A stretch of DNA of 32,000 nucleotides from Candidatus Saccharimonadota bacterium (GTDB lineage Bacteria; Patescibacteriota; Saccharimonadia; Saccharimonadales; UBA4665). This document shows, piece after piece, positions 1-32,000 of this stretch. Both the position numbers and the translations under genes were made by a program. The notes under the pieces are model-generated. The model was not told where the DNA came from, searched no databases, and saw only the letters and a program-made list of their open reading frames with translations. The stretch is taken from positions 60,001 to 92,000 of the forward strand of contig CP025011.1 in assembly GCA_002952755.1 (NCBI GenBank). The letters run 5' to 3'. How positions within the stretch are numbered: position 1 is the stretch's first letter; every line of letters starts with the position of its first letter.

Positions 1-26
1 CCTCTGTACATTAGGTTTCAGTCCTG
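1..26. repeat. Copy 1 of a 26-bp exact direct repeat CCTCTGTACATTAGGTTTCAGTCCTG; may extend left of the window
   Basis: Identical 26-mer at 1215-1240. It ends 20 nt upstream of the ATG at 47. Confidence 0.9.
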
Positions 27-34
27 TTAGGTCT

Positions 35-40
35 TATTAT
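35..40 (+). promoter_or_regulatory. -10-like TATTAT, 6 nt upstream of the ATG at 47
   Basis: Hexamer followed by TCTCCT then ATG, with no Shine-Dalgarno. Same geometry as several other genes in the window. Confidence 0.4.
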
Positions 41-46
41 TCTCCT

Positions 47-523
47 ATGACGCGCGATTATTACCATGTCCAAGAATGGACTCCAAAACTCAAAGCCACA
101 GGGGACGAACTGGTGGCCAAGATTCATGAAGCAACGCCAGAGCTCGAGGTGCTGTTTATGGGCGCAGCTGCCCTCGGGTTGCCCGGTAAGAACGACATAG
201 ATCTGGATATTCTATGTAGCCAAAATAATTTAAAGCGATATGTGGAGGTGTTAACGCCAGTGCTAGGTGCTCCGCAAGGGCTGAAAGAAAATATGGCTGC
301 CTGGAGCTATATGGATGGCGATATCGAAATCGATTGCATCTTGTCAGATCCTACACTGCCGGCATCCCATATTCCGAAGCAAAAGAAAATGTTTGAAACG
401 CTCAAAGCGAGTCCGGAACTCCAATCACGCTATGCGCAGCTAAAGCGTGATTGTGATGGGCTGCCATATGCGGATTATGAAGCCAAGAAAAAAGCATTCT
501 TTGAGGAAGTCGAGGCTTTATAG
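47..523 (+). CDS. GrpB/UPF0157-like nucleotidyltransferase-fold protein
   Basis: 158-aa ORF. The GLPGKNDIDLDIL segment fits the nucleotidyltransferase G[SG]...DxD pattern. Size and motif recall the GrpB family. Confidence 0.55.
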   Translation: MTRDYYHVQEWTPKLKATGDELVAKIHEATPELEVLFMGAAALGLPGKNDIDLDILCSQNNLKRYVEVLTPVLGAPQGLKENMAAWSYMDGDIEIDCILSDPTLPASHIPKQKKMFETLKASPELQSRYAQLKRDCDGLPYADYEAKKKAFFEEVEAL

Positions 524-1086
524 TGCGCCAATCAAAAGTCATCTTATTACATGGTAAAGACAAAGACTCTAGTTTTATCTGGTACCCTTGGCTCAAACAG
601 GAGTTGGCAAACAAGGGCATTCAGTGCGATATTCCAGATTTGCCACAGGCCGATAACCCAAAAATAAATGAGTGGTTGAGTGTGATTGACTCGCTAAAAC
701 CTGATGCTGATACAACTTTAGTAGGTCACTCAAGAGGTGGAATGGCAATACTGAGGTGGGTTGAAAGTCGGCAGCAGCATGTACGGCGGGTGATATTGGT
801 TGCGGCCAACAGCGCCACCATTACGGACGATAACACAAGCGATTTTTATTCTGGCCTGTATGATTTTGCCACGATTCGAGACTGCTGTGACGAGTTTGTG
901 GTTATGCATTCTAAGGATGATGAATGGGTGCCGTATGCTGCTGGGCTCGAAAATACAGAAGGTCTTAACGCTAGATTGATTAGCTTCGAAAACCGTGCTC
1001 ACTTCGGGAAGCAAGCCGATGGCACTATGATGACTACGTTCCCCGAGCTTCTAAACGAGATATCAGGTTCTAGCGTGGAGCGGTAG
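523..1086 (+). CDS. Alpha/beta-fold serine hydrolase, YdeN/RBBP9-like
   Basis: 187-aa ORF with a GTG start overlapping the upstream stop (TAGTG). N-terminal VILLHG, nucleophile elbow GHSRGG, and late D and H residues (HSKDDEWV, NRAHF). Confidence 0.65.
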   Translation: MRQSKVILLHGKDKDSSFIWYPWLKQELANKGIQCDIPDLPQADNPKINEWLSVIDSLKPDADTTLVGHSRGGMAILRWVESRQQHVRRVILVAANSATITDDNTSDFYSGLYDFATIRDCCDEFVVMHSKDDEWVPYAAGLENTEGLNARLISFENRAHFGKQADGTMMTTFPELLNEISGSSVER

Positions 1087-1181
1087 AGCAATTGACCGAT
1101 AGCCTGCCTCTGTAGAGTGTCGTTTCCAACGATATGGTTCCGATTCGATTATACTTGGGCGATCAAGTTGAAATAACAGAT

Positions 1182-1212
1182 AGAGATTCGCTTTACGGCG
1201 AGTCTCTTTTTT
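1182..1212 (+). terminator. Rho-independent terminator after the hydrolase gene
   Basis: AGAGATTCGC / GCGAGTCTCT 10-bp stem (one G:U pair), 6-nt loop, then TTTTT. Confidence 0.6.
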
Positions 1213-1214
1213 CG

Positions 1215-1240
1215 CCTCTGTACATTAGGTTTCAGTCCTG
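1215..1240. repeat. Copy 2 of the 26-bp exact direct repeat
   Basis: Identical to 1-26. It ends 24 nt upstream of the ATG at 1265. A partial third match, GCCTCTGTA, lies at 1106-1114. Confidence 0.9.
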
Positions 1241-1249
1241 CTTGGCCTT

Positions 1250-1258
1250 TGCTATGAT
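1250..1258 (+). promoter_or_regulatory. Extended -10 TGCTATGAT, 6 nt upstream of the ATG at 1265
   Basis: TGn + TATGAT, then ACCCTT, then ATG, with no SD. The identical nonamer occurs at 2391-2399. Confidence 0.5.
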
Positions 1259-1264
1259 ACCCTT

Positions 1265-1999
1265 ATGAAAGATAAGATTGTTCTAATCACTGGCTCGTCA
1301 AGGAATGGAATGGGCACGGCAGCGGCACGAGTAGCGGCTGCAAGAGGCGCTAAGGTCGTTCTGCATGGCCACACAGAAGACCAAGAGTTAAAAGATATCG
1401 CACAAGAACTCAAATGTGATTACGTTGTATGTGATGTAGCCGACAAAACAGCTGTCGAGGCTGCTGTTACTGAAGTTATAGAGAAGATGGGGCATATCGA
1501 TGCGCTTATTAACTGTGCCGGGATGGCAGAAGCAGCCCCTTTCCTAGAATCGGACGACGATCACTGGATGCGCGTATTCAGGGTGAATGTCCTGGGCACG
1601 GTCCATTTTATCCAAGCTGTTGCACCACATATGCTTAAGGATAAGGGCGGCCGCATCGTTAACGTTTCGTCTATTCGCGGTATAGAGAATATGGCATCAA
1701 ACCGTATTACTGCTTATTCGGCCAGCAAGGCTGCAGTCAATAACTTAACTGCAGCGCTTGCGAAAGAATTTGCACCACATATCGCTGTAAATGCCGTAGC
1801 CCCTGGTTTTACTATGACCAAATTAAGCGCGGGCTGGACCGATGCCGTGCACGCCCAGCTAAAAACCGCGTTGCTACAAAGAGCCGCTCAACCAGAAGAG
1901 ATGGCAGAAACTATGGTATTTTTGGCGAGTGACGAGGCTAGGTTTATTACAGGTCAGGTGCTAGTGGTGGACGGTGGCTATAGTATCGCCGGGAAGTAA
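1265..1999 (+). CDS. Short-chain dehydrogenase/reductase (SDR) family oxidoreductase
   Basis: 244 aa. Glycine-rich ITGSSRNGMG, the NCAG motif, the catalytic YSASK (YxxxK) and a C-terminal ITGQVLVVDGG. Confidence 0.85.
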   Translation: MKDKIVLITGSSRNGMGTAAARVAAARGAKVVLHGHTEDQELKDIAQELKCDYVVCDVADKTAVEAAVTEVIEKMGHIDALINCAGMAEAAPFLESDDDHWMRVFRVNVLGTVHFIQAVAPHMLKDKGGRIVNVSSIRGIENMASNRITAYSASKAAVNNLTAALAKEFAPHIAVNAVAPGFTMTKLSAGWTDAVHAQLKTALLQRAAQPEEMAETMVFLASDEARFITGQVLVVDGGYSIAGK

Positions 2000-2164
2000 G
2001 GTTCTCGTACCGCACTGCAGGCTAGATCAGCACTCTAGAAAAGAGCCCTACCTTGTAGGCCTTTTAAGGGTTAGAGGGTCTGACTTGGGCTGCATTTGTA
2101 CAACTTAGTTAAGCAGTATAACCCCGGAGAAAAGCAGGGTTTGTTAGCCTGGTATAGTTAAGAT

Positions 2165-2380
2165 ATGCGAATGCCCAAGCGTCTCGACAAAAGAAGACTC
2201 CTTTTTGCATGTGTAGGCGGAGTCCTGAGCCTTTGTTCCTATAAGCTGTATGTATATACCAATAATGGAGAGCAATTTGAGGATTCAAATCTTCTCATTT
2301 CTTTCGTGTTTACACTGATTGCCGCAGCATGTATCTATCTATTCCTAGGGCTTATCGCAATTTTCACTTCCAGAAAATAG
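2165..2380 (+). CDS. Small membrane protein (two predicted TM helices), unknown function
   Basis: 71-aa ORF with hydrophobic stretches LLFACVGGVLSL and LISFVFTLIAAACIYLFLGLIAIF. Confidence 0.35.
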   Translation: MRMPKRLDKRRLLFACVGGVLSLCSYKLYVYTNNGEQFEDSNLLISFVFTLIAAACIYLFLGLIAIFTSRK

Positions 2381-2390
2381 ATTTCTAGTC

Positions 2391-2399
2391 TGCTATGAT
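2391..2399 (+). promoter_or_regulatory. Extended -10 TGCTATGAT, 6 nt upstream of the ATG at 2406
   Basis: Same nonamer and same spacing as at 1250-1258. Confidence 0.5.
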
Positions 2400-2405
2400 T
2401 GAGCA

Positions 2406-3047
2406 ATGAGCTCACCCCGGGTAGAAGCACTCCGGACGACATTAAGAGAGATCTATAGCCCCCGTGATGACCTCCTTTTTCATGGCTGGCATCACATCAC
2501 CTTTGTTACCCGTAAGAGCCTCGAATTCGCTCGAGAGTTCGATGTGGATGTGGAGCTACTTGAAGCAGCGGCACTTACACATGATCTCAACTTCATAACG
2601 AATGTTAAGAGCAGTGTCGATGACGGGAGAGAAATACGAGCCGAGGTATTAAGCAAAGCAGGCTTTAATGAGCATGAAATCCCAGATATCGAAAACCTCG
2701 TTCATGGCTCAAGTACCGAGTTTAGCGGCGGCGATATTTCAGACTCCTCAAAGGTTCTATCTGATGCGGATAAGCTCTTTAAGGTGCTGCCCGTTAGTCC
2801 TATGATACTGTCGGCACGTTATATCACCGAAACCAAGGTAGACATTGAGAAATGGGCAGATAGGATTATTCGAGACCAGAAGCCGCTGCTAGATGCAGAT
2901 AAGTACTTCTATACGAAAATGGCTAAAGAGAAATACCTTACCTGGGCACGGCTGAATCTCGAGTGGGTGGAAGCGGTAAAACAGTCGCTGGATGATCCAG
3001 ACGTGCAATTATTCTTGAAAGATTGTAAGGATCTGGGGTACATCTAG
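2406..3047 (+). CDS. HD-domain phosphohydrolase
   Basis: 213 aa. HGWHH followed by AALTHDLNF gives the H...HD metal-binding pattern. A later D lies in LSDADKL. Confidence 0.65.
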   Translation: MSSPRVEALRTTLREIYSPRDDLLFHGWHHITFVTRKSLEFAREFDVDVELLEAAALTHDLNFITNVKSSVDDGREIRAEVLSKAGFNEHEIPDIENLVHGSSTEFSGGDISDSSKVLSDADKLFKVLPVSPMILSARYITETKVDIEKWADRIIRDQKPLLDADKYFYTKMAKEKYLTWARLNLEWVEAVKQSLDDPDVQLFLKDCKDLGYI

Positions 3048-3105
3048 GCCTCGATAGGTTAGTAACCCCATTGTACAGATAAGCAGCATATACTACCGTA
3101 TACAT

Positions 3106-4182
3106 ATGTCTGGCATTGAAGAGTTAGAAGTGAGCCCTCAATGGCTAACAGTTGAAGGTCTGGTGAGTACTGCTGGCATATCTTTTCGTGTACCTTTGAT
3201 GGACCTACAATATGTAGCACCTGACGTAAGAGGCGATCCTTACCACCAGGGGCGGGTAAGTTTTCCCTTTTCTAACGATGTGTGTACAGCGCCCTATTGC
3301 GAGCAACTTGTTGCGCGAACCGAAACCCGGGAATATCAAGATGCTAAGCAGAGAGTTGCCTTACTCGTTGGAGAAAGCGCCCTCGCTGCAAATTTGAAAT
3401 ACACTTCAGAGGAAACGATTATACTTTTGTCTGATTCTCCAGATAATTGCCTATTCATGCAACAGTACGTGGCCGGACTGCGTGAATGTCCAGGGCCGGA
3501 AGAATGGCGCGATCGCCTGATATCCGTGGGGCCAGACGACACCGCAGGTAAGATGGACTTCCAGCTCACACAGTGGCGAAGAGAAGATCGTCCTCACCCG
3601 CTGCAAGATCAGTCTGCCTTTGATGAAGCACAGGAGCTAGCTAGAAAAAAGGTAATAGTACCTTGGCGCGTCGATATACTGGCGCAAAACGATATGGCGA
3701 TGTTAGGCCGGGCCCTGCAGGAGCGCGATGCCTGGGTGACCATGATGAACCTAACGAACGTTCTACCTTATGTCAGACTATCTGTAAACCCTGAGGATTG
3801 CCTGGTAGGACTAAGGGAATTGCCGGTCACCCCCAACGCTCCCATACTGACGACTAGTTTGGGCTTGGGCTCACGTACTGAATCGGACATCATTAATAAA
3901 AAACCGGCAAATATGGTAACTGGGCCCTTCTTTGGACTCGAAAACCTGAAACTAGAAGAAAAGGTTGATATGGAGCGCACCTTAGAAGCTATGGCCAAAG
4001 CCGTACAAGATGGCCATGATATGGAAGATCTGCTGACAGGAAGCAATATCGCGCTCTTTTTCAAGTTAGCTAGAAAGCATCCAAACACTATAGGGGATAA
4101 TATTTTACGGCCAGATTACAATACGCCTCATAGCCCTGATCGTAACCCAGCGTCCGAAGAACCGGCTTCCGATGAAGACTAA
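3106..4182 (+). CDS. Hypothetical protein (orphan), acidic C-terminal tail
   Basis: 358-aa ORF that is the longest in its region. I recognise no motif. Confidence 0.55.
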   Translation: MSGIEELEVSPQWLTVEGLVSTAGISFRVPLMDLQYVAPDVRGDPYHQGRVSFPFSNDVCTAPYCEQLVARTETREYQDAKQRVALLVGESALAANLKYTSEETIILLSDSPDNCLFMQQYVAGLRECPGPEEWRDRLISVGPDDTAGKMDFQLTQWRREDRPHPLQDQSAFDEAQELARKKVIVPWRVDILAQNDMAMLGRALQERDAWVTMMNLTNVLPYVRLSVNPEDCLVGLRELPVTPNAPILTTSLGLGSRTESDIINKKPANMVTGPFFGLENLKLEEKVDMERTLEAMAKAVQDGHDMEDLLTGSNIALFFKLARKHPNTIGDNILRPDYNTPHSPDRNPASEEPASDED

Positions 4183-4249
4183 TCTCCCTGGAATAAGTTT
4201 TCGAGCAAAAATTCACCAAAGTCAGCTAATGCTACGGGGGTCTTGAACT

Positions 4250-4885
4250 ATGATTCATACGATAAGTAATTCTGCAAACAAAGCCTGGTTGGAAACCTTC
4301 AGAGCGCTCATAGATCGCGGTGAGGATACGGGCAACCAGAAGTATTTCCGGGATGAGGTGGCTCTTATTGAAATTACAGATCCCCAGGTTGCATCTGCCG
4401 ACAGGCGCTTCCCCATGGCTCAAGCCGACCTGGATGTCATTAACGATTATATTGTCACCGGCAATAATGAAGGCAAGGTTGTGCATGAATGGACAAAACT
4501 GTATCGTCATAGGGCTTTTGACGAGCCCTATTCCCAGGTCGAATTTTTGATTAGCAGGCTCGATGCAGCCAATCCGGTAGGCGAAGCCCAGATCTCTATA
4601 TGGGACAAAGCTATCGACCAAGGCCAAAAGGTCCAGCCATGTACACAGATTATTTGGGCCAGGATAAAGCACGGTAAATTAGAAATGCACGTCCATGCCA
4701 ATTCATCGGATGCCTATAAAAAGTTGCTAATGAACATGTTGGAGTTCATTGCTTTGCAGCACTATATTGCAAGTAGAGTCAATCTGGAAGTGGGCCGGTA
4801 TTATCATTTTGTCGATTCATGCCATTTGTACAAAAAAGACCTCAAGCAGATACTGCAACTACAGAAGACTCAGCCTAAAATCTAA
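4250..4885 (+). CDS. Truncated, divergent thymidylate-synthase-fold protein
   Basis: 211 aa. By eye it aligns to the ThyA core: QPCTQIIW vs APCHAFFQ (catalytic Cys), GKLEMHVHANSSD vs GKLSCQLYQRSCD, LLMNMLEF vs LPFNIASY, and NLEVGRYYHFVDSCHLY vs DLEVGDFVWTGGDTHLY. Confidence 0.7.
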   Translation: MIHTISNSANKAWLETFRALIDRGEDTGNQKYFRDEVALIEITDPQVASADRRFPMAQADLDVINDYIVTGNNEGKVVHEWTKLYRHRAFDEPYSQVEFLISRLDAANPVGEAQISIWDKAIDQGQKVQPCTQIIWARIKHGKLEMHVHANSSDAYKKLLMNMLEFIALQHYIASRVNLEVGRYYHFVDSCHLYKKDLKQILQLQKTQPKI

Positions 4886-5552
4886 AATCGGTAGGTTTCT
4901 TTAATATCGACGTTCGAGGAGCGGGAACTTTCACGGTACCTCTTGAAAGGAGGAGAGCTATGGTTCTTGCTTCGGCAAGACCAATGGGTTGGTCGTTCAG
5001 CCCCAAGTCCTTTTCTAGCTGTTGGTTTTGCTCAGCTCGTTGAAAAGCATCGAGCAGCAGGGCGCTTGCCTTTTGTATCGTGTCTGCAGGTATGCTATTA
5101 GGGTGTATCGTTGGCAGTTCTATTGGCAAAGGGTCTGGTAGCGAGACGTCACGTCTTGTGACTGTTCTATCGTCGTTTTCGCCAGGGATAGCGTAGTAAT
5201 GCGCGTTTTTAAAAGTACCGTCAAGCCTGCGCGGTCCCTCCAGAATCTTGACTGAGTACCCGGGCAAATCGGGATGGTCCACTGTGTTGACGCTGTGTAC
5301 GAAAACCTCTATGGGTGCGCCATCCAGATCGAAACTATCTAAAGCGAGCTCGGAATACACCCCCGCATTTCTAGCAGAGGATCCTAAGCTATCGATAGAT
5401 GCTAGTATTTTACTTTCTACAGCCAAGCGTAACATAGCACTGGCTTCACGTTGCTCTTCTTGGTCAGGTAGAGCATGCTCACTGTCGAAGGGTCTCATAT
5501 AGTTAGGGAGGTGCGGGGGCAAGAAGGGGTATGTATCATCAGGACGGTGCAT
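4875..5552 (-). CDS. Hypothetical protein (orphan)
   Basis: 225-aa ORF convergent with the TS-like gene, overlapping it by 11 nt. No recognisable motif. Confidence 0.45.
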   Translation of the reverse strand: MHRPDDTYPFLPPHLPNYMRPFDSEHALPDQEEQREASAMLRLAVESKILASIDSLGSSARNAGVYSELALDSFDLDGAPIEVFVHSVNTVDHPDLPGYSVKILEGPRRLDGTFKNAHYYAIPGENDDRTVTRRDVSLPDPLPIELPTIHPNSIPADTIQKASALLLDAFQRAEQNQQLEKDLGLNDQPIGLAEARTIALLLSRGTVKVPAPRTSILKKPTDFRF

Positions 5553-5702
5553 GATTTATATAAGATATCACACTTCGCCTTTTAAGAACCCCTGCCTTTC
5601 ATATCTGTTTGGCCCTAAAAACCTCCGCCGGATTCTGATCGAAGGTGGGCAAAACGATGGCCACTATACTACAATAAGTACTACTAAGTGGAGGATGCAC
5701 AT

Positions 5703-5768
5703 ATGTCGAAAGATAAAGGTCGTAAGGAAGTGAAGAAGCCGAAGCAGGCAAAAACCAAGCCTGCGTAA
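5703..5768 (+). CDS. Possible 21-aa lysine-rich peptide MSKDKGRKEVKKPKQAKTKPA
   Basis: ATG preceded by GGAGGA (5690-5695, 7-nt spacing) and by TATACT at 5665-5670. It is below the ORF-track length cutoff. Confidence 0.25.
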   Translation: MSKDKGRKEVKKPKQAKTKPA

Positions 5769-5789
5769 GGTTTTCTAAGACAAGGCCAT

Positions 5790-6197
5790 ATGATTCTCAC
5801 AATCCCCACTGCTAATCGCCGTCAAGTTATAGATCTTACCGATATTTTGGCGGAGCAATCCCGCGGCAAGAGCGGGCATTTGAGTATTATGGTCTTGCAT
5901 AGCACCGCTGCGATTACGACAGCAAATCTTGATGCTGGCACCGATCTTGACTTGCTTGATGCCCTTGCCGGCATGCTGCCGCAGTTGCAGTGGCGGCACG
6001 AGCATAATCCGGCTCATGCGCCGGATCACTTGCTCGCATCTATCGTTGGTCCGAGTATTGTGGTGCCGGTACAAGAGGGTGAACTTCAGGTGGGCACCTG
6101 GCAGCGGATTGTCCTACTCGAATTCAAAGGGCCGCGTGAGTGTCACATAGACGTGAGCTTCATCGGCGCCCGAGAAGAGCCAACCATGGAGCTTTAA
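5790..6197 (+). CDS. YjbQ/UPF0047 family protein (secondary thiamine-phosphate synthase-like)
   Basis: 135 aa. HSTAAITTANLDAGT, then HNPAHAPDHLLASIVGPS, then GTWQRIVLLEFKGPR; this is the typical YjbQ motif series. Confidence 0.8.
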   Translation: MILTIPTANRRQVIDLTDILAEQSRGKSGHLSIMVLHSTAAITTANLDAGTDLDLLDALAGMLPQLQWRHEHNPAHAPDHLLASIVGPSIVVPVQEGELQVGTWQRIVLLEFKGPRECHIDVSFIGAREEPTMEL

Positions 6198-6291
6198 GGT
6201 GCTGTGGATATCTACTGATGTTTGCAAAAAATTCTGCTTGCAACCATCGCTCAAAACGCTACACTAACTAGCAGTGGTACAGGTCAGCTCA

Positions 6292-6319
6292 TTGACAAAA
6301 TACATTATTCGTGTATAAT
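6292..6319 (+). promoter_or_regulatory. Near-consensus sigma-70-type promoter (TTGACA, 16-nt spacer, TATAAT)
   Basis: TTGACA at 6292-6297 and TATAAT at 6314-6319, followed by the 12-bp palindrome TTGTGATCACAA at 6328-6339. Confidence 0.6.
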
Positions 6320-6376
6320 AATGAGTGTTGTGATCACAAACAAACACAATTCACAAAAATAAAAAAAGGGTGAGAA

Positions 6377-6472
6377 ATGGCGTTCAAAACCAAGAGCGGG
6401 TTGAACTTTGAGTTCGCAAAAACGAGTAACAAAAAAATACTCGCGGTAGACAGTATACTAGCCAAAGGTTAG
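6377..6472 (+). CDS. Possible 31-aa protein MAFKTKSGLNFEFAKTSNKKILAVDSILAKG
   Basis: ATG preceded by AGGGTGAG. It lies between the strong promoter and a terminator hairpin. It is below the ORF-track cutoff. Confidence 0.35.
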   Translation: MAFKTKSGLNFEFAKTSNKKILAVDSILAKG

Positions 6473-6500
6473 CGACTGGTACCAAAAAATTCCAAAAAAT

Positions 6501-6530
6501 AAGGCCAGGGAGCGCTCCCGGCCTTATTTT
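6501..6530. terminator. Hairpin terminator, potentially bidirectional
   Basis: AAGGCC(A)GGGA / TCCCGGCCTT stem with one bulge and a 4-nt loop. T-run downstream and A-run upstream. Confidence 0.55.
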
Positions 6531-6653
6531 CTTTAGTTTTAGTATATAAGTACCCGACTCCCTATCTGTCATGCTAGACTTGATCCAGCGTCCTGGCTTT
6601 GGATGATCCAGAAGAAGACGAATAGAGGCGGTAGCTACAAGGTCAGTCTGCTG

Positions 6654-6659
6654 TATACT
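6654..6659 (+). promoter_or_regulatory. -10-like TATACT, 6 nt upstream of the ATG at 6666
   Basis: TGTATACT, then GCCTAT, then ATG. This supports the internal start at 6666. Confidence 0.4.
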
Positions 6660-6665
6660 GCCTAT

Positions 6666-7157
6666 ATGTCAACGCTTCTAGGAAGAACACAGGCTGCGCT
6701 CGATACGGCCGGCATTGTCTACGATGTACTCGATTGCGACCCTGATTTGGCAGATACCGCTGCATTCTGCGAAGCGTATCATTTCCGGCTAGACCAATCA
6801 GCAAATGCTATTCTCGTGGCTGGCAAGGCTGATCCAACGAAGTACGCTTGCTGTATTGTGCTGGCGACAACCAGGCTGGATGTGAATAAAACTGTCTGCA
6901 AACAGTTAGGCGTCAAGCGTGCTTCTTTTGCCAGTAGCGAGCAAACCAAGGCAGTGACTGGCATGGAAATTGGTGGCGTCACACCCTTCGGTATCCCAGA
7001 AAATATCCCTATCCTTGTTGATACGGCCGTGATGCATGCCTCAACCGTCGTGATGGGTGGCGGCAATCGCTCCAGCAAAGTTATCCTAAACCCTCAAGAG
7101 CTCACCAAATATCCGGGCGTCACCATTGTTGAAGACCTGGCAAAACCTAAGCAATAA
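6666..7157 (+). CDS. YbaK/EbsC-type aminoacyl-tRNA editing (deacylase) domain protein
   Basis: VTGMEIGGVTPFG motif and overall size. The ORF opens at 6603, but MSTLLGR at 6666 has the promoter geometry and the usual length. Confidence 0.7.
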   Translation: MSTLLGRTQAALDTAGIVYDVLDCDPDLADTAAFCEAYHFRLDQSANAILVAGKADPTKYACCIVLATTRLDVNKTVCKQLGVKRASFASSEQTKAVTGMEIGGVTPFGIPENIPILVDTAVMHASTVVMGGGNRSSKVILNPQELTKYPGVTIVEDLAKPKQ

Positions 7158-7202
7158 CATAGTTTCATTTTTCCAGAGGGAGCCGTCCTTGGAAGACGGT
7201 AA

Positions 7203-7817
7203 TCATGGTACGACTGGTCGTTCCCAGCTATCCGTATCTACATAATCAAGTATCGCCATGAGACCGATACGCGCTTGGCCGTCGTGGAGTATGGCTGCCG
7301 CTGCTTGAGTTTTTATGTCAAGTTGACGTAATGGGTCTTCGGGATAGAAAAACGAAAGTTCAGCACCTTCCAGGCCTTCATACAAACGGAGCGCGTCTGG
7401 ATTTTGTATCATGCTTATGACAGTACAAATCCCCCGGTCGCAGAGATCGGCAAGGGCTGATTGATGTAAACGCCATCCGTAGCCATTTCCTTGGAGTGAT
7501 TGATGAATTTCGGTGGAAACTACTTGCGCGGTGCCATCTAACGTGGCGGAGACGACCATCTGGTTGACTGCACTATTACCAGGCAGACGATATATGTCAT
7601 ACATACCATGATGAAAGTGGATTATCGGACGGTTTCTTATATATAGCTGGACCGCTTCTGCAAGTTCTGCATGATTAACAAAGGGCGTGGCGGTAAGCCG
7701 GCTAAAGGGTGCATCAAGCAAATCTCCAAAGGCACCCTCAGGAAGATGGTCAAAATAGTGCATATAGGGAGGGGTAGTTTGTTCGAATGTATGTGATGGA
7801 AACCGACTGCGCAGCAT
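7203..7817 (-). CDS. GNAT-like acetyltransferase domain protein (tentative)
   Basis: 204 aa. LQGNGYGWRLHQSAL resembles the GNAT acetyl-CoA loop Q/RxxGxG/A. The remainder is unrecognised. Confidence 0.45.
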   Translation of the reverse strand: MLRSRFPSHTFEQTTPPYMHYFDHLPEGAFGDLLDAPFSRLTATPFVNHAELAEAVQLYIRNRPIIHFHHGMYDIYRLPGNSAVNQMVVSATLDGTAQVVSTEIHQSLQGNGYGWRLHQSALADLCDRGICTVISMIQNPDALRLYEGLEGAELSFFYPEDPLRQLDIKTQAAAAILHDGQARIGLMAILDYVDTDSWERPVVP

Positions 7818-8012
7818 GCTATTTCCTATTTGTTGTCTTGTTTAGCATATTGCAGGGCTATGCCAGGTTTCAAGTATCTTGATTCTTTGGGTTAGGTACG
7901 CCTACTCCTGCCAGGATACTCAAGGCATAACCCGGCCCGCTCTCCATAAGGTTAGTCGCTAAGACGGTATTATATGATATTATATGTAAACAAAGTAGAG
8001 AATGGAGTGTAC

Positions 8013-8612
8013 ATGTCCACAGGCGAGCTTATTGTATCTCGTGAAGGTAACCCCTTAGTCGCCCTGGGCATGACAGGCGCCTCTTTTGATGGCGCACAAA
8101 GAGCGGGGGTAGTGCGTATCGAGGCCGATACTGATGCGATGATATATATCGCGCGAAAGGTTGGCTTTACGCGTCCTTCTGAAGATCTTTCTCCATTGGT
8201 AGCGATAACAAGAGATAGTGGTGACACTCGAAGCTTAATAGGACGCTGGGACGATCAGTTGCCCGTAAACCAGGGCAGCCCTAACACTGGACGTTTCTTT
8301 CCCGCCAACCATCTCGATAGACAAGATCCTATATCCGCTAACAGGGAGGCTTTTGTTAAGGTTGCCAGAAGTATAGGTGCTCCTGCGCTTACTGAAATAT
8401 CTATTCCTAGCTGGCAGAATGGGGCAACTCATGCCGGTGACTTTGCGACCGGCCTCTTACTTGGCCAGCGGCCGCTAGATCTGCCTCCTAGACCCTCGCT
8501 ATTAGGCAAGATAGGCGCTTTCTTTACTCTTGACCCTCAGTCTGTTGCTGCTATCGAGGCTGTGCGCGCCGATCGTACAATGCCTCCGCCTTTTATTATT
8601 ACGCGTCAATAA
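8013..8612 (+). CDS. Hypothetical protein (orphan)
   Basis: The ORF opens at 7974. The ATG at 8013 is preceded by GGAG. No motif recognised. Confidence 0.5.
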   Translation: MSTGELIVSREGNPLVALGMTGASFDGAQRAGVVRIEADTDAMIYIARKVGFTRPSEDLSPLVAITRDSGDTRSLIGRWDDQLPVNQGSPNTGRFFPANHLDRQDPISANREAFVKVARSIGAPALTEISIPSWQNGATHAGDFATGLLLGQRPLDLPPRPSLLGKIGAFFTLDPQSVAAIEAVRADRTMPPPFIITRQ

Positions 8613-8874
8613 AACATCCTGGATTCCCAAGGATCCTCGAAAAATGGAACATGACTTAGCTGCGTGACTATATAAAAAGGCAGCTAATGCTACCTGGGGC
8701 TTTCAAATTTGGTAGCCATGAGTAGGGCGGATTGGAACATTATTAAGACTGAACTGATCAGCATGCATAAGGTAGTTCAGATGTACCAACAGCATTATCA
8801 GCGGTTAGTCTAAGCGAGGGTAGTTGAACATGGGGTTTTCGTGATTGATACAAAAGGCTACAATAGGAGCAGAG

Positions 8875-9093
8875 ATGGATGAGAAGGTATATGAGGTGAT
8901 TTTGGCTGTACTTGGCCTGCTGACAGCAGCAGCTGCCGGAACATTCATATTTAGCCGACTTAAGATGAAAAAGAAAAATAAAGCTACAAACAGAGTAAAC
9001 CAATTTGGCATCGGTAGCGTAAGGAACTCGGCAAACGTCACGCAAAACGTAGGAAACGACAGTAACGATGACCAGCGTACCAGAGCAAACTAA
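8875..9093 (+). CDS. Single-pass membrane protein with QxGxGxVxN repeat; probable N-terminal part of the effector component
   Basis: ATG at 8875 preceded by AGGAG (8865-8869). TM helix VILAVLGLLTAAAAGTFIF followed by a KMKKKNK stop-transfer. Overlaps the next ORF by 26 nt in another frame. Confidence 0.55.
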   Translation: MDEKVYEVILAVLGLLTAAAAGTFIFSRLKMKKKNKATNRVNQFGIGSVRNSANVTQNVGNDSNDDQRTRAN

Positions 9094-9616
9094 CACCATT
9101 AAACAAAGTGGTATGGGCAATGTGAAGAACATTGTTAATTTTGCCGATCCCAAAAAAGCTTCCAATGAGGTACAGGCCATTATGTCTGTAATAGACTACC
9201 TATCAGGTGAAGTAGAGAAACAATCAGAGCCACTGGACATCAAGAAAGAGCGCGACTGGAACATTAAAATCAATCAGCGCTTTGTGAAATACAGAGATCA
9301 GATTGACGAAGAAGTTACCCAACTGTTGCCGCTATACAAAGATAAATACAAATCTGCCTGGGAATACTCTGGCATCACTGAACCTCGCCGGGACGAGATA
9401 GATGTTTTGCTTTCAATTAGGAGCAAGCAGGAATTGCAGACGACCGGCAACGATCCCATCAAGGGCATCGATAATTTGGTCAAATGGCTTTGTGCCGAGG
9501 CTTCGTTGCATATGGACGATGAGCAGACCTACAGCGAGATGGCAGTGCGGTTCTTTGTGTATATGGAATTCCAGCGTTGCAGCGTATTTCCAAATGGGGT
9601 AGCGGTAGATGAGTAA
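9068..9616 (+). CDS. Helical protein; candidate ABC-3C effector C-terminal module
   Basis: 182-aa ORF. It begins with a second copy of the QxGxGxVxN motif (KQSGMGNVKN). It ends in an ATGAGTAA overlap with the next gene. Confidence 0.6.
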   Translation: MTSVPEQTNTIKQSGMGNVKNIVNFADPKKASNEVQAIMSVIDYLSGEVEKQSEPLDIKKERDWNIKINQRFVKYRDQIDEEVTQLLPLYKDKYKSAWEYSGITEPRRDEIDVLLSIRSKQELQTTGNDPIKGIDNLVKWLCAEASLHMDDEQTYSEMAVRFFVYMEFQRCSVFPNGVAVDE

Positions 9617-9863
9617 TAATGACTTATTTCTTGGCGAGAACGAAGACCTTAAGCTTAGTAGCGTGTATCTAGGTATGCGTATTGTTAATGTGCTTGAGAA
9701 ATCTAAAAAAATGACCATTTATGAAATATTTGAATTCCTGCGTTCGCGCCATTCGGGGGTTAGTTATGGGAACGTTATGAACGCGCTTACATTTCTATAC
9801 CTGGCCGACATAGTGTTGTTTAAGAAGCCATACTTTGAGGTTGTGAGCAATGATAAGGCTTAA
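9609..9863 (+). CDS. 84-aa small winged-helix-like protein; candidate ABC-3C middle component
   Basis: Overlaps both neighbours (8 nt and 14 nt). The pattern MTIYEIFEFLRSRH...VMNALTFLYLADIVLF is typical of a small wHTH. Confidence 0.65.
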   Translation: MSNNDLFLGENEDLKLSSVYLGMRIVNVLEKSKKMTIYEIFEFLRSRHSGVSYGNVMNALTFLYLADIVLFKKPYFEVVSNDKA

Positions 9864-11640
9864 GAAGTTCTACCTAGAGCCTGACGTCCTAGTGGATGGT
9901 AGTTTTGAGCCTGTAGAGTTCAAGGCGGGTATAAATCTAATCATTGGTGATAAATCGAGCGAAGAGTACGACACGAGTCAGCAGAAGAAGATGAATAGTG
10001 TCGGTAAATCTTTGTTTATCGAATTTGTAAACTTTTGCTTACTGAAAGATTACTCGCGATCACGCATAGCCCGTATACCTGGTGAAGTATTGACGGGTGA
10101 TACTTATGCTTGCCTAGAACTCGAGCACGAAACGTCTACCGAGCTAAACACTATTCTTATCAAACGTAGTGTGGGTGGGCGTCTTCCAATGCTAATTTTT
10201 GTTGGCGAAGACGGTTCTGAATTTGAAGAAAAGCAGATAGAGAATGCCAGAGAGTATTTATCACACTTCTTCCTGACTAACGAAGCAGTTACAAAGCCTA
10301 CTCTAAGGCGACTGTTGAGTATATTAATCCGCAATGAAAAGGCTGGCTATGACGATATCCTAAAGCCGGATCCAACATCGGCGGCAAATAGTGCCGATCG
10401 ACTAATCGCCCCTCATGCGTACATGTTTGGCTTTGATCTAGATAAGATTAAATTGGTCGCTGAAATTCGTGATCAAGCTACGAACATTCAGGCAGTTATT
10501 CGAGATGCTAAAGCTCGGATCATAGGTTCTGGACAAAAGTGGCAAGAGGTAAGGTCCTACATACATGAGCTTGAGGCTGAAGTTCAGAAGTTAGATTATA
10601 GTGTCGAGAAGTTACGGCCTGCTGAAGGTGCTTCTCAGTTACTGAATGAAATAGGTGAACTGAATAAGCAGCTTGATACGCTAATAACTGAGAAGTCTTC
10701 TCGCGAAGTTCTAGCGAGAAAGATTAAAGGTCTAGTGCATAGCACCGAGGATGTTGACATTGCCGAACTCAAGCGTGTATATGAGAAATATAAGCAGGGT
10801 CTGGGTGATTTAGTTAGTAAGACTTTTGAACAGACGCTAGATTTTCGTAAGCAAATTGATGAATTCCAGAATGACCTAATGGCAAATAAGCTTACGACTC
10901 TTAACAAAGAAATTGAAGACTTACACCGGGAAATTGATACTATCGATAGCCGCATCGCTAAGGCATACGAAACCATTGGTTACGGTAATACGATTTCTGA
11001 TTTCCGTGTAACTTTACGGCAGCAACAAGAAAGTAATTCTAAGCTTGAACGACTTCGATCTGACTATGAACTAATTGAAACAAAAGAGATCGAAAAAAAG
11101 AAATTACTAGCGCGCTGGCAGCAGCTTGTAAATGAAGTTGAGACACGATTGTTTGAAATTAAGACGAACGTTGACACATTTGAAAATAACCTCGTTGATC
11201 TCCATGGCTATATCTATGGCAACAGAAAATGTCACTTCCGTATTTCGGTTAATGAAAAAGCTAAGAAACAAGTGCTGCAAATTGACTATAGGACTGATTT
11301 AGACGGTGGAGCAAGTTCCGACAGAATTAAAACTTTCATCTACGATGTGCGTCTTATGCTTGATAACTATACCAGTAAGCGGCATCCGGGCTTTCTGATT
11401 CATGACAATGTTTTTGCAGCGGTTGGTCGGAATGACATGGTTAAATCACTTAATTACCTCTATGACGTTGAGCAGAAGCAAGATGGCTTTCAATATATAG
11501 TGGCTATCAATCGTGATGAATTTGAATCGCACGAACAAGAGCTAGATTTTAAGGCCGCAGATAAAATTGTGCTTCAGCTAACACGTGAGCATCCGTTACT
11601 CGGTACGCAGTATACAGAAGTAATACCTGAAAGGGATTAA
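9850..11640 (+). CDS. Coiled-coil ABC/SMC-like ATPase (DUF2326/YydD-like by recollection)
   Basis: 596 aa. FKAGINLIIGD...NSVGKS (P-loop), a heptad-rich region of roughly 250 aa, DGGASSD (signature-like) and GFLIHD (Walker B). Confidence 0.8.
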   Translation: MIRLKKFYLEPDVLVDGSFEPVEFKAGINLIIGDKSSEEYDTSQQKKMNSVGKSLFIEFVNFCLLKDYSRSRIARIPGEVLTGDTYACLELEHETSTELNTILIKRSVGGRLPMLIFVGEDGSEFEEKQIENAREYLSHFFLTNEAVTKPTLRRLLSILIRNEKAGYDDILKPDPTSAANSADRLIAPHAYMFGFDLDKIKLVAEIRDQATNIQAVIRDAKARIIGSGQKWQEVRSYIHELEAEVQKLDYSVEKLRPAEGASQLLNEIGELNKQLDTLITEKSSREVLARKIKGLVHSTEDVDIAELKRVYEKYKQGLGDLVSKTFEQTLDFRKQIDEFQNDLMANKLTTLNKEIEDLHREIDTIDSRIAKAYETIGYGNTISDFRVTLRQQQESNSKLERLRSDYELIETKEIEKKKLLARWQQLVNEVETRLFEIKTNVDTFENNLVDLHGYIYGNRKCHFRISVNEKAKKQVLQIDYRTDLDGGASSDRIKTFIYDVRLMLDNYTSKRHPGFLIHDNVFAAVGRNDMVKSLNYLYDVEQKQDGFQYIVAINRDEFESHEQELDFKAADKIVLQLTREHPLLGTQYTEVIPERD

Positions 11641-11646
11641 TAGGCG

Positions 11647-13128
11647 CTAGCTCTTGGACGCGGAGGGCTTATTATCGTTCCTAGCGTCTATCACGATAAT
11701 GTTTTTGGCATCAGTGAGCGATAGCTCGTACAGCAGGGCCTTGACCGTTTCTTGCTCTTTGGCAGTGTAACAGATGATAACAATAACCTTTTTATTAGTA
11801 TTATTTGCTTTTAGGTAGACCTCAGTCTGTTTTTCAATGCCGTGCCTGAGCTGGCTGTTGCTCGCGAGCTTGAACTCCACGATGGATTTGTCGAGTGCGC
11901 CAAAGGAAACAGTGCCATCAACGGGGCCGCGCCCATTATTAGGTTCACGGTTGAAGTCGTACCTAGTGCCATACCAGACCATGGTAAATAGTAGCTGCAC
12001 GGTTTTCTCGTTGCTTGGCTTTTTGGCTAGCTTGTCGTTAATGATCTTGTAGCCGTCTTTGTTCTCGATACAGTCTTTGAGGTATTCGGCGCGTTTAATC
12101 GCTTCTTCCAAGCTCCCCGCTGGTTGGGTCAAGAATTCGCTGTTCTTTTGTAGCAGTTCAGTAAGTGCCTGCGCCTCTTCTACCTTTGATTCGATTTCCT
12201 GCACCCGCTCTATGCTTACCGCGGTAGCTCGCTCGCCCCTCTGTTCCTTGAGCTTAATGTAGTAATCGATAAGTTCTGGAAACTCATGAATGGTAGCGAC
12301 GGCAGCCTTATTACGCTCTTTCTTTGTAGGGCCTTTCTTTTTGCGCGTTGGCGGGGGAAGTTGGGATCGGAAGTAGTTATTGACCTGATCGCGTAGCTGC
12401 TCGTTGGAAATTGCCGATGGTATTTCATCGAAATAACCAACAAGGTCTTCTCGGTTAATCCATGTATCATCTTTGGTCAGAATATTCCTTGGCGACAGAA
12501 GAACGTAGTCGTCATTAAAGACAGGGAGGGTATACGTTTTATCAACCCATGTTTCAGTCGTGTAATTAAAGTCAACGCGTCGCACGGTGAACTTACGCAG
12601 GCGGTGCGCGGGAATATTGGCCGCGGCAAACTTTTCAGTGTAGTCCAGCAGGAAGCCTTTAATAAGATTAGTTGTGAAGTCGCTGATGTTATCTTTGCCA
12701 ATATTGTCTTTGACGAGGCAGAGCTTTTCGAGGTGACTCCCGGCGGTAATTTCCTCATCACCAAACGTGGTGAAGATCTTGTGTAGGTTGGCATGTAAGT
12801 TTCTGGCGAAATCCATACCTAGCCCGCTGCCGGAATTGCCTAGTACCGTGTAGCCAAGCCAGTTTTGCTGAACTTCTTTAAAGCAGTACCACGCTCGGAG
12901 CTCACCGTCTGTAACAGTTGCTTTGCTGATGGACTTATCCCGAAGAAAGCGTAGGTACTGGATTATGTTATCGTGAAGGGCTCGATAGATTTTGTCCTCG
13001 CTGTTAAACAGAAGAAAAGGGTCTATGAACAGAGGAAGATCGGTAACCAAGGAGATGTCGATTGTGCCGTAATCGTACAGTGTTTGCTTATTTACCCCAA
13101 AATAATCCGAGAAGTAGAGCTTTATCAT
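11647..13128 (-). CDS. Large protein with a C-terminal RecB/Cas4-like PD-(D/E)xK nuclease domain
   Basis: 493 aa. GPVD(404)G...IVE(418)FK(420)...Q(434)TEVY(438) gives D, ExK and QxxxY in canonical order and spacing. The N-terminal ~380 aa are unassigned (conserved-looking DLPLFIDPFLLF). Confidence 0.75.
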   Translation of the reverse strand: MIKLYFSDYFGVNKQTLYDYGTIDISLVTDLPLFIDPFLLFNSEDKIYRALHDNIIQYLRFLRDKSISKATVTDGELRAWYCFKEVQQNWLGYTVLGNSGSGLGMDFARNLHANLHKIFTTFGDEEITAGSHLEKLCLVKDNIGKDNISDFTTNLIKGFLLDYTEKFAAANIPAHRLRKFTVRRVDFNYTTETWVDKTYTLPVFNDDYVLLSPRNILTKDDTWINREDLVGYFDEIPSAISNEQLRDQVNNYFRSQLPPPTRKKKGPTKKERNKAAVATIHEFPELIDYYIKLKEQRGERATAVSIERVQEIESKVEEAQALTELLQKNSEFLTQPAGSLEEAIKRAEYLKDCIENKDGYKIINDKLAKKPSNEKTVQLLFTMVWYGTRYDFNREPNNGRGPVDGTVSFGALDKSIVEFKLASNSQLRHGIEKQTEVYLKANNTNKKVIVIICYTAKEQETVKALLYELSLTDAKNIIVIDARNDNKPSASKS

Positions 13129-13283
13129 AGTGATGACTCGGTGTTTCCTAATGTGTCACGAACCGCCTCGGCGTTAGCCAAGGGTGCAAAAGCAACCATC
13201 TTTACTCTCGTGAACTCCATTTCACAATAATTATAGACCTTTAGCAAAAAATCTACTATTAGTAGTGAACGAGGCGGTGGTGC

Positions 13284-14264
13284 CTAATTGCCTACAAAGC
13301 TACACAGTTCGTGCCAAATTGCGTCCGCAACCTCAATCTCGCCGGTTTCTTCCGCTTGCTTTGCTAAAGCATCGCCGTGCTCGCCAGGCAATACAACTTG
13401 CCGGCCATCAAGTGGCTTGGCGCTTTTAATATGGTCAACCAATTCTGTGCTGCGCTTCATGAACTCATCTTTACCTGCAAGCAAACCAGCATCAATGGCA
13501 AGTACGAACGTACCGGAGCCGTCTTCTTTATGTGAACCGGAAATACCGGCGAGAGAAAATGCGCTACCCAGCATCTGCACGAATAGTGATAGACCAAAAC
13601 CCTTGTGAGCTGCGAAGGTGGAAATAGAACCATCGAGAACTTCGGCCGCATCGGTGCTTGGCTTGCCGTCTTTATCGAAGCCGATGCCAGCGGGCAGTGC
13701 TTCGCCTTTAAGCTTTGCTTCCACGATACCAAAGAATGCCATTGCGGCGGTGGCGTTATCGAACACAACTTCGCCGCCAGTGTATGGAAATGCATATGAG
13801 AATGGGTTAGTGCCGAGCTTGGGCTCTGCGGAGCCGCTTGGTGCAACGAATGCAAAGGAGCCATTGCCCACGCAAACAAAACCGATGTAGCCCTTTTGTG
13901 CGATCCTTCTCGAAAAGTAACCGATTGCGCCTGATGAAGTGAATGTATGATTGGAGCAGACTATGCCGACGCCGTGCATGTTTGCCAGGTCTACTGCCAT
14001 ATCTGCCGCCTTAGCAGTTGCGACCATTGAATGCCCGCCAGAGAGCAGGGCGCCACACTTGTTTTCTATGGTAACGCGCAATTCCTCGATGTCGCTTGCT
14101 TTTGGCACGCCGCCGGTAGCAATTTTGGTAATACCTTGGTTATTGCCGCGCAGTTGGGCGTACAGTAGCACTTCTGCAATGGTCGCCGCGTCATTTCCTG
14201 TGTAACCGAGTTTTTCAACCCCAGCTATTACTTTCTCGCGCAAATCAGTAACTTTTACTTTCAT
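13284..14264 (-). CDS. Ldh_2 family (malate/L-lactate/sulfolactate-type) dehydrogenase
   Basis: AAGGAGG lies 5 nt upstream of the ATG at 14264. LLYAQLRGNNQG, GHSMVA, HTFTSSGAIGYF, LGTNPFSYAFP and AHKGFGLS are typical Ldh_2 motifs. Confidence 0.8.
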   Translation of the reverse strand: MKVKVTDLREKVIAGVEKLGYTGNDAATIAEVLLYAQLRGNNQGITKIATGGVPKASDIEELRVTIENKCGALLSGGHSMVATAKAADMAVDLANMHGVGIVCSNHTFTSSGAIGYFSRRIAQKGYIGFVCVGNGSFAFVAPSGSAEPKLGTNPFSYAFPYTGGEVVFDNATAAMAFFGIVEAKLKGEALPAGIGFDKDGKPSTDAAEVLDGSISTFAAHKGFGLSLFVQMLGSAFSLAGISGSHKEDGSGTFVLAIDAGLLAGKDEFMKRSTELVDHIKSAKPLDGRQVVLPGEHGDALAKQAEETGEIEVADAIWHELCSFVGN

Positions 14265-14394
14265 GGTCGCCTCCTTGAGGACAGTATACACCCCTGTTTA
14301 ACAATTAGTTTAAGGGTGTATCTAGCGACTGCTCAATCTCCATCAATAGCTCAAAGTATTCAGCCACTTTTGCAGTGTCATCGGCATCCATAAG

Positions 14395-14826
14395 CTAGCC
14401 AGTAATACCTTTATCGGTTAGGAATGTAACAAACAGAGCAGTGAGGTAAGTCATGAATAGTGCAGTTGCTACGGCAGCAATGATGCGCCATGCGCCTTTG
14501 AGGCGTATGCCGAAGAAAGACAAAGCTGTATTCTCACCAGTACTACTGGCAGCTAGAGTGTAAGCTAAAAGGAAGATAGTAAATGGTGGTACGAGTGCAA
14601 GAGCGAACCAACCGGTTTTATTCGCGTCGTGCAAACGCTGGATAGTCCAGTAGACGATTGGCACAGCCAGCGCCAGTGCTACGAGCATGGCGAATCCAGC
14701 GAACTCCTGGGCGTTTTGGTTGCGGGCAAGCATGTTGGCTGTTACGAATGTTGGCAGCGCGAATAGCATATTCAGTGCGTACGACTTTATATTCAGGCGC
14801 TTACGATAGTTGTTTTGATGCTTCAC
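14395..14826 (-). CDS. DUF805-family inner-membrane protein
   Basis: 143 aa, GTG start. RLHDANKTGWFALALVPP matches the DUF805 RLHD..sGW signature. About four TM helices. Confidence 0.65.
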   Translation of the reverse strand: MKHQNNYRKRLNIKSYALNMLFALPTFVTANMLARNQNAQEFAGFAMLVALALAVPIVYWTIQRLHDANKTGWFALALVPPFTIFLLAYTLAASSTGENTALSFFGIRLKGAWRIIAAVATALFMTYLTALFVTFLTDKGITG

Positions 14827-14831
14827 AAATT

Positions 14832-14910
14832 ACTCCATGTTTACTGCGTATGTGATTACTTACGATAATACACAAAGAGACGCATAAACTCCATGAGTAC
14901 TGCGTGGAGT
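14832..14910. promoter_or_regulatory. Candidate operator repeats in the divergent DUF805/XRE intergenic region
   Basis: ACTCCATGnnTACTGCGT occurs at 14832-14849 and 14888-14905 (16/18 identical). ACTCCA-N11-TGGAGT inverted repeat at 14888-14910. Confidence 0.4.
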
Positions 14911-14941
14911 ATTCATAGCATATCGCCTGTAATGGGAGGTA

Positions 14942-15193
14942 ATGAAAGCTATTGGTAAAATGTCTGACCGCGAGCTAGATGCCCTAAAGGATAAGCTCAC
15001 TAAAGAGATTGGCCAAAGAGTGCGCGCCGAACGCGAAAAGAAGAAGCTATCACAAGAAGAGCTTGCAGATATGGCGGGCTTTTATAGAACATACGTGGGG
15101 CATATCGAAACGGGTACATATTCACCCAGCGCCTTTACACTATGGCGCATTGCTAAGGCGCTAAATATTGATCCTGGCAAGCTACTCAAGTAG
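14942..15193 (+). CDS. XRE-family helix-turn-helix transcriptional regulator
   Basis: 83 aa with GGGAGG upstream. LSQEELADMAGFYRTYVGHIETGTYSPSAFTLWRIAKAL is a classic Cro/C1 HTH. Confidence 0.8.
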   Translation: MKAIGKMSDRELDALKDKLTKEIGQRVRAEREKKKLSQEELADMAGFYRTYVGHIETGTYSPSAFTLWRIAKALNIDPGKLLK

Positions 15194-15275
15194 CTCACGC
15201 TGTGCATGACCGCTATTACACCTCTTAAGCCCGCATTTTTTGGAGTAATATGTGATTATAAAGGAGGTGTACAGT

Positions 15276-15698
15276 ATGGAGGAAGTTAACAGAGGATGGC
15301 CAAGGAATAGTTCAACGGCACATGGTGGAGGCCTTTCTACTGCGCACGGTGGTGGGATGTCCACTGCTCATGGTGGCGGGGCATCCACCGCACACGGAGG
15401 GGGTATGTCGACGGCACATGGTGGCGGCATGTCTACAGCTCATGGAGGTGGTTTATCCACGGCTCATGGCGGAGGATTATCTACAGCCCATGGAGGGGGC
15501 CTCTCAACAGCGCACGGTGGTGGTCTATCTACTGCGCACGGTGGCGGATTATCTACTGCGTCAGGCGGTGGTTTATCGACCTCTTCCTCGGATGTCTACT
15601 ACAGTAACATTCCACCACGACCAGTTTATCTACGAGAGTTGAAGAACCGGGGATATGTTGCTGAATATGAGCTACTGAAACAGGCTTGGGGTCTTTAG
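15276..15698 (+). CDS. Octarepeat protein (10 x STAHGGGx + 1 degenerate unit) with a unique 41-aa C-terminal tail
   Basis: ATG at 15276 preceded by AAGGAGG. The repeat stays in one frame for 264 nt. The tail is SSSDVYYSNIPPRPVYLRELKNRGYVAEYELLKQAWGL. Confidence 0.65.
   Translation: MEEVNRGWPRNSSTAHGGGLSTAHGGGMSTAHGGGASTAHGGGMSTAHGGGMSTAHGGGLSTAHGGGLSTAHGGGLSTAHGGGLSTAHGGGLSTASGGGLSTSSSDVYYSNIPPRPVYLRELKNRGYVAEYELLKQAWGL
15312..15575 (+). repeat. 11 tandem 24-bp coding repeats
   Basis: Read directly from the sequence. The units differ mainly at third codon positions. Confidence 0.95.
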
Positions 15699-15786
15699 AC
15701 AACCCACAGGGGTAGGAACCTAAAAAACCTACTCTATCTATACGGGAATGTGTTTCCGCCCCCCTCCTTAAAACAAGGGGTGTTAT

Positions 15787-15862
15787 TTCCAAGCAGACCA
15801 GGGCGTCGTACAATGGGCGGCTATTGTACGATGACCCTGCTTGGAAGTAGGACGTCGTACAA
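15787..15862. repeat. Compound inverted repeat plus a third direct copy of CGTCGTACAA
   Basis: Outer 10-bp stem TTCCAAGCAG/CTGCTTGGAA (15787-15796 / 15837-15846). Inner 9-bp stem TCGTACAAT/ATTGTACGA (15806-15814 / 15823-15831). Direct copies of CGTCGTACAA at 15804-15813 and 15853-15862. Confidence 0.6.
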
Positions 15863-16020
15863 GAACTTGTGCGACTGTCCATGTAGCTATTAAAATCTAG
15901 AAACTCTACCAACAGATCTAAGCTAAAACAAACATACCCCTACCTTCTCTTTTGCCTTTTGATGTTCTGTATTCGGTGCGCGCGCAAAATTTTTCTGAAG
16001 AGTAATGCAATAATAGGAAT

Positions 16021-16485
16021 ATGACCGCAAATAATGGCGAAGAAGAACTCAGCCCAGAACGATTGTTGCAAATGGTCTACATGAAGATGGTGGACTTAGA
16101 GCTGAAAATTGACCTGCTTGATGCAAAGGTGGAAAACCTACAACAAGATATAAGCAAAAATGTATTTGTACGCAGCGAGCTTATAAAGCTTAGGTTTGAT
16201 CATAAGGCGAACGAGCTTTATATAACCCACTTTTTCAAAATACCTTTCGAAGGCAACGAAGCTGCTTTACTGGGTCACATGTTTAAAAAGTCCAGCGGTT
16301 CGCCGAAGAAGACCACAAAATTTTACACAGCAGAACTGGCGGACCAATTCGGGCAGGAGGCCAAAGGTCTTATGACGGCGAAGTCGATACATGGAACAAT
16401 TGTAAGGATTGATGCGACTATTAAGCGAATGACTATGGGTCTAGAGGTCTTTAAGATTACTACCAAAGTTTTCTATTTTTTGTAA
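16021..16485 (+). CDS. Hypothetical protein with an N-terminal coiled-coil segment
   Basis: 154-aa ORF. LQMVYMKMVDLELKIDLLDAKVENLQQDI is heptad-like. No other motif. Confidence 0.5.
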   Translation: MTANNGEEELSPERLLQMVYMKMVDLELKIDLLDAKVENLQQDISKNVFVRSELIKLRFDHKANELYITHFFKIPFEGNEAALLGHMFKKSSGSPKKTTKFYTAELADQFGQEAKGLMTAKSIHGTIVRIDATIKRMTMGLEVFKITTKVFYFL

Positions 16486-16543
16486 ATTACCTCTAAGAAA
16501 TTCACGAGAATTCACTTGCCAGTAGCTTTGCTTTAATGCGCTT

Positions 16544-16726
16544 ATGCGTATTCGCGGCGATCAAGTTATGACTATTGAGCAAGCCAAAGTCTTATTAGGT
16601 GATGAGGCGGCTGAAATGACCGATGCAGAAATACAGAAAATGATAGAAGAGTTTGACATAATTGCACAGTATGCACTTAAAGAAGTGCAGAAGTTCAAAA
16701 GTAAAGAAAACACACCTGATACTTAG
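16544..16726 (+). CDS. Small acidic hypothetical protein (alternative start at 16568)
   Basis: 60-aa ORF ending 20 nt before the recombinase ATG. No SD seen. Confidence 0.35.
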   Translation: MRIRGDQVMTIEQAKVLLGDEAAEMTDAEIQKMIEEFDIIAQYALKEVQKFKSKENTPDT

Positions 16727-16746
16727 GTGTTATTATAGTTCTAACT

Positions 16747-18297
16747 ATGGATTGTGTTGTATATGTAAGGGTGTCGACGGACGAACAAGTGCAGGGTACA
16801 AGCCTGGATATGCAGCAAAAGGCGTGTGCGGATTTTGCCGAGGGCAAGGGCTGGAATCTTCCAAAAGAGAATATATTCCGTGACGAAGGTGAATCAGCGA
16901 AAGCTACGAATCGGCCAGAGCTGCTTCGCATGTTGGAGTTCTGTCGCAGAGCTAAAGGCTCGGTTCAGTGCTGCATTGTATGGAAATTAGACCGTTTCGC
17001 GCGCAACTCGGACGACCACGTTATGTTGCGGGCGGTGTTACGAAAGAGCGGTGTAACGCTCATGTCGGTCACAGAGCCCATAGACGAAAGTCCAACGGGC
17101 AAGCTCATGGAAACAGTGCTGTCTGGCTTTGCGCAGTTCGATAATGAGGTTCGTACGCACCGTACGACCGAGGGCATGAAGAAACGGCTAGAGCAGGGTG
17201 GTTGGCCGCATGATGCGCCCATTGGTTACATCAAAGACCGGACGCCGCTTGGTGTTACGACTATCGCACCCCATCCGGATTTAGCGCCAAAAATGAAACT
17301 ATTTTTGGAGACCTTTGCAACTGGTCAGTATACGGTACGTCAGGCGGCCGACCTCGCATATGAATTAGGTATACGTAACGGTAAGGGTGGCAAACGCACC
17401 TGGCAGACTATCGAAAACACACTCAAGAATCCGATCTACGCAGGCTACATTCAATCAAAGTATACGAATGGTAATCGGTATGTCGGCCTCCACAAGCCGC
17501 TTATCAGTGAACTGACTTTCAATAAAAATCAGCGCATCTTAGCTGGCAAGCAAAAATTATTCACTAAAAGCGATGAGAGCGACTATCCACTGCGCCGTGA
17601 TTTCCTGTGCTGTGCATATTGCGGCAACTTTGTAACCGGCAGCGCTCCTAAAGGTGCAAGCGGCATTAAATACCCGCGTTATGGCTGCATGTACTGTAAG
17701 ACTTCTGTTGTTGGTAAAAAAGTTAGTAAGTCTAGTGAAGAAATCCACAAAGAGTTTACGGAGATATTGTCGCGCGTTCGCTACAAAGACGGACGGCTTA
17801 AAGTATTTAAGACGATTGTGCTGACGCGCTGGTGTGATGAATATGATGAAGCGCTTAGTACCGCACACCAAATCAATAAAGAAATCGAAACGCTACAAGC
17901 TGAACGCGCTCGCACGATTCGTAAGTTTACCAAAGACGAGATTAGCTATGCTGATAAAGAAACGGCCGTGAAAGAAATTGATGCGGAGCTGTCGGATTAC
18001 CTGCAAAAGAAAGTCGAAGCCGACGAGTATGCCGACCAAAAAGAACAGGTTATAGATAATGCGTTGCTGTTTATGAAAAGCCCCGCAGAGTTTTGGAACA
18101 GAGCACCTGTACAGATACAAAAGGCTGTGCAGCGGACACTTTTCCCACGTGGACTGGCCTATGACTTTGAGACGGGTTTTGGAACTATCGAATTGAACAA
18201 ATCGTATCTGTTAATACAAAAATTAGCGCCCGAAAGCGCTAAAAATCCTATTGTGGTAGCGGCGATAGGACTTGAACCTATGACCCCAGGCTTATGA
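16747..18297 (+). CDS. Large serine recombinase (resolvase/invertase N-domain + recombinase domain + zinc ribbon + coiled coil)
   Basis: VYVRVSTDEQ (catalytic Ser), DRFARN, CCAYCGN...YGCMYCK (CxxC...CxxC), then a coiled coil EIETLQAERARTIRKF. The last 44 nt overlap the antisense tRNA. Confidence 0.85.
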   Translation: MDCVVYVRVSTDEQVQGTSLDMQQKACADFAEGKGWNLPKENIFRDEGESAKATNRPELLRMLEFCRRAKGSVQCCIVWKLDRFARNSDDHVMLRAVLRKSGVTLMSVTEPIDESPTGKLMETVLSGFAQFDNEVRTHRTTEGMKKRLEQGGWPHDAPIGYIKDRTPLGVTTIAPHPDLAPKMKLFLETFATGQYTVRQAADLAYELGIRNGKGGKRTWQTIENTLKNPIYAGYIQSKYTNGNRYVGLHKPLISELTFNKNQRILAGKQKLFTKSDESDYPLRRDFLCCAYCGNFVTGSAPKGASGIKYPRYGCMYCKTSVVGKKVSKSSEEIHKEFTEILSRVRYKDGRLKVFKTIVLTRWCDEYDEALSTAHQINKEIETLQAERARTIRKFTKDEISYADKETAVKEIDAELSDYLQKKVEADEYADQKEQVIDNALLFMKSPAEFWNRAPVQIQKAVQRTLFPRGLAYDFETGFGTIELNKSYLLIQKLAPESAKNPIVVAAIGLEPMTPGL

Positions 18298-18330
18298 GTC
18301 CTGTGCTCTAACCAGCTGAGCTACGCCGCC
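18254..18330 (-). tRNA. tRNA with CAU anticodon (elongator Met or Ile2; undecided), CCA encoded
   Basis: Reverse complement is GGCGGCGTAGCTCAGCTGGTTAGAGCACAGGACTCATAAGCCTGGGGTCATAGGTTCAAGTCCTATCGCCGCTACCA. It folds as a cloverleaf with D-arm GCTC/GAGC, T-arm ATAGG/CCTAT and anticodon loop CTCATAA. Confidence 0.85.
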
Positions 18331-18472
18331 ATATTTTGTTGTCGTTCTTCTAGAATCAGAAGAAGTTTGAACGGATTAAATATACCAGATCTTGTCTCTG
18401 TTGGCTAGTGTTGCCAGCAGTTTCTGAGCGTGCTCAATACATCAGATAGACTTCTCTGGTACATTATAGTCA

Positions 18473-19354
18473 ATGGAGATCAAACTGAAACCTGGTAAGT
18501 ACATTGTAGCCGTGAGCGGTGGTGTTGACTCGATGGCGCTGCTGGATATGCTAGCTGGACAAACGGGACTCGAACTGGTGATTGCCCATTTTGAGCATGG
18601 CATCCGGCCTGATTCTGACGATGACCGGCTTCTCGTGCAACGGGCTGCAGAGCGTTACGGCCTGCTCTTTGTCTATGAGCATGGTGCACTTGGTCCAGAT
18701 ACGAGCGAGGCTAGAGCCAGAAATGCCCGGTACGATTTTTTGCGCCGCGTGCAAGCAGCGCAGGGCGCAGTAGCTGTCATTACGGCACATCATCAGGACG
18801 ACGTTATTGAGACGGCTATCATTAACCTTTTGCGAGGGACAGGACCCCGCGGTTTGAGTGCATTACAGTCAAATGATACGCTCACCCGCCCGTTGTTGCA
18901 TACATCGAAAGCCGAGCTGTTGGCCTACGCTCACCAGCGTCACCTGAAGTGGCGCGAAGATAGCACGAATCAGGATGATCGTTACCTTCGCAACCATATA
19001 CGCCATGCCATCACGCCACTCTTGAGTGCGGAAACACGCACCGCCTTCTTAAATTATATTCAACAGGCCGCACGGCAGAACGACGAAATGCAACAGCTGC
19101 TTCAGCAAGTAGAGCAGGGGCATGTACAGTCCGGACGCATTGAGTCGGCATGGTTTATACAATTGCCGTACCCGGTGTCTTGTGCGGTACTGGTAGATTT
19201 TTTACGCACAGCAAACGTTCACTATGATAAACGGGCTATTAATCGCCTGGTAGTTTTTATGAAAACGGGCCGCCTGGGCAAGCGAGCAGACATCAATAAA
19301 CAGCACTACCTGGAAATAGGCAAAAACCACATCATTCTCGTACACCGTTCATAA
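18473..19354 (+). CDS. tilS: tRNA(Ile)-lysidine synthase
   Basis: PP-loop VAVSGGVDSMALLDML, then HFEHGIR and ITAHHQDD. At 293 aa it is a short form lacking the long C-terminal domain. Confidence 0.85.
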   Translation: MEIKLKPGKYIVAVSGGVDSMALLDMLAGQTGLELVIAHFEHGIRPDSDDDRLLVQRAAERYGLLFVYEHGALGPDTSEARARNARYDFLRRVQAAQGAVAVITAHHQDDVIETAIINLLRGTGPRGLSALQSNDTLTRPLLHTSKAELLAYAHQRHLKWREDSTNQDDRYLRNHIRHAITPLLSAETRTAFLNYIQQAARQNDEMQQLLQQVEQGHVQSGRIESAWFIQLPYPVSCAVLVDFLRTANVHYDKRAINRLVVFMKTGRLGKRADINKQHYLEIGKNHIILVHRS

Positions 19355-19364
19355 GAGTGTCGTG

Positions 19365-19370
19365 TATAAT
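19365..19370 (+). promoter_or_regulatory. -10 TATAAT, 8 nt upstream of the ftsH ATG
   Basis: GTGTATAAT, then GGCCTAAT, then ATG, with no SD. Confidence 0.45.
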
Positions 19371-19378
19371 GGCCTAAT

Positions 19379-21253
19379 ATGGACAACCCCAAGAAGACGT
19401 TCCGTGCTAATCCCAAGCGGCCAGGGAATAGCAAACGCGGTTTTAGAAGTGCCGGATTTATTGCTCTACTCATTATTTTTGCTTTGATTGTGATCGCTGC
19501 CTATGGGCAGTCTGGCACGCTCAAAACAGTTTCGTTGACCGAGGCAGTGAATGCTTCAAATCAAGGGCAATACAGCAAATTGGAAGTAAACGGCAACCAA
19601 ATTACGATCACCAAAAAAGGTGACGACCATGCCACACTCAAGTCCTACATGGAGCAAAATGCCACACTCAAGGATGAGGGTTTTAACCTGAATACGGTTA
19701 ATGTGGAGCCCAAGCCCGCGAGTAGCGCCGGGTCGACGTTTGCCAGCATTGGCATATCCTTGCTGCCCGTTATTATCATTAGCGGCATATTGTTTATCAT
19801 GCTCCGTAGCGCTCAAGGGCAAGGGAATCAAGCCCTGAGTTTCGGTAAGAGCAAGGCTCGTCTCTACGGGAACGAAAAAGATAAGGTGACATTTACCGAT
19901 ATTGCCGGTAGTGATGAAGCGAAGCAGGATTTGCAGGAGGTCGTCGAATTTTTGAAATACCCTAAGAAGTTTGCCAATCTCGGCGCGCGTATTCCAAAGG
20001 GTGTTTTACTAGTTGGGCCTCCGGGAACTGGTAAAACGATGCTCGCCCGGGCTGTAGCTGGCGAGGCCAACGTGCCATTCTTTAGCATTTCGGGTTCGGA
20101 ATTTGTTGAGATGTTCGTTGGTGTGGGTGCCAGTCGTGTTCGTGATTTGTTTGCGAAGGCGAAAAAGAATGCGCCGTGCATTATATTTGTTGACGAAATT
20201 GACGCTGTGGGTCGCAAACGCGGCAGCGGCATGGGTGGTGGCCACGACGAGCGTGAGCAAACACTCAACCAGATTCTGGTAGAAATGGACGGTTTCGAAC
20301 AAGGTCAAAATGTTATCGTCCTGGCAGCGACCAACCGTGCCGATGTGCTCGACCCTGCCCTGCTTCGCCCTGGTCGTTTTGACCGCCGTGTAAATATTGA
20401 TCTTCCCGACCGCAAGGACCGCGAAGCAATCCTCAAGGTGCATTTCCAGAAGAAACCACTGGCCGCGCATGTCGATCTTGATGCTCTAGCTGCCAAATCT
20501 GCCGGTAGCAGCGGTGCCGACCTCGCCAACATCGCCAACGAATCGGCCATCATTGCCGCTCGCCTGAACCACAAGGAGATCAGCGGTGAGGATGTCACTG
20601 CGGCCTTCGAAAAAGTTGCCATTGGGCCGGAGCGCAAGAGCAAGGTTATGAACGACCGCGAGAAGGAGATCACCGCCTTCCACGAAGCCGGACACGCTAT
20701 TGTGGGACACGTGTTGCCTGACAGCGATCTAGTGCACAAGGTGACGATTATCCCCCGTGGCGGTACCGGCGGTGTTACCTGGTTTATTCCGCCCGAAGAC
20801 AAGTCATACCACTCAATTGTCGAATACAAGGATGTGTTAGCTCGTATGCTCGGTGGCCGTATTGCCGAAGAGGTGATCTATGGGCTTGATCACGTTACCA
20901 CCGGCGCAGGCAGTGACCTGCAAAAAGCTGCCGAATTGGCCCGCGACATGGTGATCAACCAGGGTATGGGCAAGAAGTTGCGCGACCAAGTCTTCCACAT
21001 TGACGATGGCATGATGCTCGACCGTTTGGTGCACGAGCGCGATTACTCCGATGAGACCGCCAAAGTCATCGATGACGAAGTGGAAGCGTTGATTACCGAA
21101 GCAGCCACTCGCGCCCGTGAGGTCATTAAGGCTAACGTCGAAAAGCTCAAAGCTCTCAAGGATCGGCTGCTCGAAAAAGAAACTGTCGAAGCCGAAGAAG
21201 TGAAGCAATTGCTCAAGGGTACCGCTATGCCCAAAGCAGCTGCGCTGTACTAA
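19379..21253 (+). CDS. ftsH: ATP-dependent zinc metalloprotease FtsH
   Basis: Two N-terminal TM helices, GPPGTGKT (Walker A), IIFVDEIDA (Walker B), the SRH region and the HEAGHA zinc motif. Confidence 0.95.
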
Positions 21254-21310
21254 CTGTTTCGTTGTAGGCAACCTGCTCATCAACAACTGTCAATGGGCAG
21301 ATTATTTGCT

Positions 21311-21418
21311 GGAGACACCTCCTATAGCCACCTAATAGAGCGTTTTCGCGCAGGCCGACCAAAGTCGGTCTGGCTGCACTACGCCTGACTCTATTAGGTG
21401 GCTATAGGAGGTGTCTCC
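21311..21418. repeat. 108-bp element with 30-bp perfect inverted-repeat arms
   Basis: GGAGACACCTCCTATAGCCACCTAATAGAG (21311-21340) is the exact reverse complement of 21389-21418. The 48-nt spacer contains its own GGCCGAC/GTCGGTC hairpin. Confidence 0.9.
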
Positions 21419-21497
21419 TAGACTACCCTCCTACATATTTCGATCTGTTTTTTACAGCCTTTTGGGGTAGGCCGCGTAAGCCGAAAGCTATATACTT

Positions 21498-23150
21498 ATG
21501 GGCAAGACGAGTAACCTTTGTCCGAAAAAACAGCCATCCATGCAGGAAAAATCTATCCCAGCAAAAACAAAGAAGCGCATTCCCCTCTCGAATGTCGCCC
21601 TGTTGCTGATTGGCTCTGGCTTAGTTGGTCAATTGCTCGGCATCTTCCGTACCAAGCTGGTGAACAGCAACTTTTTGGCTACCGGGCCTCACAACACTGA
21701 TTCGTATTTCGCGGCCTTTAGCATTCCGGATTTCTTTTTCTATACCATCGCTGCGGGAGTACTGGGTGTGGCATTCATCCCCGTGCTAGCCGACAGGCTG
21801 GCAAAGGGTGATCGTAAGGGTATGTGGGAGGTCTCCTCGAGCTTGCTTAACATGCTAAGTATAGTGATGAGCGCGATTGCAGTGATTATCTTGCTGTTCG
21901 CCGAGCCGCTTATTCACCATATAGTGGCGCCCAGCCTAAAGCCGACCCAGCTGCACGATGCAGCGGTAATCATGCGCTTTTTGGCACTCAATCCCCTGTT
22001 ATTCACCATCTCCGGCATTCTAACCAGCGTGCAGCAAACCCTTGGCCGGTTTTTCTTTTTCGCTATCGCACCCCTGTTCTATAACTTGTCGATCATCGTT
22101 AGCATTTATGTGTTCCGGCACTCTAGCTTCGGCATTAAGGGTCTCGGAGTTGGTGCCATGGTTGGCGCGTTTGCCCAGCTCGCGGTAGTATGTGTCGGGC
22201 TGACTGGGACTCGATTCACCTGGAAGCCGAGAATTATCTGGCGCAGCAGTGACTTCCGCACGGTGCTCAAACAGCTACCGCCGCGGGCCTTAGACCAAGG
22301 GATGGACCAGCTGCAGACCATTGTTGAGATCAACTTTGCCCGACGATTAGGTGAAGGGAATATTAGCTACTACAACAACGCATCGACATTGCAGGCGGCG
22401 CCAACACTACTTATCGGCACGGCAATTTCTACTGCAGCCTTTCCCCGTCTCGCAGCCAGATTAAGCCAAGGCCGGCCTGATTTGTTCCGCAAAGATTTCT
22501 TGCGGATTCTGCGGTTTATGATTTGGGTGACGTTGCCTGTCGTCATTATTACGTACTTCGCGCGGGGGTATTTCGCCCGACTTATCTTCGGCGAAAACTC
22601 AAAGTCGATTGCGTTGATTTTCGGTTTTCTTACCGTGGCTATCTTCTTCCGCACCCTCTATACTATTGTTTCACGCTGGTTTTATGCCCGCAAAGACACC
22701 AGAACGCCACTTGTCGTATCGGTATTTACAATTACGCTCAACATCATCTTGGCTGCCGTTTTGGCGCGCAAATCATCATATGGGATTGCCGGGTTAGCCT
22801 TGTCGGCATCGCTGGCTTCTATGGCCGAAGTGTTGGTGCTTGGCACAATCATGGTGTTTCGCGACCGCGGGTTGCTTAACAAGGTATTCTGGGGCGGTGT
22901 TGTCCGCATTATATCGGTCACTGGGTTTAGTATGCTGGCGGGCTATATTGCCGTCTCGGTCTTCCCCTTAGGCGCGCGTGACGTCGGTCCTATTACCTTA
23001 GGTGGCAAGCTGGCAGCTATTGGGTTTGCTGTATTTAGTGTGCACATTGCGATTTCTGGCTTGTTTGGCCTGGAAGAAGCCCGGCCAGTCTTTGTATGGC
23101 TCAAGCGCATCGTCCTCAAACCCATCCGCGGCGCGTATTGGTTTAACTAA
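21498..23150 (+). CDS. murJ: Lipid II flippase MurJ/MviN family (alternative start at 21540)
   Basis: 550 aa and polytopic (about 14 TM helices). The N-terminal LVGQLLGIFRTKLV and the overall pattern are typical of MurJ. Confidence 0.75.
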   Translation: MGKTSNLCPKKQPSMQEKSIPAKTKKRIPLSNVALLLIGSGLVGQLLGIFRTKLVNSNFLATGPHNTDSYFAAFSIPDFFFYTIAAGVLGVAFIPVLADRLAKGDRKGMWEVSSSLLNMLSIVMSAIAVIILLFAEPLIHHIVAPSLKPTQLHDAAVIMRFLALNPLLFTISGILTSVQQTLGRFFFFAIAPLFYNLSIIVSIYVFRHSSFGIKGLGVGAMVGAFAQLAVVCVGLTGTRFTWKPRIIWRSSDFRTVLKQLPPRALDQGMDQLQTIVEINFARRLGEGNISYYNNASTLQAAPTLLIGTAISTAAFPRLAARLSQGRPDLFRKDFLRILRFMIWVTLPVVIITYFARGYFARLIFGENSKSIALIFGFLTVAIFFRTLYTIVSRWFYARKDTRTPLVVSVFTITLNIILAAVLARKSSYGIAGLALSASLASMAEVLVLGTIMVFRDRGLLNKVFWGGVVRIISVTGFSMLAGYIAVSVFPLGARDVGPITLGGKLAAIGFAVFSVHIAISGLFGLEEARPVFVWLKRIVLKPIRGAYWFN

Positions 23151-23199
23151 AATAATCAATTTGGAAATATTTGAACTTTTAGGCTTCAGGATGCTTGTG

Positions 23200-24351
23200 C
23201 TATTCCGTGCCTGCGGTAAAGATAGCAAGCAGTTCAGCTGCGAGTACATACTCAGGATCGCCTGGGCGGTAAAGCGATTGCTCGGCGGCTAGCAGTATTC
23301 GTAAGTGTCCTATCTCGTTTGGCGCAAAGCCCTCTGGCCTCCCTATGCCTTGTCTGCCGCCCTGACTTTGATCTACGGCGAATGCCATATGCCTTTTCGC
23401 AAGGCCAGCAAGTCGGGACAACTCAGCTGCAGTATTGCCTAAGAAAATTGCCAGCTCTGCAGTCATTGGACCGCGCTCAGCAACCCCAGCAAGCACGTCA
23501 GGAGTTGATTTAGGGTCAGGTTTGTAAGCGACGTAAGTGGCAAATGCTCGGGTATCGTCCATATCATGAACAGGAAATACTCGCGTACTTCCTGGAGCGT
23601 CATCGATAAATGTATCTTGAGCTTTCCGCCAATGATTAGCAACCTCGAGATAATATGGGTCGGCTCTCCCTTGTTCGGAGACTGGAGTGTGGTAGTCATC
23701 GATGACTGGTACTAGCGATCCATCGAATAGGCTGCGGTCTTTATCTTCTGTAAAACCAGCCTTAATAAGCGCGGCGCGGGATATTGGCAAGTTTGGTGCA
23801 ATCTTCAGTAGTCCGTCTTGGCCGCGGAACATAACGTAGCGTCCGCGCTCCGTTGGGGCAAATCGTCCAGCTTGACGAAGTGCTGCCAAAAATACGCCGT
23901 GTTGAACCAACTCGCGATTGTAATTTCTGTACTGTGGCGGAATATCGGCTTCAACCAGCTCTATTTCCTTTTCGGTCAATGGTTGAGCTGCCTCCCTACC
24001 GTATTGCCCATCAGTATAACGATCGATTAGCGGATTCAACCCTCTTGCATCTCTAAGGGGGCTATAGAGGGGCTCTTGCGATTCCAACTTTCCAGGCTTG
24101 CCATCCTCTGTTAAGTCGTGTTTTCCAAGGATGACCTGGCGACCTTGCATATCAGCTCTGAAGTAACCGTCAATGCTAAACCACGGGCCGTCAGGATCGT
24201 GCCAGCCTTCAGCTTCTGCTTTTGCTGTCAATGCGTCCTGGAAGCCAACAAATTGATTGTTGTTTTTGCCAAGTATATCAAAAACATCCCGCAATTCGGC
24301 AGGAATTATAGGAGCCAGAGGGACTTCATCCCAGCCAACCTCGAATGTCAT
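23200..24351 (-). CDS. Hypothetical protein (orphan)
   Basis: 383-aa ORF, the longest in its region. No recognisable motif. Confidence 0.55.
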   Translation of the reverse strand: MTFEVGWDEVPLAPIIPAELRDVFDILGKNNNQFVGFQDALTAKAEAEGWHDPDGPWFSIDGYFRADMQGRQVILGKHDLTEDGKPGKLESQEPLYSPLRDARGLNPLIDRYTDGQYGREAAQPLTEKEIELVEADIPPQYRNYNRELVQHGVFLAALRQAGRFAPTERGRYVMFRGQDGLLKIAPNLPISRAALIKAGFTEDKDRSLFDGSLVPVIDDYHTPVSEQGRADPYYLEVANHWRKAQDTFIDDAPGSTRVFPVHDMDDTRAFATYVAYKPDPKSTPDVLAGVAERGPMTAELAIFLGNTAAELSRLAGLAKRHMAFAVDQSQGGRQGIGRPEGFAPNEIGHLRILLAAEQSLYRPGDPEYVLAAELLAIFTAGTE

Positions 24352-24443
24352 ATCTTATAGTTTACTATATGATTGACAACAGGTCAATGTATGGACATTA
24401 ATATAATTATCTTAGTGTATCTAATAGGTATAAAGTCTACCTC

Positions 24444-24452
24444 TGTTATAAT
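24444..24452 (+). promoter_or_regulatory. Extended -10 TGTTATAAT, 8 nt upstream of the lepA ATG
   Basis: TGn + TATAAT, then AAACGACA, then ATG, with no SD. Confidence 0.5.
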
Positions 24453-24460
24453 AAACGACA

Positions 24461-26239
24461 ATGAACCAAGATCATATTCGTAACTTTTGCATTATCGCGC
24501 ATATCGACCATGGTAAGTCGACGTTGGCCGACCGGTTGTTAGAGGTGACGGGGACGGTTGAAAAGCGGCTTATGAAGGAGCAGTTGCTCGACCGTATGGA
24601 TCTGGAGCGTGAACGCGGTATCACTATCAAGTTGCAGCCGGTACGCATGGACTACCAAAAGTATCAGCTAAATTTGATTGATACACCGGGGCATGTCGAT
24701 TTTAGTTACGAAGTGTCCCGGAGCCTTGAGGCCTGCGAGGGCGCTATCCTGATTGTTGACGCTACCCAAGGTATGCAGGCGCAGACGTTAGCCAATGTGT
24801 ATTTGGCGATCGCTGCCGACCTCACCATTATCCCCGTGCTGAACAAAATTGATCTGCCGGCCGCAGATGTCGAGCGTGTGGGCGCCGAGATTGTTAGCTT
24901 GTTGGGTTGTAAGTTCGAAGACATCTTGCAGATTTCCGCTAAGACGGGCAAGGGCGTGGAAGCGGTACTGGAACGGGTGATCAGCGACGTTCCTGCGCCA
25001 AGCGGCGACACCTCTGCCCCTACCCGCGCACTCATTTTTGATAGTTACTATGATGAGTACCGGGGTGTCATTCTCTATGTCCGGACGGTAGACGGCCGCA
25101 TTGGCAAGGGTGACCAGATTCAGATGATGGCTAATAGTAGCCAAGGCCTGGCCCTGGAGGTTGGGGCGCTCAAGCCGGACATGTCGGCACTGAGCGGTAT
25201 CGAGACGGGCGAAATTGGCTATATCGTGACGAACCTGAAGTCTACGCGCGAAGCCCGGGTGGGCGATACGGTAACTTTGGCTAAGAATCCAGCTGTGGAC
25301 GCTTTACCAGGCTATATGGACGTACACCCCTTCGTCTATGCTGGTTTTTTCCCCGAAAGTAACGAGCACTACCAGGACCTCAAGGATGCTATCGAAAAGC
25401 TGAGCCTGAGCGATTCAGCCTTGCAATACGATCTGGAGAACTCCCCCGTGCTAGGTTTTGGTATCCGGGTCGGCTTTTTGGGCCTCCTGCACATGGACAT
25501 AGTGCGTGAGCGGTTGGAGCGCGAGTATAATCTTGACCTGGTTGTCACTAACCCATCCACCGATTACCAAGTGACCCTGGTAACTGGTGAGGAGATTGAT
25601 ATTAAGAGTGCTGCAGATCTGCCCGACGTGGCGCGCATCCAGGAAATCCGCGAGCCCTGGATTAAGGGTGAGATCGTTGCCCCTAATGGATATGTCGGCT
25701 CGCTGATCCAACTCATTAATAGCAAGCGCGGCTTACATAAAAACCTCAGCTATATCGACGAGCGCGCGTTGATTAGCTTTGAGGCTCCGCTAGCCAATCT
25801 GTTAACCGATTTTTATGACCAGCTGAAGAGTATCACTAGCGGCTATGGTTCATTCAACTATGAGCTGGCCGACTACCGTGCCGAAGATCTAGTGAAGCTC
25901 GATTTTTATGTTGCAGGCGAAAAAATGGACTCCCTGAGCATTATGGTGCACCGCACTGAGTCGGAGCGCTTGGGACGTGAGATTGTCGAAAAGCTAAAGG
26001 AAGTAATCCCACGCCATCAGTTCGCCGTAAGCTTGCAGGCCGCAATCGGCGCCCGGTTTATTGCCCGTGAGGATATCAGCGCGTACCGCAAAGATGTGAC
26101 TACTGGTTTGTACGGCGGGGATGTGTCGCGCAAAAAGAAGGTACTTGCCAAACAAGCCAAAGGTAAAAAACGATTGAAGAAGTTCGGAAAAGTCGAAATT
26201 CCCGCTGAAGCCTTTACGGTCATGCTCAAACGGGACTAG
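24461..26239 (+). CDS. lepA: Translation elongation factor 4 (LepA)
   Basis: IRNFCIIAHIDHGKSTLADRLL, DTPGHVDF and NKIDL GTPase motifs. C-terminal LepA-specific region ending KKRLKKFGKVEIP. Confidence 0.95.
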   Translation: MNQDHIRNFCIIAHIDHGKSTLADRLLEVTGTVEKRLMKEQLLDRMDLERERGITIKLQPVRMDYQKYQLNLIDTPGHVDFSYEVSRSLEACEGAILIVDATQGMQAQTLANVYLAIAADLTIIPVLNKIDLPAADVERVGAEIVSLLGCKFEDILQISAKTGKGVEAVLERVISDVPAPSGDTSAPTRALIFDSYYDEYRGVILYVRTVDGRIGKGDQIQMMANSSQGLALEVGALKPDMSALSGIETGEIGYIVTNLKSTREARVGDTVTLAKNPAVDALPGYMDVHPFVYAGFFPESNEHYQDLKDAIEKLSLSDSALQYDLENSPVLGFGIRVGFLGLLHMDIVRERLEREYNLDLVVTNPSTDYQVTLVTGEEIDIKSAADLPDVARIQEIREPWIKGEIVAPNGYVGSLIQLINSKRGLHKNLSYIDERALISFEAPLANLLTDFYDQLKSITSGYGSFNYELADYRAEDLVKLDFYVAGEKMDSLSIMVHRTESERLGREIVEKLKEVIPRHQFAVSLQAAIGARFIAREDISAYRKDVTTGLYGGDVSRKKKVLAKQAKGKKRLKKFGKVEIPAEAFTVMLKRD

Positions 26240-26351
26240 TTTTTAACTCCCTATTTCTAAAAAATACAACGCCAAACAGATTAAACGCCCTATTGCCAGT
26301 TAGGGGTAATTATCCTTACACTGCAGCTCGTACATAGTCTACCTTCGCTTT

Positions 26352-26399
26352 CTTTGAAGGCCGGCAGCGTTTATCGTTCTTCGTTGTCGGCCTTCAAAG
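26352..26399. repeat. 12-bp perfect inverted repeat (possible lepA 3' hairpin)
   Basis: CTTTGAAGGCCG (26352-26363) and CGGCCTTCAAAG (26388-26399) with a 24-nt loop and no U-tract. Confidence 0.5.
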
Positions 26400-26491
26400 G
26401 AAGTCAAGTACGCGTTAATATCTCGCGCCTATGCGCAGGTACCCGATTTTTACGCGTAAACATGCCACTATGCAAGGCATCTGCAGTTTTG

Positions 26492-26497
26492 TATAGT
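26492..26497 (+). promoter_or_regulatory. -10-like TATAGT, 7 nt upstream of the ATG at 26505
   Basis: TGTATAGT, then TGAGCGC, then ATG, with no SD. Confidence 0.4.
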
Positions 26498-26504
26498 TGA
26501 GCGC

Positions 26505-27269
26505 ATGATAACGCCTGAACCACCAGCTCCTGCGGCTGCTCCCCATTTGCAAAATCCCGCAGCCTTTAGGCAAGCGCTCGAACAGTATCGGATGAATCCA
26601 GAAGCGCAAGCCGTACTCGACCAAACCAGATTGGTGCTGCTTACCGGACCTAGCTCCTCCGGGCGTAATACGATTATTAATCGGCTACTGCAACTACAAA
26701 AAGATGACTATTACTTCGTTGTTTCCGACACCACCCGGCCGCCGCGTATCAACGACGGCGCTCTGGAGCAGAATGGCGTGGCCTATTGGTTCCGCTCAGA
26801 AGTTGACATGCTAGCCGACATCAAAAACGGTGATTTTTTAGAAGCAGAGCTGATCCATGGCCAGCAAGTATCCGGCATCAGCATCCGTGAACTGCAGAAG
26901 GCGCACGACATGCAACGTATTGCGATTGCTGATGTTGATCTTGGCGGTGTGGAGAGCATCATCGGAGTCAAGCCGGACACAATTATTATTATGGTTTTAC
27001 CGCCCGACTTTGACACCTGGCAAGCGCGCCTCCGTGGCCGCGGCACATTACTACCTGAAGAACATCGCAGACGTCTGGAGACGGCGGCCAAGATTTTTGC
27101 CGCCCCTAAAGAGCGTGATTATTTCAAGATTGTTGTCAACGACAACCTTGAACATGCCGTGGAGCAAGTTGATCAGCTCGCCCATGGCCAAGATCTCGAC
27201 CCCAACCAACAACAGGTTGCGAAAAGGGTTGCAGAGCAGCTGCTAAGCGGCACTCGCGCGGTTCTCTAG
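26505..27269 (+). CDS. Guanylate-kinase-family protein with an atypical P-loop
   Basis: LLTGPSSSGRNT (P-loop with Arg in place of Lys), VVSDTTRPPR and YWFRS match Gmk motifs. It carries a ~45-aa N-terminal extension. Confidence 0.65.
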   Translation: MITPEPPAPAAAPHLQNPAAFRQALEQYRMNPEAQAVLDQTRLVLLTGPSSSGRNTIINRLLQLQKDDYYFVVSDTTRPPRINDGALEQNGVAYWFRSEVDMLADIKNGDFLEAELIHGQQVSGISIRELQKAHDMQRIAIADVDLGGVESIIGVKPDTIIIMVLPPDFDTWQARLRGRGTLLPEEHRRRLETAAKIFAAPKERDYFKIVVNDNLEHAVEQVDQLAHGQDLDPNQQQVAKRVAEQLLSGTRAVL

Positions 27270-27296
27270 CCCTCCCGTGCCCGCTGTTCTTCCATG

Positions 27297-27323
27297 CTAG
27301 CACTCTTGACGTTTGAGTGCTAA
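27297..27323. promoter_or_regulatory. CIRCE operator (HrcA binding site) upstream of hrcA
   Basis: CTAGCACTC-N9-GAGTGCTAA versus the consensus TTAGCACTC-N9-GAGTGCTAA. Confidence 0.85.
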
Positions 27324-27334
27324 GATTTTATGAT
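27306..27334 (+). promoter_or_regulatory. hrcA promoter: -35 TTGACG, 17-nt spacer, -10 TATGAT
   Basis: The -35 sits in the CIRCE spacer. The -10 (27329-27334) lies 9 nt upstream of the ATG at 27344. Confidence 0.55.
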
Positions 27335-27343
27335 GGGAGCAGT

Positions 27344-28048
27344 ATGACAACCAGACAAGAGCAGATTTTGCGTTCTATTGTGGAGCAGTATGCTGAAGTG
27401 GCCAGCCCGGTTGGCTCAAGCCTGCTCGCCAAGGTATTCGGGGTGAGCAGTGCCACTATTCGCGCCGAGATGGCCGAACTGGAGCGCCTGGGCTACATTC
27501 AGCAGCCGCACACCAGTGCGGGGCGGGTACCGACCGATAAAGGCTACCGCTTGTACGTGAACAGCCTGGCCGAAGAAAAAGAAGCGCAGCCCGAGCGCCG
27601 TGGAGAGCGCGCCTTGACTGCTCGCGTACAAGATGCCGGTATGCCGGAGCGGACCATTCGTAATGCAGTGGACACCCTAGTAGAACTCACCCATAACTTA
27701 GGTATTGCCACCATCGGCAATCAGCTGTATATGAGCGGTTTGTCTAATCTGTTCGGCCAGCCGGAATTTATGCAGGCGGGACAGGTGCAGCAGGTGGCCG
27801 TGCTACTCGATAATCTTGAGCCGTGGTTGCGCGAAGCAGCGCCGAATCAACCCCTAAGCGTCTATATCGGCAAAGAGAATCCGGTGGGGAGGAGTGCTGG
27901 CTGCAGCCTGATTATCAGCCGTTTTCATAGCCCATACTCAGATCGTAGTTACATCGGCGTATTGGGTCCCACACGTCAAAACTACCGCGAGGTGATGAAT
28001 CTCGTCGGCCGCGCAGGTAAAACATTAGAGGAAGTATTATATGAGTAA
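27344..28048 (+). CDS. hrcA: Heat-inducible transcription repressor HrcA (short form, 234 aa)
   Basis: N-terminal wHTH ILRSIVEQYAEVASPVGSSLLA...SSATIRAEMAELERLGYIQQPHTSAGRVPTDKGYRLYV. CIRCE lies upstream and the stop overlaps the grpE start. Confidence 0.8.
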   Translation: MTTRQEQILRSIVEQYAEVASPVGSSLLAKVFGVSSATIRAEMAELERLGYIQQPHTSAGRVPTDKGYRLYVNSLAEEKEAQPERRGERALTARVQDAGMPERTIRNAVDTLVELTHNLGIATIGNQLYMSGLSNLFGQPEFMQAGQVQQVAVLLDNLEPWLREAAPNQPLSVYIGKENPVGRSAGCSLIISRFHSPYSDRSYIGVLGPTRQNYREVMNLVGRAGKTLEEVLYE

Positions 28049-28520
28049 ACAGCCAAAAGATGACCAATCCCAAGTAGATGTAGCTACCCTGCAACAGCAG
28101 ATGGACGACTTAACCGAGGCCCTGCAGCGCGAGCGGGCCGATGCCGTGAATCTGCGCCGCCGCTATGACGAGCAGTTGGCTGCCCTGCGGGTGACTGCCA
28201 AGGCGGCTGTACTTCGTGACCTGCTGCCAGTTATTGATAATTTTGAGCGTTCGCTCAAGCATGTTCCTAAAGACTTACAGGAAAACGACTTCGTCAAAGG
28301 TGTTACCGGTGTCGTTAAACAGTTCGAGAAAGTGCTGGCCGACCTGGGTGTACAGAAGATCAAGACCGTCGGCGAGTTGTTTAATCCACACTTCCACGAA
28401 GCCGTCAGCATGGAAGAGGGCGACGGTGAGCAAGAAGTGGTCAGCGAAGAGCTGCAGTCCGGCTACCAAATGGGCAACGAGGTGCTGCGCCACGCCATGG
28501 TCCGCGTTCGCCCGGAGTAG
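28041..28520 (+). CDS. grpE: Nucleotide exchange factor GrpE
   Basis: Coiled-coil N-terminus (LQRERADAVNLRRR), DLLPVIDNFERSL and FNPHFHEAV motifs. Confidence 0.85.
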   Translation: MSKQPKDDQSQVDVATLQQQMDDLTEALQRERADAVNLRRRYDEQLAALRVTAKAAVLRDLLPVIDNFERSLKHVPKDLQENDFVKGVTGVVKQFEKVLADLGVQKIKTVGELFNPHFHEAVSMEEGDGEQEVVSEELQSGYQMGNEVLRHAMVRVRPE

Positions 28521-28664
28521 CGATGGCCGAAAAAATGCCTGGCTTGGATCAAAACGATCCCCTCACTAGAATGATGCGATCCATTGGTAACTTTCTGCTG
28601 CGGCTATTTTAGCGCAGCGCTACCTGGAAAAAGCGGCCAGGGCAGTGTGTACATACGAACCTCA

Positions 28665-28673
28665 TGCTATAAT
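28665..28673 (+). promoter_or_regulatory. Extended -10 TGCTATAAT for the inserted cassette
   Basis: Consensus extended -10 about 70 nt upstream of the ATG at 28743. The 9-bp inverted repeat CGCCTCTCG/CGAGAGGCG (28676-28684 / 28710-28718) follows it. Confidence 0.5.
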
Positions 28674-28742
28674 CGCGCCTCTCGTTTGATATCACCCATT
28701 AAATCGTTGCGAGAGGCGATTCGAGGTGCTAGCATAAGAATT

Positions 28743-29138
28743 ATGGGTAAGTACATTTCCTACAAGGCTGCTGTTGAGGCCCTGAGAAGTTTATTTGAAG
28801 ATTCGGCTATAACTGTGCGTACCGTTGATGAAATATTTGAGGTGACAGGACGTAGCTTAAACTCTTCTGAGCAGAACAGAAAATGGCTTACAAATCGCCT
28901 GACCGACCTTAAGCACTACGATCTCGTAAAACCTCTCTACACTGAGGGCACGCCGAAAATACTTGCGCAGGTTCAGCTTACGCAAGAAGGAAGACATGCG
29001 TTGGAAACAAGTAGTAGCAATGAGCTTGGCAGGAACGTAAGTCTTGAATCAATTGCTCGTGATATAAAAGAGTTTGAAAAACAGAATCCGAGCATATGCA
29101 TAGACTTCAGCGTGAGCGTCAAGAGAGACCAGGGCTGA
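28743..29138 (+). CDS. 131-aa winged-helix-like protein (tentative)
   Basis: The ORF opens at 28584, but the ATG at 28743 lies downstream of the promoter. LTNRLTDLKHYDLVKPLY...AQVQLTQEGRHAL resembles a MarR/PadR-type wing. The stop is 2 nt before the NYN gene start. Confidence 0.5.
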   Translation: MGKYISYKAAVEALRSLFEDSAITVRTVDEIFEVTGRSLNSSEQNRKWLTNRLTDLKHYDLVKPLYTEGTPKILAQVQLTQEGRHALETSSSNELGRNVSLESIARDIKEFEKQNPSICIDFSVSVKRDQG

Positions 29139-29140
29139 AC

Positions 29141-29662
29141 ATGCCTAAACCAAGAAATTTTGCTTTTATTGATAGTCAGAATCTACACTTGGGCGTTCGT
29201 TCATCTGGTTGGCAGATCGACTACAAGAAGTTCCGTCTATACTTAAAAAACAAGTATGGCGTCGGACAGGCCTTTATGTTCATCGGCATGGTTACCAATA
29301 ATCAAACGTTATATACGCAATTGCGGGCTGCGGGCTTTACGTTGGTTTTTAAGCCGACTGTTCGATACTTTGAAAATGATAAAGAAACAGTTAAGGGGAA
29401 TGTTGACGCCGAACTTGTATTACATGCGGCAGCTATTGAGTTTCCCAACTACGATAAGGCTATAATTGTTAGTGGTGATGGAGATTTTGCGTGCCTTTTA
29501 GAGTTTCTCGAAGAGAAAAATAAGCTCATGCACGTCGTGACGCCGAATCATAAATATTCGAAATTACTTAAGCCCTTCTCTCGATACATCATCCATATGA
29601 ACTTACTTAGGAAGTCTATAGAGTATCAAAAGACCGGCATCGGCGGTCGGTCGAAACCTTAG
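29141..29662 (+). CDS. NYN-domain (LabA-like, PIN-related) ribonuclease
   Basis: FAFIDSQNL, GNVDAELV and IIVSGDGDFACLL supply the conserved acidic residues of the NYN fold in the canonical order. Confidence 0.75.
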   Translation: MPKPRNFAFIDSQNLHLGVRSSGWQIDYKKFRLYLKNKYGVGQAFMFIGMVTNNQTLYTQLRAAGFTLVFKPTVRYFENDKETVKGNVDAELVLHAAAIEFPNYDKAIIVSGDGDFACLLEFLEEKNKLMHVVTPNHKYSKLLKPFSRYIIHMNLLRKSIEYQKTGIGGRSKP

Positions 29663-29853
29663 GCCTATCCGGTCATGGTGATAACTGTATAGTACCAAAA
29701 TACAGAGACAGTTGTCAATTATAGCCTTATATTTCATAGCCCAGGATTTACGTGTGAAGATTAGCACTCTTGGGGGTAATGAGACACCCCTCTCAGGGTT
29801 TCTCATCGCGCGGGGCTTGGGCAAAGCCCAAAGCGCAGACTGCTCTTCCCGGG

Positions 29854-29880
29854 CTAGCACTCTTGACAGGAGAGTGCTAG
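29854..29880. promoter_or_regulatory. CIRCE operator upstream of dnaK (perfect 9-bp inverted repeat)
   Basis: CTAGCACTC-TTGACAGGA-GAGTGCTAG. Confidence 0.9.
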
Positions 29881-29887
29881 TTTTTTA

Positions 29888-29896
29888 TGCTAGAAT
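29888..29896 (+). promoter_or_regulatory. dnaK extended -10 TGCTAGAAT
   Basis: Lies between the two CIRCE copies. A leader of about 90 nt ends with AAGGAG (29977-29982), 8 nt upstream of the ATG. Confidence 0.5.
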
Positions 29897-29900
29897 GGTA

Positions 29901-29927
29901 TTAGCACTCAATAGTATTTGCTGCTAA
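29901..29927. promoter_or_regulatory. Second, degenerate CIRCE in the dnaK leader
   Basis: TTAGCACTC-N9-TGCTGCTAA. The left half is perfect and the right half matches 6/9. Confidence 0.5.
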
Positions 29928-29990
29928 TCGACGGAGCTGGAATGCTCCCTCAACTTCACTTAAAAACGTTATACAAAAGGAGATACTTTA

Positions 29991-31895
29991 ATGGGAAAGA
30001 TTATAGGCATCGACCTCGGCACTACCAACTCGGCTATGGCCGTTATGCAGTCTGGTAAGCCGGAAATCATTACTAACAGCGAAGGCAATCGCACGACCCC
30101 GTCGGTTGTTGCTGTGAACAAAAACGACGAACGGCTGGTCGGGCAGGTGGCTCGCCGTCAGCAGGTAACAAACGCTAAGAAAACCGTGTATGAGGTAAAG
30201 CGTCTCATTGGCCGTCGCTGGGAAGACAAAGAAGTCCAAAAAGATCTCAAGCTCATGGGCTACGAGATGGTCAAGAGCGGCAGTGGCGTTAAGGTAAAAA
30301 TGGGCGACAAAGAGTACAGTCCAGAAGAAATTAGCGCTATGATCCTCGGCAAGCTTAAGGCCGACGCCGAAAGTTTCCTGGGTGAGCCAGTGACCGAAGC
30401 GGTGATCACTGTCCCTGCTTACTTCGATGACAGCCAGCGCCAGGCCACAAAAGACGCCGGCAAAATTGCCGGTCTGGAAGTAAAACGCATCATCAACGAA
30501 CCAACGGCTGCCGCCTTAGCCTATGGCTTGGACAAGGACAGTAAGAAAGACGAAAAGATTGCTGTATACGACCTTGGTGGGGGTACCTTTGATGTTTCGA
30601 TTCTAGAACTTGGTGATGGCGTCTTCGAAGTCAAAAGCACGAATGGCGATACGCACCTTGGCGGTGCCGACTTTGACCGCACTATCGTTAACTACTTTGT
30701 GGACGAATTCAAGAAAGAGCATGGCATGGACATCAGCGACGACAAAGCCGCCATGCAGCGTTTGCGCGACGAAGCCGAAAAAGCAAAGATCGAGCTCTCG
30801 ACTGCCCAAGAAGTAGATGTCAATCTGCCCTTCCTCACTGCCGATGCCGATGGCCCTAAGCACTTCGAGCACAAGCTTACTCGTGCCAAGCTGGAGAGCC
30901 TGGTAGCCGACCTGGTGAGCAAAACTGCCGAACCATGCGAAAAAGCCCTCAAAGATGCTGGTCTCAAAGCGAGCGATATCGACGCAGTAGTCCTAGTGGG
31001 GGGCATGACCCGTATGCCAGCCGTTCAGGAAAAAGTGAAGAACATCTTTGGTAAAGACCCTATGAAGGGCGTGAACCCTGACGAAGTCGTCGCGGTTGGC
31101 GCTGCTATTCAGGGTGGCGTACTCCAGGGCGACGTCAAAGACATTTTGCTGCTCGATGTAACGCCGCTGTCGCTCGGTATCGAGACCATGGGCGGCGTGA
31201 TGACCAAGCTCATTGAGCGCAACACCACCATCCCGACCAGCAAATCCGAAGTATTCTCGACTGCTGCCGACAACCAGCCTCAGGTAGAGGTACACGTACT
31301 CCAGGGCGAGCGCGGTATGAGCAACGACAACAAGTCGCTCGGCCGCTTTACGCTCGATGGTATTCCTGCTGCCCCGCGCGGTGTGCCACAAATTGAAGTT
31401 ACTTTCAACATCGACGCTAACGGCATCCTCAACGTGACCGCTAAAGACAAGGGCACAGGTAAAGAGCAGAGCATTACTATCTCTGGCTCCGGTAACCTCG
31501 ACAAAGCTGACGTTGAAAAGATGGCCAAAGAGGCAGAGACGCATGCTGAAGAAGACAAACAGAAGCGCGAAGCTGTTGAAGCTCGCAATCTGCTCGAAAA
31601 CGCCGTATACCAGGGCGAAAAAATGAAGAGCGACTACAAAGAGAAGCTCAGCGAAGAAGATGTAAAGACACTTGACGAAGCCGTCGAAGAAGCCAAGAAA
31701 GTCGTAGCTGACGAAAAAGCAGACAAAGACGCTCTCGAAGCTGCAACCAAGGCCCTTAACGACAAGCTGATGCCAATTGGCGCCAAAATGTACGAAGCTG
31801 CCAAAGATGAACCAGGGGAAGAGGCTGGCGAAGGGGCAGCAGGCGACGACAAGAAAGACGACGCCGTAGAAGGCGAAGTCGTCGACGAGAAATAG
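29991..31895 (+). CDS. dnaK: Molecular chaperone DnaK (Hsp70)
   Basis: [27 protein letters not shown] and an acidic C-terminal tail; unmistakably Hsp70. Confidence 0.97.
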
Positions 31896-31907
31896 CTTCT
31901 ATGATCT

Positions 31908-31943
31908 GTCGCTTGGCTGGACAAACAGCCCCAGCCAAGCGAC
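31908..31943 (+). terminator. 13-bp perfect hairpin after dnaK
   Basis: GTCGCTTGGCTGG / CCAGCCAAGCGAC with a 10-nt loop. No clear U-tract follows. Confidence 0.45.
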
Positions 31944-31955
31944 AATAAGGACAAT

Positions 31956-32000
31956 ATGTTTGGCATAAAAAAGAAAGACCCCAGCTCCGACCGACTCACC
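31956..32000 (+). CDS. 5' end of an unidentified gene (MFGIKKKDPSSDRLT...), truncated by the window edge
   Basis: ATG after AAGGAC. Only 15 codons are visible. Confidence 0.25.
   Translation, partial: MFGIKKKDPSSDRLT

Follow-up and report, generated by a model that had tools for sequence, protein, structure and literature searches.

A short-Lamassu (ABC-3C) operon of a Saccharimonadota bacterium with a putative effector arm split over a small membrane protein and an adaptor with matching motifs

How could a defence system of the ABC three-component (ABC-3C) type act when none of its genes encodes an enzymatic effector domain? This question is raised by four overlapping genes, here g1 to g4, on the forward strand of the window, that is, the whole stretch of 32,000 nucleotides of a Candidatus Saccharimonadota bacterium that was analysed. 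The initial annotation, made from the letters and their open reading frames, had assigned the operon to the ABC-3C class and had held that no phenotype or mechanism was known for that class. The assignment stands, as set out below; the second statement is outdated, since ABC-3C corresponds to type II Lamassu/DdmABC, for which phage assays, phenotypes against phages and plasmids, and cryo-EM structures (2025) have been published, the abortive-infection phenotype having been demonstrated for Cap4 and lipase Lamassu. Judged from its sequence, the locus is probably a four-gene short-Lamassu system of the DUF2326/YydD-MC6 subfamily, with its effector arm split over two proteins. In the place of the usual enzyme effector there appear to stand two proteins with matching short tags, one a tiny membrane protein and the other an adaptor, a layout otherwise known so far only from amyloid-based cell-death signalling.

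The operon, its setting and its protein families

Recomputation of the ORF coordinates returned the four chained genes at 8875–11640 with the overlaps first described (Table 1): g2 starts (9068) 26 nt ahead of the g1 stop (9093), g2 and g3 overlap by ATGAGTAA (9609–9616), and g3 and g4 by 14 nt. Public gene callers give the same 72-aa product for g1; a mechanical ORF list lengthens it to a TTG at 8845. The patch is indeed AT-rich, with a GC content of 0.40–0.44 over 8.5–12 kb against ~0.47–0.50 in the flanks. The neighbouring 493-aa gene, which had been described as a nuclease gene lying back to back with the operon, is not divergent but convergent with it: the two are arranged tail to tail, and 6 nt separate this gene from the ATPase stop. 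Its product matches PDC-M36A, a PADLOC candidate, and ends in a tail with a weak likeness to Shedu-like nucleases; in none of the other loci examined does such a gene adjoin the system. The distance of about 3.5 kb given for the serine recombinase (16747–18297) fits if the count starts where the 493-aa gene ends (3.6 kb) and not at the ATPase stop (5.1 kb). Gene order is identical in every one of the ~60 related loci with enough sequence. In these loci, the domain typical of g2 is always followed downstream by MC6 and the DUF2326 ATPase, with the MC6 gene between the two in all loci with room for it, and the 84-aa and 182-aa proteins always occur together with such ATPases.

Table 1. Features of the operon (window coordinates)
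Feature	Position	Strand	Basis
g1, 72-aa small membrane protein, putative effector	8875..9093	+	ORF; AGGAG Shine-Dalgarno before ATG
g1 TM helix, residues 8-27, VILAVLGLLTAAAAGTFIFS	8896..8955	+	hydropathy 2.24 over 17 aa
g1 C-terminal motif, residues 39-62, NRVNQFGIGSVRNSANVTQNVGND	8989..9060	+	aligns with g2 N-terminal motif
g2, 182-aa putative CTD-only LmuA-like adaptor	9068..9616	+	homology to effector C-terminal domains
g2 N-terminal motif, NTIKQSGMGNVKNIVNFADP at residues 9-28, cognate of g1 tail	9092..9151	+	predicted disordered
g2 all-helical domain of five helices, residues 30-176	9155..9595	+	AlphaFold2 core
g3, 84-aa middle component, MC6, LmuC-equivalent	9609..9863	+	Pfam PF20293
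g4, 596-aa short-LmuB/YydD-type Rad50-like ABC ATPase, folded-back coiled coil	9850..11640	+	Pfam, PADLOC, Foldseek
g4 Walker A / P-loop NSVGKS, K53	9994..10011	+	invariant residues in 64 homologues
g4 coiled-coil insert, ~residues 197-456	10438..11217	+	long helices in model
g4 deviant Walker B FLIHDN, D519-N520	11392..11409	+	N520 where catalytic Glu expected

ATPase, middle component and C-terminal domain (hereafter CTD) are all members of Lamassu/ABC-3C families. The protein encoded by g4 is of the DUF2326/YydD type, as had been suggested from its motifs: it reaches 66.5 bits against Pfam DUF2326 (cut-off 28.7), matches PADLOC PDC-M68B over its full length (4.5e-49) and LmuB over nearly its full length (1.4e-11, residues 49-561), and its relatives are named YydD by JGI. 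Its AlphaFold2 model (pLDDT 87.4) has as best structural match in Foldseek Bacillus subtilis YydD (9a6c; E 5e-27, TM 0.60), the LmuB structures 9hqu/9hqx of Salmonella Lamassu and 9ux7 following at ~1e-12, and its 596 residues fall within the size range of “short” LmuB. All quoted motifs are found in it (FKAGINLIIGD, NSVGKS with K53, DGGASSD, and GFLIHD with D519). In Walker A, V51, G52 and K53 are invariant among 64 homologues, as is the triplet G52-K53-S54; in Walker B, the invariant residues are H518 and D519, with N520 conserved in at least 90%. LmuB proteins likewise lack the catalytic Glu of Walker B, and the Asn after the Walker B Asp is a further variant of the published short-Lamassu consensus, hhhhD[Q/S/T/E]. 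The g4 sequence has no CxxC zinc hook. The middle component, already recognised as such, scores 30.7 bits against Pfam PF20293 MC6 (cut-off 27.2), and its plasmid relatives carry the NCBI label “ABC-three component system middle component 6”; PADLOC models give no match for g1, g2 or MC6.

The protein encoded by g2 has only seven close homologues among 5.8 billion proteins; a profile search retrieves 143 representative clusters, of which ~43 are standalone and the others C-terminal to SMEK or HNH nucleases. Homology links its residues 30-176 to the C-terminal domains of ~320-aa SMEK_N proteins and of HNH proteins, both encoded at the same operon position, and in ~45 related loci the same helical domain is placed after a SMEK or HNH nuclease. 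In g2 itself, a disordered N-terminus of 29 residues is all that precedes the CTD, without any enzymatic effector domain; in the AlphaFold2 monomer model the core reaches a pLDDT of ~87, while residues 1-29, with the motif described below, stay under 50. The slot ahead of the CTD is modular: a nuclease, either SMEK or HNH, fills it in some loci and a short motif in others, and g2 is best described as a probable CTD-only LmuA. Pfam CTD10 matches a minority of the g2 family weakly and insignificantly (best E-value 0.015), and the helical domain has no match in the PDB by fold or sequence. By analogy with LmuA, in which the CTD serves oligomerisation and is kept sequestered and in which effector domains are freely exchangeable, this domain is presumed to bind LmuB/LmuC and to oligomerise; its sequestration and oligomerisation are extrapolated from a different CTD family, since no similarity in fold or sequence to the solved LmuA CTDs (CTD7, CTD12) is detectable.

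A motif common to the membrane protein and the adaptor

The product of g1 consists of an acidic N-terminus (MDE), one transmembrane (TM) helix with small-xxx-small packing motifs, a basic patch (KMKKKNK) and a tail rich in N, G and Q. With a net charge of -2 on the N-terminal flank of the helix and +6 on the C-terminal flank, the positive-inside rule predicts that the tail faces the cytoplasm. No family of Pfam, NCBIfam or PADLOC matches g1; dN/dS values of 0.19 and 0.06 indicate purifying selection. An upstream collinear ORF for a TM helix plus tail is present in 16/16 distinct CTD-only loci and in 0/39 fusion loci, its products being 51-72 aa in total with a single helix each, and D or E stands at position 2-3 before the hydrophobic helix in 11 of the 16. 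The initial annotation had seen both the TM helix and the helical module and had left open whether they belong to one upstream product or two: they belong to two conserved genes, which are never fused, each with its own ATG in all 16 loci. Across these loci the two genes stand in all three relative frames, end in TAA, TAG or TGA and are spaced by -26 to +12 nt.

The “repeat” sensed earlier in this region is in fact a motif common to g1 and g2, and it is this sharing that makes the locus really unusual. In the window, the g1 tail aligns with the N-terminal motif of g2 at z = 4.6 against composition-preserving shuffles (1/2000 reach the score), and the seven identical residues use the same codon in three cases only, so that the match lies at the protein level. 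The invariant residues within the window family are Q43, G45, I46, G47, V49 and N51 in the g1 motif, and Q13, G15, G17 and N21 in the g2 motif. The sequence of the motif varies from locus to locus, yet the g1 and g2 copies agree within each locus: cognate alignments across loci reach z = 3.2-21 against shuffles, none of 100,000 random re-pairings of the loci reaches the observed total score, and in a prospective test three further divergent loci were all paired (z = 7-12). The two motifs therefore co-vary across loci, and the short-motif form of the CTD is always paired with a separate small TM protein that bears the cognate motif. The match is at the protein level in 12/13 loci checked (46-67% nucleotide identity), the remaining one being a fresh gene conversion. 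With a length of 17-28 aa and an enrichment of N (4.6x), G (1.9x), Q (1.7x) and V (1.5x), the motifs can be set beside published amyloid signalling motifs, which measure ~20-25 aa, are rich in N/Q/G/V/I and poor in K/P/L; L (0.26x) and P (0.52x) are depleted here too, K (1.16x) is not. A conserved Pro (SPN) is retained in many variants; this Pro and the undepleted K are atypical of the published motifs. As a lead only, I-G-S-V occurs both in Bab and in g1 of the window (GIGSV).

A proposed mechanism and its rivals

An abortive-infection role with an amyloid-templated split effector arm is the best explanation, and one to which we give about an even chance. We infer all of its biochemical steps. 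A dimer of the LmuB-like ATPase, together with MC6, would sequester the helical CTD of the 182-aa adaptor, a step modelled on the Lamassu structures published for Salmonella and Vibrio. DNA that is aberrant or foreign (ends, hairpins) would then bring about ATP-dependent engagement of the heads and free the adaptor; slow hydrolysis is expected, because N520 replaces the catalytic Glu. Free adaptors would oligomerise via their CTD, gathering the disordered N/G/Q-rich N-terminal motifs, which may nucleate a cross-beta, amyloid-like fold that templates the cytoplasmic tails of g1. The polymerised tails would in turn cluster the glycine/alanine-rich TM helices, which would breach the membrane and lead to death or arrest of the infected cell. 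The logic would be that of HET-S/NWD2 and of E. coli Bab/Agp, here with an SMC-like DNA sensor and with an effector made of one helix and a motif. The more specific proposition, that an SMC/Rad50-type sensor signals by prion-like templating, with a CTD-only adaptor passing the signal on and a minimal one-helix membrane protein as executioner, is put forward tentatively, as a serious possibility that falls somewhat short of an even chance. If it is true, an ABC ATPase defence system would here be seen with an amyloid-signalling arm for the first time, g1 would be the smallest known amyloid-controlled killing protein, and amyloid signalling would extend to CPR/Patescibacteria. Against this explanation counts that g1, which lacks a Bell/HeLo helical bundle, looks constitutively membrane-inserted and would have to be kept harmless before activation.

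The co-variation of the motifs would equally be produced by a finite homotypic beta-interaction or by mimicry of a common binding site. The same pairing evidence (motif co-variation, gene adjacency) thus suits a finite docking, in which stoichiometric beta-strand pairing tethers g1 to the adaptor and keeps the Lamassu complex at the membrane, a change of the oligomer opening a pore without any propagating polymer. Such an arrangement would fit with the closed cyclic oligomers, as opposed to filaments, that are formed by Lamassu effectors, and with a conserved Pro and retained Lys, both unusual in amyloid cores; it is nevertheless rather unlikely, since heteromeric strand pairing generally needs no identical sequences, which in-register cross-beta stacking does, and since composition, length, disorder and the existence of “all-in-one” relatives agree with published amyloid signalling pairs. 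Matching motifs would also be selected by masking or by one shared pocket, and a small protein that is constitutively inserted in the membrane needs restraint. The logic could accordingly be inverse, with the adaptor motif capping the tail of a g1 toxin, or both motifs competing for one site, until withdrawal of the adaptor leads to self-assembly of g1 and killing. The tight translational coupling of the genes is in keeping with such a scheme, but no contacts are made by the N-terminal effector domain in the solved Lamassu complexes, where activation consists of liberation and oligomerisation, and the relatives that carry a nuclease in this position act as positive effectors and not as inhibitors, which leaves inverse logic improbable.

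Lower still stands the reading in which g1 does no more than anchor or localise the sensor at the membrane (for instance, to meet injected DNA at the envelope), the effector lying elsewhere. It draws on the lack of a recognisable toxic domain in g1 and on the 493-aa neighbour, whose PDC-M36A match and nuclease-like tail would make it a possible effector; that neighbour, however, is particular to the window among the loci examined, and g1 fills the exact niche of the nuclease domains in the sister systems (16/16 versus 0/39). Very little can be said for g1 and g2 as halves of one frameshifted or recoded TM-repeat-CTD effector gene in an ordinary, possibly decaying three-gene ABC-3C system. The 26-nt overlap in different frames and the presence of the motif in both proteins, which could pass for an internal repeat, would allow it, and it is already contradicted by the separate ORFs with their three frames, three stop codons and own ATGs, by the purifying selection on g1 and by the absence of any fused form from the 143 representative clusters. 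The probability of a housekeeping RecN/RecF/SMC-type repair protein accompanied by incidental small ORFs is close to nil: the g4 fold does resemble Rad50 and SMC heads, but the protein has no RecN/RecF/SMC equivalog match, its NCBIfam matches being at the coiled-coil level and far under the cut-offs, its best matches are the DUF2326/YydD, PDC-M68B and LmuB families, and g4-type ATPases are strictly linked with MC6 and CTD genes in mobile and defence contexts. Family matches and gene linkage already contradict this last reading.

Comparison with known systems

B. subtilis YydD, the closest structural match of g4, is found with YydB, a phosphoesterase-type effector; we know of no TM/motif arm in that system. 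Among the closest known systems are the SMEK/HNH DUF2326-MC6 short Lamassu (Rhizobium sp. ZX09 plasmid NZ_CP031365, Sphingomonas taxi STP2, A. tumefaciens pTiQ15_94), which share the ATPase, MC6 and CTD families, the gene order and the gene overlaps with the window and are located on plasmids, on mobile elements and in defence islands. However, they comprise three genes with a nuclease fused before the CTD, where the window has a ~20-aa motif and a fourth gene for the TM protein. For PDC-M68, the PADLOC candidate that covers the DUF2326-MC6 subfamily, neither a paper nor phenotype data were found, and it is a computational candidate only. The Lamassu LmuACB/DdmABC systems of Salmonella enterica and Vibrio cholerae (Cap4-CTD7-MC3) resemble the window in their SMC/Rad50-like sensor with a Glu-less Walker B, their small middle component and the coupling of the effector through a C-terminal domain, which in the window is predicted by homology. 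They differ in their CTD and MC families, no match in sequence or fold to g2 and MC6 being detectable, in having D-Q instead of D-N in Walker B, and in their enzymatic effector domain.

On the side of the effector arm, the likeness is to Bab/Agp BASS11 (E. coli), in which species amyloid templating powers an antiphage Abi system, to Bell/BASS-NLR and to fungal HET-S/NWD2. In all of these, as in the window, the genes are adjacent, collinear and often overlapping, a ~20-aa N/Q/G-rich motif is found at the C-terminus of a membrane-targeting effector and at the N-terminus of its partner, and an acidic residue occupies position 2-3 in the hydrophobic helix with which the effector begins. The published amyloid pairs also have “all-in-one” relatives, whose counterpart here is provided by the SMEK-CTD and HNH-CTD fusions, from which the small TM gene is absent in 39/39 loci. 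In contrast, the partner in the window is a putative adaptor of an SMC-like ABC ATPase complex instead of an NLR or TPR-GreA/B-PIN protein (a non-NLR partner being already known from BASS11), the effector consists of one helix only, the Bell/HeLo helical bundle being absent, and the hosts include CPR/Patescibacteria MAGs. Finally, the unexplained “effector-less” Lamassu Clade O, in which LmuA is cut down to its CTD while LmuB and LmuC are intact, resembles the window in domain layout through its CTD-only LmuA. In the paper describing it, unlike in the window, no small TM gene or shared motif is reported. The proposed mechanism, if true, would account for this clade, and the data from the window suggest what to seek in it.

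Layout and setting of the operon

The operon comprises four plus-strand genes, g1 to g4 (see the table below), which, as the initial annotation had described, are joined by a 26-nt overlap, a ATGAGTAA overlap and a 14-nt overlap; the AT-rich patch reported there is likewise real, with a GC content of 0.40-0.44 over the operon against ~0.47-0.50 in the surroundings. For g1, a mechanical ORF list reaches further upstream, to a TTG at 8845, and a scan for σ70 promoters upstream of this gene found none. The wider window is chromosomal, with TilS, FtsH, MurJ and LepA encoded downstream. LepA and the four system proteins are each singletons at 90% identity clustering, and no near match of the locus was found among E. 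coli genomes. The operon itself probably sits on an integrated element, since the overlap between a large serine recombinase gene and tRNA-Met is typical of integration sites; the window was also scanned for att-like repeats of the tRNA-Met region, and none turned up.

Coordinates of the operon and neighbouring features in the window
Feature	Position	Strand	Description
g1	8875-9093	+	72 aa; AGGAG upstream of ATG
g2	9068-9616	+	182 aa
g3	9609-9863	+	84 aa
g4	9850-11640	+	596 aa
Walker B of g4	11392-11409		Residues 515-520
493-aa gene	11647-13128	-	Convergent; 6 nt from the g4 stop
HTH gene	14942-15193		Akin to RM 'control proteins'
HTH gene plus 148-aa ORF	14942-15698		ORF follows the HTH gene
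Large serine recombinase gene	16747-18297	+	3' end overlaps tRNA-Met
tRNA-Met	18254-18330	-	Overlapped by the recombinase gene

The 493-aa neighbour matches the PADLOC candidate PDC-M36A in its N-terminal half (1e-22) and is weakly Shedu/SduA-like at its C-terminus, where a D...EFK nuclease-type motif is found. It was rejected as a system component, because it was not seen next to the system at the other loci, and is probably a defence candidate in its own right. Beyond it, the 148-aa ORF is made up of roughly ten tandem repeats of 24 nt that encode STAHGGG[L/M].

A Lamassu-type sensor and its adaptor

The ABC-3C class, to which the operon had initially been assigned, is already known and characterised, and is now counted within the Lamassu superfamily (type II Lamassu, DdmABC), present in ~15% of prokaryotic genomes. 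The accompanying statement that the class had no phenotype or mechanism is outdated: anti-phage and anti-plasmid activity has been demonstrated, and in cryo-EM structures from 2025 the C-terminal oligomerisation domain (CTD) of LmuA is sequestered by two LmuB and one LmuC, LmuA being freed upon DNA-end sensing and then assembling into an active tetramer. The N-terminal effector domain of LmuA makes no contacts in these structures and is exchangeable at will; according to the current model, any oligomerisation-activated effector can precede the CTD, and a survey found HNH, SMEK and lipase effectors in 'short' Lamassu systems (LmuB of ~600 aa). No experimental paper on the DUF2326-MC6 subfamily was found in the literature searched.

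The ABC-3C interpretation is supported by both sensor genes. The proposed SMC/Rad50-style ATPase, g4, matches Pfam DUF2326 (66.5 bits), PADLOC PDC-M68B (4.5e-49) and, over nearly its full length, the PADLOC LmuB model (1.4e-11), and the proposed small middle component, g3, exceeds the gathering cut-off of Pfam MC6 ('ABC-3C middle component 6'). The 64 homologues of g4 are named 'YydD (DUF2326 family)' at JGI, and the AlphaFold2 model built from them is confident (pLDDT 87.4). Its best PDB match is 9a6c, the integrative model of B. subtilis YydD-YydB (E 5e-27, TM 0.60), followed at ~1e-12 by Salmonella Lamassu LmuB (9hqu/9hqx) and the LmuAB-DNA complex (9ux7), level with Rad50 and SMC heads. 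A housekeeping SMC or RecN identity, one of the doubts attached to the initial reading, was rejected, as g4 matches none of the RecN, RecF and SMC equivalog models. Searching the PDB by sequence and by profile with the ATPase, CTD and MC6 gave nothing beyond spurious coiled-coil matches, and a contig search with the ATPase as single query gave no match. Walker A is intact (K53), and Walker B reads FLIHD519-N520, with Asn520 nearly invariant among the 64 homologues. The catalytic Glu is likewise missing from LmuB proteins, where this has been tied to very slow hydrolysis; the published short-Lamassu consensus has Q, S, T or E after the Walker B Asp, to which the g4 subfamily adds Asn.

Neither g1 nor g2 matches Pfam, NCBIfam or PADLOC models; Pfam CTD10 and CTD11 were rejected as the family of g2, both matches being too weak and that to CTD10 not significant. 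Only seven close homologues of g2 exist among 5.8 billion proteins, and 143 clusters were retrieved when 1.84 billion representatives were searched with a profile. About 43 of these are standalone proteins of 175-195 aa, while most others are ~320-aa proteins carrying the g2 domain C-terminal to the nuclease domain SMEK_N (Pfam), replaced in a few by an HNH nuclease, so that the position before the CTD is a modular slot. Cultured Rhizobium, Sphingomonas and Agrobacterium have canonical SMEK- or HNH-MC6-DUF2326 triads on plasmids, already labelled at NCBI as ABC-3C components. Among 71 loci harvested with a 10-sequence subset of the 21-sequence CTD alignment (the full set being too diverse), the order CTD protein, MC6, ATPase holds wherever there is room, which bears out the co-occurrence raised in the initial annotation. 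Since the g2 domain is the C-terminal part of the SMEK and HNH proteins, in the same gene order, g2 is, as judged from sequence, a CTD-only LmuA. In the g2 model, residues 30-176 form a five-helix core predicted with confidence, and the N-terminus before it is disordered; the TM helix and all-helical module noticed initially are both present, on the two separate genes g1 and g2. The core matched nothing in the PDB by fold or sequence, solved LmuA CTDs included, and the best Foldseek E of 0.5 argues that its fold is unlike theirs.

The CTD-only loci for which taxonomy is available belong to MAGs of Parcubacteria, Peribacteria and Falkowbacteria; nuclease fusions are found chiefly in Bacteroidota, Acidobacteriota, Chlorobiota and Alphaproteobacteria. 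The surroundings of related loci are mobile or defence contexts, with serine recombinases, ParE/RHH toxin-antitoxin genes, RadC/TrbC, a large helicase, an RM system and phage portal genes. Sister systems adjoin phage portal genes (L075, 1-3000), a methylase and ResIII RM pair (L076, 1-2704), a serine recombinase with ParE/RHH (L003, 2916-4424, likewise L004 and L005) and TrbC/T4SS pilin genes (L008, 5230-5580); the cassette is thus carried by phages, islands and conjugative elements.

A gene for a small membrane protein and the motif it shares with g2

Within the window's own family, all five loci have g1 as a conserved gene of its own. The N-terminus of its product is acidic; a single TM helix and a basic patch follow, and the tail, rich in N, G and Q, is predicted from the flanking charges to be cytoplasmic. 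Such a small TM-plus-tail gene accompanies 16 of 16 distinct CTD-only loci, against none of 39 nuclease-fusion loci, and g1 is under purifying selection (dN/dS 0.19 and 0.06). In loci beyond the window family, a glycine-zipper-like G-[AG]-[LIV]-[AS]-G-G-[IF]-T-[AS] segment recurs in the TM helix (for example in L009, 1249-1296, L016, L015 and L076), which suggests helix-helix packing within a membrane oligomer.

The g1 tail contains NRVNQFGIGSVRNSAN, which the N-terminus of g2 resembles (NTIKQSGMGNVKNIVN). Every distant CTD-only locus reached has the same arrangement with another motif variant, matching within the locus: QKSSGNSSPNIVGDSNRIN and NQNTTGNDSPAIAGDNNRVN in L009, KQSSKGDNSPNVNGSGNTI and QQRSEGDNSPNIDGNGNHI in L014, KQQSKGDSALNVI and VQKSSGDRALNIV in L015, and an identical 21-residue run in both proteins of L024. 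Cognate motifs score 3.2-21 SD over composition-preserving shuffles; of the 8 loci not in the window family, 7 have their cognate motifs as reciprocal best matches, and none of 100,000 random re-pairings attained the observed total. In a prospective test, three further divergent loci all showed the match (z = 7-12).

An old duplication followed by independent drift would leave cognate and non-cognate motifs equally similar, so the excess of cognate similarity points to co-evolution or concerted evolution of the two sequences. Recent DNA duplication as sole cause was rejected, as it holds for L024 only: identical residues are mostly encoded by different codons in 12 of 13 loci checked (46-67% nucleotide identity). 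In L024 itself (3880-4040; Falkowbacteria MAG MFGB01000023), the tail and N-terminus agree at 23 of 25 residues with 96% nucleotide identity, which looks like recent gene conversion; the two genes lie in the same frame with one TAA between them, and L041 and L042 show the same motif identity. That g1 and g2 are a single frameshifted gene was also rejected: across loci every relative frame and every stop codon is represented, each gene has its own ATG, the spacing ranges from -26 to +12 nt, and the two are never fused among the g2-domain clusters.

Proposed mechanism and comparison with amyloid signalling

The best explanation of the system combines the Lamassu model of liberation and oligomerisation with the logic of amyloid signalling. 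The CTD of g2 would be sequestered in a complex with the sensor and freed upon DNA sensing, the putative trigger, and ATP-driven head engagement; its oligomerisation would gather the N-terminal motifs, which, once clustered, might nucleate a cross-beta fold that templates the g1 tails, and the ensuing clustering of TM helices would cause membrane failure. Two chief rival accounts, finite docking of the two motifs in a homotypic complex and an inverse 'masking' logic, are each compatible with the motif co-variation.

If the amyloid-type account is true, the plug-in part is a 20-residue templating motif and the killing module a separate 72-aa membrane protein, the simplest test-bed for the plug-in effector model of Lamassu. 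SMC-like DNA sensing and amyloid signalling, separately studied fields, would become linked, and a ready hypothesis would exist for Lamassu systems described as effector-lost. Gene callers and defence-system finders would be shown to miss a real effector that is a tiny ORF. The locus-specific variants would also provide natural orthogonal signalling pairs for synthetic biology. A Lamassu variant of four genes, in which the membrane effector is split and coupled through a motif, appears previously undescribed in the literature searched, a scope that excludes the founding ABC-3C paper (Krishnan et al. 2020), which may already note a TM partner.

No paper linking amyloid with Lamassu was found in that literature. 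Amyloid signalling is nevertheless known to drive an E. coli antiphage Abi system, Bab/Agp, through a non-NLR sensor with the BASS11 motif; the work on it does not mention ABC or SMC systems, and this precedent tempers the novelty of the principle. In published pairs, the motif, ~25 aa long with abundant Q/N/G/V/I and little K/P/L, lies at the C-terminus of a membrane-targeting effector and at the N-terminus of its partner, the genes are adjacent, collinear and frequently overlapping, and 'all-in-one' relatives carry an effector domain in place of the motif. The motifs described here span 17-28 aa and are enriched in N (4.6x), G (1.9x), Q (1.7x) and V (1.5x), with L and P depleted; they differ from published pairs in showing no depletion of K and, in many variants, a conserved Pro. 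Finally, Bell and HeLo effectors have an N-terminal hydrophobic helix with an acidic residue at position 2-3, and D or E is likewise found there in 11 of the 16 small proteins.

Follow-up and report, generated by a model that had tools for sequence, protein, structure and literature searches.

A DUF8370-DUF8371 gene lying tail to tail with an ABC-3C operon: a candidate mobile, single-chain immune protein with a conserved N-terminal module and an exchangeable effector

A gene for a 493-aa protein with C-terminal nuclease motifs lies tail to tail with an ABC-3C (Lamassu-type) operon in the window (the whole 32,000-nt stretch of DNA analysed here), raising the question of whether it belongs to that system or acts on its own, and of what the long region preceding the nuclease motifs might do. 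An earlier note, made from the sequence alone, had proposed either a stand-alone, possibly Shedu-like, defence gene or a fourth partner of the ABC system; the present analysis dispels the impression that it forms part of the neighbouring Lamassu-type system. The open reading frame underlying both proposals was confirmed as a complete gene with an ATG start and a TAG stop, and the peptides quoted from its translation were recovered at their residues: RGPVDGT with D404, IVEFK with E418 and K420, QTEVY with Q434 and Y438, and DLPLFIDPFLLF, which corresponds to residues 30-41. The gene and its immediate surroundings comprise the following features.

11647..13128, minus strand: complete coding sequence of the 493-aa DUF8370 plus DUF8371 protein (from the open reading frame list and translation)
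13129..13283, minus strand: upstream intergenic region of 155 nt, from the Ldh_2 gene to the start codon
11641..11646: 6-nt gap separating the stop codons of the convergent ABC-3C ATPase and 493-aa genes, with no significant hairpin

The stop codon of the ABC ATPase gene (TAA, 11638-11640) and that of the 493-aa gene (11647-11649) are separated by 6 nt only, and a terminator scan together with RNA folding of the junction found no terminator-like structure beyond chance, bearing out the narrow, terminator-free gap described earlier. Because no such structure rises above chance, putative read-through of the two convergent transcripts is plausible. A promoter of the gene's own presumably lies in the upstream region; within 13129..13283, no match to the sigma-70 consensus was found on the gene's strand, and promoter and terminator scans combined with RNA folding returned nothing beyond chance. 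A serine recombinase gene beside a tRNA-Met gene is located 3.6 kb from the 493-aa gene. An att-type repeat of this tRNA-Met, sought in the window to delimit an island, was not found.

The protein family is already catalogued, being represented in Pfam only as DUF8370 plus DUF8371. An identical protein, P0001, carries PF28123 (DUF8370) and PF28130 (DUF8371) according to precomputed annotation, the two models being newer than the local Pfam copy, and both are present in P0001 and in all 120 listed homologues. Since short variants carry PF28123 alone, this model was assigned to the N-terminal module. The family encompasses more than 6,000 clusters at 90% identity and at least about 3,300 clusters at 50% identity, including members from CPR bacteria, Actinobacteria, Proteobacteria, Firmicutes, Acidobacteria, Chloroflexi, and other groups. 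Its occurrence is patchy, spanning more than 15 phyla at about 50% identity, with at least 581 loci among 185,579 species representatives belonging to unrelated phyla. Sixteen plasmids carry a family gene, nine of them conjugative; the gene was found in none of 50,697 phage records and in 12 of 2.9 million viral contigs. For a defence protein, a median of 53% identity between members from different phyla is unusually high, which could indicate a constrained enzymatic or housekeeping-like function. A literature search by the Pfam, PDC-M36 and RefSeq names retrieved no paper on the family, no experiment on any of its members, and no report of phage protection.

The N-terminal two thirds of the protein consist of the DUF8370 module and a linker, which contain the following elements.

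12364..13128, minus strand: N-terminal core module DUF8370, residues 1 to ~255, proposed sensor or switch
13021..13041, minus strand: motif D30-LPLFI-D36-P37 (DLPLFIDPF)
12817..12876, minus strand: E85 and the Gly-rich loop, residues 85-104, consensus E-V-K-Q-N-W-L-G-x5-G-N-x-G-x-G-L-G
12679..12735, minus strand: motif H132-L-E134-K ... G144-K/R-D146-N-I-S149-D150-F, the second half of the signature
12022..12363, minus strand: low-complexity spacer (~256-268, variable) and helical linker (~269-369), from secondary structure

Such an N-terminus had been described as variable and sensor-like, with some segments that looked conserved and no motif that could be named. Representative counts reverse the first part of this description, as no other part of the family protein is as well conserved as this region, and support the second, since it is conserved without a nameable domain. 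A signature composed of D30, D36, E85, H132, E134, D146, S149, and D150 is found in nearly all representatives. Among those covering the respective positions, D30, D36, and P37 are each present in 113/113 and are also invariant in alignments A1 and A2, and E85 is retained in 119/119, N98 in 121/125, and G100 in 123/126; the corresponding counts for the second half are 130/133 for H132, 130/134 for E134, 133/133 for D146, 134/134 for S149, and 133/134 for D150. The module is mostly helical with one long beta-hairpin at residues 177-204. Its Gly-rich loop, predicted to be flexible (pLDDT < 50 at residues 89-102 in the full-length model and 91-99 in the domain-only model), runs into a helix at 105-117 and may bind an anion or a nucleotide. 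The domain-only AF2 model reached a pTM of 0.76, and searching it against PDB and BFVD yielded only noise (E >= 0.77, TM < 0.2), so that, as far as the model goes, DUF8370 apparently adopts a new fold. In relatives with other effectors the profile match extends to positions ~380-400; the linker stretch thus travels with the N-terminal module in the effector-swapped relatives, and the first ~390 residues constitute a portable module.

The remainder of the protein is the nuclease module.

11686..12021, minus strand: PD-(D/E)xK nuclease domain, DUF8371, residues ~370-481, proposed effector
11815..11919, minus strand: catalytic block, with D404 at 11917-11919, E418 at 11875-11877, K420 at 11869-11871, Q434 at 11827-11829, and Y438 at 11815-11817
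11650..11685, minus strand: conserved C-terminal tail, residues 482-493 (A-R-N-D485-N-K487-P-S489-A-S491-K-S), low pLDDT

The computed coordinates of the catalytic block agree with those given in the earlier note, and the RecB-family motif set reported there holds up, the order D...ExK...QxxxY being kept and the QxxxY residues Q434 and Y438 invariant. All five motif residues (D404, E418, K420, Q434, and Y438) are invariant in 30/30 homologues from distant phyla with a median pairwise identity of 53%, and are intact in the 42 canonical-length representatives of a library clustered at 50% identity. E374 is also invariant, while D391 is invariant in alignment A1 and varies among representatives. 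The secondary structure predicted for residues 373-453 (helix 373-383, strands 391-393, 405-409, and 413-421, helix 434-441, strand 447-453) follows the alpha-beta-beta-beta-alpha-beta order of the canonical PD-(D/E)xK core, placing E374 in the first helix, D404 just before strand 405-409, E418 and K420 in strand 413-421, and Q434 and Y438 in helix 434-441. Profile searches of the homologues point in the same direction: Pfam PDDEXK_9 matches residues ~370-456 in 12/30 homologues, only one of which reaches the gathering score (P0068, 25.6 bits against a cut-off of 25.5) with the remaining matches sub-threshold, and the DpnII-MboI model matches 3/30. Searches with the window protein itself against the local Pfam, NCBIfam, and PDB libraries returned no significant sequence match. 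A full-length Foldseek search against PDB likewise gave no significant match (best E = 0.054); its list of weak matches (all E >= 0.054) consists mostly of restriction-endonuclease-fold proteins, headed by PspGI, SfsA, Cdn1, PaqCI, Can2, MUS81, DdmD, EndoMS, and Hna. A predicted PD-(D/E)xK nuclease domain with a RecB-like QxxxY motif is thereby supported for the C-terminus. The C-terminal tail, in which D485, K487, S489, and S491 are invariant in alignment A1 (30 homologues), is part of the same module: it disappears along with the catalytic residues and is retained in a Bacillus thuringiensis plasmid protein where the nuclease module follows an unrelated N-terminus.

Comparison across the family revealed that the N-terminal module plus linker is joined not only to this nuclease but also to TIR (nine representatives), CHAT (three), caspase (two), EAD7 (two), SIR2 (one), and PNP phosphorylase (one) domains. 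The N-terminal signature is retained in every class, whatever the C-terminal effector, and all forms joined to TIR, SIR2, CHAT, caspase, PNP or EAD7 lack the nuclease catalytic residues. Likewise, none of the representatives longer than 560 aa possesses the full catalytic set, in contrast to the 42 canonical ones that do. Effector swapping and an intact nuclease are mutually exclusive. The effector types counted are nuclease, TIR, SIR2, CHAT, caspase, PNP, and the EAD7 adaptor.

With respect to genomic context, clustering of all open reading frames within 10 kb at 86 loci revealed no conserved neighbour, and sensitive phmmer comparison of the immediate neighbours revealed no conserved partner. 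A recurrent upstream partner gene of ~400-470 aa was suspected and ruled out by phmmer clustering, and a 493-aa open reading frame following the Woykebacteria homologue, considered as a paralogue, turned out to be unrelated. The largest neighbour family, a type III Res protein, occurs at eight loci of one lineage. A general association with ABC/AAA_13 ATPases was also rejected, as most of those neighbours come from a single Microbacteriaceae lineage and they bear no relation to the ATPase of the window. Serine recombinases occur at 13 loci, integrases at 11, and relaxases at seven, and R-M components are frequent; four loci share a compact unit of a recombinase, a small gene, and the family gene. 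Roughly 15-20% of the immediate neighbours match PADLOC models of many unrelated systems (per-family counts with no control set), and most neighbours are not recognisable as defence genes. The Microbacterium gene has Pycsar, type III R-M, and AAA_13 genes as neighbours; a 73%-identical relative is inserted between hsdS and hsdR of a type I R-M operon, separated from them by no more than 4 nt, and a 72%-identical relative adjoins a type IIG R-M gene and an AAA_13 gene. The gene is stand-alone and resides in mobile and defence islands, a location that is also compatible with competition between mobile elements. Together, the lack of a conserved partner, the mobile and defence context, and effector swapping support the part of the earlier note that envisaged a stand-alone, defence-type sensor plus nuclease.

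Based on these observations, the gene probably encodes a self-contained, horizontally mobile, single-chain immune protein directed against phages or other mobile elements, in which a sensor or switch module is combined with a toxic effector that can be exchanged and in this case is a nuclease. The protein would comprise the DUF8370 module (~255 aa), the helical linker, and the C-terminal DUF8371 nuclease, with the N-terminal module acting as the part that senses or switches and stays constant across the family, a role suggested by the architecture. The constellation of acidic, His, and Ser residues together with the Gly-rich loop may form a metal-, nucleotide- or other ligand-binding pocket, possibly a catalytic one. 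It is conceivable that an infection-associated cue triggers this module and that the attached effector is thereby released or activated; in the present protein the effector would be a Mg2+-dependent DNA nuclease degrading invader and/or host DNA, and the outcome would be restriction-like or abortive-infection protection. A bolder version, which we regard as possible yet rather doubtful, is that DUF8370 represents an enzymatic or ligand-binding switch with a new fold, operating through a metal and a nucleotide or processing a phage-derived molecule, and forms the core of an unrecognised single-chain immune family that drives at least seven effector types.

Several other explanations deserve consideration. 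The one suggested by the window itself is that the gene is a coupled fourth component of the ABC-3C (Lamassu-type) system, perhaps an extra effector, linked to it through convergent overlapping transcription. The closeness of the two stop codons without an above-chance terminator, the defence-type nature of both genes, and the ABC/AAA_13-type ATPases found beside Microbacteriaceae homologues and one further relative would all be in keeping with such a partnership. However, ABC-3C/Lamassu is a three-component system (PMC10586767) and is complete as such, the operon at 9068-11640 already containing a first gene, an MC6 middle component, and the ATPase in overlapping reading frames. The 493-aa gene is moreover oriented convergently to the ATPase gene, the two units differ in GC content (0.416 vs 0.468), and the ATPases beside other homologues, mostly from one lineage, are unrelated to that of the window. 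The co-occurrence check proposed for this idea went against it: homologues of the four neighbouring ABC-3C-side proteins were found at 0/85 other loci, and relatives with 72-78% identity have no ABC-3C gene nearby. The notion of a fourth partner is largely refuted by this lack of co-occurrence and appears highly improbable. Membership in the Shedu (SduA) family is hardly credible either, despite the common one-gene design of an N-terminal domain, a linker, and a C-terminal PD-(D/E)xK nuclease, which is the part of the proposed Shedu likeness that stood. No match to DUF4263 (PF14082) was obtained even at E <= 10 and none to the PADLOC SduA models at E <= 0.01, the DUF8370/DUF8371 family has Pfam models of its own, and the constant and variable parts are reversed, the nuclease being constant in Shedu, whereas the N-terminal module is constant here. 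A housekeeping nuclease of DNA repair or recombination, comparable to RecB, Cas4 or AddB, or else a CRISPR accessory protein resembling Cas4, would explain the RecB-family motif order and the high sequence conservation. This reading is nonetheless disfavoured, and very unlikely, given the patchy distribution over unrelated phyla, the location on plasmids and islands, the lack of a helicase or Cas neighbour, and the exchange of the nuclease for death effectors in relatives. In addition, neither the Cas4 nor the PDDEXK_1 model matched at E <= 10, and no four-Cys Fe-S cluster of the Cas4 type was detected, since only alignment columns 137 and 453 reach at least 30% Cys, neither being invariant.

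Two further explanations, both of which we consider unlikely, arise from the company that the family keeps. The protein might be tied to R-M systems, either as a PrrC-like guard or back-up nuclease that an R-M complex keeps inactive and that is freed when phage anti-restriction proteins disable this complex, or as a type IV-like enzyme whose N-terminal module reads modified DNA. The insertion of the 73%-identical relative into an hsd locus, the Microbacteriaceae gene located directly after an SNF2-DUF4391-MTase-Res operon, and the relative following a type IIG enzyme are consistent with this idea, as are the rank of R-M parts as the commonest recognisable neighbours and the definition of the PADLOC cousin PDC-M36 by embedding in BREX, DISARM or type I R-M loci. 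Most loci, including that of the window, nevertheless lack an adjacent R-M gene, and the diversity of the associated types (I, IIG, and III) makes a general protein-protein guard improbable, while fusions to TIR, SIR2, caspase, and PNP are a poor fit for a modification-reading restriction enzyme. Alternatively, the gene might serve its mobile element rather than host immunity, as a toxin involved in addiction or exclusion, for example, or as a nuclease deployed in plasmid or ICE competition. Large serine recombinases, integrases, relaxases, and transposons are frequent nearby, conjugative plasmids carry the gene, four loci share the recombinase-containing unit, and the window has its own serine recombinase beside tRNA-Met at a distance of 3.6 kb. 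This context does not discriminate, however, because defence genes are typical cargo of such elements; there is no conserved antitoxin-like partner, and the effector set of TIR, SIR2, CHAT, caspase, PNP, and EAD7 is a hallmark of immune systems.

If the reading as a single-chain immune protein is true, the family represents a widespread immune family that current defence-finding tools do not call, with a constant module of no known fold or function at its centre. As this one module would then drive nuclease, TIR, SIR2, protease, and nucleosidase effectors, finding out which signal DUF8370 senses and by what mechanism it switches would uncover an activation principle new to bacterial innate immunity, and the present form would offer a compact single-chain nuclease gated by a ligand or another trigger. 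The computational case argues for annotating DUF8370 and DUF8371 as defence-associated.

Among known systems, Lamassu/ABC-3C (with LmuB and a variable LmuA), Avs and other NLR-like STAND proteins, Thoeris, and short pAgo are immune sensors that swap effectors. The DUF8370 family would resemble them in joining a constant sensing core to interchangeable effectors such as nuclease, TIR, SIR2, and protease domains taken from one pool. In contrast to these systems, DUF8370 contains no ABC, STAND or Argonaute NTPase or guide domain, has no detectable structural relative, and is part of a single chain of ~490 aa without a partner gene. PrrC provides another point of reference as an effector embedded in a type I R-M locus (EcoprrI hsd). 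The 73%-identical relative similarly presents a toxic nuclease gene between hsd genes, but the 493-aa protein is unrelated to PrrC, lacking both an ABC ATPase and an anticodon-nuclease domain, and embedding is observed at a minority of loci.

In Shedu, the nuclease is constant and is combined with N-terminal domains that fall into 79 clusters (bioRxiv 10.1101/2023.08.10.552793, 10.1101/2023.08.10.552762). Common to both families are a single-gene design, in which a regulatory or sensor region at the N-terminus is followed by a helical linker and then by a PD-(D/E)xK nuclease, as well as residence in defence islands and horizontal spread; the differences are a DUF8371 rather than a DUF4263 nuclease and an invariant N-terminal module with exchanged effectors. 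PDC-M36 originates from a 'guilt-by-embedding' screen, in which PDC systems have the status of candidates (bioRxiv 10.1101/2024.01.29.577857). The PADLOC model PDC-M36A aligns window residues 2-254 with profile positions 4-248 of 457 (E = 1.2e-22), and by this sequence match it appears to be a distant cousin of the N-terminal module. Both share the DUF8370 core and are embedded in or located beside R-M loci, but about half of the profile is covered in every variant tested and the C-terminal half differs; PDC-M36 is also a multi-gene candidate, whereas the DUF8370/DUF8371 family has no fixed partner. The idea that PDC-M36A corresponds to the short nuclease-less variant was rejected, since every variant matches over ~250 residues only, and the small genes beside the short variant gave no PADLOC match. 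As regards the effector, Can2, Card1, Cdn1, and PDDEXK_9/DpnII-type domains show a weak nuclease-domain likeness by fold or profile that is below significance for the window protein. CARF/SAVED effectors differ from the 493-aa protein, which has neither a CARF/SAVED domain nor a conserved cyclase or CRISPR neighbour; the ligand-gated nuclease exemplified by Can2, Card1, and Cdn1 offers a possible working analogy.

The gene reported in the earlier note is present as an open reading frame with an ATG start, 493 codons and a TAG stop at 11647-13128 on the minus strand, and its translation contains the quoted peptides RGPVD404G, IVE418FK420, Q434TEVY438 and D30LPLFIDPFLLF, with the catalytic block recomputed to 11815-11919. 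It converges on an ABC-3C operon whose ATPase stop (TAA, 11638-11640) lies 6 nt from the target stop (11647-11649 on the plus strand). No terminator was recognized between the two genes: a consensus hairpin scan of the junction returned a single weak hairpin, located within the 3' end of the target gene and not above shuffle expectation, and RNA folding of both strands gave z-scores of -1.1 to +0.5. Because the reading frame, peptides, catalytic block, stop spacing, and hairpin and folding scans all agree, the descriptive finding is correct, and mutual transcript read-through at this junction is plausible.

Since the window protein alone has no match in the local Pfam, NCBIfam and PDB-sequence libraries, its nuclease assignment requires family-level evidence. 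Homology searching yielded more than 6,000 clusters, almost all of them full-length proteins of 483-500 aa. When 30 members drawn from distant phyla, with a median pairwise identity of 53%, were aligned, D404, E418, K420, Q434 and Y438 proved invariant, as did E374, D391 and the segment G399-R-G-P-V. In the AlphaFold2 model (mean pLDDT 79), the predicted elements are a helix at 373-383, strands at 391-393, 405-409 and 413-421, a helix at 434-441 and a strand at 447-453; they form an alpha-beta-beta-beta-alpha-beta core in which D404 stands immediately ahead of strand two, with E418 and K420 on strand three. Over residues ~370-456, 12 of the 30 homologues match Pfam PDDEXK_9 at a sub-threshold level, one of them (P0068) attaining its gathering score, and 3 of the 30 match the DpnII-MboI restriction endonuclease family. 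Foldseek found no significant match to the model in the PDB; its weak top list is mostly of restriction-endonuclease fold (PspGI, SfsA, Cdn1, PaqCI, Can2, MUS81-EME1, DdmD, EndoMS and Hna). Taken together, the invariant motifs, predicted core, family matches and weak structural list make the C-terminus very likely a PD-(D/E)xK nuclease domain of the QxxxY (RecB-like) motif type, and confidence in the nuclease fold itself is high. Of the proposed RecB/Cas4-like character, the RecB-like part stands, whereas a strictly Cas4-like identity was dropped, as the family alignment contains no conserved cysteine cluster and Cas4 and PDDEXK_1 models gave no match. After the last nuclease strand, window residues 482-493 (11650-11685) carry an invariant tail, D-N-K-P-S-A-S-K, which is predicted to be disordered and whose presence across the family co-varies with the catalytic residues.

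Two signatures more recent than the local Pfam library, PF28123 (DUF8370) and PF28130 (DUF8371), are precomputed on a database entry identical to the window protein (P0001) and on all listed homologues. Short relatives without the nuclease bear PF28123 alone, which marks DUF8370 as the N-terminal module and DUF8371 as the nuclease. PADLOC recognition was limited to the ~254 N-terminal residues, which match PDC-M36A at E = 1.2e-22 (positions 4-248 of its 457-position profile), and in every architectural variant tested this profile covered the same ~250 residues only. PDC-M36A was therefore rejected as the identity of the target and represents a distant cousin that has only the N-terminal core in common with the family. 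PDC denotes a set of 145 untested candidate systems, predicted via 'guilt-by-embedding' (bioRxiv 10.1101/2024.01.29.577857). A literature search found no paper naming DUF8370, DUF8371, PDC-M36 or three family RefSeq accessions; the family is already catalogued, as DUFs and through a cousin listed as a candidate, without an assigned function.

The N-terminal module is constant while what follows it is exchanged. When 1.84 billion representatives were searched with a profile, 3,356 clusters matched at E <= 1e-3, 651 of them at E <= 1e-30, and many relatives match profile positions 1 to ~390 only and then diverge, several into other recognizable domains.

Pfam domains found in relatives with a divergent C-terminus (representative proteins)
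TIR C-terminal domain: P0151, P0159, P0163, P0166, P0169, P0180, P0206, P0210, P0246
CHAT C-terminal domain: P0131, P0172, P0175
Caspase C-terminal domain: P0139, P0155
SIR2 C-terminal domain: P0136
PNP/UDP phosphorylase C-terminal domain: P0221
EAD7 adaptor domain: P0139, P0150

All 150 listed representatives were aligned to the family HMM. Among the 88 of at least 430 aa, 42 combine canonical length, the full N-terminal signature and an intact D-E-K-Q-Y set, and 37 retain the full signature without the complete catalytic set, which occurs in none of the listed proteins longer than 560 aa; the conserved tail (D485, K487, S489, S491) vanishes together with the catalytic residues. The signature at the N-terminus, on the contrary, is nearly unchanged in every class: D30, D36 and P37 (each 113/113), F83 and E85 (each 119/119), N98 (121/125), G100 (123/126), H132 (130/133), E134 (130/134), D146 (133/133), S149 (134/134) and D150 (133/134). 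The nuclease module is also portable, since a 392-aa protein of Bacillus thuringiensis plasmid pKK1 (WP_145977433.1; locus L086, 5335-6513) joins an unrelated N-terminus to the whole of DUF8371 with its NKPSASK tail. Replacement of the nuclease by TIR, SIR2, protease or nucleosidase domains, with the active site lost whenever another effector is present, is the hallmark of an immune sensor whose death effectors can be interchanged. This pattern constitutes the strongest argument both that the family has a defence role and that the nuclease is the effector of the window protein. The earlier note could name no motif in the N-terminal region. A model of residues 1-262 built from 40 diverse sequences (pTM 0.76), mainly helical with one long beta-hairpin, has no neighbour in the PDB (best E = 0.88, TM < 0.2) or BFVD. 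A Gly-rich loop at 92-104, predicted to be flexible, runs into helix 105-117; together with the invariant acidic, His and Ser residues, it suggests a pocket that binds a metal, a phosphate or a nucleotide, or one that is catalytic.

The gene was also proposed to be either a stand-alone defence gene or a fourth partner of the neighbouring ABC system, whose genes have overlapping reading frames:

9068-11640, plus strand: ABC-3C operon
First gene of the operon: 182-aa protein with no Pfam, NCBIfam or PADLOC match
Within the operon: MC6 middle component (PF20293)
Within the operon, stop at 11638-11640: ABC ATPase (DUF2326 / PDC-M68B / LmuB-like)

ABC-3C/Lamassu systems comprise three components in full (PMC10586767), and the operon is a complete set of this type, with the 182-aa product as its presumed effector. 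A species-representative search gave at least 581 confirmed relatives, and open reading frames were called and clustered in 80 loci from species-representative genomes and 5 from metagenome and NCBI contigs. Each neighbour family is present in at most 14 of 86 loci; those seen often are SNF2 helicases, large serine recombinases, tyrosine integrases, N6 methyltransferases, type III Res, HsdM and TrwC relaxases. A more sensitive phmmer comparison of immediate flanking genes likewise revealed no recurrent partner, the largest group being type III Res at 8 loci, mainly in Microbacteriaceae. The gene thus stands alone. Homologues of the window's four ABC-3C-side proteins occur in no other fetched locus. 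The closest relatives settle the question, as none has ABC-3C genes nearby: the 72%-identical copy lies downstream of a type IIG restriction-modification (R-M) enzyme and upstream of an AAA_13 ATPase, a type I R-M operon harbours the 73%-identical copy (L108, 7001-8482; metagenome contig ERZ28623473 scaffold_44) between its hsdS and hsdR genes, with no gap exceeding 4 nt, and the 78%-identical copy is surrounded by small unknown genes. GC content also differs (0.416 in the operon, the lowest in the region, vs 0.468 in the target and ~0.52 in core genes to the right). The reading as a fourth ABC-3C component is consequently unsupported and scarcely credible, and the juxtaposition is what defence islands produce.

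Such surroundings bring other alternatives into view. An R-M-linked guard or type IV-like enzyme would fit the embedded L108 copy, an arrangement that may be likened to that of PrrC, and is considered unlikely. Among 158 immediate neighbours scanned with PADLOC, matches are spread over many unrelated defence families, including type III restriction enzymes (7), PDC-S06/AAA_13 (4), PbeA (4), GajB-like helicases (3), DRT (3), MADS components (3+3), RmrA (2), HEC-05 (2) and type I S subunits (2), a share of ~15-20% by rough tally from per-family counts without a control set. In a Microbacterium locus, the gene lies between an SNF2-DUF4391-MTase-Res operon and an AAA_13 ATPase, beside a relaxase and a Pycsar system. 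A function in service of a mobile element is equally improbable. Members occur on 16 plasmids (9 conjugative); they are absent from all 50,697 phage records and present on just 12 of 2.9 million viral contigs. In the window, a recombinase gene and a tRNA gene together have the appearance of an integration module:

16747-18297, plus strand: large serine recombinase gene, 3' end overlapping the tRNA-Met gene
18254-18330, minus strand: tRNA-Met gene

To its right lie the housekeeping genes TilS, FtsH and MurJ, with higher GC; a search found no att-like direct repeat of the tRNA-Met. The family spans CPR, Actinomycetota, Pseudomonadota, Bacillota, Acidobacteriota, Chloroflexota, Nitrospirota, Planctomycetota and other phyla at ~50% identity, and a housekeeping RecB/Cas4-like nuclease is very unlikely given the effector replacement.

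Several further features were observed. In L108, from a candidate-phyla-radiation bacterium, a DUF2779 gene (11338-12687) lies just downstream of the homologue; a 493-aa reading frame downstream of the homologue in locus L007 (11495-12976) resembles this DUF2779 family by eye and is unrelated to the target by hhalign. At locus L089 (5001-7363), next to an LlaJI-type R-M system, a short variant of 446 aa has DUF8370 only and no nuclease motifs, and precedes a pair of small genes that overlap each other (179 and 184 aa, no Pfam or PADLOC match); the arrangement may be a multi-gene version with a separately encoded effector. In the window, a 148-aa reading frame (15252-15698, plus strand) containing ~12 tandem copies of a 24-nt unit (15312-15604) would encode an octapeptide-repeat protein with a weak sub-threshold Prion_octapep match. 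Two direct-repeat pairs (4218-4244/8676-8702, 27 nt, 85% identity; 1-35/1215-1249, 35 nt, 91% identity) could be chance, regulatory or terminator elements.

A defence or conflict role for the family is probable, and the reading of the window protein as a stand-alone immune protein with a DUF8370 switch and a nuclease effector is favoured with moderate confidence. DUF8370 and the helical linker would sense an infection-associated cue or act as a ligand- or metal-dependent switch, and the triggered module would license the Mg2+-dependent PD-(D/E)xK nuclease to cut DNA; any detail of sensing has at best an even chance of being right. Abortive infection is somewhat more likely than selective restriction, though either is possible, because the other effectors deplete NAD+, cleave proteins or degrade nucleotides. 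The members would be single-chain sensor-effector defence proteins with an apparently new sensor fold, and no earlier description of the effector swapping or of the stand-alone status appears to exist in the searchable literature. The family is large, clean and experimentally tractable, with an unexplained, exceptionally conserved module.

The suggested likeness to Shedu holds for layout, in which N-domain, linker and PD-(D/E)xK nuclease follow one another on one chain, but not for membership, which is the least probable of the alternatives and was rejected, as no DUF4263 domain was found in the window protein. In Shedu, the nuclease is constant and the sensor varies (bioRxiv 10.1101/2023.08.10.552793, 10.1101/2023.08.10.552762). 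The logic of the target family is reversed, with the N-terminal module held constant and the effector varied. Lamassu, Avs, Thoeris and short pAgo systems join a constant core to a varying effector, and by analogy the target family would follow the same pattern.
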